Shown: positions 1 to 64,000 of the stretch, piece by piece
How the letters are laid out: the number at the start of each line of letters is the position of its first letter
Numbering within the stretch: position 1 is the stretch's first letter
From: an uncultured Thermoplasmata archaeon
GTDB lineage: Archaea; Thermoplasmatota; Thermoplasmata; RBG-16-68-12
Length of the DNA stretch: 64,000 bases
Direction of reading: 5' to 3'
NCBI GenBank assembly: GCA_963768855.1
Contig: CAVYJM010000011.1
Location: forward strand, 1 to 64,000
The notes under the pieces: model-generated
Seen by the model: only the letters and a program-made list of their open reading frames with translations
Told to the model about the DNA's origin: nothing
Database searches by the model: none
Position numbers and translations under genes: made by a program

Positions 1-699
1 TGTCGGCCCCCTTCGCGGGGCTCTTGAAGAACAGCCGGAAAACCTCTGCGACCCCGGGGTACTCGTGGCGGCCGAGCCGAGCCTCCGGATGACACCCGGG
101 TGGACCGCATTGACGGAGATGTGATCCGGCCGCCAGCGGCGGGCCATCTCGAAGGTGAGGACGTTGAGGGCGAACTTGGAGTCCGTGTAGACCCGAAAGC
201 TTCGGTAGCTCTTCTCCCGCTGCAGGTCCTCGAAGTCCACGCGGCCTCCGCGATGGGCCGCCGACGAGACGTTCACCACGCGCGATGGAGCTCCCGCCAG
301 CAGGGGTTCGAGGAGGAGATTCGTCAGCAGAAACGGCGCGAGGACGTTGACCATGAAGACGTTCTCCATGCCGTCCGCCGTAGAATGCCGATGGCGCAGG
401 AAGATCCCCGCGTTGTTCACGAGGACGTGGAGCGCTCGATGGTTCTCCCGGAACCGTCGAGCGAAGGTCGCGGATGGAGGCGAGGCTCGCCAAGTCGACG
501 GTCTCGACGGACATGTGCACGTTGCCCGTGCTCCGGATGAGGTCCTCGCGGACCGCCGCTCCCTTCTCGGGGTTCCGGCAGGCCAGGACGACCGAGCCGC
601 CCTGCCGGGCCAGGCCCCGCGCGATTTCCGTGCCGATGCCGGACGTCGGTCCGGTCACGATCGCCACGCGGCCCGCCAGGGCCCCGCTTCCCGTTCCAT
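1..699 (-). pseudogene. SDR family oxidoreductase (retinol-dehydrogenase-like), frameshifted; runs off window edge
   Basis: Manual translation gives VAIVTGPTSGIG in one frame and LVNNAGI...VVNVSS...YTDSK...NAVHPG in another; frame change near 467-470 and probably a second near 677-682. Not in the ORF track. Could be a sequence error. Confidence 0.7.
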
Positions 700-750
700 G
701 GCCGTTCTAGGTTCGGGGGCCGCCAAGAACCTTTGCCCGGATGGCGTTGC

Positions 751-1791
751 TCAGACCGCGGTCGCGACCGTCTCGCCCGGAGGCCGTCGCTCCTTCCCTT
801 TGATGCGGTAGTAGCTCAGAGGGTGCTTGATCTTCAGGCAGAGCCGGTCGGGGCCGGGGCAGATCCCGTACGACTTCATCGTGGCGCACTCGGGCGGCGT
901 GTACTCCGTCGCGGACGTCGTCCCCGTGATGTGTTCGATCTGGTACTTCGTGACGTCCGCCGCGAAGTCGGGTACGTCCCCGAAGACGCGGTAGATTTCC
1001 TCGTTGCCGAGGCCGATGTGGTGCAGGAACGACACGATCGCGAAGCGGCCCATGTGGGGGACGTTCTCGTGGTTCTGGATCTGGGCTAGGAGGTTGTACA
1101 TGCACGGCGGGAACCGGGTGATGCTCACCTTCCCGATGTCGTCCGCCTTGAACGTGGCCTTCTTGGCCTCGAGCAAGCCATGGATCTCGCCCAGGTCCGG
1201 CTTGAACGCCTCCTCGATCGTGTCGTTGACCGGGATGGGGAGTCCCTCCTCGATGTGCCGCTCGATCGCGTTCCGCATCACGCGGAGCGCCTTCTCCCGG
1301 CGCAGGTGTACGTATCCGCCGTCGAGCTTCTGGTTGATGAGCTTCCAGGGCGGCTCGCGCATCGTGTTCGTGTAGCGGAGGAAGTCGGTGAAGTGCAGGC
1401 GGAACGCGCCGTCTTCTCGGCGGAGGTCCATCCCGAGCTCTGCGGCCAGGTGGAGGACGAGGTCGTCCGGCTGGGCCTCGAGGCGGAGTTCGGCCGCCAT
1501 CGCCTCCCGAAGCGCGAACCGCCGGATCAGGTAATTGTCGGCGTTGGCGGACACGAGAATCCGCGCGACCGGGTATGCGAGGAGTTGGCTGAGCTGGTCC
1601 GCCTCGTCGACGGCCACGCGCCCGGTGGGAGGTCCCTTCTCCAATGCCTCGAGGACTCGCGCCTTCCCCAGCGCCCTCCCGCGGGAGTAGGCCGGCTCGG
1701 TGAGGAGCTCCTCGAGCGTGATTTTCTCGGCGCGGATGTACGCCGCCGCCTCTCGGAGGAAGGGGAACTTGGCGAGCGTGGCGAGCTCCAC
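751..1791 (-). CDS. priL: DNA primase large subunit PriL
   Basis: FPPCM, HMGRF and PPECATMKSYGICPGPDRLC Fe-S motifs; GTG start chosen ~22 nt after a TATAAT box. Confidence 0.92.
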   Translation of the reverse strand: MELATLAKFPFLREAAAYIRAEKITLEELLTEPAYSRGRALGKARVLEALEKGPPTGRVAVDEADQLSQLLAYPVARILVSANADNYLIRRFALREAMAAELRLEAQPDDLVLHLAAELGMDLRREDGAFRLHFTDFLRYTNTMREPPWKLINQKLDGGYVHLRREKALRVMRNAIERHIEEGLPIPVNDTIEEAFKPDLGEIHGLLEAKKATFKADDIGKVSITRFPPCMYNLLAQIQNHENVPHMGRFAIVSFLHHIGLGNEEIYRVFGDVPDFAADVTKYQIEHITGTTSATEYTPPECATMKSYGICPGPDRLCLKIKHPLSYYRIKGKERRPPGETVATAV

Positions 1792-1897
1792 GGTCCGAGC
1801 AACACACCACCAGATTATACTCCTTTGGCGGGGGTGAGGCAAACGGGGTTCGCCCGCCTGGATGGGCGGGACCGATCACCCCGGCGTCCGCGTCGGG

Positions 1898-2287
1898 TCA
1901 TGTCAAGATGATCAAGGTCCCCAGGCCCAGGGCCAGCATGACGAGGCCGAGGAGGACCTTCACAAGTCCTTTCGTCCGGAGGTGCCAGCGCGCGACGCCT
2001 CGATACGTGAACCGGCTCGTCACGAGTGTCAGAACGGCCACGAGGGGAAGGACGAACATTACGTTGTACAGGATTAGGAGACTCACTCCTCCTGTGGCGC
2101 TGCCCTGAGCCGAGAGGAGGGCCAGGATGCCGAGATAGATCCCACCCGTGCACGGTACCGTGCAGAGACCCACGAGGACCCCGGTCACGAACACGGCGGC
2201 TGGGCCATCCGGGCGGGGATGGTTTCGGCGCACATAAAGGGGCTCCCCGGCGTCCTTACATGGAGGCCCGCTGTCGCCGGCCTCCAT
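1898..2287 (-). CDS. CcdA/DsbD-like membrane protein, C-terminal half only (possibly truncated)
   Basis: LCTVPCTGGIYLGIL motif followed by three hydrophobic helices; N-terminal half absent. Confidence 0.5.
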   Translation of the reverse strand: MEAGDSGPPCKDAGEPLYVRRNHPRPDGPAAVFVTGVLVGLCTVPCTGGIYLGILALLSAQGSATGGVSLLILYNVMFVLPLVAVLTLVTSRFTYRGVARWHLRTKGLVKVLLGLVMLALGLGTLIILT

Positions 2288-2342
2288 ACTGTACGAACAG
2301 AATGCTTAGTAGGCGCCCCTACCCGTCCCACCGCTCGGCGAT

Positions 2343-2831
2343 GTGATGAAGCTCTGGCAAGCCCTCTTCGCGATGATCTGGATCGCCTTCGTGGAATTCC
2401 TGATTGTGATGAGCACCCACGTGACGAACTTCGCGCCCATCGCCACACCCCTGATCTACCTGCATGCCGCCTTGGGGTTCGCGATGATCCCGCTCGCGTT
2501 CAACAACTTCAATGGGGTCCGGAATACGACGATCGCGGGTCGCGTGAAGCGCACCGCGCAGTCCACGTTCCAGCTCTCCATCCTGATGGCAATCCTCGGT
2601 GTCATCCTCCTGTTCAAGGACCAACTCTCCTGGCAAGTCCCCCTCGTGAACATTTCGCTCTTCTACATCCTGGTCTTCGTCCACGTCGTCAACGCGTTCG
2701 CCATCATCACGCAAGCTGCAGCCGTCGCAATCGCCTACGACATGTGGGAGGACAAGGAGTTCAACCAGGAGACGAAGCCGGGCGAGATCCCTGCCATGCC
2801 CACCCCGCCGAAGCCGGCCCCGAAGCCGTAG
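2343..2831 (+). CDS. Hypothetical membrane protein (~4 TM)
   Basis: 162-aa ORF with four hydrophobic segments and a Pro-rich tail. Confidence 0.75.
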   Translation: MMKLWQALFAMIWIAFVEFLIVMSTHVTNFAPIATPLIYLHAALGFAMIPLAFNNFNGVRNTTIAGRVKRTAQSTFQLSILMAILGVILLFKDQLSWQVPLVNISLFYILVFVHVVNAFAIITQAAAVAIAYDMWEDKEFNQETKPGEIPAMPTPPKPAPKP

Positions 2832-2883
2832 GGAGATCGTACCGCCAAGGTCTTTGTAGCCCGGGGCCATCGGTTCCCGGCTG

Positions 2884-3945
2884 ATGGTCGAGCGCAACGG
2901 CTACTTCGCAGTCCACTCCCAGGGGCTCGGCCACGCCGCCCGCTCCGTCGCCGTCGCGCGGGGCCTCCTGGAGCGGGGTCCGAACCTTTACTTCCTCTTC
3001 CTGGCGGGGTCGCCCGCCCTCGACCTGGTCGTCTCCAACGGGTTCGACGCGCTCACGATGCCGCCGGCGCCGGACTTTCCCGCGAAGGACGGCGTCCTCG
3101 GACCAGTCTGGCGGTGGTACCGGGACTACGCCCGCTACCTGCGGACCGCAGGACGCTTCATGCGGAAGGAGGGGGACTGGAAGTACTACCGCTTCCTCAT
3201 CTCGGACGGCGAGCTCGCCTCGGTCCGAGAGGCCGTGCGTCACCGCGTGCCCACGGCCCTCATCCTGAACGAGTTCGCCCGCGACTTCGCCCGCGATGGC
3301 CTCTCGAAGGTCGTCGAGGGCGTCGGCAACTTCTGGTTCACGCAGCTCGCGCGTCGGGTCGACCTCATCCTCGTAACCGGTTCAGGCCCCGCGTGGCCAA
3401 ACGTGAGACGGGTGGGCCCCATCGTCCGCTCACCGAGCGCCTCGAGGGAGACGCTGCGGGAGGACCTCTTCTTCCGGAAGAAGACGGTCCTCGTGACGGC
3501 CGGGGGGACCGGAATCGGCGAGTTCCTCCTGAAGTCGGCGATCGAAGCGTTCCGGGCGCTGGACCTCGAGGAGACGTCGATGGTCGTTGTGAGTGGCCCG
3601 AAGCTCAAGGTGGATCCTGCTCCCGGGGTCTACACGTATGGGTTCCTGCCGAACCTTCAGGACTACGTCCTCGCCGCGGATCTGGTAATCACGACCGCCG
3701 GCGCGGGAGCCACGAACGAGGCCCTGGCCTTCGGCACCCCCGTCATCGCCATCCCGCCGAAAGGACACGCCGAGGCGGAGCGGAACGCGGCCGCGCTCGG
3801 GTATCGCTTCGAAGACGTGATGCACCTGCGTGACCTCATTCCCGATAAGCTCGCGCTCGGCCGGCAAGAGCCCGCGCCCACGGGTAATCAGGAGGCGACC
3901 CGCCTCCTCGCTGACTTCCTGGATGGCGCAGCCGGAAAGGCCTAG
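2884..3945 (+). CDS. GT-B glycosyltransferase (MurG/GT28-like)
   Basis: GLGHAARS N-terminal motif; ADLVITTAGAGATNEALAFGTPVIAIP C-terminal motif. Confidence 0.85.
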   Translation: MVERNGYFAVHSQGLGHAARSVAVARGLLERGPNLYFLFLAGSPALDLVVSNGFDALTMPPAPDFPAKDGVLGPVWRWYRDYARYLRTAGRFMRKEGDWKYYRFLISDGELASVREAVRHRVPTALILNEFARDFARDGLSKVVEGVGNFWFTQLARRVDLILVTGSGPAWPNVRRVGPIVRSPSASRETLREDLFFRKKTVLVTAGGTGIGEFLLKSAIEAFRALDLEETSMVVVSGPKLKVDPAPGVYTYGFLPNLQDYVLAADLVITTAGAGATNEALAFGTPVIAIPPKGHAEAERNAAALGYRFEDVMHLRDLIPDKLALGRQEPAPTGNQEATRLLADFLDGAAGKA

Positions 3946-3947
3946 GC

Positions 3948-4490
3948 TCACGCGCGGTACGTCGGGTGCTCCCGCTTCGACCTCTCCCTCTTCTGTACCC
4001 AGACCGCCATCTGGTACAGCAGGGACGAGAGGCGGTTCATGTACCGCAACATCTCCGGATTCACAGGTGCATCGTGGGAGAGGGTCACAACCCGCCGCTC
4101 CGCGCGGCGAGCGACCGTCCGGGCCCAGTGGAGTCGGGTCAATGCCTCGGAACCTCGTGGGAGCAGGAACTCCGTCAAGGGGCCGGCGTCGAGCCGGTCC
4201 ACCGCGGCCTCCAGACGGGCCACATGTTGTCGCGTGATCCTCGGCACCTTGGTTCCTGTCGGGCGGAGGGTCGCAAGCTCCGCTCCGATCGTGAAGAGGT
4301 CGTCCTGGATCTTCAGGAGTATGGTCCGGACGGTCCGGTCCTTCTGCGCCACGAGCGAAACTCCCAGGGCCGCGTTCAGCTCGTCGACCGCGCCCATGGC
4401 CTCCACGCGCGGATCATCTTTCGGTGCCCGCCCGGGGCCGAGGAACCCCGTGGTCCCTTCGTCGCCCTTCCGGGTATAGAGGCGCGGCAT
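3948..4490 (-). CDS. pduO: PduO-type cob(I)alamin adenosyltransferase
   Basis: LYTRKGDEGTT, GAVDELNAALG, RTVARRAERR and YMNRLS motifs; ATG at 4490. Confidence 0.92.
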   Translation of the reverse strand: MPRLYTRKGDEGTTGFLGPGRAPKDDPRVEAMGAVDELNAALGVSLVAQKDRTVRTILLKIQDDLFTIGAELATLRPTGTKVPRITRQHVARLEAAVDRLDAGPLTEFLLPRGSEALTRLHWARTVARRAERRVVTLSHDAPVNPEMLRYMNRLSSLLYQMAVWVQKRERSKREHPTYRA

Positions 4491-4492
4491 GG

Positions 4493-5410
4493 TCACCCCA
4501 CCCACGGCCGCGCGTCTCTCGCGGACGGCGGCTGGGAGAAGATCTCCGGGTGCAGGATGTGGGCGAGGATCTCGAGCCCCGTCACCAGGCGCGGCCCGGG
4601 CCGGCTGAAGTAGCTCGACCCGTCCGCGACCCAGACACGGCCCTGACGGGCCGCGGGGAGATCGCTCCACCACGGCTGACGGGCCACCTGGGGGGTCTCC
4701 TTCAGGGCGCGCTCGAGGTGGAATCCGCAGGGGATGAGGACCGCGGTCTCGGGGGCTGCCATGACGACATCCTTCGGCTCGACGCGCCGCGACGGCTCGG
4801 CGCGTTTCGCAAGCACGTCCTGGCCACCCGCAAGCTCGACCATCTCCGGCACCCAGTGCCCCGCCGCGAAGAGCGGATCGAGCCACTCGAGGCAGGCCGT
4901 CCTGGGATGTTCCGGGACGTGGCCGGTGAGGAAGGCCACGCGTTCAATCCGTTCGCGCAGATCCTCGACCGCGCTCACCGCGGCCACGGAGGCGCCGCAG
5001 GCATGGCCGACCCGCTCGAAATCCTCGAGTACATCCTTCAGGGAATGAGGATCCAGGGTCACGATGCGGGGCCGCCTCGGGAGGCGCGCAGCGACCGCTC
5101 GCACATCGTCCGTCGTCGGGGCGCACACCTCGCAGAGCCCCTGGGTCACGATTACGTCCGGTCGGGCCTCTTGCAACGCCTTGTCGTCCACGGCGTAGAG
5201 CGGCCGCTCGGCCGCGAGTCGACGCCCCACCATCCGGCTGGTCTCCGCGCTCGTCTTGCCCTCGTAGTCGAGGAGCGCGTGGCTGACCCGGGGGAGCTCG
5301 TTGGCGGCCGGGGGATAATCGCATTCGGGCGAGACGCCCACGAGGTCGCCGCCCAGCCCCAGTGCAAAGCAGATCTCCGTGGCGGCGGGAAGCAGCGAGA
5401 CGATTCGCAT
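4493..5410 (-). CDS. Cobalamin-binding periplasmic-type protein (BtuF-like)
   Basis: MRIVSLLPAATEICFALG, ECDYP and SRPGPRL motifs; adjacent to pduO. Confidence 0.8.
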   Translation of the reverse strand: MRIVSLLPAATEICFALGLGGDLVGVSPECDYPPAANELPRVSHALLDYEGKTSAETSRMVGRRLAAERPLYAVDDKALQEARPDVIVTQGLCEVCAPTTDDVRAVAARLPRRPRIVTLDPHSLKDVLEDFERVGHACGASVAAVSAVEDLRERIERVAFLTGHVPEHPRTACLEWLDPLFAAGHWVPEMVELAGGQDVLAKRAEPSRRVEPKDVVMAAPETAVLIPCGFHLERALKETPQVARQPWWSDLPAARQGRVWVADGSSYFSRPGPRLVTGLEILAHILHPEIFSQPPSARDARPWVG

Positions 5411-5449
5411 GGTTGGGCCGCGATGGTCCCCCGGGCACTTAACGGTTCT

Positions 5450-6256
5450 TCAGGGTCGCGTCCCGATCCCCGGTGCAGGCCGCCGCGCGGGATTCAGACG
5501 CGGAATCCTTCGGAACGCGACGACGGCGAGGACGAACATGACGACGGCCTCGACCGCCAGGACGGTGAGCTCGAGGGAGACCGTCGGGGTCAGGGCGTCG
5601 AAAAGCCCTGCACGGAAAATGTCCGTGGTGTACGTCAGCGGGTTCGCGTAGCTCGCCGTTTGGATGGCGGTCGGCGCCGAACTCGCCGGGAAGAAGACGG
5701 ACGACGTAAACAGGAAGATGAAGAAGGCGAAAGTCGAGACGACCTGGAACGTCTCGGACGACTTCAGCGCAACGGAGAGGGCGATGGCGAAGGACCCGAA
5801 AAACATCGTGCCGAGGAAGAGGGCCGCGGCAATGAGGAGCTGACCCTGGAGCGTGAACGACACGCTCGCGCCCACGACGGGAAACGCGAAGATGAAGACC
5901 AAGAGGGAGCCCACCACGCCGATGATGAGGGTCGCGAAGATGATGCTCAGGATGTACTGCGCCCGCGTGAACGGCCCCATGAGGATCTGCTCGAACATCC
6001 CGTTCTTGCGGTCGAACCATAGCTGGGTCCCGGCGTTCGTGCCGCCGTTGATGACGGTCAGCGTGACGGCCCCCGCCGCCAGGAACTCGGAGTACGTCAC
6101 CAGATGGCCCCCCAGTTCGAAGGGCTGGACGATCCCGTTGATCCCGAAGCCCTGGACGAAGATGAAGAAGAGGGGGAAGATGAGCTCGAAGAACAGAGAC
6201 GCCTTGTCGAGGTTCGCGCGGAGGTTCCGGTACACGAGCCTCGCGTAGATGTTCAT
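5450..6256 (-). CDS. ABC-2 type transporter permease
   Basis: Six hydrophobic segments, NPLTY motif, directly downstream of an ABC ATPase. Confidence 0.88.
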   Translation of the reverse strand: MNIYARLVYRNLRANLDKASLFFELIFPLFFIFVQGFGINGIVQPFELGGHLVTYSEFLAAGAVTLTVINGGTNAGTQLWFDRKNGMFEQILMGPFTRAQYILSIIFATLIIGVVGSLLVFIFAFPVVGASVSFTLQGQLLIAAALFLGTMFFGSFAIALSVALKSSETFQVVSTFAFFIFLFTSSVFFPASSAPTAIQTASYANPLTYTTDIFRAGLFDALTPTVSLELTVLAVEAVVMFVLAVVAFRRIPRLNPARRPAPGIGTRP

Positions 6257-6257
6257 C

Positions 6258-7235
6258 CTACGCGCCTCCTGCTTTCGCGTCCACCTGATTGTCGTCCGTG
6301 ACGAGGTTGATGAACGCATCCTCCAGCGTCGTCTCGGCGATGTAGATGGAGGAGACGGTGAGCCCGAGGCGCTCTGCGAGACGGTAGATTCCCGGGATGA
6401 CGCTCTCCGGCGTCCCGGTGGTGACCCGGTACGCCCCCGCGCTCTCGTCCTGGACCAGATGGGAAACGCCCTCGAGCGTCCCGAGGGCCGTGGCCATCTC
6501 CTGCGAGCTGCCCTGGAGTAGCTTGAACTCGACCGCCTTCGCGCTCCCGAACCGACGCTTCAGGTTCTCCGGTGTGTCGATCTCGACGATTCGTCCCTGG
6601 TTGATTACCGCGATCCGGTCGCAGAGGTACTCCGCCTCTTCGAGGACATGGGTCGTGAAGAAGATCGTCAACCCGTCCCGCACGCGCTCCTTGAGATAAT
6701 CGAGGACGCCGCGACGGACGATTGGGTCCAGCCCGACGGTCGGCTCGTCCAGGAACAGGAGGTCCATGTCATGGATGAACTCCCGCGCGACCTGCAGCCG
6801 CCGGCGCTGGCCGGCTGAGAGGTCGATCGTGGGTTTCTTGCGGAATTCCTCCATGCCGAATCGGTCAATGAGTTCCTCGACCCGGCGTTTCCGCTCGGCC
6901 TTCGGCACGTCCCAGATGAGCCCGTAGATGTCCATGCTCGTCTCGACGTTCAGGCCCTGGTCGAAGCTGTCTTGTTGTTGCACCACCCCGATTCGCTCGC
7001 GGATCCTCCGGCCCTCGGTCGCGAGGTCGTGCCCCAGGATCGTCGCCTTGCCGGACGTGGGCGGCAGGAGAGTGGTGAGCATCTTGATCGTGGTCGTCTT
7101 GCCCGCGCCGTTGGGTCCGAGGAAGCCGAAGACCTCCGACCGTTCGATGTCGAAGGTCACGCCATCGACAGCGGCTTTGTCACGGAAGTATCTCGACAGG
7201 CGCTCGACCCGGATTGCCGTTCCGTCCTCGGTCAT
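6258..7235 (-). CDS. ABC transporter ATP-binding protein (DrrA-like)
   Basis: Walker A GPNGAGKTT, LSAGQ signature, LLFLDEP Walker B. Confidence 0.95.
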   Translation of the reverse strand: MTEDGTAIRVERLSRYFRDKAAVDGVTFDIERSEVFGFLGPNGAGKTTTIKMLTTLLPPTSGKATILGHDLATEGRRIRERIGVVQQQDSFDQGLNVETSMDIYGLIWDVPKAERKRRVEELIDRFGMEEFRKKPTIDLSAGQRRRLQVAREFIHDMDLLFLDEPTVGLDPIVRRGVLDYLKERVRDGLTIFFTTHVLEEAEYLCDRIAVINQGRIVEIDTPENLKRRFGSAKAVEFKLLQGSSQEMATALGTLEGVSHLVQDESAGAYRVTTGTPESVIPGIYRLAERLGLTVSSIYIAETTLEDAFINLVTDDNQVDAKAGGA

Positions 7236-7351
7236 CGTTCACCGTCCTGTCCAGCTGGTTGCGGCCGGAGCCGGGGGTCATTGCAGTGGGGTTCTTTTAG
7301 GTATGCCTCAACGGCGCCTGGTCGCAGGAAAGGGGGTAAGGCGGGGTCGCC

Positions 7352-8020
7352 CTACCCGGAGACGCTCGGCGTCAGGTGCTCGAACCGCTTCGTGGCTGCG
7401 CGCACGACCCCGTGCTCGATGACGCTCTTCCCGCCGTTGAGATCCTCGATGGCCTTCGTCGTCAGGGCGATCGCTTCCTCGAGAGTCAGATCGGGGCGGT
7501 AGCCCTTGTGAATGGTTTCGAGGGCCTCGTCCGCTCCCTGGCCGATCGCGAAGCCGGAACCTCGGAAGGTCGTGCCGCTGGGATCGACCTGGACGAGCTG
7601 CATGCCCAGTTCATCCGCGCCAGCCAGGATGATCGACGCGCCCAGCGGGCGGACCGCGTACATCGTGAGCTGGTGCAGGTACTCGGACAGGTGGCGTGAG
7701 AGCGTGGCCACGTCGATCGGGTTGTCGTACACGAGGCGGTGCTTCTGCGCCTCGACCCGGAGCTCGTCGATCAGGGTGGTCACGTCGCCGATGTACCCGC
7801 TCCCCGTCGCCCCGACGTGGTCGTCCAGGACGAAGACCTTCTCCGCCGCCTCAAGCAGAGGCCGCGTCGGCTTGACCTGGCTCGACAGGAGGACGAAGTC
7901 CTTGCCCTTCAGCCCGATCGTCGTGGAGCCGCGCGAGACGGCTTGGAGGGCGTAGTCCACCTGGACCAGGCGGCCCTCCGGTGAGTAGAAGAAGGGCATG
8001 CGCCCCATCTCCGCCGCCAT
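7352..8020 (-). CDS. psmA: Proteasome alpha subunit, divergent N-terminus
   Basis: YSPEGRLVQVDYALQAVSRGSTTIG, RPLGASIILAG, VDPSG; ATG 1 nt after the beta stop. Confidence 0.9.
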   Translation of the reverse strand: MAAEMGRMPFFYSPEGRLVQVDYALQAVSRGSTTIGLKGKDFVLLSSQVKPTRPLLEAAEKVFVLDDHVGATGSGYIGDVTTLIDELRVEAQKHRLVYDNPIDVATLSRHLSEYLHQLTMYAVRPLGASIILAGADELGMQLVQVDPSGTTFRGSGFAIGQGADEALETIHKGYRPDLTLEEAIALTTKAIEDLNGGKSVIEHGVVRAATKRFEHLTPSVSG

Positions 8021-8021
8021 C

Positions 8022-8600
8022 TCAGTTCGCCCCCCCGTGCCAGCGTCCGTTGGGTACGACGAGGACGTCGACCCCGTTCCCGCTGCCCGGGTCCCTCTCC
8101 ATGGCGGCCCGGACCGCGGCCTCCGCGAGCTTGCCCGCATCCTCTAGCGCGATCTCCTTGCGGTACCCCTGTTCCAGGACGCCGTAGGCGATCGGCGAGC
8201 CGCTGCCCGAGGACATGAAGTCCTCCGAGGTCACGGCGCCGCTCATGTCGCTCGTGAAGACGTGCGCGCCTTCCTTGTCCACGCCCGCGACGACCAGTTC
8301 GACGTAGAACGGGCTGTAGGACTTCATTCCGTTGTACACGATGTTCGAGATGAGCTTCGCGCTCTCGCGCACGCTGAGCGGGTATCCGCGCCGTAGCGCG
8401 AGGAGCCGCCGCTCCGCCTTCGCGAGGTTCACGAGGTACTCCGCATCGGACATCTGCCCGGCGATTGCGACGGCCGTCGTGTCGTCAAGGGAGAAGAGCT
8501 TCTGGACCACCTTCGATCCAACGAAGAACCCCTTCGACGCACGCTTGTCAGCCGCCAGCACCACGCCGTCCTTGCTGCGTATGCCAACCGTGGTTGTCAT
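8022..8600 (-). CDS. psmB: Proteasome beta subunit without propeptide
   Basis: MTTTVG start; Thr1, Asp17, Arg19 and Lys33 at canonical positions; SGSGS and RDPGSG; GAGGT RBS. Confidence 0.92.
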   Translation of the reverse strand: MTTTVGIRSKDGVVLAADKRASKGFFVGSKVVQKLFSLDDTTAVAIAGQMSDAEYLVNLAKAERRLLALRRGYPLSVRESAKLISNIVYNGMKSYSPFYVELVVAGVDKEGAHVFTSDMSGAVTSEDFMSSGSGSPIAYGVLEQGYRKEIALEDAGKLAEAAVRAAMERDPGSGNGVDVLVVPNGRWHGGAN

Positions 8601-8677
8601 GGCAAACCTCGAGGGAACCCATGTCCGTGGTTGGGTAAGTTGACTGGACCGGCTCGCGGCCAGTCACAAAGAAGTCG

Positions 8678-9280
8678 TCAGGCGACGAGGGCGCCGTATC
8701 CGCGGGAGAACTCGGCCGCGATCTGGCGGAACAGGAGATGCCCCAGGCGCGCGGCCTCGTCGATCCGGTCGTGGGACGCGACATTCGCGGTGATCGCCAT
8801 CTGGCCCGCGTGGACGCGGACGTCGATCTGGATCGACTCGTCCTCGAGAGCCCACGAGAGCCGGAGCTCGTCCGCAGTCTCGACGACTCCGTACCACCGC
8901 AAGGGACCGACCCAGGACCCCCGGAGGGAGGCCACGAGTGCCCTCGCGTCGACGTCGGCCGGCAGATACGTCTGCAGGATCGTGGTGCCCGGCCGGTCCG
9001 AGCTCCATTCCTTCGGGCTAACGATGGACCGGGCTTTCGGGGTGATTCGGTATCCGACCTCGGTCTTCTGGACCAAGTCGTCCTCCGCGAGGCGGTGGAG
9101 CGCGCGGGAGAGCTGTTCAGGATGGATGCCGAGGCGCCGGCGGATTCCCTGGAACGCGATCTGGGCCGCGGGATCGTGAGAAAGGAACTCGAGGACCTCG
9201 CGGTCGTGCTCCCGCAAGTCCTGCAGGCCGTTCTCGGCCATGGGGTCCATCGAGGTCGGGACCATGGTGCCGCGTATCAC
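8678..9280 (-). CDS. Winged-HTH domain protein
   Basis: FQGIRRRLGIHPEQLSRALHRLAEDDLV wHTH-like pattern; start may be 9250 or 9265. Confidence 0.7.
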   Translation of the reverse strand: MIRGTMVPTSMDPMAENGLQDLREHDREVLEFLSHDPAAQIAFQGIRRRLGIHPEQLSRALHRLAEDDLVQKTEVGYRITPKARSIVSPKEWSSDRPGTTILQTYLPADVDARALVASLRGSWVGPLRWYGVVETADELRLSWALEDESIQIDVRVHAGQMAITANVASHDRIDEAARLGHLLFRQIAAEFSRGYGALVA

Positions 9281-9340
9281 GACGGACCTTTCACATAAAG
9301 CTGAGGCCGTCGACCACGACGTTCCGGAATGACGGCTCCG

Positions 9341-12300
9341 TCAGTCGTCGATGTCCTCGACCTTTTCGGGCTCGGGCTTCTTCACCTTCTGTTCGAGATG
9401 GACGCGCTGGAGCGGGCCCGGAGCCCACCAGTTGCTCTTCCCTGCGAGCACCATGATCGCGGGAACGAGGTAGATGCGCACGACCATCGAGTCCAGGAGG
9501 ATGGCGAACGCGAGGGCGAAACCGATCTCCTGTAGGAATGGGGAAGGGTTCAGCATCAGGGTGGCGAAGGCACCGGCCATGACGATGCCGCAGGCGGAAA
9601 TGATGCCGCCCGTGCGGGTCGTCGCATCGGCGATCGCCTCGGAGTCCTGCTTCCCATGAGAGACCTCTTCGCGGATGCGCGTGATGATGAAGATGTCGTA
9701 GTCCATCCCGAGTCCCATCGCCATCACGAAAAGCGCGAGCGGCAGGATGAAGATGATATCGTAGCCCTTCCACACGTGGAAGACGAGGATGGTCAGCGCG
9801 AGCGTCCAGCACACGCTGAGGAGGATCGTCAGGATCGCGCGGATGGGGATGAGCACGGACCCGAGCACGAAAAGCAGGACGACGAACAGGCCCGTGATGA
9901 CCACGAGGGCCATGATGCTCAGGTCGCGGTTCATGTTCGAACGGACGTCGCTGAGGACGGGAGTGACCCCGCCGAGGTAGATCTGGCTGGATCCGAGGAG
10001 GGGCTCGGATCTCTGGATCGTCAGGACATCCGTCCGGACGCGGTCCACTGTGTTGATTGCCGCGACCGAGAACGGCGCGTCCGTGAAGACGAGCGTGACC
10101 CGGACCGTGCGGGTGTCGTTCCCGACGTACGGCGCGATCTCTTTGTCCACCAGCGACCGCTCCGACTCCGACATCGAGGCGATGTTGACGTAGTCCACGG
10201 CGCTGCCCTGCGGGTTCGTAGGTCCTTCCGTGCTCTTGAGGCCGGGCTCCATCGCGAGGAGCCGGGCGGAGAGGTTGGCGACCGCGTCCATCTCCGGGAC
10301 GGACACGTTGCCGTCGGGTAACAGGATCGGATCGGGGAAACGGACGAGGATGTAGGACGGGTACACGACCCCGTAGCCGAACGCCTGGCTGATCGCGTCG
10401 ATCCCTTGGCTCGATTCCGTGGTCGGCGACCCTTGCGTGAAGTCGTAGGTGGGCTGGTCCGTGAGGACGACGTACAGGGCCGGCAGGGTGATCAGGATCG
10501 CCGCGACGAGGAGGACCTTCGCGCGCTTCATCGAGCCGGTCGCGGCGCGGTGGAAGTAGCGCTCCGTCCGGGTGAGCTTGTTCTTCGGCCGAGGTTTGGC
10601 CACCTCCTTCCCGGAGGGCCAGAAGATACGCTTGTTCAGCAGGCTCACGGCGGCCGGGATGAAGGTGAGGGAGATGCCGAGGGCGATGGTCACCGCGAAG
10701 CCGAGCGTCAGACCGAGCGTGCGCATGAGGGGGAAGGAGCCCAAGGAGAGCGCAGCGAAGGAGATGAGCACCGCACCACCGCTCGTGGCGACGGACTCCC
10801 CCGCCCAGATCACAGCGTTGCGGACGGCCTCGCTGTGCTCGTGCCCGGTGTGGATTTCGTCCCGGTATCGGGAGACGAGGAAGATGCTGTAGTCCGTCCC
10901 CACGGCCAGGATGACCGTCTCGAGGATCGCCGTCACGGTGAAGTCGATGTTGAACAGGTAGACCGCGACGAGATAGACGAAGAGGTTCGCGATGAAGATC
11001 GCGATCCCGATCGTGAGCAACGGGAACGCGGGGGCGACCGCAGAACGGAAGTAGAGCCCGAGGAGAATGATCACCAGGACGACGGTCACGATTAGTTCGG
11101 AGCCGCCCCCGAAGATGTGTTCCTGATCGATGCTGATCGGAGCGCTTCCCGTGACGTAGATCTGCGCCTGGGCGCCGTACGCCATCTTGAGTCGTGCGAG
11201 GATGTCCCGCAGGGCGGCAACGGCGTCCGCCACGGGCTGTGCCTTGTTCGCGTCGGTGTACCGTGCGTCCTTCGTGAACGCGTAGTTGACGAGCTCGATC
11301 CGGTGGTCGTCGCTGATGAAGAACTTGGTGACGTTGAACGGTGGGGTCAGCGGGGTCTCGATCACGCCGTACTTCAGGACTTCCGCCTCGGAGAAGGCGC
11401 GGAGCTCTGAATCCGTGGCGTTCGCGGCGACCTGGGTGTACAGATCCTGGAAGAAGGGGAGTCCCGCGACGCCCGCGGGGAGGAACACGGAGAGGGCCGT
11501 GTCACGCACGAGGGATGCGTTCTGGAAGTTCACGAAGTCAAACGTCGAGAGCAGGCCGAGCTGGTAGGCCTTCTGCGAGGCGTCGAACAGGCTCGTCGCG
11601 TTGAGGAAGGCGGGCACGGCTTGCTCCAAGGCGAACGTCGCCCGGTCTTGGGGCGCCAGCGTGGGCGAGAGCGCGAACGATCCCCGCCACGCAGGATAGA
11701 AGGCCGTCAGGTAGCCGAGCGCCCAGGGAGCCGCGGCCGCGGGGAACGTGGCGTTCACGTAGTCCGAGGTGGCTTGGAAGGCGGTCTGGTTCGCGGAGAC
11801 CCCCGGCGTCTGAATCCATGTGCCGACGAAGTACAGGGGGACGCCCCAGTAGATGCCGGCGGCAGATTGCGTGAACTCGACCTGGAGGTGGACGAGGCCG
11901 TCGAACCGGGAGGCCAGGGTGTACGCGTACGCCTCGTAGATGCCGTACACCGAGGCGTTCGAGGGGTCCGAGAGCAACTGAATCGGCTGGCTCAACGTCA
12001 GGTTCCCGCCGATCCGCAACGGAAGGGTGGCGTTCTGCCCCGGGCCTAGGCTCGAGGACTCAATCACCGCGCGCTGCAGATCGGAGACGAACCAGCGGTA
12101 GAACTCGGTCGTCGTGTCATTCGCGACGATCACGACCGTCGCGGTACTGTTCGCAAGAGCGCCCGGAAACTGGCTGTCGATGATCCCTTGAGCCACGGAC
12201 GATTCCGTGTCCTTCGGGAGGAGCTCCGTCTGGTTGTAGGAGACCACGTTGGCGACCGGCCAGATCTGGTTCGCGACCAAGGCTCCGGCGAAGACGAGGA

Positions 12301-12391
12301 CCCAGAGGAGCACGAGGAGCCGGTAGTGCTTCGTGACGAGGTTCCCGATCCAGCGGAAGATTGCGTAACCTTCCTCGGACGATCTCCTCAT
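9341..12391 (-). CDS. MMPL/RND family transporter
   Basis: 1016 aa, two TM bundles with AVGTDYSIFLVSRY and GLGMDYDIFIITRI motifs. Confidence 0.93.
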   Translation of the reverse strand: MRRSSEEGYAIFRWIGNLVTKHYRLLVLLWVLVFAGALVANQIWPVANVVSYNQTELLPKDTESSVAQGIIDSQFPGALANSTATVVIVANDTTTEFYRWFVSDLQRAVIESSSLGPGQNATLPLRIGGNLTLSQPIQLLSDPSNASVYGIYEAYAYTLASRFDGLVHLQVEFTQSAAGIYWGVPLYFVGTWIQTPGVSANQTAFQATSDYVNATFPAAAAPWALGYLTAFYPAWRGSFALSPTLAPQDRATFALEQAVPAFLNATSLFDASQKAYQLGLLSTFDFVNFQNASLVRDTALSVFLPAGVAGLPFFQDLYTQVAANATDSELRAFSEAEVLKYGVIETPLTPPFNVTKFFISDDHRIELVNYAFTKDARYTDANKAQPVADAVAALRDILARLKMAYGAQAQIYVTGSAPISIDQEHIFGGGSELIVTVVLVIILLGLYFRSAVAPAFPLLTIGIAIFIANLFVYLVAVYLFNIDFTVTAILETVILAVGTDYSIFLVSRYRDEIHTGHEHSEAVRNAVIWAGESVATSGGAVLISFAALSLGSFPLMRTLGLTLGFAVTIALGISLTFIPAAVSLLNKRIFWPSGKEVAKPRPKNKLTRTERYFHRAATGSMKRAKVLLVAAILITLPALYVVLTDQPTYDFTQGSPTTESSQGIDAISQAFGYGVVYPSYILVRFPDPILLPDGNVSVPEMDAVANLSARLLAMEPGLKSTEGPTNPQGSAVDYVNIASMSESERSLVDKEIAPYVGNDTRTVRVTLVFTDAPFSVAAINTVDRVRTDVLTIQRSEPLLGSSQIYLGGVTPVLSDVRSNMNRDLSIMALVVITGLFVVLLFVLGSVLIPIRAILTILLSVCWTLALTILVFHVWKGYDIIFILPLALFVMAMGLGMDYDIFIITRIREEVSHGKQDSEAIADATTRTGGIISACGIVMAGAFATLMLNPSPFLQEIGFALAFAILLDSMVVRIYLVPAIMVLAGKSNWWAPGPLQRVHLEQKVKKPEPEKVEDIDD

Positions 12392-12426
12392 GGCGGTCTT
12401 CCCTCCGGGCCTTCCGCCCGTCTAGG

Positions 12427-13512
12427 TCACACGGTCAATCGGCCTGCATCTACGACCGTCTTCTTTCCGATTCGGACCGTGGCTTGGCTCAGTCGCGCTG
12501 CGAAGGAGAAGGACGATTGGTTCTTACCGCCCCATTCAGTATTGTCGCCGATGGAGATCTCGACGGCTCCCGCGACCAGATCGTCTTGGAGGAAGCCGTA
12601 CTTCGCGGCGGGGTTGATCCCGATGCTGATGGCGCCCAGACGGTCCTTCGCTCCCGTCGCCTTCTCCCAGGACGCGCGGATTGCCTCTGCGCCGCTCGTC
12701 GCGTCCCACGAGGCTTTCCCGCCGGCGAAGTCGAACCGCACGCCTCGGGACATCGTCCCCAGGTACGGCGTCGGCAGGTCGGCGACGACCGTTCCCTCGG
12801 CCGACCCTTCGCCCGGGGCGACATAGGAGGATCCAGGTGGCACGCCGGTCATGAACTCGCCCGCCTTCAGGTCGGCGCCATCCACGATGCCATCGTCGCA
12901 CCGCGCCGGGCGACCTTTGAGGCGGAAGGTGAGATGGGTGCCGTTCGGATGGCGGACCTCGACGTCCGCATCGGCGGAGAGCTGCTTGGCGAGGCGCTGA
13001 CCGCGGCGCGAGACGGCAGCGAAGTCCACGCTCCCGGCGCCGACGACCATCGCGTGCCAGGGATCGTAGTCGAACCCGTAGGCTTGGGCGCGTTCCGGGG
13101 ACACGTAGCCCAGGAGGACCCGCGCTCCCCGGAGACCCGACTTGCGGCCGCGGCGATACCAGTCCGAGTTGTAGCGGGTAGCGGCGCCCATCTTGGCCAT
13201 GTTCTTCCGGTAGCGGGCGATGTCCGCAGGTCCGGGGAAGAAGATGTACGCGTCCGCGTCCTCGAGGGCCGACCACTCCGGCTTGGAGACATGACCCAGC
13301 TTCGTGGCCGGGAGCGTCTCGACGGACTGCCAATAGGTAGCCTCGTCTTCGAACAGGAACATGGGTCGGGCGCCGGCGGCTCGTAGCTGGTAGATGATTT
13401 CCCGCGCCGGATCGAGTCCGTGGCTCCAGCACTCGACAATCACGTTCTCCTTAGGCTGGATCCGCAGGGATTTGCGGATGATGTTCTTGGCGAGGGCTTC
13501 GTACTCGGACAT
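12427..13512 (-). CDS. M29 (aminopeptidase T-like) family protein with degenerate metal ligands
   Basis: IQPKENVIVE, HPNGTHLTF and IGINP motifs; ligand positions substituted. Confidence 0.75.
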   Translation of the reverse strand: MSEYEALAKNIIRKSLRIQPKENVIVECWSHGLDPAREIIYQLRAAGARPMFLFEDEATYWQSVETLPATKLGHVSKPEWSALEDADAYIFFPGPADIARYRKNMAKMGAATRYNSDWYRRGRKSGLRGARVLLGYVSPERAQAYGFDYDPWHAMVVGAGSVDFAAVSRRGQRLAKQLSADADVEVRHPNGTHLTFRLKGRPARCDDGIVDGADLKAGEFMTGVPPGSSYVAPGEGSAEGTVVADLPTPYLGTMSRGVRFDFAGGKASWDATSGAEAIRASWEKATGAKDRLGAISIGINPAAKYGFLQDDLVAGAVEISIGDNTEWGGKNQSSFSFAARLSQATVRIGKKTVVDAGRLTV

Positions 13513-13622
13513 GATCTCCACCCGACGTGGGGCGCTCGAACGGCCTCTCCGGATAAATAGGTACGCCATGAGGGGGAAGAAGGACCTAATTACCCGCTCT
13601 CCATCTCGGGTCCCGGGGGTCG

Positions 13623-15665
13623 GTGGAGATGGGGGACGGCGGATTCAGCTCTGGAGAGCGGCAGACGCTGCGCGCCTTGTGCGACACCCTCGTGCCCCGC
13701 GTTCCGGGCGTCCCCGATCCGGACGGCCTGTTCGGGCGCGCCGCCACGGATATCCAGGTGGACGAGGACATCGTCCGCATCGTGGGAGACTACCTCGCCC
13801 CGGAGCAGCGGGACGACTTCCGCCGCCTCCTGAGGACGGTCGAGAGCCCGCTGCTGAACTTCGTCCTGACCGGTCGTCCGGCGCGGTTCTCGCGGCTCTC
13901 GCCGGAGGCTCGCGAGCGATACCTGCTCGGATGGGCCCACAGCCGTCTCCCGGTCAAGCGGCAGGGCTTCCATGCGGTGAAGCGCCTCACCGAGTTCCTT
14001 TTCTACGCGAAGCTCACGGACGGCCTCCGAAACCCGAACTGGGCCGGGACCGGGTACGACGGCCCGGATGATGCCGAGCGCGCCCGCTACCACCACCCCG
14101 AGGACCTGAGGATTGTGCCCTTCGTCCCGCAGCGGGAAACGACGCTCCAGGCCGACGTCTGCGTCGTCGGCAGCGGGGCCGGCGGTGGAGCCATCGCCGC
14201 AAAGCTCGCCCAGGCGGGCCACAAGGTCGTCGTCCTCGAGGCCGGATCCTGCCGCACCCCCGACGACTTCACGCAACGCGAGGCCGACGCCTACGACACG
14301 ATGTTCCAGGGACACGGCGTGCTGACGACGAAGGACCTCGCCTTCGGCGTCCTCGCGGGGCAAACTGCCGGGGGGAGCACGACGATCAACTGGATGATCG
14401 CCCTCAAGCCCCCGACGTGGGCGAGGCAGGAATGGGAACGGGACGCGGGCATGGAGGGCGTGGCCGGTCCTGGGTTCGACGCCCTGATCGATGAGGTCTG
14501 GCAGCGCGTCCACGCGACCCAGGAGGAGAGCCAGGTCAATCCGTGCAACGACGTGCTGCGCCGCGGGAGCGAGGCCCTCGGATACAAGCAGGGCGTCGAC
14601 TACGACATCCTATATCGGAATGCGAAGGGCTGCCAGGGGCGTTGCGAGTTCTGCTTCTTCGGATGCATCTACAACGCGAAGCAGTCGACCCTGGTGACCT
14701 ACCTGCCGGACGCCTTCCACGCCGGTGCGCGCTTCCTGTTCGACACGAAGGCCGAGCACATCGTCGCGGACGGCGGCATGGCGAAGGGAGTCGACGCGAC
14801 TTTTCGCGCCGAGGGGCGCGAGGTGCCGGTCCACGTGAGGGCGAGGCACGTGGTCGTCGCGGGGAGCGCCCTCCAAACGCCCGCCCTGCTCCTGCGCTCG
14901 GGCATCCGGTTCCCGGGCGTCGGCTTCGGCCTGCGGTTCGATCCCACGACGGCCCTGTTCGGCGAGTTCCCCGACCCCATCCGATTCTGGAAGGGGCCCA
15001 TGCAGACCGTTGTGGTGACGCGCTTCCAGGATTCGGACGAGGGCCACCACGGACCCTGGCTCGAGGTGGCGCCCGCCCATCCCGGCCTGGCGGCCCTCGC
15101 GCTCCCCTGGAGGGGCGGACGGGCCCACAAGGAGTACATGGCCAACCTCGCGCGTTCGGCCAACACGATCGTCCTCGTCCGCGACTGGACCGAGGGCCGG
15201 GTCACGATTGACGCCCGCGGCGAGCCCGTCTTCGATTACCGGCTGGACCCACGGGACCGCCGGAACCTGAGTCGGGGCCTCCAGGAGGCGGCGCGAATCC
15301 AGCGCGCCGCGGGCGCCTTGCGCCTCTCCACGCTGCACATGGAAGGGCTGAGCGTCGGTGACGGGAGCTCCCCGATCCGGGACGCCGACTTCGACCGATT
15401 TCTGGATGGCGTCGGGCGGGCCAGCGTGGGCGAGAACCGCCTCGCCCTGTTTACGGCGCATCCCATGGGCTCCGCGCGCGCAGGGCGGGATCCGCGGACC
15501 TCCGCAGCGAATCCGACCGGCGAGTGCCACGAGGTCCAGAATCTCTGGATCGGGGACGGCAGTCTCTTCCCGACGGCGCCAGGCGTGAACCCCATGATCT
15601 CGATTATGAGTGTGGCCCTCCGGACCGCCGGGTTCATCCGTGCGAGGCTCGCGAGCGCCGGCTGA
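13623..15665 (+). CDS. GMC family oxidoreductase (long-chain alcohol oxidase-like)
   Basis: VCVVGSGAGG, GGSTTINW, AHPMGSAR, DGSLFPTAPGVNPMISI. Confidence 0.9.
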   Translation: MEMGDGGFSSGERQTLRALCDTLVPRVPGVPDPDGLFGRAATDIQVDEDIVRIVGDYLAPEQRDDFRRLLRTVESPLLNFVLTGRPARFSRLSPEARERYLLGWAHSRLPVKRQGFHAVKRLTEFLFYAKLTDGLRNPNWAGTGYDGPDDAERARYHHPEDLRIVPFVPQRETTLQADVCVVGSGAGGGAIAAKLAQAGHKVVVLEAGSCRTPDDFTQREADAYDTMFQGHGVLTTKDLAFGVLAGQTAGGSTTINWMIALKPPTWARQEWERDAGMEGVAGPGFDALIDEVWQRVHATQEESQVNPCNDVLRRGSEALGYKQGVDYDILYRNAKGCQGRCEFCFFGCIYNAKQSTLVTYLPDAFHAGARFLFDTKAEHIVADGGMAKGVDATFRAEGREVPVHVRARHVVVAGSALQTPALLLRSGIRFPGVGFGLRFDPTTALFGEFPDPIRFWKGPMQTVVVTRFQDSDEGHHGPWLEVAPAHPGLAALALPWRGGRAHKEYMANLARSANTIVLVRDWTEGRVTIDARGEPVFDYRLDPRDRRNLSRGLQEAARIQRAAGALRLSTLHMEGLSVGDGSSPIRDADFDRFLDGVGRASVGENRLALFTAHPMGSARAGRDPRTSAANPTGECHEVQNLWIGDGSLFPTAPGVNPMISIMSVALRTAGFIRARLASAG

Positions 15666-16170
15666 GTGCGCGCCGACCCTCGATCCAGACCTGGATGGCT
15701 CCCCCACCGAGTACAATCGAGGGCGCAGCGAGGAGGGAGCCGAGGAGCAGAAGTCGAGCCCAGGGTGGGACGGGCACGGCTTGCCAGTCCATCGCCAGTG
15801 CGATCAAGAAGAACAGCCCCATCCAGACCATCGTTCCCATCAGGAGGAGTGCGGCGCGGTGGCGCGCGCCTTCGAGGGCAGTCTGCCTTCCCGGACTGTG
15901 GCGGGTCCACCAAGCGATGCCGAACACGGCCGGGATGGCCCCCGCATACGAACCCAGGACAGGATACGGGTCAGGTGCCAAGACCAATCCGAAGGTGTTG
16001 GTCTTCGGACACAGGTAGCCGGTTCCGCCGCTCGGGATCCCGGAGATCTGACCCATGATGGCGAGCCAACCCGTGACAAACGGGATTCCAACTGCAAGAA
16101 GCCAGGTTCCGCTGATCACCAGCACGAGGCCGACCGCGAGACGCAGGCGATTCCTAAAGCCTCCACGCAT
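15634..16170 (-). CDS. Hypothetical membrane protein
   Basis: Four hydrophobic segments; fills the gap between GMC and FAD oxidoreductase genes. Confidence 0.5.
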   Translation of the reverse strand: MRGGFRNRLRLAVGLVLVISGTWLLAVGIPFVTGWLAIMGQISGIPSGGTGYLCPKTNTFGLVLAPDPYPVLGSYAGAIPAVFGIAWWTRHSPGRQTALEGARHRAALLLMGTMVWMGLFFLIALAMDWQAVPVPPWARLLLLGSLLAAPSIVLGGGAIQVWIEGRRALSRRSRASHG

Positions 16171-16247
16171 CCAAGACGTCTATGGACCCCGGATGCGTGA
16201 GCCTTCCGGAGCCGTTCGCAGGCATTCCTCGAGGGGAGTGCCGCGCC

Positions 16248-17420
16248 TCACGGCCCGCTGAGCCAGAGGCCCGCGCCCTTCACGGAGTCCTGGCCGTGGA
16301 AACGGTCGTATGCCAGGCCGGAAACGTCGATCGTCCTCGACTCGCCGCGGACGATCATCTCCGCAAGGGCGAGTCCGACGCCGGGGCTGATCATCACCCC
16401 GTATCCGGACATCCCGTTCGCTAGGTAGAGTCCGGCCGCCTCCCGAACGGGTCCCAGGATCGGGAGCTGGTCCGGAGTGAAGGTCACGACGCCCGACCAT
16501 GCGTTCGCGATGGAGGTCTCCGCGAGCTTCGGGACGCGGTGCACCGCAGCCTCGACGGCGCGGGTCTTGAACTCCCAGTCCGTCTCGGGGTTCGCAAGCT
16601 CCGATTCCCGGGCCGGGTCATCTTCCACGAGTCCGAGGACGAATCCCCCGTCGAGTTCTTGGCGGAAATAGAAGCGGCCTGGGAGGTCGATGTACATGGG
16701 TCGGTCGTTCGGGATGGCCGGGTGGGGGGAAGTCACGAAGATCTGCCGCTGCCACCGGGCGATGGGGAGCATGATGCCCAGCGGCCGGAGGAGCTCGTTG
16801 CACCACGGCCCGGTCGCGTTCACGACCACGGGCGCGCGGATGTCCCCCTGAGCCGTGCGTACTCCCTGGACGCGCCCGTCTTGGACCCGGATGCCCTCCA
16901 CGGGGGTCTTCGTCTGGATCGTCGCCCCGAGCCGCTGGGCGGCGGCCGCGTATCCGCTTGCCACGCTGTGCGGGTCGCAGAAGCCGGCGTCCTCGGACAG
17001 GAGGCCCCGGGTCACATCGTCCGTGCGGAGCTCCGGGAACGCCTCTGCGATCTCTTCCGGGTTCACGAGGCGCACGCGAATCCCGTATCGGCGCCCCATT
17101 GCGACCGCACGGGCCAGGTGCTCCTCCTGCGACCGGTCCGCCACGGTCTCCAGATACCGCCTCCGGTGGAAGTCCGCGGTTCCCCCGGTGAGTTCGGAGA
17201 AGCGGGTGAATTCCTCGTAGCCGTGCTTCGCGAGCGCGACGTCCACGTCGAGCGCGTAGTTCGTCTCGATCAGGCCGACACTGCGTCCCGTCGAGCCCGC
17301 GGCAAGGTGCGACTGCTCGAGGAGGATGATGTCCTGCATTCCGAGCTTCGCAAGATGAAAGGCGACGCTCGTCCCGATGACGCCCCCGCCAACGATGACC
17401 GCCTCGGCCTGCGGCTCCAT
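16248..17420 (-). CDS. FAD-dependent oxidoreductase (DAO/sarcosine oxidase beta family)
   Basis: VIVGGGVIG, GSTGRSVG, TPDQLPILG, GMSGYG. Confidence 0.9.
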   Translation of the reverse strand: MEPQAEAVIVGGGVIGTSVAFHLAKLGMQDIILLEQSHLAAGSTGRSVGLIETNYALDVDVALAKHGYEEFTRFSELTGGTADFHRRRYLETVADRSQEEHLARAVAMGRRYGIRVRLVNPEEIAEAFPELRTDDVTRGLLSEDAGFCDPHSVASGYAAAAQRLGATIQTKTPVEGIRVQDGRVQGVRTAQGDIRAPVVVNATGPWCNELLRPLGIMLPIARWQRQIFVTSPHPAIPNDRPMYIDLPGRFYFRQELDGGFVLGLVEDDPARESELANPETDWEFKTRAVEAAVHRVPKLAETSIANAWSGVVTFTPDQLPILGPVREAAGLYLANGMSGYGVMISPGVGLALAEMIVRGESRTIDVSGLAYDRFHGQDSVKGAGLWLSGP

Positions 17421-17496
17421 CCGGCCTCAGGAAGCCGCCACGCGGCAAGAAGATTCCCTTCGGCCCACAGGGTGAGGGCCGCCGGGAGCGCCGCGT

Positions 17497-18630
17497 TCAC
17501 ACGCGGCCCGCGGGGACCAGTACCCAGTAGACCCGGTTCAGGAACCGCTTGCCCATCCAGTCCTTGAGGCCGAGGGGCGGCGGGACAGGCGGGTGCTCGT
17601 AGTCGAACGACATGCTGATGCCCTTGTGGTAACCCGCGTCGCAGTAGCACATCACATGCCCGTCGTATCGTGCGGTCGCCGGCTCGCCTCGGATGTCCGC
17701 AACGAGCGACTCGGCGATCACCTTGGCCTGGAAGTGTGCGGCCGCCCCGCTCTTGGACACGGGGACGTCCGTGCAGTCGCCGAGGGCGAAGATGTCCGCA
17801 TGGGCCTTCGTGCGGAGCGTGAATTTGTCGGTCGGGAGCCAGCCGCCGCGGTCCCCGAGGGCGCTGTCCTCGACGACCTTCGCGCCGCGGTGCGGGGGCA
17901 CCATGATGAGCAGGTCGTAGGGGATCGACTCTCCCTCGATCGAGTTCACCGTCTTCTTTTCCTGGTCGATCGACTCTGTGTTGAAGAAGATCGTCGAGCG
18001 GATGTTGTGCTTCGCGAAGACCTGCTCCACGACCGGGTTCACGGGTTCCAGGGGGAAGACCCGGGAGAGCGGGGAGAGGAAGTGGATGTCGACCTTGTCG
18101 CGGATGCCACGCTTCGTGAAGTAGTAGTCGAGCTGGCACGCGGCCTCCGACGGCGCGGGAGGGCACTTGTACGGGACGCTGGCCACCGTCACGACGACCT
18201 TCCCGCCCTGGAATGCCTCGAGGGCCTTCCGGAGCTCGACTGCCCCTTCCAGGCTGTAGAAGTGGTGGGCCGCTTCTTTGTAACCCGGGAGCTCGTCGGG
18301 TGTGAGGCGCGCGCCGAGCGCGACGACGAGCCGGTCGTAATCCAGGACGGTCCCGTCCGCGAGATGGACCTTCTTGCCCTCCGCGTCGATCTTCACGGCC
18401 TCGCCAAGGACGAGCTTCACGCGCTTCCTGAGAAGCTTCCTCTCGTCGCGGACGAGCCGCTTGGGCTTCTGGTGCTCGAAGGCGACGTAGACGAAGCCCG
18501 GTTGGTACACGTGCTTCCCGGTCAGGTCCACGACCGTGATCTCGGCTTCATCCGGGCGGAGCTTCTTCGCGAGCAGGTTGGCGACAATCGTGCCGCCGAC
18601 CCCGCCTCCCAGAATCACGACCTTCTTCAT
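17497..18630 (-). CDS. Sulfide:quinone oxidoreductase-like flavoprotein
   Basis: VILGGGVGG, YKCPPAPSE, ALGDC, GHVMCY; clustered with tusA/dsrE. Confidence 0.82.
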   Translation of the reverse strand: MKKVVILGGGVGGTIVANLLAKKLRPDEAEITVVDLTGKHVYQPGFVYVAFEHQKPKRLVRDERKLLRKRVKLVLGEAVKIDAEGKKVHLADGTVLDYDRLVVALGARLTPDELPGYKEAAHHFYSLEGAVELRKALEAFQGGKVVVTVASVPYKCPPAPSEAACQLDYYFTKRGIRDKVDIHFLSPLSRVFPLEPVNPVVEQVFAKHNIRSTIFFNTESIDQEKKTVNSIEGESIPYDLLIMVPPHRGAKVVEDSALGDRGGWLPTDKFTLRTKAHADIFALGDCTDVPVSKSGAAAHFQAKVIAESLVADIRGEPATARYDGHVMCYCDAGYHKGISMSFDYEHPPVPPPLGLKDWMGKRFLNRVYWVLVPAGRV

Positions 18631-18656
18631 CCCTGGCACACTCCCTCTTCCCGCGC

Positions 18657-18899
18657 TCACTTGAGCTTCTTCACGATGAACCGTGCGTAGTCGGTTTCCT
18701 CGACGACGCCGATCAGCTGGTGGCCGGCCTTCTGAACCCAGAAGGGGATGTCCTTTTTGGACCCCTGGTCCCCGGACCAGACCTCGAGCTCCTCGCCGAC
18801 CTTCGCCTGCTTGATCCCGCGGATGAGCTCCATCAGCGGGCCAGGGCAGAAGGAGCCGCGGGCGTCGAGGATGATCCGCTGGCCTGCGGATGCCGCCAT
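18657..18899 (-). CDS. tusA: TusA family sulfurtransferase
   Basis: LDARGSFCPGPL motif; DIPFWV. Confidence 0.9.
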   Translation of the reverse strand: MAASAGQRIILDARGSFCPGPLMELIRGIKQAKVGEELEVWSGDQGSKKDIPFWVQKAGHQLIGVVEETDYARFIVKKLK

Positions 18900-18912
18900 C
18901 GTCACGACCTCC

Positions 18913-19329
18913 TCACAGGAAGAGCGTAATGCCGCCCTCGGACGCTTTGCTCAGGAATTCCGTCACGCCAATCACGTCGTCGACGATCGGGTCCAGATCT
19001 TCCTTCTTCATGTCCATGAGGTCGTACGTCGTCGCGCAGGCGTGGATCTTGATGTTGCCCATCTCCTTCGCCTGGCGCAGCATGTCGTACCACGAGGGCA
19101 TCTTCTTCGCCATCATGACCTTCATCATCATCGGTCCGATCTCCGGATAGTTGACGTCCATCTTCATGTTCTGCTGCGGCTGGCCCTTGCGGAACGCCTC
19201 CAAGCCGTAGAACGTCGCGAAGATTTCGACGTCCTTCCCGAGCGCCACGCCGCCGGAGGCCATGATCGCCACGGGGTACAGCTTGTCGACGGTGCCGCTG
19301 AAGACGACGAGCGACAGTCGGTCTGCCAT
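18913..19329 (-). CDS. DsrE/DsrF/DrsH-like protein
   Basis: FATFYGL, IHACATT, IGVTEFL. Confidence 0.88.
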   Translation of the reverse strand: MADRLSLVVFSGTVDKLYPVAIMASGGVALGKDVEIFATFYGLEAFRKGQPQQNMKMDVNYPEIGPMMMKVMMAKKMPSWYDMLRQAKEMGNIKIHACATTYDLMDMKKEDLDPIVDDVIGVTEFLSKASEGGITLFL

Positions 19330-19394
19330 GATTTACCACCTTGGTGTCTCTCTCCGCGGCGAACGATTAAGCCTCTGTCGAATGGACTGAACAT

Positions 19395-19415
19395 ACATGC
19401 ATGTGCATATATGCA
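19395..19415. promoter_or_regulatory. Overlapping palindromes ACATGCATGT and TGCATATATGCA; putative ArsR operator in the divergent promoter
   Basis: Two perfect palindromes (19395-19404, 19404-19415) between dsrE and arsR; operator role is inferred. Confidence 0.55.
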
Positions 19416-19454
19416 AAAGGGTGCAAGTACAGAGGCACGCATGAGTTTCTCATC

Positions 19455-19811
19455 ATGGAGCCTCCGGACGAGTCCTTCTACGAGATCAAGGCCAAGGTCA
19501 TCTCCGTCCTCGCGAATCCGAAGCGGCTCCAGATCGTCGAGCTCCTCGGCAAGTCCGAGCACACGGTGACCGAACTGTCTGCGGAACTCGAGATCGCACA
19601 GGCGACGACGTCCCAGCACCTCGCAGTGATGCGCAAGAGCGGGGTCGTGGAGACCCGGAAGGACGGCAATTTCGTGTACTACCGTCTCGCGGACCAGAAG
19701 ATCGCGGAAGCATGCGCGGTCATGAGCCGTGCGATCCTCGATCTCCTGATGAGTCAGCAAGAACGGCTCCGCCCGGTCCTGGCCGTGGCGCAGAAACACG
19801 GCGGTGGCTGA
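19455..19811 (+). CDS. ArsR/SmtB family regulator
   Basis: LANPKRLQIVELL...SQHLAVMRKSGVVETRKDGNFVYYRL; Cys in the last helix. Confidence 0.92.
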   Translation: MEPPDESFYEIKAKVISVLANPKRLQIVELLGKSEHTVTELSAELEIAQATTSQHLAVMRKSGVVETRKDGNFVYYRLADQKIAEACAVMSRAILDLLMSQQERLRPVLAVAQKHGGG

Positions 19812-20157
19812 TGGCGATCCAGGGGAGTCCGAGACCATGATGAACAAGGCGAACGCAATCGAGGTCACGTATCGCGAAATGGAGAAGATCATCGGGAATC
19901 TCGTCGAGTGCTACGCGATCCCGCACACCCGCATGTGCATGCGGTGGTCCAAGCCGACGAAGAAGGCGTACCGGGAAGAGGTCGTCGGATGGCTCGAGGA
20001 CTACAGCAAATCCTTCCGCCGCCTCCCGAAGAAGTCGGCACCGGGCCGGGAGGACCTCCCCACGTACGCGCGGAGCCTCCTCGACGGCGAGATTTCGAAG
20101 ATCCTCAAGGGGGAGAACCCCAACGTGGAGCGCAGCTACGCGCACCTGTTCGCCTGA
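19804..20157 (+). CDS. Hypothetical protein
   Basis: Overlaps the arsR stop; protein-like composition; start may be 19837. Confidence 0.65.
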   Translation: MADGDPGESETMMNKANAIEVTYREMEKIIGNLVECYAIPHTRMCMRWSKPTKKAYREEVVGWLEDYSKSFRRLPKKSAPGREDLPTYARSLLDGEISKILKGENPNVERSYAHLFA

Positions 20158-20166
20158 CGCCCTCGC

Positions 20167-20508
20167 CTACTCTTCGATGAGCCAGAACTCGTTGCCGTCC
20201 GGATCGGCGAAGCTGGCCTGGGTGCCCCAGGGCTCCTTCTTCGTGGGCTGGGTGAACGTGACCCCCTTCTTGCGGAGCGCCGCCTCTTCCTTCGCGACGT
20301 CCTTCGTGTAGAACCCGAACCCGGTGTTCCCCGGCTCGAGTTCGTCGCCCTCGCACAGGTGGATCACGAGCTCGGAGCCCTTGGGTGCGACGGTGATCCA
20401 GTGCCCCTCCTCGCTTCGAACCTCGAACCCGAGCTTCTCCTTGAACCACCGAGCCGACCTCTTTCCGTCGGAGACGACGATCGCCACTGATCCGAACTCC
20501 CAAGGCAT
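20167..20508 (-). CDS. VOC/glyoxalase family protein
   Basis: FKEKLGF...EPWGTQASFADPDGNEF. Confidence 0.9.
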   Translation of the reverse strand: MPWEFGSVAIVVSDGKRSARWFKEKLGFEVRSEEGHWITVAPKGSELVIHLCEGDELEPGNTGFGFYTKDVAKEEAALRKKGVTFTQPTKKEPWGTQASFADPDGNEFWLIEE

Positions 20509-20599
20509 GGATATCCCTCGGGCGGGCCAAGACGGGACGGACAGATAAAGGCGACGCGGAGGGGTCGGTGAACGCGCATCCCGCGCCGACGCTGCGCGC

Positions 20600-21013
20600 T
20601 CAGCGCTTCGCGATCGTGTTCTTCCGTGCGCGCGCCCACGTCTCGAGGAATCCTCCGACCACGTCTCGCGCCGTCACGATGCCCTCCACGTGGTCCAGGC
20701 GCGTGACGACGAGGCGGCGGACGTTATGGCCGATCATGATCCGTGCCGCGGCGCGGAGGGTCGACAGCGGCGCGATCGTGACCACGGGCGAGGTCATGAT
20801 CTCCCGCACGGCGACCTTCTTGGGGTTCTTCTCCTTCGCGGTGACCTTCCAGAGGATATCCCGCTCCGTGACGAGCCCAACGGGTCGTCCGGCCCGGACC
20901 ACGACGAGGCCGCCAATTCGCTTGGCGGCCATCTTGCGGGCGGCGTCCAGGACCGTCCAGTCGGGATCCGCAACGATCACCTCCTTCGTCATCACGTCGC
21001 GCACGAAGACCAT
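20600..21013 (-). CDS. CBS domain protein
   Basis: VRDVMT...GLVTERD...VREIMT...GIVTARD tandem CBS pair. Confidence 0.92.
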   Translation of the reverse strand: MVFVRDVMTKEVIVADPDWTVLDAARKMAAKRIGGLVVVRAGRPVGLVTERDILWKVTAKEKNPKKVAVREIMTSPVVTIAPLSTLRAAARIMIGHNVRRLVVTRLDHVEGIVTARDVVGGFLETWARARKNTIAKR

Positions 21014-21151
21014 GGGGCTCCCTGGGCAGGAAAGCCAGCGCCCCCTCTTGAAAGCTTCCGAAATACCGAAGGGGAGCGGACCCCAGTCGGCTTCAACTTC
21101 GCACGGGCGCGGCGGACGCGGCGCCCGAGGCGCTCCGGTTCCCCAGGCGCC

Positions 21152-21460
21152 TCAGAAGTCAATCCAGAGGTAGCCGTCCTCGACCTTCGTCTGGTACGAC
21201 TTCACGTTCGTGACCCAGTCCGTCTCGGGGTCTGCCTCGCCGTTCGTGTAGTTGAAGCGACCCTCGTGCAAGGGGCACACGAGTTGTCCATCCTGGAGGC
21301 TCCCCTCCCCGAGAGGGCCGCCCTCGTGGGTGCAGATGCCGTCGATGCAGTAGAAGGCGCCCCCCGCGTGGACGATGGCGAACTCCTTCTTGCCGATCTT
21401 GGCCTTTCCAATCTTCCCTTCGGGGATTTCGGACTCCTTCACCGCCTTCTGGAATGCCAT
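21152..21460 (-). CDS. Rieske-type ferredoxin
   Basis: CTH and CPLH ligand boxes. Confidence 0.9.
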   Translation of the reverse strand: MAFQKAVKESEIPEGKIGKAKIGKKEFAIVHAGGAFYCIDGICTHEGGPLGEGSLQDGQLVCPLHEGRFNYTNGEADPETDWVTNVKSYQTKVEDGYLWIDF

Positions 21461-21488
21461 GGGGACGCCTACACATCCCTGACTAAAT

Positions 21489-22355
21489 ATGTTGGCCCGG
21501 CTCGCCCAACGGCCGGCGTCGGCGCTGTCAACGCGCGAAACCTCTAATGCCCCGCGGGTCTCTCGAGGCGACGTGACCTCGGCCCTCGCGGAGGCCTTTC
21601 GTTCGGAGATTCCGTGCAGCCATGCTGTCGCGATCGTGCTGGCCTCGCTGGCCCGTGAGCGGGTGGCCACCCTGGGCGGCACGGCCGAGGACAGCGACGA
21701 GGACCTCGTCCTGCGCCTGCGCGATCCGCGTTCCTTTGGCGCATTCGCGGAGTCCGTCTCAAGGGATCCCCGCGTCGAATCGACTGTGCGGGAAGCACTG
21801 GTCGAGCACGTCTTCGACCTCCTCCCCCTGCCTCGGACGGAGGGGGAGGTCATCAGCGTGGAATCCCGCGCGCCGCGACACCTCATCGCCTTCGCCGCAT
21901 CGCTTGCGGGGGCCGAAGGTCTGAGCGTACTTCACATCATGCATCTCGTCTATGCGGTGTTCTTGGATCGGTCTCTGGTGACCGAGGTGCCGCGGAAGAC
22001 GCGCTCGGCGGTCTTGCGCGCAGTCCTATCGGGGGGAGGGAGCGACGAGGCGCTGCGCGTCCTTTATGCCTGCCTGAGCATCTCGGCGGTACCCGCGCCG
22101 GAGGCGGCCTCCGAGCTACGCAGGATCCTGAAGACCACCTCGGTCCCCCTGGGGCTGCGCCGCGACCTGGCCCGTATCGCGTCGGCCACGGATGGCGGCC
22201 AGTCCGGACTCACCCGCATGGCGCAGCAACAAGGCCTGATCCCGGCAGATCTGCGGGACCCGGAGGCTCCCGAGATTCTCGCGAACATCCCGCGCCTGCC
22301 GGCGCGATTGTCCGCGCCGAGCATCCGCTTCCTGAAACGCGCCGGTCCAGCCTGA
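21489..22355 (+). CDS. Hypothetical helical protein
   Basis: 288-aa ORF filling the locus; no motif recognised. Confidence 0.6.
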   Translation: MLARLAQRPASALSTRETSNAPRVSRGDVTSALAEAFRSEIPCSHAVAIVLASLARERVATLGGTAEDSDEDLVLRLRDPRSFGAFAESVSRDPRVESTVREALVEHVFDLLPLPRTEGEVISVESRAPRHLIAFAASLAGAEGLSVLHIMHLVYAVFLDRSLVTEVPRKTRSAVLRAVLSGGGSDEALRVLYACLSISAVPAPEAASELRRILKTTSVPLGLRRDLARIASATDGGQSGLTRMAQQQGLIPADLRDPEAPEILANIPRLPARLSAPSIRFLKRAGPA

Positions 22356-22364
22356 TCGTCGTTG

Positions 22365-22532
22365 TCAGTGCTTCTTGTGCACGTCCACGGCGTACTTCAG
22401 GTACGCAACCATCCCGCCCGCGGTCGCGTAGTTCTCCGGGTTGCGGAAGAAGGGACAGCCCAAGGCCGCTGAGACCGCGCCCACGATGATGAACAGGATG
22501 ACGCCCAGTGAGCGAAGGTTTGGTCGCTTCAT
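22365..22532 (-). CDS. Small hypothetical membrane protein
   Basis: 55 aa with one hydrophobic helix; GGAGG upstream. Confidence 0.55.
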   Translation of the reverse strand: MKRPNLRSLGVILFIIVGAVSAALGCPFFRNPENYATAGGMVAYLKYAVDVHKKH

Positions 22533-22672
22533 GTTCGATCGGCCCTCCCGATTTCGGTTCACCTACATTAGCCTTGCGGGTTGACCTGCGCGGACCTCCG
22601 TTCGCTCCGCGACCCCCCCGGGGACCGGAGCCCGGAAAAGTATGTGCATCCTCGGCCCCATGACCCTGGACG

Positions 22673-23023
22673 ATGCCGTTCCGGGACCGGATTACCGCCC
22701 TCGTGGGGGGCGGCCTTGCCGACCTCAGCCAGGAGACGTTCGATCCGTTCCTCCAGGACCATCCGCTGGTCTTTGTGGACTTCTGGGCCTCATGGTGCCG
22801 CCCATGCCGGGCCATGGCTCCCGTCATCCGCTCCCTCGCCCGAACGTATGGAGAGGTGGCCTTCGCGAAAGTCGACACAGAGCGGGAAGAGGGGCTCCGG
22901 GACCGGTTCGGAGTGCGATCCATCCCCACCTACATCCTGTTCAAGCGCCGCCGAATCGTGGAGCGTTTCTCCGGCGTCACGAGCCGCGATCGGCTCGCGA
23001 CCAAGATCGAGAAGTGGCGTTGA
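22673..23023 (+). CDS. Thioredoxin
   Basis: VDFWASWCRPCRAMAP, SIPT. Confidence 0.92.
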   Translation: MPFRDRITALVGGGLADLSQETFDPFLQDHPLVFVDFWASWCRPCRAMAPVIRSLARTYGEVAFAKVDTEREEGLRDRFGVRSIPTYILFKRRRIVERFSGVTSRDRLATKIEKWR

Positions 23024-23054
23024 CCCGACGCGGACTGCGCGGGGGAGCCGCGAT

Positions 23055-23393
23055 CTAGTACTCGAACAGGCCGCCGAGCTCGGTGGAGGCGGCGCGTGCC
23101 GACCGGTGCCGCAGGTCCGCGAGGCGCATCCGTTCCGCGGCGAGGAGGCGGAGCCGCTCATCCTCCAGCGGCTCGAACGGTTTCATGCCGAGTTCCCGGA
23201 CGATCGCATCCGACTCCCTCGGGTAGCGGCTGATGAGATTCGACAGGTTCAGGGAGGAGGCCAAGCCAAGGGGCCGGGTTGTGGCGAGGCGCTCAAGCTG
23301 GAGGAGATCCCGGCGATAGGCCTCGTCCGAATCGAGAGGTCTCTGGTCGAGTGCCCGTCGCACAAATTCCGTCTGCGCGAACTTCGTGTCCAT
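23055..23393 (-). CDS. Hypothetical protein
   Basis: 112-aa ORF with GAGGGG RBS upstream; no motif recognised. Confidence 0.55.
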   Translation of the reverse strand: MDTKFAQTEFVRRALDQRPLDSDEAYRRDLLQLERLATTRPLGLASSLNLSNLISRYPRESDAIVRELGMKPFEPLEDERLRLLAAERMRLADLRHRSARAASTELGGLFEY

Positions 23394-23524
23394 TGCGTTG
23401 CCCCTCGTAGGTAGCCGCGGAGCACTCGGACGGCCCCTTATATCATTTGCCGTGAATTATCACGTCGCGTGACGAAGTCCCACGTCAAACGCCGATTTCT
23501 CTCCCGAAAGCCGTCTCCGTCGCC

Positions 23525-23680
23525 TCAAGGGTCGGAGCAGTCGCGCGTGTAACCGCATCGGGGGCAGACGACCTTGCACCGCACCTCGTACGTCGGGCCG
23601 CCGCACACGTCGCAGGCGGACTCTGGCCGGGCCCGTGCCGTCGCATCCCGGCCCCCTTCCTTCTCGCTTGCCTTCCTCAT
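23525..23680 (-). CDS. Small Cys-rich zinc-finger microprotein (51 aa), below the ORF-track cutoff
   Basis: Manual translation MRKASEK...CDVCGGPTYEVRCKVVCPRCGYTRDCSDP*; TTTA box ~22 nt upstream. Confidence 0.75.
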   Translation of the reverse strand: MRKASEKEGGRDATARARPESACDVCGGPTYEVRCKVVCPRCGYTRDCSDP

Positions 23681-23734
23681 CGTGCGAGGGAGCGAATGAC
23701 GTCCGGGCCCTAAACCTCTGCCCTGCGGCAGGGT

Positions 23735-25333
23735 TCAACACCTGCCGGCCCTCAAGTCTTCCATAGCCGCCATCGCGGCGTTTCGTCCCGGCGCTCCGGT
23801 CACGCCGCCGCCAGGGTGCGCGCTGCTCCCGCAGAGGTAGAGGCCTTGGATGGGCATGCGGTAACCGGACCACCCCGGGACCGGGCGCAGGGAGAACAGC
23901 TGGTCGGGCGTCATGTCAGTCTGGTAGATGCAGCCGTGCAGCAGGCCCCATTCCCGTTCCATGTCGAGGGGCGTGATCACCTCGCGGGCCTCGATCGCGT
24001 GGCGGATGTTCGGTGCGAATTCGGCGAGCGTCTCGACGATTGTGTCGCCGGCCTCCTCCCGCCGGTCGTCCCACGACCCCGTCGCCAGGTTGTAGGGGAA
24101 GTACTGCGCGTAGATGGAGAGCGTGAACTTCCCTGGCGGGGCGAGGCTCGGATCGGTCACGGAGTGCAGGACGCAATCGAGGAAGGGCGCTCTCGAAGGC
24201 CGCCCCCACTTGGCGTCGTCCCACGCCGCCTCCAGGTAGTCGACGGACGGGCAGACGTCGATGTAGCCGCGGTGGTGTGGCTGTACGGTCTTCCCCGGAC
24301 GGCACGTGAAATCGGGGAGTTCGCGGAGGACGCAGTTCACCTTCGTGACGACGCCCGAGGCCTTGATGGCCCGGACCTTCCGGAGGAATTCGGGATCGAC
24401 CGCATCCGGGTCCACGAGCTGGGTGAACGTCGTGCGGGCGTCCAGGTTCGTCAGCACCATCCGGGCATCGATCCGCGTCCCGTCCCCCATCTCGACGCCG
24501 GTCGCCCGCCCGCCTTCCGTGCGAATCTGGGAGACCGGCGCGGAGGTCCGGATCTTGGCGCCCAGATGGATTGCAGCCCGCTCGAGAGCCTGGCTAATCC
24601 CACCCATTCCGCCCTTGGCGTATCCGAAGGTCTGCTTCACCCCGTTGATCTCGTGGAGCAGCATGTGACCGAGCATCAGGGCGGTCCCGGGCGTCTTCGG
24701 TCCTGCTGGCAGGCCGATCGTCGTCGCGGTGGCCAGCATCGCTTTGACCTCCGGCGACTCGAAGAACTCGTCGAGGAGTTCTGAGGCGCTCTGGAGGAGC
24801 ACGCGCTTCGCCAGCTCCTCCGCCTCCGGGCCCCGGAACATACCGAGGAGATCCGGGAGGGGAGGCGGTGCCTCGAGGACCATCGCCTCGAACAGCTCCA
24901 TGACCTCGGTCCAGAATGCCACGTACTTCGGGTAGGTGTCCGCGTCCTTCTTCGAGAACCTCGCGAGCTCTTTGTGGTTGCGCTCCGTGTCGTTCCAGAG
25001 GAGGATGGAGTTCCCATCCGGGAACGGGAGGAAGAACTGCGGATCGAAGGGGTAGGCCTCGTAGCCGAACCTCGCGAGGTCGAGGTCCGCGATGATCTCG
25101 GGTCTCAGGAGGCCGGCAGAGTAGGCGAGCCTCGAGAACCGAACCCCGGGGAAGACCTCCTCCGTGACACACGCGCCGCCGACGAGCCCGCGCCGCTCCA
25201 GGACCAGGGTCTTCAGGCCGGCTTGGGCGAGGTACGCTGCCGCGACGAGGCCGTTATGGCCACCGCCGACGATGACGGCATCCCATGTCTCGGGCACATC
25301 CGGGGATGGCGGCGAGGCCTCTTGAAGCTTCAC
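23735..25333 (-). CDS. Phytoene dehydrogenase-like NAD(P)/FAD oxidoreductase
   Basis: DAVIVGGGHNGLVAAAYLA, GGMGGIS, LYLCGSSAHPGGGVTGAPG. Confidence 0.9.
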   Translation of the reverse strand: MKLQEASPPSPDVPETWDAVIVGGGHNGLVAAAYLAQAGLKTLVLERRGLVGGACVTEEVFPGVRFSRLAYSAGLLRPEIIADLDLARFGYEAYPFDPQFFLPFPDGNSILLWNDTERNHKELARFSKKDADTYPKYVAFWTEVMELFEAMVLEAPPPLPDLLGMFRGPEAEELAKRVLLQSASELLDEFFESPEVKAMLATATTIGLPAGPKTPGTALMLGHMLLHEINGVKQTFGYAKGGMGGISQALERAAIHLGAKIRTSAPVSQIRTEGGRATGVEMGDGTRIDARMVLTNLDARTTFTQLVDPDAVDPEFLRKVRAIKASGVVTKVNCVLRELPDFTCRPGKTVQPHHRGYIDVCPSVDYLEAAWDDAKWGRPSRAPFLDCVLHSVTDPSLAPPGKFTLSIYAQYFPYNLATGSWDDRREEAGDTIVETLAEFAPNIRHAIEAREVITPLDMEREWGLLHGCIYQTDMTPDQLFSLRPVPGWSGYRMPIQGLYLCGSSAHPGGGVTGAPGRNAAMAAMEDLRAGRC

Positions 25334-25386
25334 GGAGGATTTCGGACGGATGAAAGTATAAACCGTCCACGGCCGTTCGCGGCGGT

Positions 25387-26415
25387 ATGGCGAAGGCGAA
25401 ACGGGGTGTGGCTCGCTCGCGGAAGACGGATCGCGCCGGCCTGCTCGAGCGCCTGGAAAAAGGAATTGTCCTCGGGGACGGCGGCTACCTCCTGGAACTG
25501 GAGAAGCGCGGATATGTCCAGGCCGGACCCTTCACCCCGGAGTGCGTGCTGGACCACCCTGAGGCGGTGACGGAACTCCATCGGGAGTTCGTCGATGCCG
25601 GTGCGGAGTTCCTCCAGGCCCTCGCCTTCTACGCGAGCCGCGACAAGCTCGCCACGACCGGTCACCAGGACGACGCGAAGGCGATTAACCGTCAGGCGGT
25701 CCGCCTCGCCCGGAAGGCGGCGGGTCCCGACACCCTGGTCGCGGGGAACCTCAGCCTTACTTGGGCCTACGATGCGAAGGACGCGAGGTCGGCGAACCGC
25801 GTCCGGAAGCTCTTCGACGAGCAGCTCGAGGTCCAGCAGAGGGAGGGCGTCGACTTCGTCGTGGCGGAGACGTTTTCCTGGTTGGGAGAGGCGCTGCTCG
25901 CAACCGAGCGGATCAAGAAATCGGGGGCCGTCGCCGTGGTCACGATGTCGTTCGACAAGAAACCCCTCTCCTACGACGGCCACACCCCGGCTGAGTGTGC
26001 GCACGCCCTTCGGGACGCCGGTGCCGACGTCGTGGGGGTGAACTGCCTCCGGAACCCCTTCTACATGCTCCCGATCGCCGAGGAGATGCGGCGGGCCGTC
26101 ACGGGGCACGTCGCATGCCAGCCGACGGCCTACCGCACCCCGGCCGATCAGCCGGATTTCACCGCCGCAAAGGAGTTCCCGTTCGAGACCGAGACGCTCC
26201 TCCTCTCGCGGCGCGACATGGCCGCCTACGCGAGAGCGGCGCGCGACCTCGGCCTCGACCTGATTGGCTCGTGCTGCGGCTCCCTTCCCGTCCACGTCCG
26301 GGAGATGGCACGCGCCCTGGGGAAGCGGTCCCCGGACCCCGAGTGGCGGGTGGACTACGGGAAGCCGATGTCCGCGTACGAGTACTACGGCCACGGCCGG
26401 GACGCTGCCCCGTAG
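25387..26415 (+). CDS. Homocysteine S-methyltransferase family protein (BHMT-like)
   Basis: DGGYLLELEKRGYVQAGPFTPE, VGVNC and IGSCCG zinc ligands. Confidence 0.88.
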   Translation: MAKAKRGVARSRKTDRAGLLERLEKGIVLGDGGYLLELEKRGYVQAGPFTPECVLDHPEAVTELHREFVDAGAEFLQALAFYASRDKLATTGHQDDAKAINRQAVRLARKAAGPDTLVAGNLSLTWAYDAKDARSANRVRKLFDEQLEVQQREGVDFVVAETFSWLGEALLATERIKKSGAVAVVTMSFDKKPLSYDGHTPAECAHALRDAGADVVGVNCLRNPFYMLPIAEEMRRAVTGHVACQPTAYRTPADQPDFTAAKEFPFETETLLLSRRDMAAYARAARDLGLDLIGSCCGSLPVHVREMARALGKRSPDPEWRVDYGKPMSAYEYYGHGRDAAP

Positions 26416-26433
26416 GGCCCCGCTGCGCGGCGT

Positions 26434-26468
26434 TCACCGGAACGGGTTCCCGCAGTAGAAGCAGAACA
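26434..26468 (-). other. Displaced original 3' end of the subtilase gene (FCFYCGNPFR*)
   Basis: Reverse complement reads (A)TG TTC TGC TTC TAC TGC GGG AAC CCG TTC CGG TGA, in frame with the subtilase codons at the right repeat. Confidence 0.85.
26449..26468 (+). repeat. Left attachment-site core CCCGCAGTAGAAGCAGAACA
   Basis: Identical to 32257-32276. Confidence 0.95.
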
Positions 26469-26527
26469 GTTCTCCCGCCGTCCTATGGAGGGGAACCTAT
26501 CCCTTTGGACCGCATAGGCGCGTTTTG

Positions 26528-27307
26528 ATGGAGCGACTTAGGTACTTGACCGCTGTCGAAGCGGCTAGGCTGAAGGACGCTGTCCGGTCCAATCGCGACC
26601 GGGCCGTCGTGGGCATCCTCCTCCATACGGGGATGAGGATAGGCGAGTGTGCGGGCCTCCAGGTGCGGGACTTTGACCAGGAGGCCCAGACGATTCGTAT
26701 CGAGCGAATCGTCGTCAAGACCAACTCGGTCATCGACCGGGCCACCGGGGAACTGCGGGTGAAGCGGCTCGGGTTCCAGAACCTGCACAGCGCGTACAAG
26801 AAGGGGCGGTCCATCTCCCTGGTCCTCCCGGACGGGACCATCAAGGTGGTCATCGCGAGCGAACTGCCGCGGGTCCTCGGGCCGGAATCGGAGTTCGTGA
26901 AGGTCGGGACCAAGGCCCACGGGGACGCGGGCCGCACGGTCCCGCTGACCGACGCGCACACCTGGGAGTACGTCAAGGCCGAGACCGTCGGCCGCGACCG
27001 CACCGCCTGGGCCTGGAGGGCGGGGGCGCAGGGACACGACCGCACGGGCGACGTGGGGCGGTACTCGTACACGGGCATGAGGGACATGGTGATCCGCGCG
27101 ATGCTGCGGGCCGGAATCCCGCACGACAAGGCCCACCCGCATACGACCCGGCACACGTTCGCGGTCCACTTCCTGAAGAACGGCGGGGACCTGCGGACCC
27201 TCCAGCGAATCGGCGGCTGGGCCAACATCAACATGTGCGCCCGGTACCTGGAGTTCGTGACCGAGGACCTGGTCGAAGTCTCGCGGCGGGTCCAGGTGGG
27301 CTACTGA
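26528..27307 (+). CDS. Tyrosine recombinase/integrase (catalytic domain only, with insertion)
   Basis: HTGMRIGE (R), GTK (K), HTTRHTF (HxxR), GGWAN (W), CARY (Y); 259 aa. Confidence 0.93.
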   Translation: MERLRYLTAVEAARLKDAVRSNRDRAVVGILLHTGMRIGECAGLQVRDFDQEAQTIRIERIVVKTNSVIDRATGELRVKRLGFQNLHSAYKKGRSISLVLPDGTIKVVIASELPRVLGPESEFVKVGTKAHGDAGRTVPLTDAHTWEYVKAETVGRDRTAWAWRAGAQGHDRTGDVGRYSYTGMRDMVIRAMLRAGIPHDKAHPHTTRHTFAVHFLKNGGDLRTLQRIGGWANINMCARYLEFVTEDLVEVSRRVQVGY

Positions 27308-27444
27308 TGTTCGCGAAGGCGTACACCGAGACACGGTGGACCGAATCCGGGAACGTGCGACTCCGCATCTACGGGGTGTTCTGGGGACGGTTCGCGTTCG
27401 CGGTCTCGTTCGGCAGGAGGGTGCAGCGTGCCGACGCTCGCTGA
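27307..27444 (+). CDS. Small hypothetical protein (45 aa), coupled to the integrase
   Basis: TGATG stop/start overlap; MFAKAYTETRWTESGNVRLRIYGVFWGRFAFAVSFGRRVQRADAR. Confidence 0.6.
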   Translation: MFAKAYTETRWTESGNVRLRIYGVFWGRFAFAVSFGRRVQRADAR

Positions 27445-27718
27445 AGTCGTGAAGGCCATCGACGCGGACCTGGAGACAGAACGCCTCGCGCTGCTGGCCT
27501 CCATGAACCGGGTCTACGTCGCGCGGCTCCGCATCAGGAAGGCGACCGCCCTCCTGAAGAAGTTGCGGCCCCTGGTCGAAACGGTAGCCATCGAGGCCAT
27601 CGAGGTGCAGGTCATCGAGGGGCCGCCCGTGCCCTGTCCCGAGTGCGCGCGGACCTTCGAGACCGAACAGGGGATGCACCACCACCAGACCGTCGTTCAC
27701 CTCGAACGTTCAAGCTGA
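27428..27718 (+). CDS. Coiled-coil plus C2H2 zinc-finger protein
   Basis: CPECARTFETEQGMHHHQTVVH; AGGAGG RBS before GTG. Confidence 0.8.
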   Translation: MPTLAEVVKAIDADLETERLALLASMNRVYVARLRIRKATALLKKLRPLVETVAIEAIEVQVIEGPPVPCPECARTFETEQGMHHHQTVVHLERSS

Positions 27719-27736
27719 CCTCCCAACACGAGGCTT

Positions 27737-27773
27737 GGCCGACCCGGTCCCCAACCGGGCGGCCCCTTTTTTT
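27737..27773 (+). terminator. Hairpin plus T7 terminator of the integrase operon
   Basis: GGCCG(A)CCCGGT-CCCCA-ACCGGG-CGGCC followed by CC and TTTTTTT. Confidence 0.8.
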
Positions 27774-27912
27774 AGGTGTCGGTCCTGGAAGGCTGAACGT
27801 TCTCCCGTCTTTTGTCGGACGAATGGGATAGTTTCTTCGGTGCCCCGCTCACGGGGTCTCATGGAGGAGCCCCGACGTCTAGGTCCAAGAGCACCGGAGA
27901 AGGGGCCGACTT

Positions 27913-28284
27913 CTAGAGGCCCTGCTGCCGCTGGAATCCCGCTGCCCGGTTCCCGAACACGTACACGAGGCCGACCAGGACACCGGCCCAGAAGATGTTC
28001 CCCGCGTACTTCTGGTAGAGCTCCCGGATCATCATCGTTGTCAAGGGCAGGGGCGGCAGCTTCCCCGGGAGGTTCGCCTCCCGCTCGTGCTCGAGTTCAA
28101 TCTGCCGAGCCGCCGCCTTCGCCGCCAGTTCTCGGAGGGCCGCTTGCTGCTCAGGAGACCGATAGTAGGCACCGTGGTACGTCTGCCGCTCGGGCTGAAG
28201 TTCAATCTGCCGAGCCGCCGCCTTCGCCGCCAGTTCTCGGAGGGCCGCTTGCATCGCAGGAGACCGGTACGGGTAGCCGTCCAT
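27913..28284 (-). CDS. Element protein with tandem helical repeat and C-terminal TM
   Basis: YRSP..QAALRELAAKAAARQIEL twice; IFWAGVLVGLVYVF. Confidence 0.8.
   Translation of the reverse strand: MDGYPYRSPAMQAALRELAAKAAARQIELQPERQTYHGAYYRSPEQQAALRELAAKAAARQIELEHEREANLPGKLPPLPLTTMMIRELYQKYAGNIFWAGVLVGLVYVFGNRAAGFQRQQGL
28094..28252. repeat. Perfect 54-bp direct repeat, period 105 bp (coding)
   Basis: 28094-28147 identical to 28199-28252. Confidence 0.92.
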
Positions 28285-28290
28285 GGACCC

Positions 28291-28563
28291 TCACACCGGG
28301 ACGAACCCGCGTCCTCCGCCGCCAATCGGGGGAGGCGTCCCGCCCGTGCCGCCGGTTCCGCCCGTGCCGCCCGTGCCGCCGGTTCCGCCCGTGCCGCCAG
28401 TCTCGCCTCCGCCCGTGCCGCCAGTCTCGCCAGGGCCGAATTCGCCGACAGTAGGCACGGACACTCGTGGTCCCATCCAGAAGCCTACAGGGTGCTCTAG
28501 CGACCACGCGCGGGCCACGGTCTCCGCCGCCGCCAACAGGTCCAGTAGTCCCGTGTGCCTCAT
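28291..28563 (-). CDS. Element Gly-rich (GGT)n protein, 90 aa
   Basis: ATGA overlap with upstream gene; MRHTGLLDLL...GETGGTGGGETGGTGGTGGTGGTGGTGGTGGTPPPIG. Confidence 0.7.
   Translation of the reverse strand: MRHTGLLDLLAAAETVARAWSLEHPVGFWMGPRVSVPTVGEFGPGETGGTGGGETGGTGGTGGTGGTGGTGGTGGTPPPIGGGGRGFVPV
28337..28433. repeat. 9-bp-unit degenerate tandem repeat encoding (GGT)n
   Basis: CCGCCCGTG/CCGCCGGTT units with synonymous variation. Confidence 0.8.
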
Positions 28564-29087
28564 GCCAAACCCACCGCCCTCAGGAACGTGCCGATGAGCG
28601 GGCCGACCTGCGGCCCGAAGATTTCCCGCAGCAGGTCGTCCTCCGTGATGGCCGCGATTTCCGCCTCGGTCTCCGTGCTGCCGTACCGGCTGCTGGCCCC
28701 TCCGCCGAACGGTGTAGCCCTCCAGAAGTTGTTCCAGGCGTTGTCGAGGCCCGCCCACAGGTCGTCCGCGATGTCCACCCCGACCCAGCCCGCGACCCCT
28801 GCCGCGAGCAGGGCGAACGCCTGAGGGTCGGAGCGGTCGATGAGGTGTTCGAGGAGGCCCGCCGCGCGGTCCATCTTGAGGCGGGCCTCCGCCGCCGCGC
28901 GTTCCTGCGCGGACAGTTCCGACGGCGAGTGGTGCGCCGCCTCGCCCTTCATCCACTTGCGGCGCTGCGCGGGCGTCAGGACGTGGTACCACAGATTGCC
29001 CGCGACCTTCTCCGGGTCCGCGGCGGTCCCGCTCTCCCGGATGGCCTTGACCGCCGCGTCCCAGTACGCCTTCGGCGGTCGGTTCAC
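28560..29087 (-). CDS. Element hypothetical helical protein, 175 aa
   Basis: GTGA overlap with upstream stop; NRPPKAYWDAAVKAIRE...DPEKVAGNLWYH. Confidence 0.8.
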   Translation of the reverse strand: MNRPPKAYWDAAVKAIRESGTAADPEKVAGNLWYHVLTPAQRRKWMKGEAAHHSPSELSAQERAAAEARLKMDRAAGLLEHLIDRSDPQAFALLAAGVAGWVGVDIADDLWAGLDNAWNNFWRATPFGGGASSRYGSTETEAEIAAITEDDLLREIFGPQVGPLIGTFLRAVGLA

Positions 29088-29281
29088 GATTTCGGTCCTC
29101 CGAACGCCTTGCTGAGCGCAACCTGTTGTACCGCCGCGTGCGCAGTCCATCCGCCGAGGCCCGCGAGTGCCGCGATGACCGCCGCGAGCAGGGTGCCGTC
29201 CTGTCCCATCAGGAGGGCAACGCCCTCAATCACGGTCAGGCATCCCATCGCGAACAGTGCCTTCACGGTGTTGTCCTTCAC
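29084..29281 (-). CDS. Element small two-TM membrane protein, 65 aa
   Basis: Two hydrophobic helices; GTGA overlap; GGAGG RBS. Confidence 0.8.
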   Translation of the reverse strand: MKDNTVKALFAMGCLTVIEGVALLMGQDGTLLAAVIAALAGLGGWTAHAAVQQVALSKAFGGPKS

Positions 29282-30264
29282 TGGTTCAGTCCTCCGAGGC
29301 GGCTCAGGTCCGCGACCATGAAGTCGTCGAACAGCATGGTGGCGGTCGCCGCCGCGTCCGTCTCCACGGTCATGTCTACCGCGGTCCAGTTGATGGTCGC
29401 CGCCCCGACGTTCTGCGCCGCGGGCCGCGCCGTGGGCTCCCAGATCGCGTCATCGATGCGGGCCGACACGTAGTTCAGGTACGGGCCCGGCTGCTGCTTG
29501 TAGGCGAGTTCCACCACGAGGAGGTGCCACAGGTCCGTGTCATCCATGGGGTACGTGATGCCCGTGGACTGATAGGTCCCCGCGGAGTCCAGGTACTCCA
29601 GGGCGAAGCTGTCCGCACCCCCCTGTCTCCGGTGGTAGCGGACCGAGGCGTTGAACTCGCGGGCCGCGTCGCGCAGGTTCACCCGGAGCCACACCGACCG
29701 CCACGCGGCCGACGCGTTCGGGTTGAAGAACACCGCCGCGAAGACGGTCGGGTTCCTGTTGAACCCCTGGTCCGCCGCCCGGAGCATGGGCTTCCGCGCG
29801 GTCCCCAGGTCGCCCGCCGCCGCGCCCGCCGCGCGGCTCGCCACCGTCAGGTTGTGAATCCCGGAGTGCCCCTTCGTCGCGCCGATCGCGAGCGTCCCCG
29901 CCGCCGGAGAGCCCGCCTCGGCGTAGTTGCTAACGATGGAATTTTCGAAGTCGTCCATGTGGAGGACGCGCCCTGCCGGGTTGTTCGACCACCACGGTTC
30001 GAAGCCCGACACGCGGAGCCGCCGCGCGTGGTCCATCGTCATGTCGTACCCCTGGTTGTCCGGGACCGAGTTCGCGTACTGCCCGAAGGCTCCGAGGTGG
30101 AAGATGCCCGCCTGGTCCATCGTCCCGATGGGATAGACCCCGGTCAGGTCTAGCTTCTTCTTGATGCGGAAGGACTCGAGCAGCTGACCCAGGTTCGCAA
30201 GCTGAATCTGGTCCCCGCCCGCGAACTCCAGGGCGTCAGCCGTGTCCGTGACCGCCTTCGACAT
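29278..30264 (-). CDS. Element beta-rich protein with ConA/LamG-like C-terminal domain (putative spike or adhesin)
   Basis: LHMDDFEN...LWHLLVVEL...ARIDD...MLFDDFMV pattern; fold is inferred. Confidence 0.7.
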   Translation of the reverse strand: MSKAVTDTADALEFAGGDQIQLANLGQLLESFRIKKKLDLTGVYPIGTMDQAGIFHLGAFGQYANSVPDNQGYDMTMDHARRLRVSGFEPWWSNNPAGRVLHMDDFENSIVSNYAEAGSPAAGTLAIGATKGHSGIHNLTVASRAAGAAAGDLGTARKPMLRAADQGFNRNPTVFAAVFFNPNASAAWRSVWLRVNLRDAAREFNASVRYHRRQGGADSFALEYLDSAGTYQSTGITYPMDDTDLWHLLVVELAYKQQPGPYLNYVSARIDDAIWEPTARPAAQNVGAATINWTAVDMTVETDAAATATMLFDDFMVADLSRLGGLNQ

Positions 30265-30276
30265 GAGGAGGTCCCC

Positions 30277-30864
30277 TCAGTAGTAGACGATGGCCTGGTT
30301 CGTGTTCGCTGCGCCCGACGTGGACAGCAGAGTCAGGTTCGGCGCGGCCTTCAGGGTCGGCGCGGCCAGGACGGGCGTCCGGTACGTCATCGCCTCGGAC
30401 TCCGTGACCCACTGAAGCGCCCCGGTCTGCGGCCACTTCCAGCGGCTCGTGGACGCGGAGCAGTAGGCCGTGATGCCCTTGGGCGAGGACTGGCCCTGGT
30501 CGTAGGTGACGGTCACGCTGAAGTCGGCCTCCGCGCCCGCCGCCGTCCTCGCGAACCGGATGGCCCGGAAGGCGCTGATGGGCTTGCCTCCTTGGCCCGC
30601 GTCCGCGAAGTGCAGGACCGCCGACGACAGCCCACCGTTGAACGTGAACGTCGGCGTGGTGGACCCGAGCGGTCCCCAGGCCACGTCGAACTTGTCGTAG
30701 CCGTTCAGGGGCGACGGGAAGTGCGCGACCGCGATACCGTCGTACACCGTGGAGAGCGACCCCGGGGTCGCGCCTCCGTACACCTCGATCGCGACCAACG
30801 TGAGGCCTTGGACCGGGAGGGACACGACCCCCGTGGCGGTGAGGCGAGTGCTGTGCTTCAACAT
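30277..30864 (-). CDS. Element beta-rich protein, 195 aa (putative virion protein)
   Basis: Alternating hydrophobic strands rich in T/G/S/A, few long helices; ATG directly after the upstream TAG. Confidence 0.75.
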   Translation of the reverse strand: MLKHSTRLTATGVVSLPVQGLTLVAIEVYGGATPGSLSTVYDGIAVAHFPSPLNGYDKFDVAWGPLGSTTPTFTFNGGLSSAVLHFADAGQGGKPISAFRAIRFARTAAGAEADFSVTVTYDQGQSSPKGITAYCSASTSRWKWPQTGALQWVTESEAMTYRTPVLAAPTLKAAPNLTLLSTSGAANTNQAIVYY

Positions 30865-31014
30865 CTACGCCGCCTCCGCGTGGGGCTTGGCTCGGATGAC
30901 CCCGCCCTGGTCGTTCACGATCACGCCCGGGCACCACTCGCCCTTCATCAGGGTGCGGTTGCCGTGGTCTTTGCAGACCCAGTATCCGGTGTCCTTTTCG
31001 ACCACCAGGACCAC
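30865..31014 (-). CDS. Element 49-aa protein with Cys/His (below the ORF-track cutoff)
   Basis: GTG 3 nt after the upstream stop and TAG abutting the next ATG; VVLVVEKDTGYWVCKDHGNRTLMKGEWCPGVIVNDQGGVIRAKPHAEAA. Confidence 0.7.
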   Translation of the reverse strand: MVLVVEKDTGYWVCKDHGNRTLMKGEWCPGVIVNDQGGVIRAKPHAEAA

Positions 31015-31017
31015 CCC

Positions 31018-31458
31018 CTAGAAACTGCCTCCGCTAGGTCCCGCGAAGGACCGGATGATCCGGTTCGCGAACGCGACTCCCATCTTCACGCCCTTCACGA
31101 CGAACATCGGGCCGTACCCCACCGCGAGCCGCTGAGGCTCCCAGGTGTTGGTCGCCACGTTGTACGCCGTTAGGTTGCCCGAAAGAGCACCGAGCCCGAC
31201 GACGAGACCTTGCCGCAGGTCCCCCGCCGCGAGCCCCTCGACCGCGGCCTCAATCAGTCCGGTGGACTTCGCAATCGTGTTCGCGATTGGTGCCAGCCGG
31301 AACGAGTAGTGCCGCGTGCCCTTCTTCCCACCGCCGCCACGCCTTCCGCCGCCCTTTGCCATGTGCTTCTTGCCTCCAGAGGACCGGCCCCGACCGTGCT
31401 TCTGCTGCCAGTCGTACAGAGGGTTGCCGGGTCCCCACTTCTTGCCTTTTCGTGCCAC
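31018..31458 (-). CDS. Element protein with basic Lys/Arg/Gly N-terminal arm (candidate nucleocapsid protein)
   Basis: MARKGKKW...GRGRSSGGKKHMAKGGGRRGGGGKKG then amphipathic/hydrophobic helices; GGAGG RBS. Confidence 0.8.
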   Translation of the reverse strand: MARKGKKWGPGNPLYDWQQKHGRGRSSGGKKHMAKGGGRRGGGGKKGTRHYSFRLAPIANTIAKSTGLIEAAVEGLAAGDLRQGLVVGLGALSGNLTAYNVATNTWEPQRLAVGYGPMFVVKGVKMGVAFANRIIRSFAGPSGGSF

Positions 31459-31470
31459 CTAAATCCCTCC

Positions 31471-32040
31471 CTAGAACGGGAGTTGTTCGCCCCCTCCTCC
31501 GGTCAGCGCGGCGGGCAGTTGCAGTCCGCCGTTGCCTCGCGCCCGCAACAGTAGCGGGCCGTACTGGACGGCGGCCTTGGAGATTCGCCGCGCGGACTGT
31601 TGGCTGACGCCGAACATCTCCAGGAGACCTTCGAGCATTTCCGGGCCGAGGTCCGCCGCGACCGCCATCAAGTCAGCCTGTCCGATTGCCTGTTCCGCGT
31701 CTGGGGGGAGGAGAGAGGAACCCTGAGAGGAGCCGCCCTTGGAGCCGAGCGACTTCATGCGAATCGAGGTCCAGAACGTGTCGATTGCTGGAGCGATGAT
31801 AGGCTTGACGAGGTTCGGGTCCTTCGCGAATTCGGACATGGTCATGCCCACGAGTTTCCCGAACCCGCGACGGATGGCCGACGCGTCCGCGTCGCCGTCG
31901 TCCCCGAGGTGATCCACGGTCGCACGGAGCCGATTCATCACGTACCAGGGCGCGACGTACCGCGCCATCGTGTAGGACCACACGACCGCGAACAGCCAGC
32001 CTACCGTCTGAAGGACGCTGACCACGTCGAAACCGACCAC
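31471..32040 (-). CDS. Element N-terminally membrane-anchored protein, ~189 aa
   Basis: GGGTG RBS before GTG at 32040; TM LQTVGWLFAVVWSYTM; the ORF track extends it to a TTG at 32157. Confidence 0.75.
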   Translation of the reverse strand: MVGFDVVSVLQTVGWLFAVVWSYTMARYVAPWYVMNRLRATVDHLGDDGDADASAIRRGFGKLVGMTMSEFAKDPNLVKPIIAPAIDTFWTSIRMKSLGSKGGSSQGSSLLPPDAEQAIGQADLMAVAADLGPEMLEGLLEMFGVSQQSARRISKAAVQYGPLLLRARGNGGLQLPAALTGGGGEQLPF

Positions 32041-32232
32041 GCGAACACCCGCTGAGCGCGACGGCAGCGACCAAACAGCGAGGTTCCAGCGCGGAGCGAC
32101 CGACTCTGAACCGCCTCGTCGCCGCCGCGCTGTCGGCGCATCGCCGTTTCCACTCAAAAAACGCGTGCCGACGACCCAGCAAATTTTGCCCGCGTTCCTG
32201 GCCCTAACGTTCTCCCGTGTTCCTGGGCCCCT

Positions 32233-34038
32233 TCAGGGCCCGGACCCCATGGAGAACCCGCAGTAGAAGCAGAACATGTTGTCCGCATTCACCAGGGTGC
32301 CGCAGTTGGGGCACCGCTTCTTTGCCGCGACGGTCGAGGCGGGGGGAGGCGCGGCCGGTATGGGGGGCGGAGGCGGAGTCACGGGCTTCACGAACTCGAT
32401 CGGCGGGGGGGCCGGTGTGTACGTCTGCGTCTGCACGTTGTGCGGATAGGACGCGGTCGGTGGACCCGGAGGCGGGCCGGGAGGCGGGGCGCCGTAGCTG
32501 TAGGCGGGCGGCATCACGGTCCTCTGGCGGTATGCCGCGGTCCGGCGCGCGCGGGCGCGACGCTGGGGAACGAACGCGACGATCGCCGCGAGGGCGAGGA
32601 TGAACAGGGCGAGGTAGAGCAGGTTCGAGGACAGGAACTGGTAGAGTACGAAGAGGAAGTTGGGGAGGGGCGAAACCGCGATCGTCCTGACGGGCGACTC
32701 GTAGCGAGTCCCGTTCACGGTCGCCACGACCTTGACGGAGAGCGGGATGCCGGAATCGGGCATCACGAGGTTCGTGGCGCTGTAGGACTGACGTGTCGTG
32801 CCCGTCTGGACCGCGGTAACGTTATTCAGGGCCGCCGGGTCCGTCCCGTACACGACGTGGGTGTCGGTCACCGGGAGTCCCGCCGGCCCGATGATCGACC
32901 AGCCGATCGAGAATGTGGAACCCTTAGCGACGCTACCTGGGATGTTGTTGAGGGAGATGAAGGGCTGGTTGAGGGCGTTGACCCCGTTCCACGCGTTGAC
33001 GATCCCCCAGCCATATAGAGTGTTGTACCCGGTGCTGCCCGTCGGCACTGCGGTCTGGTTCAGGACGTTCCACAGCTCGACGTTCGTCAGGCTTGGCTCG
33101 AGGGAGAGGAGAAGCGCGGCGACGCCGCTCACGAAAGGTGTCGCAAGCGAAGTCCCGTCCAGGTTGTGCCAGCCTCCGCTCGTGGGCGGGCAGTTCGGAC
33201 AGAGGGTCACGATCTGGACGCCGGGTGCGCTGAGGGACAGGCCCGGGCCGTAATTGGAGAACACAGCTCTCGTGTTCGTCTGTCCCACGGCGGCGACGGA
33301 GACCACGTTGGGGAGGGATGCGGGGTAATCGAGAGTCGAGCTGCCGGAGTTCCCCGCGGCGGCGATGACCAAGGCGCCCTTGCTCCATGCGTAGTTGATC
33401 GCGAGCTCGATGTCGGTCGGTCCGATGAGGGTCGTGTTCGTCCCGAGGGAGAGGTTGATGATCCGCGCCCCGTGGTCCGCGGCCCATCGGATTGCGAGGG
33501 AGGTGTTGTAGGACGTGCCCTCGCCGTTCGCCCCCAGAGCTTCGAGCGCCATGACGCCCACCTGCCCGACTTGGGCCACTCCCGCCATCAGCTTGTTGTT
33601 GTTCGTCGCGGCCGCGATGACGCTCGCGACGCCCGTGCCGTGGTACGTGTTCTGGGCGCCGTCCGAATCCATCGGATTGTTGTTGTTCAGGATGAAGTTC
33701 CAGCCGTGCGACCCGTCCGTGTTGTTCCACATGTTCGGGGCGATGTCCGGGTCCGTGTACCACACGCCCGTGTCGACGACGGCGACGATAACCTTCTGGC
33801 TGCCCAGGCCGACATTCCAGGCCTTCGGCGCCTCGATCGTGTTCAGTCCCCACTGGAAATTGAAGAGGGGATCGTTTGGGGTGTACGCCGCATGCAGCGG
33901 GATGTCGGTGATTACCGCAGGAGGCACGCTGGCCGCCCGAGTTACGACGGGAGCCGCGAGCGAGACGAGCAGCGTGAGGACCGCAATGATCGCGACGGAG
34001 GTCCGTGAGAGGGAGCGCACAGAATCGGCTTGCTGCAA
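32233..34038 (-). CDS. S8 subtilase with signal peptide, TM anchor, Pro-rich linker and C-terminal zinc ribbon
   Basis: VAVVDTG (D), HGTGVAS (H), AAAGNSG, GTSLATP (S); CPNC...CFYC. Confidence 0.95.
   Translation of the reverse strand: MQQADSVRSLSRTSVAIIAVLTLLVSLAAPVVTRAASVPPAVITDIPLHAAYTPNDPLFNFQWGLNTIEAPKAWNVGLGSQKVIVAVVDTGVWYTDPDIAPNMWNNTDGSHGWNFILNNNNPMDSDGAQNTYHGTGVASVIAAATNNNKLMAGVAQVGQVGVMALEALGANGEGTSYNTSLAIRWAADHGARIINLSLGTNTTLIGPTDIELAINYAWSKGALVIAAAGNSGSSTLDYPASLPNVVSVAAVGQTNTRAVFSNYGPGLSLSAPGVQIVTLCPNCPPTSGGWHNLDGTSLATPFVSGVAALLLSLEPSLTNVELWNVLNQTAVPTGSTGYNTLYGWGIVNAWNGVNALNQPFISLNNIPGSVAKGSTFSIGWSIIGPAGLPVTDTHVVYGTDPAALNNVTAVQTGTTRQSYSATNLVMPDSGIPLSVKVVATVNGTRYESPVRTIAVSPLPNFLFVLYQFLSSNLLYLALFILALAAIVAFVPQRRARARRTAAYRQRTVMPPAYSYGAPPPGPPPGPPTASYPHNVQTQTYTPAPPPIEFVKPVTPPPPPIPAAPPPASTVAAKKRCPNCGTLVNADNMFCFYCGFSMGSGP
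32257..32276 (+). repeat. Right attachment-site core
   Basis: Identical to 26449-26468; lies inside the subtilase zinc-ribbon codons. Confidence 0.95.
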
Positions 34039-34185
34039 CCTAGGGGCCTCCAGGCTGCCCGTAGAGGACTTGGTGTGAGCTATGGAGCGCGGTCCTTTTT
34101 AAACCTCTGCCCTCGGTTGTCAGCGGTTGACATTCAACCGGTTCGATGGGCGAATGCTTTTGTCGCAGGATGCCCTGGTTTCGCC

Positions 34186-35055
34186 GTGTCCGCAACCGCG
34201 CTACCCGTCGCGCTCGTGACCGGCGCTTCCTCGGGAATCGGCCGTGCGACCGCCCTCCTCCTGGCCCGCTCCGGGTATCGCGTGTTCGCGACGGTCCGGT
34301 CGGAGACCGGCGAGGGTGCGCTCCGCGCGGCCGCCGGCGCTCTGCCCCTCGAGATCCTCCACCTCGATTTAGCCGACGAGGCCGGGGTGACGCGTACCGT
34401 CCAAGAGGTTCTCCGCCGCGCCGGGCGGATCGACGCCCTGGTGAACAATGCGGGATTCGCGTTGCTCGGCGCGGTCGAGGATATTCCCCGGGAGGCGCTT
34501 CGGCATCAGTTCGAGGTGAACGTCTTCGGGACGATCCAGCTCTGCCGCGAGATCCTGCCCACGATGCGCGCGCAGCATGCCGGCCACATCGTGAACGTGA
34601 GCTCCCTGGCCGGAAAGGTCAGCGTCCCCCTCATGGGCGCTTATTGTGCCTCCAAGTTCGCGATCGAGGCGTTCAGCGACGCCCTGCGCGCCGAGGTGAA
34701 GCCGGGCGGCGTCCGCGTCGCGCTTGTGGAGCCCGGGCCCGTCGCCACGAACTTCAACCAGCTCGCGCGGAACGAGAGTCATCTCATCCTCGAATCCCCG
34801 AGCGTCTTCCATTCGGTCTACGCACGCCTGCGCCATCCCGCGTCCGACCGGTGGGCAGCGTCCTCGGATCGGGTCGCGAGGGTCATCCTCCGGGCGATTC
34901 GCTCCCGGCATACTCGTTCGCGGTACCGCGTCCGGATTCGCGAGAGCCTTGCCGCCGGTGCGGTCTCCTTCATCCCCCGAGGCGCCCTGGACTGGTTGAT
35001 GATCCGATTCATGGGGGGTCAGCGCGCGGAACCGACCGAGTCGACGGGTTCTTGA
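34186..35055 (+). CDS. SDR family oxidoreductase
   Basis: TGASSGIG, LVNNAG, YCASK. Confidence 0.92.
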   Translation: MSATALPVALVTGASSGIGRATALLLARSGYRVFATVRSETGEGALRAAAGALPLEILHLDLADEAGVTRTVQEVLRRAGRIDALVNNAGFALLGAVEDIPREALRHQFEVNVFGTIQLCREILPTMRAQHAGHIVNVSSLAGKVSVPLMGAYCASKFAIEAFSDALRAEVKPGGVRVALVEPGPVATNFNQLARNESHLILESPSVFHSVYARLRHPASDRWAASSDRVARVILRAIRSRHTRSRYRVRIRESLAAGAVSFIPRGALDWLMIRFMGGQRAEPTESTGS

Positions 35056-35077
35056 GCCGCTCCGCCATGCGGATCGC

Positions 35078-35617
35078 ATGCCCGGCGATGGCCCCTTCCT
35101 GTGGATCCGCGATCAGTCGTCGCCCCTCGGATTCTGGCATCCTCCCGAGGGCGGGATGTGCGTCAATGCGTTCCTCTTCGTCCAGGACGACCACCGGATC
35201 CTGCTCGGCAAATACGCAGACCATCCGGCGTGGGACGAACTGGCGGGACTCGACTCGGGACGACGTCAGCGCTTCGGCACGGGCTGGACCGTGCCGGGGA
35301 CTCATCTGAAGTTCGGGGAGGAGCCCCGCGCCGCGGCACGCCGGATCGGAGGAGACGTCCTCCAGATCCCGGGGCTCACCTTCTCGGAGCCACGGGTGGA
35401 GTCCGACACCTACCCCGCGGCCTTCGCGAACGGCAAGACCCACTACGATCTCTGGTTCTTCTTCGACGCGAAACCGCCTGCGCGATGGCAGCTGAAAGCG
35501 CCGGCCTGGTACCGGGAGCTCGCTTGGCAGGATCCGAGGGCGTTGCCTCCGTCCGCGTACGCGCGGTCCCACGAGGATGTCGTGGCCCGGTGGCTGCAGA
35601 CGCGGTCCGGCCGGTAG
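35078..35617 (+). CDS. Nudix-fold protein with degenerate Nudix box
   Basis: WTVPGTHLKFGEEPRAAARRIGGDV. Confidence 0.65.
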   Translation: MPGDGPFLWIRDQSSPLGFWHPPEGGMCVNAFLFVQDDHRILLGKYADHPAWDELAGLDSGRRQRFGTGWTVPGTHLKFGEEPRAAARRIGGDVLQIPGLTFSEPRVESDTYPAAFANGKTHYDLWFFFDAKPPARWQLKAPAWYRELAWQDPRALPPSAYARSHEDVVARWLQTRSGR

Positions 35618-35629
35618 GCTGGCGCGGTC

Positions 35630-36268
35630 TCAGAGTCGCTTCGCCAGCGCGACGAACTGGGCCGAGGCACCGCCCGTGATGGGCTTCCCGTGACCGAAGA
35701 CCGCGTTCTCGAAGTGGAACCCCGTGAGCTTCTTGATTGAGTCGCGGTGCGCGCGGGGATCGATGTTGTATTGGTCGTCCATGGGGCCGAGCCCTTTCTC
35801 GTTGTTCGCCGCGTCCCCCGCGATTAGGAGGGACCGGGACTCGTCCAAGAGGGAGATGCTCCCGCGCGTGTGCCCGGGAGTGAAGATGGTCCTCAGGCCG
35901 TCTTGGATCTGCCCATCCTCCAGGACGATGGCCACGGGTGTCCCGGGATGGCGCTGGTACTGCGCGCCCGGCGGCCCGTCGTACGTCCTGCGCTTGGAGA
36001 TGAAATCGGCCTCGATCCTGGAGGCCGCCACCTTCGCGGACGTGGCGTCCTGCACGACCCGCGCGAGGCCACTCACATGGTCCGGATGGGTGTGGGTGAT
36101 GAAGATCGTCCCGATGTCTTTAGGTTTGATCCTCGCCTTGCTCAGGTAGTTGAGGATCCCCTTGGCATCCGCCTCGGAGCTCGTATCGATCAGCACGAGC
36201 CGGTCATCCACGAGCACGTATGTGTTGGCGTAGGTGTCGATCAGGTGCACGCCCTTGAGGACTTCCAT
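35630..36268 (-). CDS. MBL-fold metallo-hydrolase
   Basis: THTHPDH, PGHTRGS, AGDA, FGHG. Confidence 0.92.
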   Translation of the reverse strand: MEVLKGVHLIDTYANTYVLVDDRLVLIDTSSEADAKGILNYLSKARIKPKDIGTIFITHTHPDHVSGLARVVQDATSAKVAASRIEADFISKRRTYDGPPGAQYQRHPGTPVAIVLEDGQIQDGLRTIFTPGHTRGSISLLDESRSLLIAGDAANNEKGLGPMDDQYNIDPRAHRDSIKKLTGFHFENAVFGHGKPITGGASAQFVALAKRL

Positions 36269-36353
36269 ACCTCCCACCTTCGACCCGCGCGATACCGGTC
36301 TGCGGTCTTATTCCTTTCGAGACTGCAGTGGGCTCACGCCGCATTCGGACGTC

Positions 36354-37595
36354 CTAGCCCCGTGCCTCCGTCATCACGAGGCGAATGACGAGGACCAGGA
36401 CGACGGCAAGGGCGGTCAGCGCAGCCGCGAGGAGGAAGCCCGCTCCCAGGCCGAAGGCGGAGAAGACCAGGCTGCCTCCCGCGAACGCGAGGATCGCACC
36501 GATCCATCCTGTGGCGCCGAAGTAGGCCATTCCCCTTCCCAGCGAGGGACGGTCAATGAGGTCCACGACGAGCGCCGAACCGACCCCGGTGGACACGTAG
36601 GAAATGAACGCGACGAAGGATGCCGCGATCCAGAACTGCTCGAGCGAGGTGGCGACCGAGTAGACGAGGAGACCAGCGACTCCCGCGCCGTAGGAGAGGG
36701 CCATGAACGGAACGCGACCGCGGCGATCTGACATCCACCCCACGAGGATCGTGAACGGGAGGGCCACGATGCCGCTCACTGCCACCGTGCTCGTGATCGC
36801 CTCGTTGCTGAACGTGGCCTGCATCGCGAAGGAGCGGCCGAGGCCCCCGATGAATGAGCCGCAGGCGCTGAGCACGCCGCACACGATCAGGAGGAAGAAC
36901 GGCGCGGTCCATCGGAGCGGCTGCGATGGCGCGGCTTTCCGTTCCGCCCGCGACCGGACCGCCTCCTCGCGCATGGAGGCTGCGATCGCGGGGGCGGTGA
37001 GCGCGATGACTCCTAGGACGAGCCACATCGTGGTGTAGCCTGCGGCATCCGCGAGGGCCCCAACCCCGAACCCACCGAGGATTGAGCCGAGGGGTGTCGC
37101 GAGGGCCAGGAAGCCCAGGACGCGTCCCCGTTCCGTGGGGCCGGCCGAAAGCCCCGCTTGGATCGTCACCACGACGACCCCCATCCCCGCGAGACACCAG
37201 GCGGACGCCGTCAGGACGGCGAGCTCCCAGAGGACCGTGGCCTGGGACACGAGGGCGATGAGGACGGCCTCGCCGAGTCCTGCGACGATCATGAGCGCCC
37301 TGCGATGGCCGACGCGATCGGAGAGGTATCCCGCAACGAGCGTCCCCAGTGCCAGCGCGACGTACGAGACGGCTAGGTAGACGCCCACCAGGAACCGGTC
37401 GGCGCCGAGCCCCTGCGCGATGGACGGGAGGATCGGCAGCAGGCCGTTCCCGAGGGACCAGTTCACGAGGCTGTACCCGAAGAACAGGACGAGCTGTCCC
37501 CACGAAGCGCGGCGCCCTCCGTCCCCAGTCGGCGCCCCCGCCCGTACGTCGGTCCCCTCCGGGTGCGTGGGGACGGGCGGGCCTTCCGCGGACAA
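36354..37595 (-). CDS. MFS transporter
   Basis: 12 TM; GYLSDRVGHR and GWMSDRRGR motif-A loops. Confidence 0.9.
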   Translation of the reverse strand: MSAEGPPVPTHPEGTDVRAGAPTGDGGRRASWGQLVLFFGYSLVNWSLGNGLLPILPSIAQGLGADRFLVGVYLAVSYVALALGTLVAGYLSDRVGHRRALMIVAGLGEAVLIALVSQATVLWELAVLTASAWCLAGMGVVVVTIQAGLSAGPTERGRVLGFLALATPLGSILGGFGVGALADAAGYTTMWLVLGVIALTAPAIAASMREEAVRSRAERKAAPSQPLRWTAPFFLLIVCGVLSACGSFIGGLGRSFAMQATFSNEAITSTVAVSGIVALPFTILVGWMSDRRGRVPFMALSYGAGVAGLLVYSVATSLEQFWIAASFVAFISYVSTGVGSALVVDLIDRPSLGRGMAYFGATGWIGAILAFAGGSLVFSAFGLGAGFLLAAALTALAVVLVLVIRLVMTEARG

Positions 37596-37708
37596 GCCGG
37601 TCGGGATGGTCGCCCCTCCTCTTAACGGATGGCCCGGCGGCCCTCCAGGTTCGCGCGCGCGTCGGGTTCTTATGGCACGACGACTTCCCGCGGGCTGGTG
37701 TCCCCTCC

Positions 37709-39061
37709 ATGTCCCTGACCGACGTCTTGGCCCAGGTCGAGAAGGATTCGGGTAAGGCCCTCGAGATTCTGAAGGAGTACTGCCGCTTTCCGACGATCTC
37801 GGCGCACAAGAAGGCCCAGCCCGAGACCGCCGCGTTCGTCGAGCACCTTCTGGCGGAGAACGGGTTCGAGGCCCGCCAGTATCCGACGGAGGGCGGCCCG
37901 AACGTCGTGTTCGGCCAGATGATCGTGGACGAGCGGAAGCCCACGCTCCTCATGTACGAGCACTACGACGTCCAGCCGACGGACCCGCTGAACGAGTGGA
38001 AGCGGGACCCGTTCGACCCGGTCGTCGAGGACGGGAAGTTCTGGGCCCGCGGATGCGGGGACACGAAGGGCAACCTGATCGCGCAGATCCTCGCCGTCCA
38101 GGCGTGGCGCGCGGTCAGCGGCGCGCCGCCGATCAACCTGAAGTTCGTCGTGGAGGGCGAGGAGGAGGTCGGCAGCGCCCACTTCCGGTCCTTCGTCGAC
38201 GCGAACAAGGAGATCCTGAAGGCGGACGGCGCGACGATTGAGGGCGGGGACCATGTCCATGACGGCACGCCGAAGATCGAGCTCGGGTGCAAGGGCACCC
38301 TCTACGTCGAGCTCATCTCCCGCACCGCGAAGGTCGACCAGCACTCCATGTACGCCCCGATCGCCCCCAACCCGGGATGGCGGCTCATCCACGCCCTGAA
38401 CACGCTCCGCGACCCGCGCGGCCGCGTCACGATCCCCAGGTGGCTCGAGGACGCGCGCCGGCCCACGCCTCGGGAGCTACGGTACCTGAAGGCAAGCGGG
38501 TTCAAGGCGCAGGCCCTGAAGGAGTTCTGGGGCGCAGAGCGGCTCCTCGGCGGGGACAACGACTACGACCTGTTGCGGCGACTCGTGTACTGGCCCACGT
38601 GCACGATCTGCGGATTCGAGAGCGGCTACACGGGGGAAGGGACGAAGACGGTGAACCCCGCGGTCGCGAAGGCCAAGGTGGACTTCCGCATCCTGCCGAA
38701 CATGAAATCGGACAAGCAGCTCGTCAAGCTCCGGGACCACCTGAAGGCGAAGGGATTCGGGGACATCGAGGTTGTCTACAAGGACCACATCGATCCGAGT
38801 GCCATCTCGATGAGCGCCCGCGTGGTCAAGGCGTGCCGCAAGGGGTCCGTCGATGTCTACGGTCGCGAGCCGGACATCTGGCCCTGGTCTGCGGGCGCCT
38901 CCGCGAACGGCTTCTTCAACGAGGTCGTCGGCGTGCCGTCCATCTCCGGGCCCGGCGTGTCGTACGACGGCTCGAACTACCACGCGCCGAACGAGAATAT
39001 CCGCCTCGACGACTTCCTCGGTGGGGCGAAGCACATGGCCGCCATGATTGGGCGGTTCTGA
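37709..39061 (+). CDS. M20 family dipeptidase
   Basis: HYDVQP, RGCGDTKG, EGEEEVGS, YHAPNE. Confidence 0.92.
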   Translation: MSLTDVLAQVEKDSGKALEILKEYCRFPTISAHKKAQPETAAFVEHLLAENGFEARQYPTEGGPNVVFGQMIVDERKPTLLMYEHYDVQPTDPLNEWKRDPFDPVVEDGKFWARGCGDTKGNLIAQILAVQAWRAVSGAPPINLKFVVEGEEEVGSAHFRSFVDANKEILKADGATIEGGDHVHDGTPKIELGCKGTLYVELISRTAKVDQHSMYAPIAPNPGWRLIHALNTLRDPRGRVTIPRWLEDARRPTPRELRYLKASGFKAQALKEFWGAERLLGGDNDYDLLRRLVYWPTCTICGFESGYTGEGTKTVNPAVAKAKVDFRILPNMKSDKQLVKLRDHLKAKGFGDIEVVYKDHIDPSAISMSARVVKACRKGSVDVYGREPDIWPWSAGASANGFFNEVVGVPSISGPGVSYDGSNYHAPNENIRLDDFLGGAKHMAAMIGRF

Positions 39062-39207
39062 GCGCGGGCGACGGGGTCGCGCCCCGGCCGGGCATCTCCG
39101 CCGGACAAGACGGCTTTCGACCTCCCCCCGCAGGGCCAGCGTGCGGGACTCCCCGGGCAACCTATATCCGGGCGAAGGCGTTTGGGCGTCCAGGAGTGGA
39201 GTGGGGC

Positions 39208-40008
39208 ATGGCGGACGACACGGTCCTCATCTTGGCATCGGTGCTTGTGGCGTTGATCATCCTGATATTCATCGCGGCCGCGATCAAGGTCGTCCGCGAG
39301 TACGAACGTCTCGTCGTCTTCCGCTGGGGGCGTCTCCTTCCGAAGCCGAAGGGACCGGGCCTGACGGTCATCGTCCCGATCATCGACAAGCGGTTGCTCG
39401 TGGACCTCCGCGTCGTGACGGCCCAGGTGCCCCGCCAGCACATCGTCACCCGGGACAACGTTTCGGTGGATGTGGACGCCGTCGTGTATTACAAGGTCTA
39501 CAACCCGGTGAAGGCGATCACGGAGGTCCAGAACTACATCCAGGCCACGGACCTCCTGGGCCAGACCATGCTGCGGGACGTCCTGGGCCAGGTCGAGCTT
39601 GACGAGCTCCTCTCGAAGCGGGACGAGCTCAGCAAGCGCATCCAGATTCTCCTGGACACGGCGACGGAACCCTGGGGGATCAAGATTTCCTCAGTGACCC
39701 TGCGGGACGTCGCCCTGCCGGACACGATGGTCCGGGCGATCGCGAAGCAGGCCGAGGCCGAACGGGAGCGGCGTTCTCGGGTCATCATCGCCCAGGGCGA
39801 GTTCGAGGCGAGCGCCAAGATGACCGAGGCCGCGAAGCTATACGAGCAGGTCCCCGCAGCCATGCGCCTCCGGGAGTTGCAGACCTTCACCGAAATCGCG
39901 CGAGAGAAGAACATGGTCATCGTGACGCCGACAGCGGCTGGCATGACCGGAGACGTGGTGGCCATGAGCGCAGCGATGCAGCGAAAGCAGGGAGCGCAGC
40001 AGAGTTGA
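39208..40008 (+). CDS. Stomatin/SPFH (slipin) family protein
   Basis: N-terminal TM, VTRDNVSVDVDAVVYY, AIAKQAEAERERR. Confidence 0.93.
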   Translation: MADDTVLILASVLVALIILIFIAAAIKVVREYERLVVFRWGRLLPKPKGPGLTVIVPIIDKRLLVDLRVVTAQVPRQHIVTRDNVSVDVDAVVYYKVYNPVKAITEVQNYIQATDLLGQTMLRDVLGQVELDELLSKRDELSKRIQILLDTATEPWGIKISSVTLRDVALPDTMVRAIAKQAEAERERRSRVIIAQGEFEASAKMTEAAKLYEQVPAAMRLRELQTFTEIAREKNMVIVTPTAAGMTGDVVAMSAAMQRKQGAQQS

Positions 40009-41435
40009 TACGCGGTCCGACCCGCCGGGACCGCTTGGTCCTGGCGTCCGTCCTCCTGATGCTCGGCGTCTCGATCCTATCGCCGCTCACGGCGCGGGCC
40101 CAGGGGACCCAGGTCCTTCTCGCCGAGATCACCGGCGCGATCGACAGCAACACGGTCGAGTACATGTCGGACGCGATCGCCCTGGCAACCTCGGGCGGAT
40201 ACGCCGCCTTGGTCATCCGATTCGACACGCCGGGCGGGGACCTCGCCAGCACCCTCCAGATCGACGAGATGATGGCCGGCGCCGGAAATCTTCCGATCCT
40301 GGGATGGGTCGGGCCGCCTGGGGCGAGTGCCGCGAGCGCGGGGACGATCCTCCTCGAGTGGACGGACATCGCTGCGATGGCTCCCGGGACCTCGATCGGA
40401 TCCGTCCAGCCGGTCGAGCTCGGGATCACCGGGACGATCCCGATCACGGACCCCAAGATCGTGAACTACGTGGTCGGCATCCTGTCCAGTGGCATGGAGA
40501 TCCACGACCGGAACTGGAATCTGTCCGCGCAGTTCGTGGAGCAGAACCTGAATCTGGACGCGTCCTCCGCGCTCTCCGAGGGGGCGATCGACTACACGGC
40601 GGGGAGCATCCCGGCCCTCTTGGATGCCGCGAACGGTCGCCACATCGTCGTGCATGAGAACTCCACGATCGTGAAGGACCTCGTCCTGAACACCGCGGGC
40701 GCCGAGGTGGTGGCCTTCTCCCCGTCACTCCGGGTTCAGTTCCTAAACTTCCTCACCGACCCGCTCATCGCCGTCCTGCTCCTGATCGTCGGCATCTATC
40801 TCGTGATCTTCGGCCTCCACGCGCCCGGCCATGGCGCGGAGGTCGGGGGCATCATCATCGTGCTCTTGGCCCTCATTGGACTCGGCTTCAGCGTGGACCC
40901 CATCGCCCTCCTCTTGATTATCGCGGGAGTCGTGCTCCTCATCCTAGAGGCCAAGCATCCCGGCTTCGGCGCGTTCGGGATCGGGGGCATCATCGCGATT
41001 GCGCTCGGAGCGCTGTTCCTGGCCCCGCTCGCCCCGCCCAGCCAGCCCGGGGGGCCGGGCCAGCTCGTGACCTCGGGCTACCAGCTGGGCTTCGTCATCA
41101 CCCTGCTCCTGCCCACCCTCGCGTTCGGGGTCTTCATCCTGTTCGCGATGTACAAAGTCAGCGAGGTCCGGCGGCTCAAGCCCACCGTCGGAGAGTTCGT
41201 CGGCGAGCCCGCGAAGACCGAGGAGCCCCTGCACAAGGACGTCAAAGGCTACGTCCGGTTCAAGGGGGAACTCTGGCAGGCCATCGCCGAAGAGGATGTG
41301 CCCGCGGGCACGAGTGTCTTCGTTGCCCGCGCAGACGGCCTCCTGCTGCATGTCACCACGAGGGCCCCGCCCGCGCCGCCCAAACCTTCCATCGAGAACC
41401 GGATCGTGCGGCTGTTCCGCCGCAAGCCCGCGTGA
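40005..41435 (+). CDS. NfeD family membrane protease
   Basis: DTPGG, AASAG, GELWQA C-terminal OB domain; classical partner of stomatin. Confidence 0.9.
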   Translation: MIRGPTRRDRLVLASVLLMLGVSILSPLTARAQGTQVLLAEITGAIDSNTVEYMSDAIALATSGGYAALVIRFDTPGGDLASTLQIDEMMAGAGNLPILGWVGPPGASAASAGTILLEWTDIAAMAPGTSIGSVQPVELGITGTIPITDPKIVNYVVGILSSGMEIHDRNWNLSAQFVEQNLNLDASSALSEGAIDYTAGSIPALLDAANGRHIVVHENSTIVKDLVLNTAGAEVVAFSPSLRVQFLNFLTDPLIAVLLLIVGIYLVIFGLHAPGHGAEVGGIIIVLLALIGLGFSVDPIALLLIIAGVVLLILEAKHPGFGAFGIGGIIAIALGALFLAPLAPPSQPGGPGQLVTSGYQLGFVITLLLPTLAFGVFILFAMYKVSEVRRLKPTVGEFVGEPAKTEEPLHKDVKGYVRFKGELWQAIAEEDVPAGTSVFVARADGLLLHVTTRAPPAPPKPSIENRIVRLFRRKPA

Positions 41436-41474
41436 GCCAAAACCCTTAAGGCCGCCCGGAGGTTGCGCGGGCCG

Positions 41475-41795
41475 ATGCCCACGGATGTCGTGCTCTGCAA
41501 GATCGCGGAACTCCCCGACGGGACGATCCGACACTTCGAGATCATGGGCTACGACATCGCCGTGGCGAACGTGAGCGGCACGTTCTACGGGCTCGACGCG
41601 GCGTGCACGTATCAATGGGCCAACCTCGCGGACGGCTCCGTGGACAAGGATCGGATGATCCTGATCTGCCCGTCCTGCAAGGGCGCGTGGGACCTGAAGA
41701 CCGGGCAGCCGGTCGATCCGCCCGCGAAGTTCCCCCTCACGGTCTACGAGGTCACGACGGCGGGTGACGACCTCATCCTCACGTTCACCTACTGA
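41475..41795 (+). CDS. Rieske-fold protein with non-canonical ligands
   Basis: Ferredoxin-like Rieske pattern but CTY and CPSC instead of CxH and CxxH. Confidence 0.75.
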   Translation: MPTDVVLCKIAELPDGTIRHFEIMGYDIAVANVSGTFYGLDAACTYQWANLADGSVDKDRMILICPSCKGAWDLKTGQPVDPPAKFPLTVYEVTTAGDDLILTFTY

Positions 41796-41948
41796 GGTCC
41801 CCCGAGGGCGTCCCGCGCATACGAATCGCATGAAAACCCTTATGAAGCACGTCCCGCTCGCTTGGGCCGTCCTCATGTCCAAGTGAACCACGGTCGGCCC
41901 GCACCGGACGCGAACCGTGTTCTCGTGAGCGTTGAGGCGGTGACGACC

Positions 41949-42185
41949 ATGGTCGACGAGAAGGACGCCCAATTCACCCGGATGTGGAACGAGGAGAACG
42001 ACGCGAAACGCGTGAAGTTCCGCAACTACATGAAGTCCAAGCTGGACGTGCTCCACGTCGAGTTCACCGAGGAGAATGCGCGGGCGTACTACAACGGCCG
42101 ACTCACGGTCTGGCAGCCAGAACGGGTGTATCAGGCTCCGGAGCGAGAGGATCGCCGCGACCGGCGTCCGCCCCGGCGCCGGTGA
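41949..42185 (+). CDS. Small hypothetical protein
   Basis: MVDEKDAQFTRMWNEEND...; GAGGCGGTG RBS-like sequence upstream. Confidence 0.6.
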   Translation: MVDEKDAQFTRMWNEENDAKRVKFRNYMKSKLDVLHVEFTEENARAYYNGRLTVWQPERVYQAPEREDRRDRRPPRRR

Positions 42186-42279
42186 TCCAGCCCGACCTCG
42201 TACGCTTTCGTCAGGTTGCCTGTGTGTTGCAGCGGAGCGATTCGTGCTGCAGTCCGGACTCGTCTTGGTGGGAATTCAG

Positions 42280-42316
42280 AAAAAACGGACGGCCGGTCCT
42301 TGGGGGGACCGGACGT
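42280..42316 (-). terminator. Hairpin plus U-tract downstream of ssb
   Basis: CCGGTCC/GGACCGG stem followed on the minus strand by T6. Confidence 0.7.
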
Positions 42317-42340
42317 CGTAGGAAAGGGAAAGGAGTCTGT

Positions 42341-42835
42341 TCAGAATCGGCGTCGGCCGCGGTCCCGGTGCTCCCGGTTCCCGCCACGGTTGCCGCCGCC
42401 CGTGCCGAACTCGAACTGCCGCGAGCCGCCCTCGCGCTGGCCGCCGCCATATCCGCCGCTGCGGTACCGGGGCTCGCGCTCGTACTCGACCGCGCTCACA
42501 TCGAGGGCCGAATTCACGGCGTCGAGCGGGGTCTCGGCCTTCGCGAAGCTGCCGTACTTCCCGACGTTGAGGCGGATGTGGCCTCGCACAAGGCTCACGT
42601 AGCCGTTGTCGATCAGGACGGTCTCGTCCTTCGTCACCTGGGCGATCTGGTCGTTCCAGAGCGTCAGGAAGACCGTTCCTGTCTCGTCGCCGACGGTTGC
42701 CTCGACCAACTTGCGCGCCTCGCCAAAGCGGGAGGTGATTTCTCTCTCTTCACTCAAGCTGACCACCTTGGCAAGCACGTTAACCTGCTTGGATTCCGGG
42801 GTCAGGTCCTTGATTTTAGTCAATACCTTGTCCAT
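42341..42835 (-). CDS. ssb: Single-OB-fold ssDNA-binding protein with Gly/Arg tail
   Basis: VGDETGTVFLTLWN, LNVGKYG, RGG-rich tail. Confidence 0.88.
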   Translation of the reverse strand: MDKVLTKIKDLTPESKQVNVLAKVVSLSEEREITSRFGEARKLVEATVGDETGTVFLTLWNDQIAQVTKDETVLIDNGYVSLVRGHIRLNVGKYGSFAKAETPLDAVNSALDVSAVEYEREPRYRSGGYGGGQREGGSRQFEFGTGGGNRGGNREHRDRGRRRF

Positions 42836-43212
42836 GTTCTCACTTCTGCCGACACAACAGCCTTGAGTCGCAAGGCGTAGGGAAAAAATCCTTCCGCGCG
42901 AATTCAGACGATGTGGGCTGGTTTTCATCTACGGTCTGCTGCTATAAGAATCTTCGGTAAGAGGGAATGAGATTGCCTTAGGGACCACAGGTATTTCGCG
43001 CGCGGCGCCGTTGTCCATGATGTACCATCGATGTCGGAGACGGGGGTTCCCCAGGAGATTATCGTCGATTGCCCGTATTGCAGCCACGCCTGGAAGGCGG
43101 ACCCCCGATGGATATCGAGCCCGTGTCCGAACTGCGGCCGAATGGTCTATCGCTACATGGACCCGCAGCACGACTGAATCCAATCACGGCAAGGTTGAAA
43201 TGCCCCGGGGGC

Positions 43213-43235
43213 GTACCTAAGTCCATCTGAGGTAC
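43213..43235. promoter_or_regulatory. 9-5-9 inverted repeat immediately before the padR start (putative autoregulatory operator)
   Basis: GTACCTAAG-TCCAT-CTGAGGTAC, 8/9 match, ending 4 nt before GTG. Confidence 0.55.
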
Positions 43236-43239
43236 CTAC

Positions 43240-44130
43240 GTGCCCCGCACCGATCTCACGACGGCCATCCTCCGCTCGATCCAGCAGGGGGCCACGTACG
43301 GGTACCAGATCCACCGCGCGCTCGCTGACTCGGGCCAGGAGATCCGCCTCAACCACCTCTATCCCGTCCTCAAGCGCATGGAGACTGAGGGACTCGTAGT
43401 CGCGAATGAGACACCCGGAGAACGGGGCCCGAGGCGTCACGAGTATGCAATCACCGCGAAGGGGCGGGACTATCTCGACGACGTCCTGTTCGACGCAATC
43501 GCGATGGTCCGACTTGCGTACCTAGAGTACCTGGCGTCGGACCGCACGACAATGCAGCGGGCTCTCGACATCCTCGCCAAGTTCATTCCGCACGCGAAGC
43601 TGCACGGGCGCACCGCGCTCGTCGTCCCGCCAGGCTACCTGAGCGAGATTAACTTCCGGTGGTTCCTTTCTCAGCTCTTCGAGGTCGTCCAGGGGGACAT
43701 CTTCCTCGTGCGTCCGCAGGGCACCTTCGACATCGAGGAACCGCGCCTCACGCTCTTGGACGGGGGCGAGTCCTACGTCCCGCTCCGGGAGAACTACGTG
43801 GACCAGTCCGTCCTCGTCTGGGTGCCGCGGCCCCGGCAGTGGACCCGTCCGATTGAGGAGGCCACGCGGATCATTCGTTCGCCCGGGCTCCTGGCCATCA
43901 TCCTCCCGGACGCGCTGCTCGCCCGCGACCCGACGCGGCCGTTCGAGGTCGGCGCGTTCATCGAAGGGGTCCGCGTCCGGAGGAGCGGCGGACGGGTCAC
44001 GGAGGTGCCGCTCGAGAAGGTCACCGCCGTGCTCGGCGAGAGGTTCCATCACGTCGAGGTCGAGTCGGTCCCGGAGCTGTCGTTCCACCTCCTCGTGGCG
44101 TGGGGCAAGAAGCGGCAGGCGGAGACCTGA
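43240..44130 (+). CDS. PadR family regulator fused to a methyltransferase-like domain
   Basis: TYGYQI...LYPVLKRME...YAITAKG; C-terminal GGESYVPLRENYVD...EATRII. Confidence 0.8.
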   Translation: MPRTDLTTAILRSIQQGATYGYQIHRALADSGQEIRLNHLYPVLKRMETEGLVVANETPGERGPRRHEYAITAKGRDYLDDVLFDAIAMVRLAYLEYLASDRTTMQRALDILAKFIPHAKLHGRTALVVPPGYLSEINFRWFLSQLFEVVQGDIFLVRPQGTFDIEEPRLTLLDGGESYVPLRENYVDQSVLVWVPRPRQWTRPIEEATRIIRSPGLLAIILPDALLARDPTRPFEVGAFIEGVRVRRSGGRVTEVPLEKVTAVLGERFHHVEVESVPELSFHLLVAWGKKRQAET

Positions 44131-44199
44131 CCCCCCGCGGGACGGATGCGCAGAAGGGTTCCCCGAACCCTAAAATAGCCGGGAGATGTGCGGCCTTCG

Positions 44200-45549
44200 A
44201 TGGCGACGTCCACGCGCACCGTGGAGGATGTTCTGCGGGAGGCTGGCTTCACGCCGTTCCACCGGCGGGTCGTCCTCCTGACGGGCTTCGCGTGGACGTT
44301 CGTCGCATTCGAGATCATCAACATCAGCTTCGTGCTAGGCAACGTGTTCACAACCTTCGGGATTGCATCGGGCTCGCTGCTCTACTTCCTGATCACCTCG
44401 GGGACGTTAATCGGCTCCTTCCTGGGAAGCCTGTTCCTGGGACGCCTCTCGGACACTCGCGGCCGCCGGACAATCTTCCTCGGAAGCATCCTCTGGTACT
44501 CCGCGTTCACCGCCTTGACCGCGCTCTCATGGGATCCATGGAGCATGTTCTCGTTCCGCGTCCTCGCGGGGATCGGCCTCGGCGGCATGCTCGTCGTGGA
44601 CCCCTCGATCCTCTCCGAGTTCCTGCCGCCCCAGTCGCGCGGGCGGTTCATGGTCCTCCTGGATTTCTTCTGGCCCATCGGTTTCCTGCTGGCCATCCTA
44701 TTCTGGTGGGTCTTCATCGTTCTGGGAGTCACGGTCGGCGACATCGAGAGTTGGCGGATCCTATTCGTCGTGGCGGCCTTCCCCGCCTTCATCGCGTTCC
44801 TGGCCCGGCTCACAATCCCCGAGTCTCCGTTCTACTACGCCCGCCACGGGAAGCTGCGTGAGGCAGCCGCCGTGTTGGAGCGGATCACCGGGACCCCCGT
44901 GGATCCCGTGTCCCTGTCTCGGGAGCAGGCAGTCCCGCGGGCGCCGATCGGCGCGCTGTTCAAGGGCCGCCTTGCGCGCAGGTCGGTCGTGACGCTCGTC
45001 GTCTGGACGGCTCTCAACTTCAGCTACTACGGGCTCTTCCTGGACCTCCCGTTCGCCCTGAGCACGTTCAAGAACCAAGTCGCCACGGACGTGGGCCTCA
45101 CCGCGCTCTTCTTCATCACGTCCGCGCTCGCGCAGTTCCCAGGCTACCTCGCGTCGATGATCCTCGTGGAGCGGTGGGGCCGCAAGCGCACCCTCGCTCT
45201 GTTCCTGATCCTCGGAGGCGTGAGTGGCTTCGCCTTCGCGACCGCGAGCGGCGTCCCTCTGCTGTTCGCCAGTCTCGCGCTCGTGAGCTTCTTCAACCTC
45301 GGAGCCTGGGGCGCGGTCTACGCGTACACGCCCGAGTTGTTCCCGACCCAGTATCGCGCGACGGGCTTCGGCATGGGCGAGACCGTGGGCAAGCTGACGT
45401 CGATCTTCGGCCCGATCCTGTTCGGTGCGATGTACGCGAGCACAGGCGGCGTGTTCGCCCCGCTTGCGGCAATCGCCTGCGTCATGGCCGCCGGCGGGCT
45501 GTTCCTGGCCGGCGTGGGCCCAGAGACGAAGGGACAGACGTTCGAATGA
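44200..45549 (+). CDS. MFS transporter (SV2/aromatic acid type)
   Basis: GRLSDTRGRR, SEFLPPQSRG, IPESP, TPELFPTQYRATG. Confidence 0.92.
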   Translation: MATSTRTVEDVLREAGFTPFHRRVVLLTGFAWTFVAFEIINISFVLGNVFTTFGIASGSLLYFLITSGTLIGSFLGSLFLGRLSDTRGRRTIFLGSILWYSAFTALTALSWDPWSMFSFRVLAGIGLGGMLVVDPSILSEFLPPQSRGRFMVLLDFFWPIGFLLAILFWWVFIVLGVTVGDIESWRILFVVAAFPAFIAFLARLTIPESPFYYARHGKLREAAAVLERITGTPVDPVSLSREQAVPRAPIGALFKGRLARRSVVTLVVWTALNFSYYGLFLDLPFALSTFKNQVATDVGLTALFFITSALAQFPGYLASMILVERWGRKRTLALFLILGGVSGFAFATASGVPLLFASLALVSFFNLGAWGAVYAYTPELFPTQYRATGFGMGETVGKLTSIFGPILFGAMYASTGGVFAPLAAIACVMAAGGLFLAGVGPETKGQTFE

Positions 45550-45681
45550 CCCCTCCGTACGAGCCTACCCTGAAGAGGCCGTGCAGGTACGTACATTCCT
45601 CCCCTGTCGAAAGCCTATAATCCCCCTCGCCTTTCTCCATACGAGGGCGGCCCTCTTGGGCCGTACCCGAGCTACGATACC

Positions 45682-47070
45682 ATGGCGAAGCGCTCTGCGA
45701 AGAAATCTGCGAGGAAGGTTGCCGCGAGGAGGGGACTGAACGGACCCCGGATCGTCGTCGCGCCGCCGGGCCCGAAGTCGAAAGCCGCGCTGGAACGCAA
45801 GGAGAAGTTCGTGACCAAGGGCCTGCGCGTCGGCCTGCCCCTCGAGCTGACGAGAGCCGAGGGTCCCTTCGTGCAGGACGCGGACGGCAACGTCTACGTC
45901 GACCTGGGCGTCGGCATCGGCGTGCACAACGCGGGCCACCGGCCCCCGGAGGTCATCCGGGCCGCCAAGGCGCAGCTCGACAAGCTCACTCACATCTGCT
46001 ACATGGTCTCCACGTACAAGCCGTACACGGACCTCGCCGAGGTCATGGCGGAGATCTGCCCGCCCGGGATGACGCAGAGCATCTTCCTGAACTCCGGGTC
46101 CGAAGCGGTCGAGAACGCGGTCAAGATCGCCCGCGCGTACACGAAGAAGCCCTGGATCGTCTCCTTCCGCACCGCGTTCCACGGCCGCACGCTGCTCGAC
46201 ATCAGCCTCACGGGCAAGGAGAAGCCCTACCGCGAGGGGTTCGGCCCCCTCGTGCACGAGGTCCTCATCACGGACTACGCTTACCCGTACCGCGACCCGG
46301 AGGGCCGCTCGCCCGCGGAGTGCGCCAAGGCGCGGGTCGAGGAGATCGAGGCGGCGATCACGAAGCCCGAAGTCGTCGGCCAAGTGGGCATGATCGTGGC
46401 GGAGCCCGTGCAGGGCGAGGGCGGCATCATCGTGCCGCCGAAGGAGTTCTTCCCCCTTCTCCGGAAGCTGTGCGACGACCACGGCCTCCTGCTCGTGGAC
46501 GACGAGGTCCAGGCGGGGATGGGCCGCACCGGCCTCCTCTGGGCGATCGACCACTGGAACACGGTCCCCGACCTGCTCGTGAGCGGCAAGGCACTCGGCG
46601 GTGGGCTCCCGCTCGGCGGAGTGACGGGTCCGCAGAAGATCATGGAGGCGCCCGGTCCCGCGAGCCTCGGCGGCACGTTCGGCGGCAATCCGGTCGTGTG
46701 CGCGGCGGCTCTCGAGGCCGTGAAGGGCATCCAGAAGATCCTCCCGAAGGTGCCCCGCCTCGAGGCGCTCATGCACACGCGGCTCGATCAGCTCTACGAG
46801 CGGTTCGAGCGGATCGGCGAGGTGCGCGGCATCGGCGCGATGTGGGGCATCGAGTTCGTGAAGGACCGGCGGACGAAGGAGCCGGACACGGAGCTTGCGC
46901 GCGCCGTCCAGCTGAACGGTTTGAAGAACGGCCTCATGCTCCTGACCGCGGGGTACCACAACAACTGCGTGCGGTTGCTACCCCCGCTGAACATCCCGCT
47001 CCCGCTCATGGGCCGGGCGTTCGACCGGCTCGAGGATACGATCGCCCAGGCCCTGGCGGGCAAGGCGTGA
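45682..47070 (+). CDS. Class-III aminotransferase (GABA aminotransferase-like)
   Basis: NSGSEAVENA, EPVQGEGG, DEVQAG, SGK, GGTFGGNP. Confidence 0.9.
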   Translation: MAKRSAKKSARKVAARRGLNGPRIVVAPPGPKSKAALERKEKFVTKGLRVGLPLELTRAEGPFVQDADGNVYVDLGVGIGVHNAGHRPPEVIRAAKAQLDKLTHICYMVSTYKPYTDLAEVMAEICPPGMTQSIFLNSGSEAVENAVKIARAYTKKPWIVSFRTAFHGRTLLDISLTGKEKPYREGFGPLVHEVLITDYAYPYRDPEGRSPAECAKARVEEIEAAITKPEVVGQVGMIVAEPVQGEGGIIVPPKEFFPLLRKLCDDHGLLLVDDEVQAGMGRTGLLWAIDHWNTVPDLLVSGKALGGGLPLGGVTGPQKIMEAPGPASLGGTFGGNPVVCAAALEAVKGIQKILPKVPRLEALMHTRLDQLYERFERIGEVRGIGAMWGIEFVKDRRTKEPDTELARAVQLNGLKNGLMLLTAGYHNNCVRLLPPLNIPLPLMGRAFDRLEDTIAQALAGKA

Positions 47071-47083
47071 GGAGGTGCTGTGC

Positions 47084-48577
47084 ATGGCCCCGCAGGCGGT
47101 GACCCTGCTCCCCGAAGTCCAGAAGAACTACGGAGACCTGAAGAACTTCATTGGAGGGAAGTGGGTCGAGTCCCACGCCACGGAGTGGCTGGACGACACG
47201 AACCCCGCAACGGGACAGCGGATCGCGCGCGTGCCCCTGTCCCCGAAGGAGGAGGTGGACGCCGCCGTGCAGGCCGCGCTCGCGGCGTGGGAGGAGTGGC
47301 GCGAGACGCCACCGATCTCCCGCGCCCGCTACTTCTTCAACCTCCACGACCTCATGGAGCAACACTTCGAGGAGCTTGCGCGGATCATCTCGCAGGACCA
47401 CGGGAAGATCATCGACGAGGCGCGCGGCGAGGTGCGCCGCGCGATCGAGAACGTCGAGGTGGCCTCCGGGATTTCGAGCCTCATGATGGGCTACAACCTG
47501 GAGGACGGCGCGGCGGCAGGGATCGACGAGGAGGTCCTGTACCAGCCCCTCGGCGTTTTCGCGGGGATTAGCCCGTTCAACTTCCCCGCGATGGTCCAGT
47601 ACTGGTTCTGGCCTTACGCGGTGGCCACGGGGAACTGCTGGGTCGCGAAGCCTTCGGAGCAGGACCCGCTGGTCCAGGTCTACATGGCCGATCTGGTCGA
47701 GAAGGCCGGCTTCCCTCCGGGTGTGTTCAACCTCGTGAACGGTGCGAAGGAGAGCGTGGAGGCGATCTGCGACCACCCGGACATACGGGGCGTGTCGTTC
47801 GTCGGCTCGACAGCGATTGCGAAGCTCGTGTACGCGCGCTCCGCGTCCCACGGCAAGCGCGTCCAGTGCGGGGGCGGCGCGAAGAACCTCCTGGTCGTCC
47901 TTCCCGACGCGAAGCTGGACAAGATCGTGCCGAACATGATCTCCTCCGTGTACGGCACCGCGGGCGAGCGGTGCCTCGCGGGCTCCGTGATCGTCGGGCT
48001 CGACGAGGCGCACGATGCGGTCCGCAAGAAGTTCTCGGACGCCGCATCGAAGCTCAAGGTCGGGTACGGGCTTGACGAGACGGTCCAGATGGGCCCCGTG
48101 ATCACGAAGAAGCACCAGGAACGCGTGCTCGGGTACATCGACAAGGGCGAGGCGGAAGGTGCGAAGGTCGCCCTGGACGGCCGCAAGGTGAAGGTCTCCG
48201 GCTACGACGGCTATTTCGTCGGACCGACGGTCCTCGACGCGGTGACCCCCGACATGACCGTGGCCAAGGAGGAGATCTTCGGGCCCGTCGCGAGCTTCTT
48301 CACGATGGAGAACCTCGACGAAGCCATCGAATGGATCAACCGCAGCCCATATGGGAACGCGGCGTCCATCTACACATCGAGCGGAAAGGCGGCGCGCGAC
48401 TTTCGTTACCGCGTCCGCGCGGGGAGCATCGGAATCAACCTCGGCATCGCCGCGGCGATGGCCTACTTCCCGTTCGGAGGGATGAAGAACTCCTTCTTCG
48501 GGGATCTCCACCCCCAGGGCCGGGACGCGGTCCGGTTCTTCACGGAGAGCAAGGTCGTCATCACGCGCTGGGTCTGA
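47084..48577 (+). CDS. CoA-acylating (methyl)malonate-semialdehyde dehydrogenase
   Basis: PFNFPAM, KPSEQDP, FVGS, GERCLA, EIFGP, FFGDLH. Confidence 0.88.
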   Translation: MAPQAVTLLPEVQKNYGDLKNFIGGKWVESHATEWLDDTNPATGQRIARVPLSPKEEVDAAVQAALAAWEEWRETPPISRARYFFNLHDLMEQHFEELARIISQDHGKIIDEARGEVRRAIENVEVASGISSLMMGYNLEDGAAAGIDEEVLYQPLGVFAGISPFNFPAMVQYWFWPYAVATGNCWVAKPSEQDPLVQVYMADLVEKAGFPPGVFNLVNGAKESVEAICDHPDIRGVSFVGSTAIAKLVYARSASHGKRVQCGGGAKNLLVVLPDAKLDKIVPNMISSVYGTAGERCLAGSVIVGLDEAHDAVRKKFSDAASKLKVGYGLDETVQMGPVITKKHQERVLGYIDKGEAEGAKVALDGRKVKVSGYDGYFVGPTVLDAVTPDMTVAKEEIFGPVASFFTMENLDEAIEWINRSPYGNAASIYTSSGKAARDFRYRVRAGSIGINLGIAAAMAYFPFGGMKNSFFGDLHPQGRDAVRFFTESKVVITRWV

Positions 48578-48581
48578 CGCG

Positions 48582-49022
48582 ATGGATCCTCCGGAGCTAA
48601 CCAACTTCGGTTCGCTGATCCGGTTCGCCCTTGGGCTCGAGACCGCGAGCGCCGTGTTCTACCAGGCCGCGGCCGGTCTCCTGGGCCCGGGACTGAAGGC
48701 CGACCTCGCCCGCGAACTCGCGGCGCAGCACGAGGACCGTCGGAGGTTGCTCGAGCGAACCCGGCAGCGGAGCTTGAACGAGATGGTGCTCGAGCCGATT
48801 AGCGGGCTGCAGGGGGCGCGATACGTCGTGGACCCGACTGCGGCAACAGCCCACGAGGTGCCTGCCAAGGCGGCCGCGATCGAGGAGGTCAGCTCCCTCT
48901 TCTACCGCGAGTCATCGGTGGTCGCGAAGTCCCTACTCACGGAGGCGGCTCGGACATTTCTGAAACTGGCCGAGGAAAACGGGCGGAATCTGGCACGCAT
49001 TCATGAGATCCTCGCACACTGA
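48582..49022 (+). CDS. Ferritin/rubrerythrin-like four-helix protein
   Basis: Duplicated E...FY helices. Confidence 0.6.
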   Translation: MDPPELTNFGSLIRFALGLETASAVFYQAAAGLLGPGLKADLARELAAQHEDRRRLLERTRQRSLNEMVLEPISGLQGARYVVDPTAATAHEVPAKAAAIEEVSSLFYRESSVVAKSLLTEAARTFLKLAEENGRNLARIHEILAH

Positions 49023-49262
49023 CCGCGTCGCAAATTAGGGCGGTTAGGCGTACCTAAATGTGCATTCGACGGACGAAGTCCCAGCCATCGTGTTGCCTGA
49101 CAGCACGTCGCAGGGTGGTCGGGTTTCCTCCATGAGACGAACGAATTTCGGCATTCCTAAGAGGTTGTTCGATGGCTGTACTAGGTTCGGACTTGAAACT
49201 TGGTATGTAAAGGAGACTATAAATACCCGGGCCTCCTGAGGTAACTCCGGGAGCAGCGGAAC

Positions 49263-49613
49263 ATGGCAAAGAACCAAATCCCCTGTGAAGGACCCGGGTG
49301 TGCCGGGCTGGTGGCCATCGGGCTTATCGGCTCCGAGCTCAAGCTCAGCGTCCTCCACGGGTTGATGAGCGGCCCGAAGCGCTTCAACGAGCTTCGCGCC
49401 TCCACGGGAATCTGCCAGAGTTCCCTCGCCAAGACCCTCAAGGAACTCGAGGAATCGGGCATCATGGAGCGCCGGGTCATCCTGGATCGTCCCGTGTCGG
49501 TGGAATACCACCTCACGCCGATGGGGGAGGACCTTTCGGACGCGCTTCGTGGCCTGGAGCGTTGGGCCAATCGATGGGTCGTGGCGGAGCATTCCCGAAA
49601 GGTGATCGCATGA
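49263..49613 (+). CDS. HxlR family regulator
   Basis: GPKRFNEL...LKELE...VEYHLTPMG; N-terminal Cys pair. Confidence 0.9.
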   Translation: MAKNQIPCEGPGCAGLVAIGLIGSELKLSVLHGLMSGPKRFNELRASTGICQSSLAKTLKELEESGIMERRVILDRPVSVEYHLTPMGEDLSDALRGLERWANRWVVAEHSRKVIA

Positions 49614-50608
49614 GCAACTTCCGATCGATGGACATGAAGAACGACGCCGTGAGCCGGAGCCCGAAGCCCCGAGAGGAGCGACAGGTCCGCGATACGGCGC
49701 GCTGCCCGAACTGTGGCAGCCTTGCAATCTACGTCGACCCGATCCGCGGCGAGCGGGTCTGTGACAACTGTGGCCTCGTGATCGACCAGGGCATGGTCGA
49801 CCAGGGCCCCGATTGGACCACGTTCGAGGGCGACGACCGGATCCGAGCGGGTCCGCCGCCGTCCGTCATGGCGCCGGACAAGGGCCTCGGCAGCATGGTG
49901 GGCAATGGCCTGCGCGACGCGAAAGGGAACCCGATCGACGCCCGGTCCGTCGCGGCGCTGAACCGCCTGCGCCGCGTGAGCCAGTGGACGCGGTACGACC
50001 GCACGGAGCGCGCGCTGGCCCCTGGCCTCGCGCAGCTCTCGAGCCTGTCCAGCCGCCTCGGTCTCGCCCCGGTCTTCCGGGAGCGGGCTGCAATCCTCTT
50101 GCGCCAGACGATCGAGGCGGGCCTGTCCCGCGGTCGGTCGATGGACGCGATCGTCGCCTCCGTCGTCTACTTGGCGTCCAAGCAGCTCGGTGCGCCCCGC
50201 GGGCTCCACGAGCTGGCCCAGGCGACGGGCGTGACGGTCCACCGGATCAGCCTGACCGCGAAGGTCGTGAGCCGGGAGCTCGGCGTGTTCGCCCGCGCGA
50301 GCCGCGCGGAGGACTTCGTCCCGAGGTTCGCATCCCAGCTCGAGCTCGCACCGCACGTCGGCGAGCGGGCCCTGTCCCTTGTCGGGCAGGTCAAGGACGC
50401 GAAGCTCCTCGAGGCCAACTCTCCCGTGGGCATCGCGGCCGGGGCGCTCTACCTCGCGTCCGAGGAGCTGGATGTCCCCGTGACCCAGGCCCAGATCGCC
50501 CGCCTGACGGGCGTCTCCGAGGTCACGATCCGCAAGCACTACCGTCTGCTCAAGGAAACCTTGACGCAATCCGGGGGGTACAACGAACCGTCCCATGAAG
50601 CCACGTGA
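49610..50608 (+). CDS. tfb: Transcription initiation factor IIB (TFB paralog)
   Basis: Zn ribbon CPNC...CDNC, GPDW B-reader, two cyclin repeats, GVSEVTIRKHY; ATGA overlap with hxlR. Confidence 0.93.
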   Translation: MSNFRSMDMKNDAVSRSPKPREERQVRDTARCPNCGSLAIYVDPIRGERVCDNCGLVIDQGMVDQGPDWTTFEGDDRIRAGPPPSVMAPDKGLGSMVGNGLRDAKGNPIDARSVAALNRLRRVSQWTRYDRTERALAPGLAQLSSLSSRLGLAPVFRERAAILLRQTIEAGLSRGRSMDAIVASVVYLASKQLGAPRGLHELAQATGVTVHRISLTAKVVSRELGVFARASRAEDFVPRFASQLELAPHVGERALSLVGQVKDAKLLEANSPVGIAAGALYLASEELDVPVTQAQIARLTGVSEVTIRKHYRLLKETLTQSGGYNEPSHEAT

Positions 50609-50668
50609 TTCGTCGATTCGAATGATTAAAGAGGCGGACGGGGGTTCTACCCCACCGCCGGAGGCAGC

Positions 50669-50965
50669 TTGATCGCCGGGATCTGCGCAACCTGCGGACT
50701 CCCTAAGGAACTGTGCGTCTGCGAGGACCTGGGTCGCGAGACGACCCTTCTCCAAGTCGACCTCGACACCCGCCGCTATGGCAAGGCCGTGACGGTCGTG
50801 CGGGGTCTCGAATCTCGTCCGGACGAAGCCGCGAAGCTGGCACGCGAGCTCAAGAGGGGACTCGCGACCGGCGGCTCCGGGAAGGACGGTCTCATCGTTC
50901 TGCAGGGAGATCGCCGCAAAGACGTCGTCCGTCTACTGCAACAGAAAGGCTACACGGTCCGCTGA
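50669..50965 (+). CDS. sui1: Translation initiation factor aIF1 (SUI1)
   Basis: CATCGLPKELCVCE, RRYGKAVTVVRG, LATGGSGKDG, LQGD; non-AUG start. Confidence 0.92.
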   Translation: MIAGICATCGLPKELCVCEDLGRETTLLQVDLDTRRYGKAVTVVRGLESRPDEAAKLARELKRGLATGGSGKDGLIVLQGDRRKDVVRLLQQKGYTVR

Positions 50966-51026
50966 GTCTCTCGGGGGCGCGCCTTAATTAGGCGCCGGGA
51001 CGTTCGCTCCCCGCCCAGGGTGAACC

Positions 51027-52061
51027 ATGAAGGCCGTCGTCCTGCCGCGCTATGGAGGGCCCGAGGTCCTGGAGTATGTCGAGGACCGCCCCGAACCCGT
51101 CCCGGGACCGGACGAGGTCCTCCTGCACGTGCACGCGGCGTCCATCAACCATCTCGACCTTGCCGTCCGCGCGGGGATCCCGACGCTGAAGCTCGTGCTC
51201 CCGCACGTGCTCGGCGCGGATGTCGCCGGCGAGGTCGCGCAGCTCGGCTCCGACGTCACGGGCTTCGAGCCCGGCGACCGCGTCGTCGCGAACCCGGGCC
51301 TCACCTGCGGCCACTGCGAGTTCTGCATCGCAGGCCAGGATTCCCTCTGTCGGGACTATCGCATCCTGGGGGAGCACGTTCCCGGCACGTACGCGGAGTA
51401 CGTCGCGGTCCGTGCGAAGAGCCTCCTCTCGATCCCGGTCGACATGGACTGGGCCACCGCCGCGGCGGCTCCCCTGGTGTTCATGACGGCGTGGCGGTTG
51501 CTCGTGACCCGCGCGGCGATCCGGCCCGGGGAGGACGTCCTGATTCTCGGGGCGGGGTCCGGCGTGTCTACGGCGGCGATTCAGATCGCCAAGCTGGCCG
51601 GTTGCACCGTCTACACGACGAGCTCGAGCGACGCGAAGCTCAAGCGCGCGAAGGAGATCGGCGCGGACGTCGTGATCAACTACAAGGAGATGCCCTGGAG
51701 CAAGGCGGTCTGGGAGCTCACGGGGAAGCGCGGCGTGGACGTCGTCCTGGACCACGTGGGCGAGGCCACGTTCAAGGACAGCGTCCGCTCCCTGCGGATG
51801 GGCGGGCGTCTCGTCGTCCCGGGCGCGACCACGGGAGCCCTGCCGCAGCTCGACCTCCGCTATCTGTTCTGGCGGCAGCTCTCGATCCTGGGTTCCACGA
51901 TGGCGAATCAGCGGGAGTTCGAGGAGGTCATGAAGCTCGTGTTCATGGGCCGCCTCAAGCCGGTCGTGGATCGGGTGTTCCCCCTCAGGGAGGCCCGGGA
52001 GGCCCATGCCTACCTCGAGCGCGGTGAGCAGTTCGGGAAGGTCGTCCTGAGCGTCCCGTGA
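51027..52061 (+). CDS. Zinc-binding MDR dehydrogenase/quinone oxidoreductase
   Basis: CGHCEFCIAGQDSLC, GAGSGV, QFGKVVL. Confidence 0.92.
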   Translation: MKAVVLPRYGGPEVLEYVEDRPEPVPGPDEVLLHVHAASINHLDLAVRAGIPTLKLVLPHVLGADVAGEVAQLGSDVTGFEPGDRVVANPGLTCGHCEFCIAGQDSLCRDYRILGEHVPGTYAEYVAVRAKSLLSIPVDMDWATAAAAPLVFMTAWRLLVTRAAIRPGEDVLILGAGSGVSTAAIQIAKLAGCTVYTTSSSDAKLKRAKEIGADVVINYKEMPWSKAVWELTGKRGVDVVLDHVGEATFKDSVRSLRMGGRLVVPGATTGALPQLDLRYLFWRQLSILGSTMANQREFEEVMKLVFMGRLKPVVDRVFPLREAREAHAYLERGEQFGKVVLSVP

Positions 52062-52071
52062 CGGGTTCGCG

Positions 52072-52338
52072 TCACGCCTTCTTCCGGCGTCTCCGTGCCG
52101 CAGGGATCTTGGCCCGGATCTTGTCAAGAAGCTCCTGGGTCTCAGGGAAGTGCTCGGCCTGGTCCAGGGAGAAGAGGAGTTCGCCATCCAGGGCCACGTC
52201 GTAGACGCCGTGGTCCCCGGGCACGAGGCGCAGCCCCGAGAGCTTCGGGCCGAAGGCCTTCAGGATGGCGTCCGCGTCCTGCATCGCCTTGAACTGGTAG
52301 CGGCAAGGCAGGCAGTACGTGATGGTGACTTCGGGCAT
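52072..52338 (-). CDS. Rdx (SelW/SelT-like) thioredoxin-fold protein
   Basis: ITYCLPC, GVYDV, FPE. Confidence 0.88.
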   Translation of the reverse strand: MPEVTITYCLPCRYQFKAMQDADAILKAFGPKLSGLRLVPGDHGVYDVALDGELLFSLDQAEHFPETQELLDKIRAKIPAARRRRKKA

Positions 52339-52377
52339 CCGAGGAAAAAGGAGACAGGCCTCCGATAAGAACCTGTC

Positions 52378-52698
52378 TCAGCCAGGAGACGATTCCTCGG
52401 AGGAACGGTTGCGGGGCGAGCCCTTGCAGGCCACGGACCGGCGGGCCGGTCGGGCCCGGCCGATCCGGAACCTCGCCGCGAACGAAGGACGGGCCAGCTT
52501 GCGGCGTGGCGCCTTCGCGGCGGCGAGGATCCAGGCGATTTCGTCGCGCCCGTATTCTGTGCGGGCATACTCACGCAGGGCGGAGTTCGTTCCCAGTCGC
52601 GGATCCACATCCAGTCGGATTGCGTACATGTCTTGTACCTCGAACGGAGGAAAGACGCCCAAGACGAACCGATTTGACCCGCCAATGACGGCCGTCAT
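52378..52698 (-). CDS. Possible hypothetical protein
   Basis: Fills the gap; LREYARTEYG segment is protein-like; weak. Confidence 0.35.
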   Translation of the reverse strand: MTAVIGGSNRFVLGVFPPFEVQDMYAIRLDVDPRLGTNSALREYARTEYGRDEIAWILAAAKAPRRKLARPSFAARFRIGRARPARRSVACKGSPRNRSSEESSPG

Positions 52699-52742
52699 AT
52701 GACGGCACCATTGATATAGCCCCGGAGGCCCTTGGACCATGC

Positions 52743-53483
52743 ATGGGCCTCTGGGAAGTGTCCTTCCGCACGCAGTATGACTATCCGTTCATCGAGATGT
52801 CCGGACGGCACCCGGGCATCCCCATCTCGATGTGGTGCATCTGGGGCCGCGAGCTCCTCCAGGTCTCCACGCAGGACGAGCACGAGCTCGCGGCGATCGA
52901 GAAGGAGATCAACAAGGCGGGGCGCGTCATCGACAAATGGATCGAGGGGCAGGAGGCTCGCATCTTCATGCTCCGATGCACCTGCGACGCGCTCCGGAAC
53001 AGCCCCTGGAACGTTTGGGAGCCGCACGAGATGTTTGACGCGCCGCCCGCCGTGTTTCAGGACGGCTGGGGGTACTTCCGCGTCCTGAGCTTCGAGGAGG
53101 ACCGCACGCGGGACCTCTTCCGCGACCTGAACAAGCTCGGGCCGACGGAGCTCATTCGGAAGCGCGAGATCCCCCTCAGCTTCCTGCCGACGAGCGTCTG
53201 GGTCAACAGCCTCTTCGGAGACCTCACGGGAAAGCAGATGGACGCGATCCTGAAGGCCCACCGCTACGGGTACTATAACAGTCCGCGCGAAGTCACCACG
53301 GAGAGCGTCGCGCGCAGCCTCGGCGTGAGCCGCTCGACGTACGAGGAGCACCTCCGGAAGGCGGAGAACCGGATCATGGCCTCCATTATCCCTTACCTCC
53401 AGCTGTACGCCGCGGCGGAGAAGCGTCCAGAGCCGATCCTTGAGAAGGGACCGCCGGCGCCCGGCCACGCGCAGGCCGCCTAG
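52743..53483 (+). CDS. Bacterio-opsin-activator-type HTH regulator
   Basis: LTGKQMDAILKAHRYGYYNSPREVT...GVSRSTYEEHLRKAE. Confidence 0.88.
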   Translation: MGLWEVSFRTQYDYPFIEMSGRHPGIPISMWCIWGRELLQVSTQDEHELAAIEKEINKAGRVIDKWIEGQEARIFMLRCTCDALRNSPWNVWEPHEMFDAPPAVFQDGWGYFRVLSFEEDRTRDLFRDLNKLGPTELIRKREIPLSFLPTSVWVNSLFGDLTGKQMDAILKAHRYGYYNSPREVTTESVARSLGVSRSTYEEHLRKAENRIMASIIPYLQLYAAAEKRPEPILEKGPPAPGHAQAA

Positions 53484-53495
53484 GCGAGGCCGGCC

Positions 53496-53948
53496 CTACC
53501 CGGACGGCGGAGCGGAAGGGGGCGCCGCCGGCGGCTTCGCCCCGACTCCCGCGGTCGCGGGCGGCACGGGGGGCAGCGGCACGGGGCTCGTCTCCCCGAC
53601 GACCTTCCCGCGCACGACGGCGCCCTTGTCCACGTAGACGCGGCCGCCCTCGTTCACGACGTCCCCTTGGACCAGCCCGTAGACCTCGACGTCCCCGCCC
53701 GTGGCCTTGCACGCTTTCGTGACGAGCCCTTTGAGGACCGCCTTGCCCGTGCGCTCCGCGAGCAAGTTTCCGGAGACCATTCCGGTGACTTCGCAAACGC
53801 TGTTGTCACGCACGAACAGGTCCCCGCGAACGAGGCCGGTCATTTGCGTCGGCCGCGGGCCGATCACGACGACGGATCCTTCGAAGCGCTCGTCGAGGAC
53901 GCCCCCGCGGAAGATGCGCACCATGAAGTCTGCCTCGACCTCGGCCAA
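53496..53948 (-). CDS. Bactofilin-like beta-helix protein
   Basis: Repeated V.G.L/V units (VRGDL, VTGMVSGNL, VYGLVQGDV, VRGKV) and a Pro-rich tail. Confidence 0.65.
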   Translation of the reverse strand: MAEVEADFMVRIFRGGVLDERFEGSVVVIGPRPTQMTGLVRGDLFVRDNSVCEVTGMVSGNLLAERTGKAVLKGLVTKACKATGGDVEVYGLVQGDVVNEGGRVYVDKGAVVRGKVVGETSPVPLPPVPPATAGVGAKPPAAPPSAPPSG

Positions 53949-54051
53949 GGGGCGGAATTTACTTCAAGATTTCGTCGCGGCGGGTGCCTCCGGACCCATC
54001 CAGGGGCTTACCGAAGCCTTTTGGGGGTCTTGTCCATCGGGAGCCGCGACG

Positions 54052-56751
54052 ATGCCCGAGGCTCCGCGCACGATCCAAGATGACGTGCAGCTCATCGAGG
54101 CGATCCTCGGCGAGGTCGTGGAGAGCGAGTCGGGGCCCGAGATGGCCCGCCTGGCCCGGGGCTTCCGCGGGCAGTGTGCGGAGACCCGCCGTCGCGGGGA
54201 CCCCGCCCTCGCGCAGAGCGTCCGCCGGCTCGCGGAGTCCCTGACCCTGGAACAGGCCGGATGCCTGTCCCGCGCCTTCTCGTTCCATTTCCTCCTCCTC
54301 AACTTGGCCGAGGACATTGACCGCGTACGTCGCCTCCGGGAGGCCGAGGCGACCGGAGTGCCCGTTCCCCAGTCGCTCGAGGACACCTTCCGGCGGCTGA
54401 AAGCTCAGGGAATCGACCGCGCGGAGGCGATGCGCCTCCTCGAGGCGATCGACGTCCATGCCGTGTTCACCGCCCATCCCACGGAACCGAAGCGGCGGAC
54501 CCTCCTGGAGCGGCTGCGGCGGATCCAGGCGCTCCTTGACCGCATCGACCGGGAACGGCTACTCCCCGCGGAGGTCGATGCGGTGAGGCTCGAGCTCAAG
54601 CGGGAGGCCATGGGGCTCTGGCACAGCGACGAGCTGCGGTTCCGGCAACCGCGGGTCATCGACGAGATCCGGATGGGACTCTTCTACTTCGATCATGTCG
54701 TGCTGGACATGATCCCGGACTTCTACCGGCGCCTCGCCCGGGCGATCGACCGCGTCTACGGCCCGGCGCGCGGGCGCATCCCTGCGTTCCTCTTCTTCGG
54801 TTCCTGGCGGGGGTCCGACATGGACGGGAACCCGCACGTCACGCCCGCCTCGATGCGGGAGGCCGCCCGCACCCAGCGGTCCTTCCTGTTGAATCGCTAC
54901 ATCGCGAGGTGCCGCGGGCTCATCGACGTCCTCACGGAGAGCGCCCGCTACGTCCCCCCGTCGCCCGCCCTCATGGCGTCCCTCCTCCAGGACCGAAAGG
55001 CCCATCCGCGGACCTGGCGTGAGATTCACCAGGTGAACCGCGAAGAGCACCACCGCGCCAAGATCACCTTCATCGGTCACAAGATCTCGTCCGTCCTGAA
55101 CCGGCCGCGGGACGGATACCGTTCCGCGGACGAACTCCTGGAAGATCTCCGGTTGCTCCAGTCGTCCTTGCGGATGAACGGGGCCCCGGACGAGGCGGAG
55201 GGCCCGCTCGAGGACTTCGTCCGCCAGGTCGAGACCTTCGGATTCCATCTCGCCTCCCTTGATCTCCGTCTCAACTCGAAGGACGTGGCCTCGGCGGTCA
55301 GCCAGATTCTCGCCGCTTCAGGGGAGGCGCGCGCGTACACGCGGCTGCCCGAGGAGAAGAAGGCCCAGCTGCTCACGCGTCTCCTGCAGGCGCGCTACCG
55401 GCCGCGGACGCTGAGGGTCACCGGGGACGGGGCGCGCGTGGTCGAAGCCCTCCGAGCCCTCGGAGAGGTGCAGCGCGACTACGGCGAGCCGATGATGCAC
55501 ACGATCGTCCTGAGCATGGCCCACGACCCGAGCGACGTGCTCGGGCTCCTGCTCCTCGCGAAGATCCTCCGGCTGGTCGACCTCAAGGAAGGCTACAGCC
55601 GGGTCGACATCTCGCCGCTTTTCGAGATGATCGAGGCCCTCGAGCGAAGCGGACACACGATGGGCGCGCTGTACGAGAACCCCGCCTACAAGGCCCATCT
55701 CGGGGCCCGCGGCCTCCGGCAGGAGGTCATGGTGGGGTACAGCGACAGCATGAAGGACGGCGGGATCTTCGCCTCCCGCTGGCGCCTCTTCCGCGCCCAG
55801 CGCGAGCTTGCGTCGGGCAGCGAATCCGCGGGCGTCTCCCTGACGATTTTCCACGGCCGGGGCGGATCGATCAGCCGCGGCGGCGTGCCTGCATTCGAGG
55901 CGATGCACGCACTGCCGTCCGAGGTCGCCACGGGCCGCATGCGGATCACGGAGCAGGGCGAGGTCCTCAGCTCCAAGTACTTCCATTTCCCCGTCGCCCT
56001 CCGCGAGACGGAGCAGTTGATCGGCGGCCTCCTGGTGGCGATGGCCTCGAAACACGAGGTGCCTGACCCCACATGGATGGACGCGATGGACCGCATGGCG
56101 GACGTGGGACAGGCGGCGTACCGCGGACTTGTCTACGGGGACCCGGGCCTCGCGGCGTACTTCGAGCACGCGACGCCGATCCACGAGATCGCCGAGCTCA
56201 ACATCAGTTCGCGGCCCTCGAGCCGGAAGGGCACGCTGCGGATCGAGGATTTGCGCGCGATCCCCTGGGTCTTCGCCTGGATGCAGAACCGACACATCCT
56301 GCCCGGGTGGTACTCGATCGGTTCCGCGCTCGCGTCCGTGGAGGACGTGGGCTTGCTGGCGCGCATGCACCGCGAATGGCCCTTCTTCGCGGGGATGCTC
56401 GACGCCGGGCAGATGGTCCTCGGGAAGGCCGACATGACCCTTGCGAGCCGGTACGCGGACCTCGTGCCCGATCCGGCCGTTCGAACGCGCATCTTCGGAA
56501 AGATCCTCCAGGAGCACGGGCTCAGCTTGCAGAAGATCATGGAGATTGCGAAGGTGCGCGAGGTCCTTGAGGCGGATCCGGTCCTCAAGGCCGCGGTCGC
56601 GCGGCGCGACCCCTATCTCGACCCGCTCAACTACATCCAGGCGGAGCTGCTCGACCGGAAGCGGCGCGAGGGCCGAAAGGATCCGGAACTCCTGCGTGCG
56701 ATCCTGCTCACGGTGAACGGGATCTCCCACGGGCTGCGGAACACCGGGTGA
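54052..56751 (+). CDS. ppc: Bacterial-type phosphoenolpyruvate carboxylase (899 aa)
   Basis: VFTAHPTE, GYSDSMKDGG, FHGRGGSISRGG, TEQGE, LRAIPWVF, C-terminal RNTG. Confidence 0.95.
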   Translation: MPEAPRTIQDDVQLIEAILGEVVESESGPEMARLARGFRGQCAETRRRGDPALAQSVRRLAESLTLEQAGCLSRAFSFHFLLLNLAEDIDRVRRLREAEATGVPVPQSLEDTFRRLKAQGIDRAEAMRLLEAIDVHAVFTAHPTEPKRRTLLERLRRIQALLDRIDRERLLPAEVDAVRLELKREAMGLWHSDELRFRQPRVIDEIRMGLFYFDHVVLDMIPDFYRRLARAIDRVYGPARGRIPAFLFFGSWRGSDMDGNPHVTPASMREAARTQRSFLLNRYIARCRGLIDVLTESARYVPPSPALMASLLQDRKAHPRTWREIHQVNREEHHRAKITFIGHKISSVLNRPRDGYRSADELLEDLRLLQSSLRMNGAPDEAEGPLEDFVRQVETFGFHLASLDLRLNSKDVASAVSQILAASGEARAYTRLPEEKKAQLLTRLLQARYRPRTLRVTGDGARVVEALRALGEVQRDYGEPMMHTIVLSMAHDPSDVLGLLLLAKILRLVDLKEGYSRVDISPLFEMIEALERSGHTMGALYENPAYKAHLGARGLRQEVMVGYSDSMKDGGIFASRWRLFRAQRELASGSESAGVSLTIFHGRGGSISRGGVPAFEAMHALPSEVATGRMRITEQGEVLSSKYFHFPVALRETEQLIGGLLVAMASKHEVPDPTWMDAMDRMADVGQAAYRGLVYGDPGLAAYFEHATPIHEIAELNISSRPSSRKGTLRIEDLRAIPWVFAWMQNRHILPGWYSIGSALASVEDVGLLARMHREWPFFAGMLDAGQMVLGKADMTLASRYADLVPDPAVRTRIFGKILQEHGLSLQKIMEIAKVREVLEADPVLKAAVARRDPYLDPLNYIQAELLDRKRREGRKDPELLRAILLTVNGISHGLRNTG

Positions 56752-56754
56752 CCG

Positions 56755-57684
56755 TCACTCGTGGGCTTGGAGCCATCTCTCGACGTCGAGGGCGGCCATG
56801 CATCCGAAGCCCGCGGCCGTCACGGCCTGGCGGTAGCGATGATCGTGCACGTCGCCTGCGGCGAACACACCGTCCACGTTCGTGGCGGTCTGGAAGCCCT
56901 CGCGGGGCTGCAGGACGATGTAGCCCTTCTCCAGCTGAAGCTGCTCCCTGAAGACCTCGGTGGCGGGCGCATGGCCGATCGCGAGGAACAGTCCCTGGGC
57001 CTTGAGGTCCGTCGTGGCACCCGTCTTCACGTTCTTGACCCGAACACCTTCGACCTTCGTCTCGCCGAGGACGTCGACGACCTCGGAATCCCAGTCCACC
57101 TTGACGTTCGGCGTCTTGAGCAGCCGCTCCTGCATGATCTTGCTCGCGCGGAACTCGTGCCGGCGATGGACCACGGTCACGGTCTTGCAGAGCTTGGAAA
57201 GGTAGAGCGCTTCTTCCATGGCGGTGTCCCCGCCTCCCACGACGACCACGTCGAGCTGCTTGAAGAAGAAGCCATCACACGTCGCACACGCGGACACGCC
57301 GCGTCCCTTGAGGCGCTCTTCGTTCGGGAGGTTCAGGTACTTGGCGTTCGCACCCGTGGAGATGATGATCGCTTTCCCCTCATATTCCTGGTCCGCGACC
57401 CAGACACGGAACGGCTGCGACCGGAAGTCCACCTTCGTGACGTTGTCATCGACGAAGTCCGCCTTGAAGCGTTCCGCCTGTTTCCGCCAGAGGTCCATGA
57501 GCTCGGGGCCGAGCACGCCGTTCGGGAAGCCGGGGTAGTTCTCGACCTCGGAGGTGAGCATGAGCTGCCCCCCCGCCACCTGGCCCGCGATGACGAGCGT
57601 CTTCAGGTTCGCGCGGGTGGCATAGATGGCCGCGGTGAGTCCGGAAGGGCCCGAGCCGATGATGATCACGTCGTAGGGTGACAT
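56755..57684 (-). CDS. trxB: Thioredoxin reductase
   Basis: IIIGSGPSG, SACATCDG, VVGGGDTA, FAAGD. Confidence 0.95.
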   Translation of the reverse strand: MSPYDVIIIGSGPSGLTAAIYATRANLKTLVIAGQVAGGQLMLTSEVENYPGFPNGVLGPELMDLWRKQAERFKADFVDDNVTKVDFRSQPFRVWVADQEYEGKAIIISTGANAKYLNLPNEERLKGRGVSACATCDGFFFKQLDVVVVGGGDTAMEEALYLSKLCKTVTVVHRRHEFRASKIMQERLLKTPNVKVDWDSEVVDVLGETKVEGVRVKNVKTGATTDLKAQGLFLAIGHAPATEVFREQLQLEKGYIVLQPREGFQTATNVDGVFAAGDVHDHRYRQAVTAAGFGCMAALDVERWLQAHE

Positions 57685-57783
57685 TCGTTCAAACGAAGGG
57701 GTCGGTGCAGTATAAGCGTTTCTCGAGGGGCTGGCAACGCGGGGCCGCATCGCGCTCTACCTTCATATCGGGGTTCCGACATC

Positions 57784-59013
57784 GTGGGTCCCTTGGCGTC
57801 GGACGATCTCGATCGGCTGCTCGCATTGCTGCCCACGGTGGACCATAAGCATGCGGTCCCACTCTTCGACCAGGTCATCAAGGACCTGGGGGCGGCAGGC
57901 CCGATCCTCCAGGGGCTCGTCTATGCCGCCTCGAACCACGATGATCCGCAGCTCCACACGCCCCACGGTCTCCTGACCATGGTGGCCGGACGCGAGCTCC
58001 TCCGGTTGACCCGTCCTCCCGGCGGCCTGGGCCTGCTGCGTTTCCTCGTCCTCTACAACTTCACGCTCCAGAGACGCGCCTTCGACGGGGCCGTTGGTCA
58101 GGCGATGATTCGCACCGTACCCGCCGCGGAACTCGATGAGCTCGGGGCGGCGTATCGGAAGGCGGTTCGCGGAGGCCTGGGCGACCAGGCAGCGAGCCTC
58201 CTCGGCCGGATTGCCACGGACTACGGCCTGGAATCGGCGGGCCATCTCGCGATCCGGTGTGCCCTTGGCGACGTGGGCCGCCTGGGGCACAACCTCGTCA
58301 TCGCGTCGGCGTATGTGCAGGCCGCCGAGATCGTGGGCGGGACGAGGGGACTGGTCCCCTTGATGAACCTCGGCCGGCTGCAAGCCTTCGCCCTGCAAGG
58401 AAGTCTTGGGCCCTTGATCCCAGAGCGGAGCGAATCGGACGCCCCTGCGGACGTCGAGGCCCTGGGAAAACTCGTCGAGGATGGCGCCTTCGATCAAGTC
58501 GAGGACGTGCTGGGAGCCCTCGCCTTCGCCGGGCAGGCGGATGAGGCGTACCGTCCGCTCTTGATCGCCGCGAGCGCCGATCCCGGGTTCCTCGGCCACT
58601 CCCTGAGTCTCGCGAACGCGGCTCGCGTGTCCTCTCGGTACCTCACCCCGTCCGAGAACGCCTGGCTCTCCTGGAAGCTCTATCGCACGCTCACGACGCG
58701 GTTCGGATACCCGGAGTTCCTCGCCCTCGGGAAGGGGGAATCCCTGGACCGCGAAGCGCTCCTTCCTGCCCTCGAGTCGAGCCTGCGATACCGGTCCCCT
58801 CCCGCCGAGCGCACGCTCCGTCAGGCGCTCGAGAACGACGTGCCGCTCGACGAGCTGCTCGCCACCGTCGTGAACTTCTACGGGAACTGGACGGTCGGCG
58901 AGAAGGAGCACACGATCAGCTACCTGAACGCCGCGCTGCAGACCGCGAAGTTCCTCGGGCGGGAGCAGGCGCTCCTGCCGCTGACGATCGCGCTCGGCAA
59001 GTTGCCGTTCTGA
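57784..59013 (+). CDS. Hypothetical helical protein with repeated His motifs
   Basis: 409 aa; HTPHG, GHNLV, GHSLS, EHTIS. Confidence 0.75.
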   Translation: MGPLASDDLDRLLALLPTVDHKHAVPLFDQVIKDLGAAGPILQGLVYAASNHDDPQLHTPHGLLTMVAGRELLRLTRPPGGLGLLRFLVLYNFTLQRRAFDGAVGQAMIRTVPAAELDELGAAYRKAVRGGLGDQAASLLGRIATDYGLESAGHLAIRCALGDVGRLGHNLVIASAYVQAAEIVGGTRGLVPLMNLGRLQAFALQGSLGPLIPERSESDAPADVEALGKLVEDGAFDQVEDVLGALAFAGQADEAYRPLLIAASADPGFLGHSLSLANAARVSSRYLTPSENAWLSWKLYRTLTTRFGYPEFLALGKGESLDREALLPALESSLRYRSPPAERTLRQALENDVPLDELLATVVNFYGNWTVGEKEHTISYLNAALQTAKFLGREQALLPLTIALGKLPF

Positions 59014-59023
59014 CCGCGGACCT

Positions 59024-60328
59024 TCAGCGCCGCTTCGCGAGCTCCTCCGTTTTCGCCTTCTCGTGGAACTGCTCCGTCTCCGTCGAGCCTTCCATGGCGA
59101 GAGTCGAGGCGGTCCCGCCGCTCAGGACCGTGGCAATCTCGTCGAAGTAGCCGGTGCCCACGAAGGCCTGGTGCTCGACCGCCGCATAGCCTTCCTCCTT
59201 CGCGGCGAACTCCTCCTGCTGGAGCTCCGTGTAGGCGGTCATCCCCGTCTCGCGGTAGTCCCGCGCCAGGCGGAACATGGAGAGGTTCATGGAGTGGAAC
59301 CCGGCCAACGTGACGAACTGGAACCGGTAGCCCATGTCCGCGAGCTCTTCCTGGAACCGCGCGATCTGCACGCCATCGAGTTTCTTCCTCCAGTTGAACG
59401 ACGCGGAGCAGTTGTACGCCAGCATCTTGTCGGGGAACTTCGCGTGGAGCGCGTCCGCGAAGGTCCGAGCCTCATCGAGGTCCGGGCTGGCGGTCTCGCA
59501 CCAGACGAGGTCCGCGTAGGGGGCGTAGCTCAGACCACGGGCGATCGCGGCGTCCAACCCCCCGTTCAACGTATGGAAGCCCTCGGAGGTCCGCTCGCTC
59601 CCGATGAACTCCCGGTCTCGCGGATCGACGTCGCTTGTGATCAGCTTGGCGCTGTTCGCGTCGGTCCGTGCGATCAGGATGGACGGGACGCCCTCGATGT
59701 CCGCCGCCAGTCGCGCGGCAACGAGTTTCTGGACGAACTCCCGCGTCGGGACCAGGACCTTGCCACCCAGGTGGCCGCACTTCTTCGCGCTCGCGAGCTG
59801 ATCCTCGAAGTGCGCGGCTGCGGCCCCCGCGTCGATGAGGGCTTTCATGAGCTCGAAGGCGTTGAGCGGCCCTCCGAAACCCGCCTCGGCGTCCGCGATG
59901 ATCGGGGCGAACCAGTCCACGTCCCGGCGGCGCGCCATATGTTGCTTTTGGTCCTCGCGACGGAAGGCGTTGTTCAGCCTTCGTACGACGTTCGGGACGG
60001 AATCCGCCGGGTAGAGGCTCTGGTCCGGGTACGTCTGGCCGGCGTCGTTCGCGTCCGCTGCGACCTGCCAGCCGCTGAGGTAGATGGCCTTGAGGCCGGC
60101 CTGGACCTGTTGGACCGCCTGGCCTCCCGTCATCGCGCCGAGTGCCGCGACGAACGGCTCGTTACGGAGGAGGTGCCAGAGGCGTTCGGATCCGTGATGC
60201 GCGAGCGTGTGGGCGACCGGGAGCGATCCGCGAAGGCGGAGAACGTCCTCTGCCCGGTACGGCCGCAGGATGCCGGCCCAGCGTTCGTTGGTTTTCCAGC
60301 TCTGTTCCAACTCGCGTGCGTCAGTCAT
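59024..60328 (-). CDS. aceA: Isocitrate lyase
   Basis: [38 protein letters not shown]. Confidence 0.96.
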
Positions 60329-60688
60329 CTACGTCTCCTCCTTCTCGTATCGTCTCTCCCACGGAGACCTCCGGTTCGCCGACGTCGTCCCGAACCGAAC
60401 GACCCGACCGGCGAGAGTTCTCCATGTTCACACCTATCGACCCGCCCCCCGGAAAACGCGAGGGGAGGGTCATCCGGCAAGCACCACCGAGGCCCCGTTG
60501 CACGACGCAGAAACGAGTCCCGCCACTGCGGGAGGGTTGGACCTCGGCATGTTGTCGCGGATTGGATAGTTTCGGCTTACTTAAACATTGGTGGAAATGT
60601 GTAGCACGGTAAACGGTAGACGTGCCTGGTTGGGTTCTTGGCGAAACGTCGGAGGCTTCATGTCTCGCGGGCGCTTGGGGCTAGCACA

Positions 60689-61081
60689 ATGCGAAGCGAG
60701 GCGCCGTACACGCTGCTCTTTGACGGCGAGTGTCGTATCTGTGCGGCCTTCGCACGCATGGTGCGTCTTGTCGACCTCCGCCGAGGCCTGCAGGTCTGCT
60801 CGATCCAAGATTCGGGAAGACTCCTCGCCGCGGTACCTGCGGAAAAGAGGCTCGGCGCAGCCCACGCGGTGGGGCCGGATGGGCACGTGACCTCGGGCGC
60901 GGAGGCGATGCCCGCCATCGTGGCCGCGCTTACGGCGGGCCCCCGCTTCGAAGCTCGCCTGCGCTCCTCCCGGACCTCGATGGTCGCGCTGGACCACATC
61001 TACCGTCTCATGACCGAGATGAGGGGCCGGCTGAGCTGCGCGAGCGGCGTCGCGCCTTCGGCGGAACGTATCCCTCGATGA
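60689..61081 (+). CDS. DCC family thiol-disulfide oxidoreductase-like protein
   Basis: LLFDGECRIC motif. Confidence 0.85.
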   Translation: MRSEAPYTLLFDGECRICAAFARMVRLVDLRRGLQVCSIQDSGRLLAAVPAEKRLGAAHAVGPDGHVTSGAEAMPAIVAALTAGPRFEARLRSSRTSMVALDHIYRLMTEMRGRLSCASGVAPSAERIPR

Positions 61082-61913
61082 GCGAGCGGAGCATCCTCAG
61101 GTTGCGGCGATATCCGGCGTCATCCCCAGGATATTCCAGGCACCCGGGTAGCTGCGCGAATCGCGGATCGTTGACCAGGGGGCGGAAGCCTTCGAGGCCG
61201 ATCTTTCCTCGCCCGATGTTCTCGTGGCGGTCCGCGTGCGAGTTGAGGTCGCCCTTGGAGTCGTTCAGGTGGAATGCCCGGACCCGGGATAGCCCCACGG
61301 TTCCGTCGAGGGACCGGATTAGGTCCGCATAGCCCTCCGGAGTGCGGAAGTCGTAGCCCGCGGCGAACGCGTGGCAGGTGTCCACGCACGCGCCGAGGCG
61401 GTCCCCACGGGACGCCGTCTGGATGATGTCCGCGATCTGCTCGAACCTCGCGCCCACGGTGCTCCCGCCCCCGGCCGTGTTCTCCAGGACTGCGAAAACA
61501 TCCGGCGCCGCGGCATGGTCAAGGCACCAATCGAGGCTTTCCGCGATGGTCTTGATGCCAAACGCCTCGCCTTTGCCCAGGTGAGCCCCTGGATGGAAGA
61601 TCACATCCCGCACGCCGAGCTGCTGGGCTCGGTCCAGCTCCTCGACGAACGCCGCGCGAGAGAGCTTGACCATGGACTTCTTCGGGGAGCCGAGGTTGAT
61701 CAGGTAGTTCGCGTGGATCACGGCGCGTGCGATGCGGTGAGCGGCCAAGTTCTCCTTGAACGCCGCGGTCTCCTCCACCGCGAGCGGTTTCGTATTGCGG
61801 AGCATCCTCGGGCTTCGGGAGAAGATCTGGATCGCCTCGCAGCCCACGGCTTCGCCGCGCTCCGGCGCGAGGGCGATGCTCTCTGCGATGGATATGTGAG
61901 CCCCGAGGTACAT
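61008..61913 (-). CDS. nfo: Endonuclease IV (AP endonuclease)
   Basis: GAHIS, HANYLINL, FHPG, LENTAG, DTCH, HLNDS, DRHENIG. Confidence 0.95.
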   Translation of the reverse strand: MYLGAHISIAESIALAPERGEAVGCEAIQIFSRSPRMLRNTKPLAVEETAAFKENLAAHRIARAVIHANYLINLGSPKKSMVKLSRAAFVEELDRAQQLGVRDVIFHPGAHLGKGEAFGIKTIAESLDWCLDHAAAPDVFAVLENTAGGGSTVGARFEQIADIIQTASRGDRLGACVDTCHAFAAGYDFRTPEGYADLIRSLDGTVGLSRVRAFHLNDSKGDLNSHADRHENIGRGKIGLEGFRPLVNDPRFAQLPGCLEYPGDDAGYRRNLRMLRSLIEGYVPPKARRRSRSSAGPSSRS

Positions 61914-62192
61914 CCGCTGCCGTCCGTCGCGGGGTAGCTCCTGGGACCCCATGAGCTTTGCCGATTGGGGTCCGATTGGGGCCAACCGTATTCAAGACCG
62001 GCCGCGCTCCTTCGATGCGAGGGTCGCAGGATGGCCGGAGACGGCGAGGTCGAATCGCGTTTTACGGGAATGATCTTCCTCCTTCGACGGGTTTTCCCCG
62101 AAGCCCCGGATGGCCGCCTGCGATCCCCACCCCGCCCGGACATGGGCTACATGCAGCGACGCCCCCGGAGGGCGTGAGCAAGGCGACGGGCG

Positions 62193-62966
62193 TCACTCGA
62201 TACGCGCGCGCTCGTGGGCCAGGCGCCGCGCCTTGACGACCAGGTACGACTGGGTCAGGTGCTTCTCGCCGCGGGTGAAGGAATCGGACAATTCCTCCCA
62301 GCGCCCGTCCTCCACCCACTTCCGGACGGTTTCGTCGCGGAGGAAGAGTTCGACCTCCCGCAGCTGCTCGAACTCGGCGATGATCGTGTCCACGCCCACG
62401 AACTCGATCTCGAGCTGATTCTCCTCGAGGAGGTCCTCCATCGTGTCTTCGTAGAACGCCCAGCGCGACCCGCGGCGCGTTTCCTTCCAGTGGTCCCCGT
62501 GGTGACAGCAGAAGATGAACTTCCCCCCTGGGCGGAGGCTGTGCGCCGAATGCCACACGATGCCGGGGGACATGCATAGGTTGCTGATCACGAAGTCGAA
62601 GGGCTCAGAGGAGAACTCGTGGTAGGCGGTCTTCTCCACGTCGCCCCAGACGAAGTCGACATGGCGGATGTCCTTGACGCCGGCGTAGGCGCGGCCCTGC
62701 TGGAGCTTCATCCGGTCCAGGTCGACGCCGATCACGTGACCGCCGACCGCCGCCGCGACGAAGGCCAGGCGTCCCTCTCCCGTTCCCACGTCGAGGACGG
62801 AGCGTCCGCGGAAGTCCTCGTGCCGGAACTGGTCCAGGAGCATCGGACGGAGCTCGAAGGCATGCCGTGCGGCATCCCGCCAGAGCAGGTGGCGTGTCTG
62901 GCGGATCACGTCGACCATCCGGACTTCTCCATCGGTCCGGATGCGGGCATCGGGATAAGAGGCCAT
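62193..62966 (-). CDS. Class I SAM-dependent methyltransferase
   Basis: VLDVGTGEG, FDFVISN, LRPGG. Confidence 0.9.
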   Translation of the reverse strand: MASYPDARIRTDGEVRMVDVIRQTRHLLWRDAARHAFELRPMLLDQFRHEDFRGRSVLDVGTGEGRLAFVAAAVGGHVIGVDLDRMKLQQGRAYAGVKDIRHVDFVWGDVEKTAYHEFSSEPFDFVISNLCMSPGIVWHSAHSLRPGGKFIFCCHHGDHWKETRRGSRWAFYEDTMEDLLEENQLEIEFVGVDTIIAEFEQLREVELFLRDETVRKWVEDGRWEELSDSFTRGEKHLTQSYLVVKARRLAHERARIE

Positions 62967-63030
62967 CGGTGCGGCCCCGGAACGCCACACGCTTATAGAG
63001 AGCCGCCACCTTGGCGAGCCGGGATTCACG

Positions 63031-64000
63031 ATGGAACCGCAGGAGATCCGGCTCTTCATCGGTGGCAAATCCGTGCCTGCGTCCTCCGGCGGGAGTATGG
63101 ACGTCATCGATCCCGCGACGAACCGCGTGGTCGCGCGGGCGGCCTCGGGCACGAAGGAGGATGTCGCGATCGCCGTGGAGTCCGCGAGCGCCGCCTTCGA
63201 GTCGCCGGACTGGAGAGACCTCGACCCGAGCAAGCGGGGCCGGCTCCTCTTCCTCCTGGGTCAGCAGGTCCGGGACCATTTCGAGGACCTCGCGCGCCTC
63301 GAATCGCTGAACGTCGGGAAGCCGCTCAAGGAGGCCCGCGGGGACATCGCGTACGTGTACAAGCTCTTCGAATATTATGCAGGCCTGGCAGATAAAATTC
63401 AGGGGGACACGATCCCCGTGCCCGGCGCTCGCCTCGACTACACCTTGCGTGAACCCCTCGGGGTCACTGCGCACATCGCTCCGTGGAACTATCCGCTGCT
63501 TCTTGCCTGCCGGGGGATCGCGCCCGCCTTGGCCGCGGGCAACACCGTCGTCCTGAAGCCCGCTTCCCTGACCCCCTGGACCGCCGTCCAGATCGCGCAG
63601 TACGCGTCGGCCGCCGGCTTCCCCCCGGGCGTCTTCAATGTCGTGACCGGACCGGGGCGCGAGGTTGGCGGCGCCCTCGCAGGCCATCCGGAGGTCGCGA
63701 GCGTGACCCTGACGGGTTCGACTGAAACCGGGAAGCAGCTCCTCCATGCGGTCGCAGACCGGATCGTGCCCACGACTCTCGAGCTCGGCGGGAAGAACCC
63801 GCAGATCGTCCTGCCCGATGCGAAGCTGGACCGGGCGCTCGCCGGCGTGCACTTCGGCGCGTTCCAGAACGCGGGACAGATGTGCTGGGCCGGGTCGAAG
63901 GTGCTCGTCCACGAAGAGATCGCTGCGTCCCTCCTTGGCAGGCTGAAGGAGCGCATCGCGAAGACCCGTCTCGGCCCCGGACTCGAGGACGGGGTCCAGA
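63031..64000 (+). CDS. Aldehyde dehydrogenase (partial, runs off window)
   Basis: Manual translation: PWNYP, KPAS, TGSTETG, ELGGKNP, NAGQMC. Confidence 0.93.
   Translation, partial: MEPQEIRLFIGGKSVPASSGGSMDVIDPATNRVVARAASGTKEDVAIAVESASAAFESPDWRDLDPSKRGRLLFLLGQQVRDHFEDLARLESLNVGKPLKEARGDIAYVYKLFEYYAGLADKIQGDTIPVPGARLDYTLREPLGVTAHIAPWNYPLLLACRGIAPALAAGNTVVLKPASLTPWTAVQIAQYASAAGFPPGVFNVVTGPGREVGGALAGHPEVASVTLTGSTETGKQLLHAVADRIVPTTLELGGKNPQIVLPDAKLDRALAGVHFGAFQNAGQMCWAGSKVLVHEEIAASLLGRLKERIAKTRLGPGLEDGVQ

Follow-up and report, generated by a model that had tools for sequence, protein, structure and literature searches.

A 5,808-bp insertion lies in the last codons of a subtilase/zinc-ribbon gene on contig CAVYJM010000011.1 of an uncultured Thermoplasmata archaeon (assembly GCA_963768855.1), within the 64,000-nucleotide stretch that we analysed at its full length (the window). 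The insertion is bounded by exact copies of the 20-bp sequence CCCGCAGTAGAAGCAGAACA, which occurs exactly twice in the window, whereas no copy is expected by chance (0 of 100 shuffles). The features of the locus, in window coordinates, are:

26434-26448, minus strand: displaced original end of the subtilase gene (codons N-P-F-R-stop), cut off from the gene by the insertion
26449-26468: attL core, a 20-bp direct repeat that encodes (M)FCFYCG on the minus strand
26469-26477, plus strand: GTTCTCCCG arm motif next to the core, whose first 7 bases (GTTCTCC, 26469-26475) are the inverted partner of GGAGAAC at 32251-32257
26525-27307, plus strand: tyrosine integrase of 260 aa, consisting of the catalytic domain only, with an insertion of about 65 aa between the catalytic Arg and Lys
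27307-27444, plus strand: possible 46-aa ORF (uncertain)
27428-27718, plus strand: 96-aa protein with a C-terminal C2H2 zinc finger, a candidate regulator
27737-27773: GC-rich hairpin followed by seven T, between the convergent gene sets, a likely terminator
27799-27807, plus strand: third internal copy of GTTCTCCCG
27913-28284, minus strand: 123-aa protein with two 35-aa tandem repeats and a C-terminal hydrophobic helix
28291-28563, minus strand: 90-aa protein with a (Gly-Gly-Thr)n tract, whose start overlaps the preceding stop (ATGA)
28560-29150, minus strand: 196-aa protein (start codon uncertain) of the most widespread cargo family, F1
29084-29281, minus strand: 65-aa protein predicted to form a hairpin of two hydrophobic helices, a candidate membrane or virion matrix protein
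29278-30264, minus strand: 328-aa protein with a flexible N-terminal part of about 90 aa containing one helix, then a predicted concanavalin-A-like lectin/glucanase beta-sandwich (residues about 95-322), a candidate receptor-binding or shell protein
30277-30864, minus strand: 195-aa protein that looks beta-rich from composition alone, a candidate virion protein
30865-31014, minus strand: 49-aa ORF with two Cys
31018-31458, minus strand: 146-aa protein with a Lys/Arg/Gly-rich N-terminal arm (pI 11.3) and a hydrophobic body, a candidate DNA-binding protein
31471-32157, minus strand: 228-aa first gene of the operon, with an N-terminal membrane helix followed by a body that reads as helical from the sequence
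32153-32190, minus strand: A/T-rich box (AAAATTT and a T-run) about 25-30 nt upstream of the TTG at 32157, inferred to be the promoter of the cargo operon
32209-32217, plus strand: GTTCTCCCG arm motif, 40 bp from the core
32251-32257, plus strand: GGAGAAC, the inverted partner of GTTCTCC at 26469, whose last C is the first base of the 20-bp core
32257-32276: attR core, a 20-bp direct repeat, now part of the subtilase reading frame
32233-34038, minus strand: host target gene, an S8 subtilase with a C-terminal zinc ribbon, whose last 7 residues (FSMGSGP) are supplied by the element

We first asked whether the reading frames are well supported. The integrase starts at 26525 (TTG) or 26528 (ATG), 57-60 bp inside the left repeat, and matches PF00589 at E 1e-23, as well as phrog_216 and phrog_1. 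In an alignment with its relatives, R38, K130, H206, R209 and Y241 are invariant and W233 is conserved in 16 of 18 relatives, so that the full catalytic set is retained. The integrase and the 96-aa zinc-finger ORF are well supported by third-position GC (GC3) of 0.87-0.91, the latter (0.87) giving only weak hits, below the Pfam cut-off, to zf-C2H2 families, whereas the 46-aa ORF (GC3 0.85) has no relatives. The hairpin and its seven T were read directly from the sequence, and a consensus scan did not list them. Nine minus-strand ORFs were confirmed, with gaps of -4 to +12 nt, one apparent 67-nt overlap that depends on which start codon the 196-aa ORF uses, and GGAGG-like sites upstream of most. 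Their GC3 is 0.76-0.94 (0.92 for the 49-aa ORF), against 0.54-0.65 in the competing frames, and no frameshift is visible. The arm motif GTTCTCCCG occurs 6 times in the window against 1.4 expected, with 3 copies inside the element. The initial annotation had described an intact unit between identical repeats, with a recombinase beside the left repeat, three plus-strand ORFs ending in a terminator and nine closely packed minus-strand ORFs, and this observation is confirmed.

To understand how the element came to lie here, we compared the locus with other genomes of the host genus. The target gene matches PF00082 (E 7e-54) and Zn_ribbon_3, and orthologues are present in 21 of 24 congeners searched. 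In seven species of the genus the two flanking genes are adjacent with nothing between them, ten congeneric orthologues end in a close variant of FCF[FY]CGNPFR and a stop, and joining the window's flanks restores the conserved C-terminus FCFYCGNPFR and stop. The element is single-copy in the genome. Neither the integrase, searched in 79 genomes of the order including the window's own, nor the 328-aa protein, searched in 41, was found elsewhere in the order. The core lies 57 bp upstream of the intact 260-aa integrase ORF, and the gene stays whole on integration, as for non-partitioning (pNOB8-type) integrases and unlike the SSV type. When public contigs were compared with the locus, an identical contig spanned the attR junction, but neither an attP joint for this copy nor an empty attB was seen. 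This absence would fit a decaying or domesticated island that no longer moves. However, we consider that reading very unlikely, since the repeats are identical, all eleven ORFs are open with host-like codon bias, the integrase keeps its catalytic residues, near relatives are circular with the same core, and the element was not found in the other 78 genomes of the order searched.

The integrase has about 20 close relatives (46-76% identity), almost all on metagenome contigs of 4.7-7.9 kb. Among ten that we retrieved (family loci are labelled L058, L059 and so on), terminal k-mer overlaps of 30 or 55 nt mark five as circular contigs of 4.9-7.9 kb. Circular L060 carries the identical 20-bp core between element arms, which is an attP. 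L059, for which no circularity was shown, differs at 1 base and carries the core variant found in the attB of other species of the host genus, and circular L058 differs at 3 bases. The arm motif next to the core is conserved in position in the attP of L058-L060, and the arm motifs and promoter-like box are alignable among the three. A second integrated copy lies at another site in a contig of the same genus. Family members assemble as abundant stand-alone circles in several unrelated samples. These results together make it nearly certain that this is a mobile integrative element with a circular stage, although circular contigs show an extrachromosomal form and not a particle.

The cargo keeps its gene order and protein architecture, including the order of small membrane proteins and beta-rich proteins, while its sequences change quickly, and positional analogues in relatives could not be shown to be homologous. 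Family F1 occurs in the window, L058, L060, L064, L066, L067 and L068; six of the seven other members share a central membrane helix, where the window's copy has a weaker hydrophobic stretch. The 65-aa protein has a homologue in L067, and small proteins of about 50-66 aa occupy this position in L058, L059, L060, L063 and L070. The 195-aa protein has only 9 family members among 5.8 billion proteins, mostly on contigs of 3.3-5.6 kb, and is present in L059, L061 and L063. The 146-aa protein shows short similarities in L063, L059 and L070, and an Atlas feature score of 0.92 to unnamed, mostly viral clusters; feature searches of three cargo proteins in all point to mostly viral clusters. The first cargo genes of relatives (families F2 and F5, and partly F19) share the N-terminal membrane helix of the 228-aa protein.

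The 328-aa protein, the one cargo protein for which a model was obtained, has 35 homologues and is predicted by AlphaFold2 (pLDDT 79.7, pTM 0.73) to fold as a concanavalin-A-like sandwich, with fold matches at Z 14. Its closest Atlas structures are unnamed clusters that are 88-100% viral (TM 0.80), its nearest structural neighbours being unnamed proteins of tailed viruses, and one homologue lies beside a tailspike-like gene and an endolysin in a tail or host-recognition module of a phage-like contig. However, the lectin fold is common in cellular proteins and does not by itself show a virion role. The protein is also predicted to self-associate, with a score of 0.58 against a best control of 0.00. 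This mark was reached by 20 of 30 proteins solved as pairs and 1 of 23 solved as single chains, counts that hold only roughly here because the calibration used two copies and its own alignments; runs agree in at least 39% of contacts and partner pLDDT is at least 72. Carbohydrate-binding modules of phage baseplates and distal tail proteins, such as phage J-1 Dit CBM2 (PDB 5ly8) and the mycobacteriophage Douge baseplate (8zdo), have the same sandwich as residues 95-322 (Z 13.0-13.1, 186-189 residues aligned). Nevertheless, sequence identity is only 8-9%, cellular lectins and glycanases score as high (Z 14), and no tail genes are present in the element.

We next searched for hallmark genes, related elements and CRISPR spacers, some of which had been named beforehand as tests of the provirus reading. 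The cargo has no hit in Pfam, PHROGs, NCBIfam or PADLOC, searches of PDB sequences likewise revealed no capsid or virion protein, and no Walker A or HUH motif occurs in any protein of the 12 family loci scanned. No capsid protein, portal, packaging ATPase or other virus hallmark was identified. No relative was found in IMG/VR, among GenBank phages and archaeal viruses, or among PLSDB plasmids, and no CRISPR-spacer-like match was found in 79 genomes of the order. The lack of a virus hallmark gene and of a relative in IMG/VR leaves possible, though doubtful, a cryptic integrative plasmid, a cryptic integrated element in the sense used for Thaumarchaeota, in which the circle is only an excision product or a low-copy episome and the operon encodes not a virion but cell-surface and membrane proteins (adhesin, lectin) that would change the host envelope or mediate contact-dependent or vesicle-borne transfer. 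In line with this rival, several cargo proteins have membrane anchors and lectin sandwiches are frequent in cellular surface proteins, including a Thermoplasmatota cluster among the Atlas neighbours (row 7). In contrast, none of the family loci scanned has a replication initiator, partition, toxin-antitoxin or transfer gene, including the primase-polymerase, helicase, MCM or rolling-circle Rep of integrative plasmids of the pRN/pSSVi and pT26-2/pTN3 types; PLSDB gave no match; the best structural and sequence neighbours of the 328-aa protein are viral; and this protein has no signal peptide or membrane anchor, which a surface adhesin would need.

A satellite that integrates on its own but is packaged and spread by an unrelated helper virus is neither supported nor excluded, and we regard it as unlikely. 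The element is very small and lacks replication and packaging genes, and the tail-module homologue suggests that the 328-aa protein could decorate another virus's particle. However, a search limited to HK97 capsid and portal families gave no hit in the 93.6%-complete assembly, the operon is dominated by membrane and beta-rich proteins and lacks the regulators, replication genes and packaging-redirection genes typical of known satellites, and the family forms stand-alone circles.

Thus, we interpret the element as an intact, recently integrated copy of a previously undescribed family of small (4.9-7.8 kb) circular elements of GC-rich, uncultured Thermoplasmata, made almost wholly of unknown genes. 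A minimal temperate virus is our preferred reading, but only about as likely as not. Our analysis shows that a catalytic-domain-only integrase recombined a 20-bp core on the circular element with the identical sequence in the last codons of the host gene, that the host gene stays open with a new 7-residue tail, and that close relatives exist as free circles carrying the same core between the same arm motifs. The remainder is inference: after excision, the nine-gene operon would be read from a promoter beside attP and make the particle, namely a basic-arm protein that coats the DNA, several small membrane-anchored proteins and two beta-rich proteins; the 328-aa protein would form oligomers and bind a glycan on the host surface; replication and any packaging would depend on host functions, because no family member encodes a recognisable replicase or ATPase; and the zinc-finger protein next to the integrase is the likely regulator. 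The initial annotation's proposal of a minimal provirus or satellite with structural rather than metabolic or defensive cargo, possibly from an undescribed virus group, is partly supported. The intact integrated element with a working-looking integration module is strongly supported, and its membership of an undescribed group is also supported, as relatives form a small family found only in metagenomes with no link to any described virus, plasmid or transposon. The structural cargo and viral nature are supported only indirectly, by the one lectin-fold protein with viral relatives, the conserved order of membrane and beta-rich proteins, and the lack of replication, partition, transfer or defence genes.

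Among small archaeal viruses, Aeropyrum pernix bacilliform virus 1 (APBV1, Clavaviridae) has a 5.3-kb circular dsDNA genome with 14 ORFs, no recognisable replicase and a small helical-hairpin major protein, and the element resembles it in size, circular topology, almost entirely orphan genes, lack of a replicase and presence of a small protein predicted to form two helices (the 65-aa ORF). APBV1 has no integrase, is not known to integrate and differs in host phylum and habitat; nothing in the GenBank phage and archaeal virus collection matched the element, and, with regard to the APBV1 major protein VP1, phmmer of the 65-aa protein against PDB sequences gave only chance-level hits. Pleolipoviridae, including the temperate SNJ2 (PMC5861418) and relatives in Thermococcales (PMC10919331), have small genomes of 7-17 kb and non-lytic membrane-vesicle virions built from a few membrane proteins, and some integrate through a tyrosine integrase; several cargo proteins here are membrane-anchored. 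Yet no cargo protein matches pleolipovirus spike (VP4-like), internal membrane protein (VP3-like) or NTPase families in PHROGs or Pfam, there is no Walker A motif and no large spike with a signal peptide and C-terminal anchor, and the proteins tried gave no tblastn match in GenBank viruses. The pSSVi and pSSVx satellite plasmid-viruses of Sulfolobus are about the same size (about 5.7 kb) and are packaged by SSV helpers, and pSSVi integrates by its own integrase, but they carry a large primase/helicase-type replication protein and self-splitting SSV-type integrases, whereas here the integrase gene stays whole and there is no replication protein.

The element also fits the cryptic integrated elements of archaea (Krupovic et al. 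2019, PMC6563490), a class defined by exclusion into which most integrated elements of Thaumarchaeota fall, in that it is an integrated multigene element with an integrase and no virus, plasmid, casposon or conjugation hallmark. In organisation it resembles members such as NitEve-E2 of Nitrososphaera evergladensis, which are small integrase-bearing insertions with short att repeats and no hallmark genes that integrate into the 3' end of a protein gene with replacement of the stop region, and NitEve-E2 even targets a zinc-finger protein gene. The element described here differs in its host phylum (Thermoplasmatota), and its family is documented with a free circular form and its attP, multiple members and a conserved gene order.

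We first examined the boundaries and gene content of the candidate element. The 20-mer CCCGCAGTAGAAGCAGAACA occurs exactly twice in the window, whereas none is expected by chance, and the unit with one core is 5,808 bp. Third-position GC separates real from shadow frames in this 67%-GC DNA, and it supports the integrase, zinc-finger and cargo genes among the following features:
26449-26468 and 32257-32276, the two copies of the 20-bp repeat
26525-27307, plus strand, integrase
27307-27444, a possible 46-aa ORF
27428-27718, plus strand, 96-aa C2H2 zinc-finger ORF
27737-27773, a GC-rich hairpin plus T7 that separates the convergent gene sets
32157 down to 27913, minus strand, nine ORFs forming the cargo operon
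26434-26448, just outside the left repeat, the orphaned codons NPFR* of the target gene
32233-34038, minus strand, the target gene, encoding a 601-aa S8 subtilase with a C-terminal zinc ribbon
The minus-strand ORFs have gaps of -4 to +12 nt and GGAGG-like sites upstream. The GC of the element (67.4%, against 66.4% for the window) and its codon bias match the host, and it was therefore rejected as a compositional island. Thus, the observation in the initial annotation, an intact integrated unit between identical repeats, holds.

The right repeat lies in the last codons of the subtilase gene, where, on that strand, the core encodes (M)FCFYCG. The gene now ends FCFYCG-FSMGSGP*, with the tail supplied by the element. 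Orthologues of the subtilase occur in 21 of the 24 congeners searched. In seven of them, the subtilase is directly adjacent to the betaine-homocysteine methyltransferase-like gene that flanks the left side of the element here, with nothing in between. Ten orthologues end in a close variant of FCF[FY]CGNPFR*, six of which read NPFR exactly, and joining the two flanks of the window reproduces that conserved end. This excludes the scenario that the initial annotation had named as refuting its reading, namely fixed chromosomal genes without flanking repeats. The target subtilase has an unusual build that is conserved across the genus (window 32233-34038 and orthologues L005-L015), with a signal or anchor region, an S8 domain, a membrane helix, a Pro-rich linker and a C-terminal zinc ribbon that would face the cytoplasm. 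The element swaps the four residues after the second CxxC knuckle for a seven-residue tail of its own.

The element is single-copy in its 2.87-Mb assembly. The 328-aa cargo protein was not found in 40 relatives, and the integrase was not found in the other 78 genomes of the order searched. Public runs that hold parts of the locus are wetland and freshwater-sediment metagenomes. Among their assembled contigs, the freshwater-sediment run X1 holds identical pieces, including the attR junction, but no attP or empty-attB joint was seen for this strain. In wetland run X2, contigs about 3% diverged from the flanks (25900-26590 and 32137-32800) sit at depth about 40, while bins inside the element (26593-32136) sit at 0-7. 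This may indicate a related strain without the element, although it is only a hint, since contig depths cannot be ranked.

To test whether the element belongs to a family, we searched 5.8 billion proteins with the integrase and found about 20 relatives at 46-76% identity, nearly all on contigs of 0.9-7.9 kb. One relative comes from Chocolate Pots hot spring. In contrast, scans of collections of genome contigs and metagenome contigs with the integrase alignment were swamped by generic bacterial integrases and returned no family member. Of the ten relatives whose loci we retrieved, five are on contigs with terminal overlaps equal to the assembler's k-mer length (30 or 55 nt), and they are therefore circular. 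A 20-bp att repeat cannot close a circle at k = 31, so these are not collapsed proviruses.

Unit sizes of the circular family members (locus, bp).
L058, 4,904
L060, 4,981
L064, 6,808
L066, 7,452
L065, 7,822

Circular L060 carries the identical 20-bp core, flanked on both sides by element sequence and not by host sequence, and the core is followed by CTTCTCCCG...TATGGAGGGG, as in the window. L059, another family locus, carries CCCGCAGAAGAAGCAGAACA, the exact attB variant (FCFFCG) of five other species of the host genus, whereas L058 differs at three bases. The region around the core aligns among all four elements, including a [G/C]TTCTCCCG motif next to the core, another about 40 bp away, and an A/T-rich box upstream of the first cargo gene. 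This is a conserved attP, and it ties the circles to this host genus.

A second integrated copy, L061 (9850-15100), lies at a different site in a 99.9-kb contig of the same genus, between a 2-oxoacid:ferredoxin oxidoreductase operon and herA. Topoisomerase VI subunit A of the window's assembly is 96% identical to that of the contig behind L061, and the 90%-identity cluster of that protein holds NCBI proteins labelled "Thermoplasmata archaeon". The att repeats of L061 could not be fixed, as only a GC-rich 12-mer recurs. The integrase cassette is inverted relative to attP and the cargo operon in the window, L061 and the family locus L063, compared with L058, L059, L060 and L064-L068, indicating that an inversion happened within the family.

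The integrase contains all catalytic residues (R38, K130, H206, R209, W233 and Y241). The protein starts about 37 residues before the first catalytic Arg, so there is no separate N-terminal core-binding domain. About 65 residues are inserted between the Arg and the Lys hairpin (at about 26708-26905), and an insertion, variable in length and sequence, is present there in all 18 aligned relatives. It may replace the missing DNA-binding domain. The best named model is archaeal XerA at 84 bits, against a cut-off of 220. It is a divergent family. The gene is not split by integration, which rules out an SSV-type element. A transposon or insertion sequence was rejected because the element has a tyrosine integrase with a site-specific 20-bp core and not a target duplication, and a casposon was rejected because there is no Cas1.

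None of the nine minus-strand proteins, and none of ten representative proteins from relatives, matches Pfam, PHROGs, NCBIfam, PADLOC (no defence family), IMG/VR, PLSDB plasmids or, for the proteins tried, GenBank phages and archaeal viruses. Sequence searches of the PDB with the 65-aa, 146-aa and 195-aa proteins gave only chance-level hits. No protein in the 12 family loci scanned has a Walker A or HUH motif. Gene families are mosaic. The integrase is universal. The 196-aa family (F1) occurs in seven elements; in six of the seven other members it has a central membrane helix, while the window's copy aligns mainly through an N-terminal motif shared with L058 and L067. The 195-aa family occurs in four elements, and in only nine proteins of 5.8 billion, mostly on contigs of 3.3-5.6 kb. 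The 65-aa two-helix protein occurs in two.

Elsewhere, non-homologous proteins of similar size occupy roughly the same positions. The typical order, with some positions missing in individual members, is a protein of about 200 aa, usually with an N-terminal membrane helix and a body that reads as helical from its sequence; a small protein, which is basic in the window's copy; a protein of 135-200 aa; a protein of 240-340 aa; a small protein of about 50-66 aa, a two-helix hairpin where examined; and a protein of about 160-225 aa, a membrane protein where it belongs to F1. Profile-profile comparisons could not prove that these positional analogues are homologous. They were mostly negative, linking only cargo families F2 and F19, family F16 and the L059 protein L059_2441, and, weakly, the 146-aa protein.

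We next analyzed the 328-aa protein. A word-based search found only the protein itself, whereas an exhaustive search found 35 homologues with E-values down to 3e-33. AlphaFold2 from the single sequence gave an unusable model (pLDDT 33), but with the alignment of homologues it gave pLDDT 79.7 and pTM 0.73. In this model, residues about 95-322 form a concanavalin-A-like lectin/glucanase sandwich. Matches at Z 14 with 176-182 residues aligned include the Vibrio cholerae sialidase lectin domain, Cip1 and a Bacillus galectin-like protein, and matches at Z 13.0-13.1 include phage J-1 Dit CBM2 and a mycobacteriophage baseplate protein. The closest ESM-Atlas structures are three unnamed clusters that are 88-100% viral, with TM 0.78-0.80 by target and rmsd 2.5-2.7 Å over about 219 residues. 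A feature search agreed, at 0.97 to an 82%-viral cluster. The protein has no signal peptide or membrane anchor.

A profile of the 328-aa protein found its family in L070 and L071, two loci that encode homologues, but in none of the loci retrieved through the integrase. In L070, the homologue sits in the same gene order as here. L071 (1-8209) is a phage-like fragment (49% GC) that carries an endolysin (phrog_3513, E 1.8e-11), then a 492-aa pectate-lyase/tailspike-like protein, and then a 378-aa homologue. The lectin family is therefore shared with an unrelated virus. The 328-aa protein is also predicted to self-associate, as three copies scored 0.58 against a best control of 0.00. The mark was reached by 20 of 30 proteins solved as pairs and by 1 of 23 solved as single chains, although the calibration used two copies and other alignments, so these counts hold only roughly. 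Runs agree in at least 39% of contacts, and partner pLDDT is at least 72. The predicted interface is head-to-tail and one copy is hardly engaged, which hints at a larger ring or lattice.

These results together provide direct evidence that this is a mobile, site-specific integrative element with an extrachromosomal circular stage, and of this we are highly confident. That the circle is a virus genome is, by contrast, an inference, which we consider about as likely as not. Thus, the interpretation in the initial annotation, a provirus-sized unit with structural-looking cargo that may represent an undescribed virus group, is only partly supported. The viral affinities of the only modelled protein, the conserved structural-looking operon, the rapid turnover of its genes, the complete absence of plasmid functions and the recovery of discrete circles from several unrelated samples favour a virus. 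However, we found no capsid and no packaging enzyme, there are no particle data, a CRISPR-spacer search across the order gave only chance-level short hits, and the family is absent from curated virus collections. The main rival is a cryptic integrative plasmid, which we regard as possible but unlikely. A satellite is also possible, though more doubtful still, and the assembly shows no HK97 capsid or portal gene.

Integration into the 3' end of protein genes, even of a zinc-finger protein gene, is known for archaeal elements (PMC6563490, PMC8371274), and the integration mechanism is therefore ordinary. What is new is a whole family of tiny circular elements of Thermoplasmata, made of unknown genes and without replicase or ATPase, together with a documented match between attP and attB and a protein of predicted lectin fold and viral type. 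The class "cryptic integrated element" fits by exclusion. Clavaviridae and Pleolipoviridae are the nearest analogies in size and style, but no homology was found.

Thermoplasmatota are abundant in soils, wetlands and sediments, yet almost no viruses or proviruses are known for them, and a 2026 survey found only 30 provirus regions in 5,041 Thermoplasmatota and 2,275 Nanobdellota genomes together (PMC13573593). Standard virus-detection tools rely on hallmark genes, and this family has none, so such tools would miss it. Here, the family is tied to a host genus by an exact attP/attB match and has complete circular genomes and an intact integrated copy, which makes it possible to ask how a 5-kb element can persist and spread with no replicase or packaging enzyme. 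It also offers a compact integrase with a 20-bp target inside a protein gene, and a set of unknown proteins that may build a new kind of particle. If particles were shown, it would be a new virus family for this phylum. In a bolder hypothesis, which we hold to be somewhat less likely than not, the element and its relatives are a new family of archaeal viruses, unrelated in sequence to any described group and the first for this soil and wetland Thermoplasmata lineage. Their circular genomes of about 5-8 kb encode neither a replicase nor a packaging ATPase, and the particle would be built from a lectin-fold protein, a basic DNA-coating protein and a handful of small membrane proteins. These would be among the smallest temperate double-stranded DNA viruses known.

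The family also includes L068 (1-13781), a 15.3-kb metagenome contig that holds two diverged family units head to tail, with no host genes. Their integrases are 33% and 48% identical to that of the window, and the arrangement may be a co-integrate, a tandem integration or an assembly walking twice round a mixed circle. In the window, two repeat-bearing small genes (27913-28284 and 28291-28563) lie at the end of the operon. One has a 105-bp tandem duplication encoding a 35-aa repeat, and the other has a 9-bp periodic array encoding (Gly-Gly-Thr)n, which attracts many unrelated metagenome contigs in mapping to the locus.

Follow-up and report, generated by a model that had tools for sequence, protein, structure and literature searches.

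A probable small virus-like element with a compact tyrosine recombinase in the terminal zinc-ribbon codons of a Thermoplasmata subtilase gene

Coliphage 21 and e14, which reside in icd, carry a replacement 3' end for the gene that they enter, and the gene product survives. Among archaeal elements that integrate outside tRNA genes, BJ1, Msmi-Pro1, NitGar-E6 and PsiM100 are larger than the element described here and have integrases of ordinary size. The targets in this group include a gene for HMG-CoA reductase (BJ1), an AsnC gene (NitGar-E6) and an intergenic region (PsiM100) (reviewed by Badel et al. 2021, PMC8371274). According to the same review, recombination at protein-gene and intergenic sites was untested in 2021, and the symmetry of these sites is posed there as a question (PMC8371274). 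Krupovic and coworkers (2019, PMC6563490) described NitEve-E2 of Nitrososphaera evergladensis SR1, which occupies the 3' end of a zinc-finger gene with a 13-bp att and supplies the stop codon. In the Thaumarchaeota, 14 of 68 mapped elements lie at the 3' ends of protein genes, and one orthologous gene was hit by two unrelated elements (PMC6563490).

The window analyzed here, a 64,000-nucleotide stretch of one contig from an uncultured Thermoplasmata archaeon, contains a 5,808-bp insertion that is delimited by an exact 20-bp repeat and carries a tyrosine integrase (Table 1). It is likely that a circular element of 5.8 kb, probably a small temperate archaeal virus or a satellite, integrated into the last codons of a subtilase gene by site-specific recombination through its tyrosine recombinase. 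In its site the locus resembles NitEve-E2, since both have a short att in the end of a zinc-finger gene and replace the host stop codon. NitEve-E2 replaces 8 nucleotides, whereas the repeat in the window lies over two metal-ligand codons and four residues are exchanged for seven; the host here is a member of the Thermoplasmata and the inserted unit is virus-like. The tail exchange is thus a known kind of event, of which this locus is a further clean example, and the NitEve-E2 precedent (PMC6563490) lowers the novelty of the tail swap.

The element shares with BJ1, Msmi-Pro1, NitGar-E6 and PsiM100 an intact integrase gene beside the att and a coding or intergenic target, but its integrase has only 259 residues, lacks the N-terminal domain and contains a beta-rich insertion, and its siblings use both types of target. 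As in the SSV1/pTN3 and SNJ2/pNOB8 types, the tyrosine recombinase belongs to a small archaeal virus-like or plasmid-like element, with a putative 7-bp overlap between inverted repeats. In contrast to the suicidal SSV1/pTN3 type, the integrase gene does not contain the att, which lies 60 bp in front of its start; the gene is left unsplit and has the same start in circular siblings. Unlike the attB of SNJ2, pNOB8 and SSV, the attB here is not in a tRNA gene (the window has none, and the site of one sibling, L082, is intergenic). Phage 21 and e14 supply a long homologous gene end, whereas only 13-20 bp are homologous in the window and the last residues are foreign.

Table 1. Features of the insertion in the window and of two related insertions (positions refer to the window unless a contig is named)
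Feature	Position	Strand	Remarks
Displaced ancestral subtilase tail, NPFR and stop	26434..26448	-	
Repeat copy, integrase end	26449..26468	-	26462-26468, putative 7-bp strand-exchange region; 26455-26461, putative host half-site
Element arm	26469..26490	-	putative half-site CGGGAGAAC and CTCCATAGG motif 13 nt from the exchange region
Intact 259-aa tyrosine integrase	26528..27307	+	starts 60 bp inside the repeat; beta-rich insertion at about residues 60-120
Two small ORFs behind the integrase	27307..27718	+	45 and 96 aa; the longer one weakly matches a C2H2 zinc finger
Virion-like operon, nine ORFs	27913..32040	-	195-, 146-, 65- and 175-aa products have relatives in siblings
Non-coding motif (A-run, CGCG, spacer, A/T-run)	32125..32200	.	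also in L082, L086 and L331; one copy in the genome
Element-supplied tail FSMGSGP and stop	32233..32256	-	FSM codons overlap the second CTCCAT(A/G)G arm motif; GC-rich hairpin over the stop
Host S8 subtilase, target gene	32233..34038	-	signal peptide, membrane anchor, Pro-rich linker, C-terminal zinc ribbon
Repeat copy inside the gene, (M)FCFYCG	32257..32276	-	second zinc-ribbon knuckle
5-kb sibling element	L082:9968-15002		integrase 65% identical; 195-aa protein in common with the window element
68-bp insertion in subtilase codons, tail SKVD	L003 / G036:C92 about 2470-2540		family arm sequence and internal 6-bp inverted repeat

The 20-mer occurs exactly twice in the 2.87-Mb genome, for which about 3e-6 copies of a 20-mer of the same composition are expected by chance. 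Since the genome has 43 exact 20-bp repeats at spacings of 1-10 kb, such a repeat is no rarity in itself, and the case for an element rests on context: the integrase begins 60 bp inside one copy, and relatives have the empty site. The minus strand of the repeat reads as the last two bases of a Met codon followed by FCFYCG. The subtilase now ends FCFYCG-FSMGSGP, with the insertion falling within the second CxxC knuckle, and the displaced copy at 26434-26468 reads (L)FCFYCG-NPFR and a stop. This reading confirms the first-pass annotation, which had placed the repeat core over the second knuckle and had set the tail NPFR against FSMGSGP. Its proposal that the target is a protein-coding 3' end and not a tRNA gene holds as well, as the repeat lies in the subtilase end and no tRNA gene was found in the window; the four cysteines are all kept and only the last residues are rewritten, as it had stated. 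The stop codon that restores the subtilase frame is an element-supplied TGA at 32233-32235. When the host sides are joined in silico they yield an end of NMFCFYCGNPFR and a stop, identical to the end of a 98%-identical orthologue (P0200). Both junctions are present with zero differences in separately assembled contigs, the sample of which may be the same as that of the window. The subtilase is a membrane protein with the Pfam domains Peptidase_S8 and Zn_ribbon_3, and its orthologues carry Thermoplasmata names in public sources.

The native end of the gene, CG-x-[PR]-[FL]-R and a stop, is found in 26 of the 28 genus genomes with the gene end recovered. Native-type tails are likewise present in 118 of 119 metagenomic orthologue clusters with a scorable tail, and the end xPFR in 103 of the 119. 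P0200 (598 aa), which falls in the same 90% cluster as the 601-aa subtilase of the window, ends FCFYCGNPFR. The native tails of the orthologues, P0200 included, thus identify FSMGSGP as element-derived. The genome G005 has an empty site: its subtilase gene directly abuts, end to end, the homocysteine methyltransferase gene that flanks the element in the window. Element-free relatives had been predicted to end CFYCGNPFR; P0200 does so, and G005 together with the orthologue tails marks NPFR as ancestral. FYC is present in 28 of the 119 orthologues and nearly all of these have native tails, so the codons are insufficient for occupancy.

The integrase has the catalytic residues R37, K129, H205-x-x-R208, W231 and Y240. 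Among 22 family sequences, R37 and K129 are invariant, and H205, R208 and Y240 are found in at least 90%. The protein matches PF00589 (E 1e-23), and its predicted fold is confidently that of a tyrosine recombinase (pLDDT 85) with best matches to XerA and to integron and phage integrases. There is no N-terminal core-binding domain, and the catalytic Arg is at residue 37 throughout the family. Tyrosine recombinases that consist of the catalytic domain only exist. The genome holds a single copy of the integrase. The integrase is preceded, at a distance of 110 bp, by the homocysteine S-methyltransferase gene (25387-26415), which has the same orientation and reads toward it, so read-through could drive integrase expression in the integrated state; the subtilase gene likewise points into the operon of the element.

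No replication or packaging protein was recognized in the element, and it gave no Pfam or PHROG match beyond the integrase. A 328-aa element protein lies near an unnamed, mostly viral cluster (0.97), and single-sequence folding of the 195-aa protein gave an unusable model (pLDDT 37); the Atlas matches of this protein were below 0.9. The non-coding motif at 32125-32200 is a candidate promoter or origin for elements that lack a recognized Rep. CGGGAGAAC is present three times in the non-coding parts of the element (26469-26477, 27799-27807 and 32209-32217) where 0.13 occurrences are expected, and it is a candidate binding site of the integrase or of a regulator. A 123-aa ORF contains an internal duplication of 105 bp and an 89-aa ORF a 9-bp tandem of GGT repeats (spans 28071-28269 and 28330-28452). 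Neither an excised circle nor a joined form of the element was seen in four runs (contigs, partial cover). In one run a contig at host depth begins exactly at 32257 and coverage of the element contigs is much lower; this hints only weakly at a mixed population and is not taken as evidence for one.

Close relatives of the integrase number about 21, most of them 46-76% identical, and a few dozen are recovered by profile search; all lack the N-terminal domain and have the beta-rich insertion. Five sibling contigs of 4.9-7.8 kb (L086-L089 and L329) have terminal repeats and a sixth (L357) has an exact period of 5,996 bp, so these siblings assemble as circles; circularity was not demonstrable for the contigs L330 and L331. 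Membrane, basic and beta-rich proteins make up a module that the siblings share and that is loosely conserved. L084 (1-13781) holds a tandem of two related units, each about 6.9 kb, with blocks 70-90% identical; their integrases differ greatly in sequence and are 31% and 48% identical to that of the window. In L356 (2104-7334) the same structural module (221, 128, 201 and 274 aa) lies beside a serine resolvase and a DNA cytosine methylase with no tyrosine integrase, so the recombinase looks interchangeable. In L085 and L088 a short CxxC ORF of about 40 aa abuts the integrase start directly upstream. The family, with elements of 5-8 kb that are often circular, have no recognizable replication gene and carry an integrase without the N-terminal domain, is apparently undescribed; no published description was found in a literature collection with few subscription journals. 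Further members were not found in 38 genus, 79 order and 401 class genomes, a result that does not amount to absence because these genomes are incomplete. Integrase and alignment scans of viral, metagenome and genome contig collections returned generic integrases only, because the search patterns fell on universal motifs, and the junction sequence and the 195-aa protein had no match in IMG/VR.

One sibling could be placed at a second kind of site. By alignment, the element of L082 lies in intergenic, AT-rich DNA with a HerA-like gene on one side and a 2-oxoacid oxidoreductase gamma gene on the other, and it is flanked by a duplication of exactly 7 bp. The proteins encoded next to it are 83-96% identical to those of the window genome, in which the corresponding site is empty (C17, about 94817-94991). 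The insertion may affect the promoters of both neighboring genes. Since this sibling is intergenic, the family is not tied to zinc ribbons. A short-word search of the upstream regions of the siblings against the window genome gave noise only.

The subtilase gene itself carries an insertion in a second genome, G036, in which it ends FCFYCG-SKVD. Here a 68-bp insertion, which includes a 12-bp duplication of the same core, is followed by the displaced tail NPFG and a stop. The proposal that the native end is rewritten at these codons is thereby strengthened by a second insertion at the same position. The insert matches the arm of the sibling L330 (0 of 2000 shuffles) and that of L329 (p about 0.004), which are two of the closest integrase relatives, and the arm pattern has a single exact match in 44 genomes, which is the scar itself. 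Since the scar carries arm sequence of the element family, the subtilase site was probably hit twice and the scar is probably a remnant of another family member, as judged from sequence. The half-site CTTCTAC is found at the gene end in only 2 of 28 genomes, those of the window and G036, both of which have an insertion (p = 0.037 without the window genome). The scar is known from one metagenome-assembled contig. Its putative 7-bp region is identical at 0 of 7 positions between the two ends: the 7-mer of the host persists at the left junction, whereas an unrelated one, with its flanks intact, is found at the right. These unequal 7-mers would fit equally well a mismatch tolerance like that of CTnDOT or a crossover inside the 12-bp repeat.

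The mapped insertions suggest a model of the recombination sites. In the window and in L082 alike, the duplicated sequence starts 13 nt from the CTCCATAGG motif, right after a GAA(C/G) half-site, which suggests that strand exchange takes place over 7 bp at the start of the repeat (26462-26468), as in sites of the lambda type. The integrase would recognize short half-sites with a consensus of roughly G-T/G-AGAA-G/C/T on both sides of this putative region, which would span the Met-Phe-Cys codons, and the host Phe-Tyr codons would form the other half-site. Because these codons happen to spell a good half-site, the target would be the DNA sequence and not the zinc ribbon as such. The remaining 13 bp would be an element-borne copy of the host codons, with the element itself supplying F-Y-C-G, so the fourth Cys would survive in the manner in which tRNA-targeting elements restore a gene end. 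L329 and L330 have the same inverted arrangement around a different 7-mer, and the 7-mer differs among all siblings. The half-site model is post hoc, having been drawn up from two mapped integrations, a single scar and two or three circles, and the left half-site of the host agrees poorly with the consensus. The reconstructed circle also contains another 7-bp inverted repeat, centered inside the 20-mer. The central TTCTACT is a less favored candidate for the exchange region, as the spacing in L082 argues for the first seven bases of the repeat.

Much of the new tail would be read-through of the element arm up to an in-frame stop, and excision would restore NPFR exactly. The arm motif has two copies only in the element, one on each side of the core, and the second coincides with the FSM codons, so the tail would be constrained by its role as DNA. 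In both foreign tails the third position, that of the conserved Phe, is occupied by a hydrophobic residue (Met in the window, Val in G036), as it is in most natural ribbons of the window genome, so the swap is probably tolerated and the new tail appears probably near neutral for the subtilase.

Instead of an integrase core, the repeat could in principle be a target-site duplication, or homology-driven insertion could have produced it. The unequal lengths of the repeats in the three cases (20, 12 and 7 bp) would be in keeping with this, but no transposase and no terminal inverted repeats were found in the element, an intact tyrosine recombinase lies beside the junction, as far from it as in L082, and the siblings assemble as circles, which together make the duplication reading very improbable. 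The first-pass annotation had suggested instead that zinc-ribbon codons could offer multiple target sites, and a lineage that targets CxxCG-coding DNA at many ribbon gene ends would shuffle their tails. Zinc ribbons are available in the host: about 20 other C-terminal CxxCG ribbons of the genome agree with the 20-mer in 9-15 of its 20 positions. Further, the ribbon end SCFYCGHPFTRSP of a membrane protein with a Pro-rich linker (G000:C7, about 41320, minus strand) matches the core at 17 of 20 positions; its mismatches lie in the first seven bases, a 16-bp match covers the right part of the core, and it is the best candidate for a secondary site. The tail SKVD of G036 also resembles a natural ribbon end of the window genome (CGSKV and a stop), and a zinc-finger gene end is used by the thaumarchaeal element. 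However, all of these other ribbons, including that of C7, are empty and differ in the 7-bp region, and the three homologous insertions mapped comprise one intergenic case and two in the subtilase, with no other ribbon gene. Homologous integrases had been expected beside zinc-ribbon gene ends, with location at unrelated sites to count against the idea, and the integrase of L082 is at such a site. The half-site pattern in 44 genomes corresponds to the two known junctions and three matches in ordinary coding DNA, which have no duplication and are attributed to chance, and no further copies of the integrase or the structural genes were found in the 79-401 genomes searched. Shuffling of tails across many ribbon genes is accordingly quite unlikely.

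The integrase might also behave like those of Tn916 and CTnDOT, requiring one good half-site, tolerating a mismatched 7-bp region and using many degenerate sites, in which case the two insertions in the subtilase would reflect the best half-site available and not a dedicated target. A possible tolerance of mismatched overlaps, suggested by the scar in G036, is what the family would share with Tn916/Tn1549 and CTnDOT (PMC2817482), and the junction pattern of this scar is that left by heteroduplex junctions after replication (IntDOT, PMC2817482). The 7-mer that varies among all siblings and the absence of an arm-binding or a core-binding N-terminal domain point in the same direction; the Tn1549 Int is among the fold matches of the integrase, a match that is non-specific. 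Against this, the 7-mers are identical at both ends in the window and in L082 (7 of 7), that is, in two of the three mapped cases, the 13 further host-identical bases in the window element suggest adaptation to the site, and the scar may equally stem from a crossover within its 12-bp repeat. The family also differs from Tn916 and CTnDOT in having no conjugation genes and, in comparison with their enzymes, no arm-binding domain. A mismatch-tolerant integrase of this type is considered unlikely. Under the preferred reading of site-specific integration, lineages of the family would be adapted to different non-tRNA sites, and the subtilase end would be a locally reused one.

The target and the tail swap are real and recurrence at the subtilase gene is probable; the new part is a family of small circles with a small integrase and variable short targets. 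The 259-aa enzyme, its fully reconstructable pair of sites, the 7-bp core of a sibling and the natural scar together provide a test case for a specific and testable site model. Genome engineers, too, might take an interest in so small an integrase with changeable short targets. A broader scenario, which is doubtful on present evidence, is that these are undescribed archaeal viruses of 5-8 kb with no recognizable replication gene and with a compact tyrosine recombinase that lacks the N-terminal domain, for which one 7-bp half-site is enough and a mismatched overlap is tolerated. Such viruses would enter and leave many non-tRNA sites, codons at zinc-ribbon gene ends included, and their short scars would permanently rewrite C-termini. 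A family of 5-8 kb circles with no tRNA target and no known marker gene would escape searches that depend on tRNA repeats or on viral hallmark genes.
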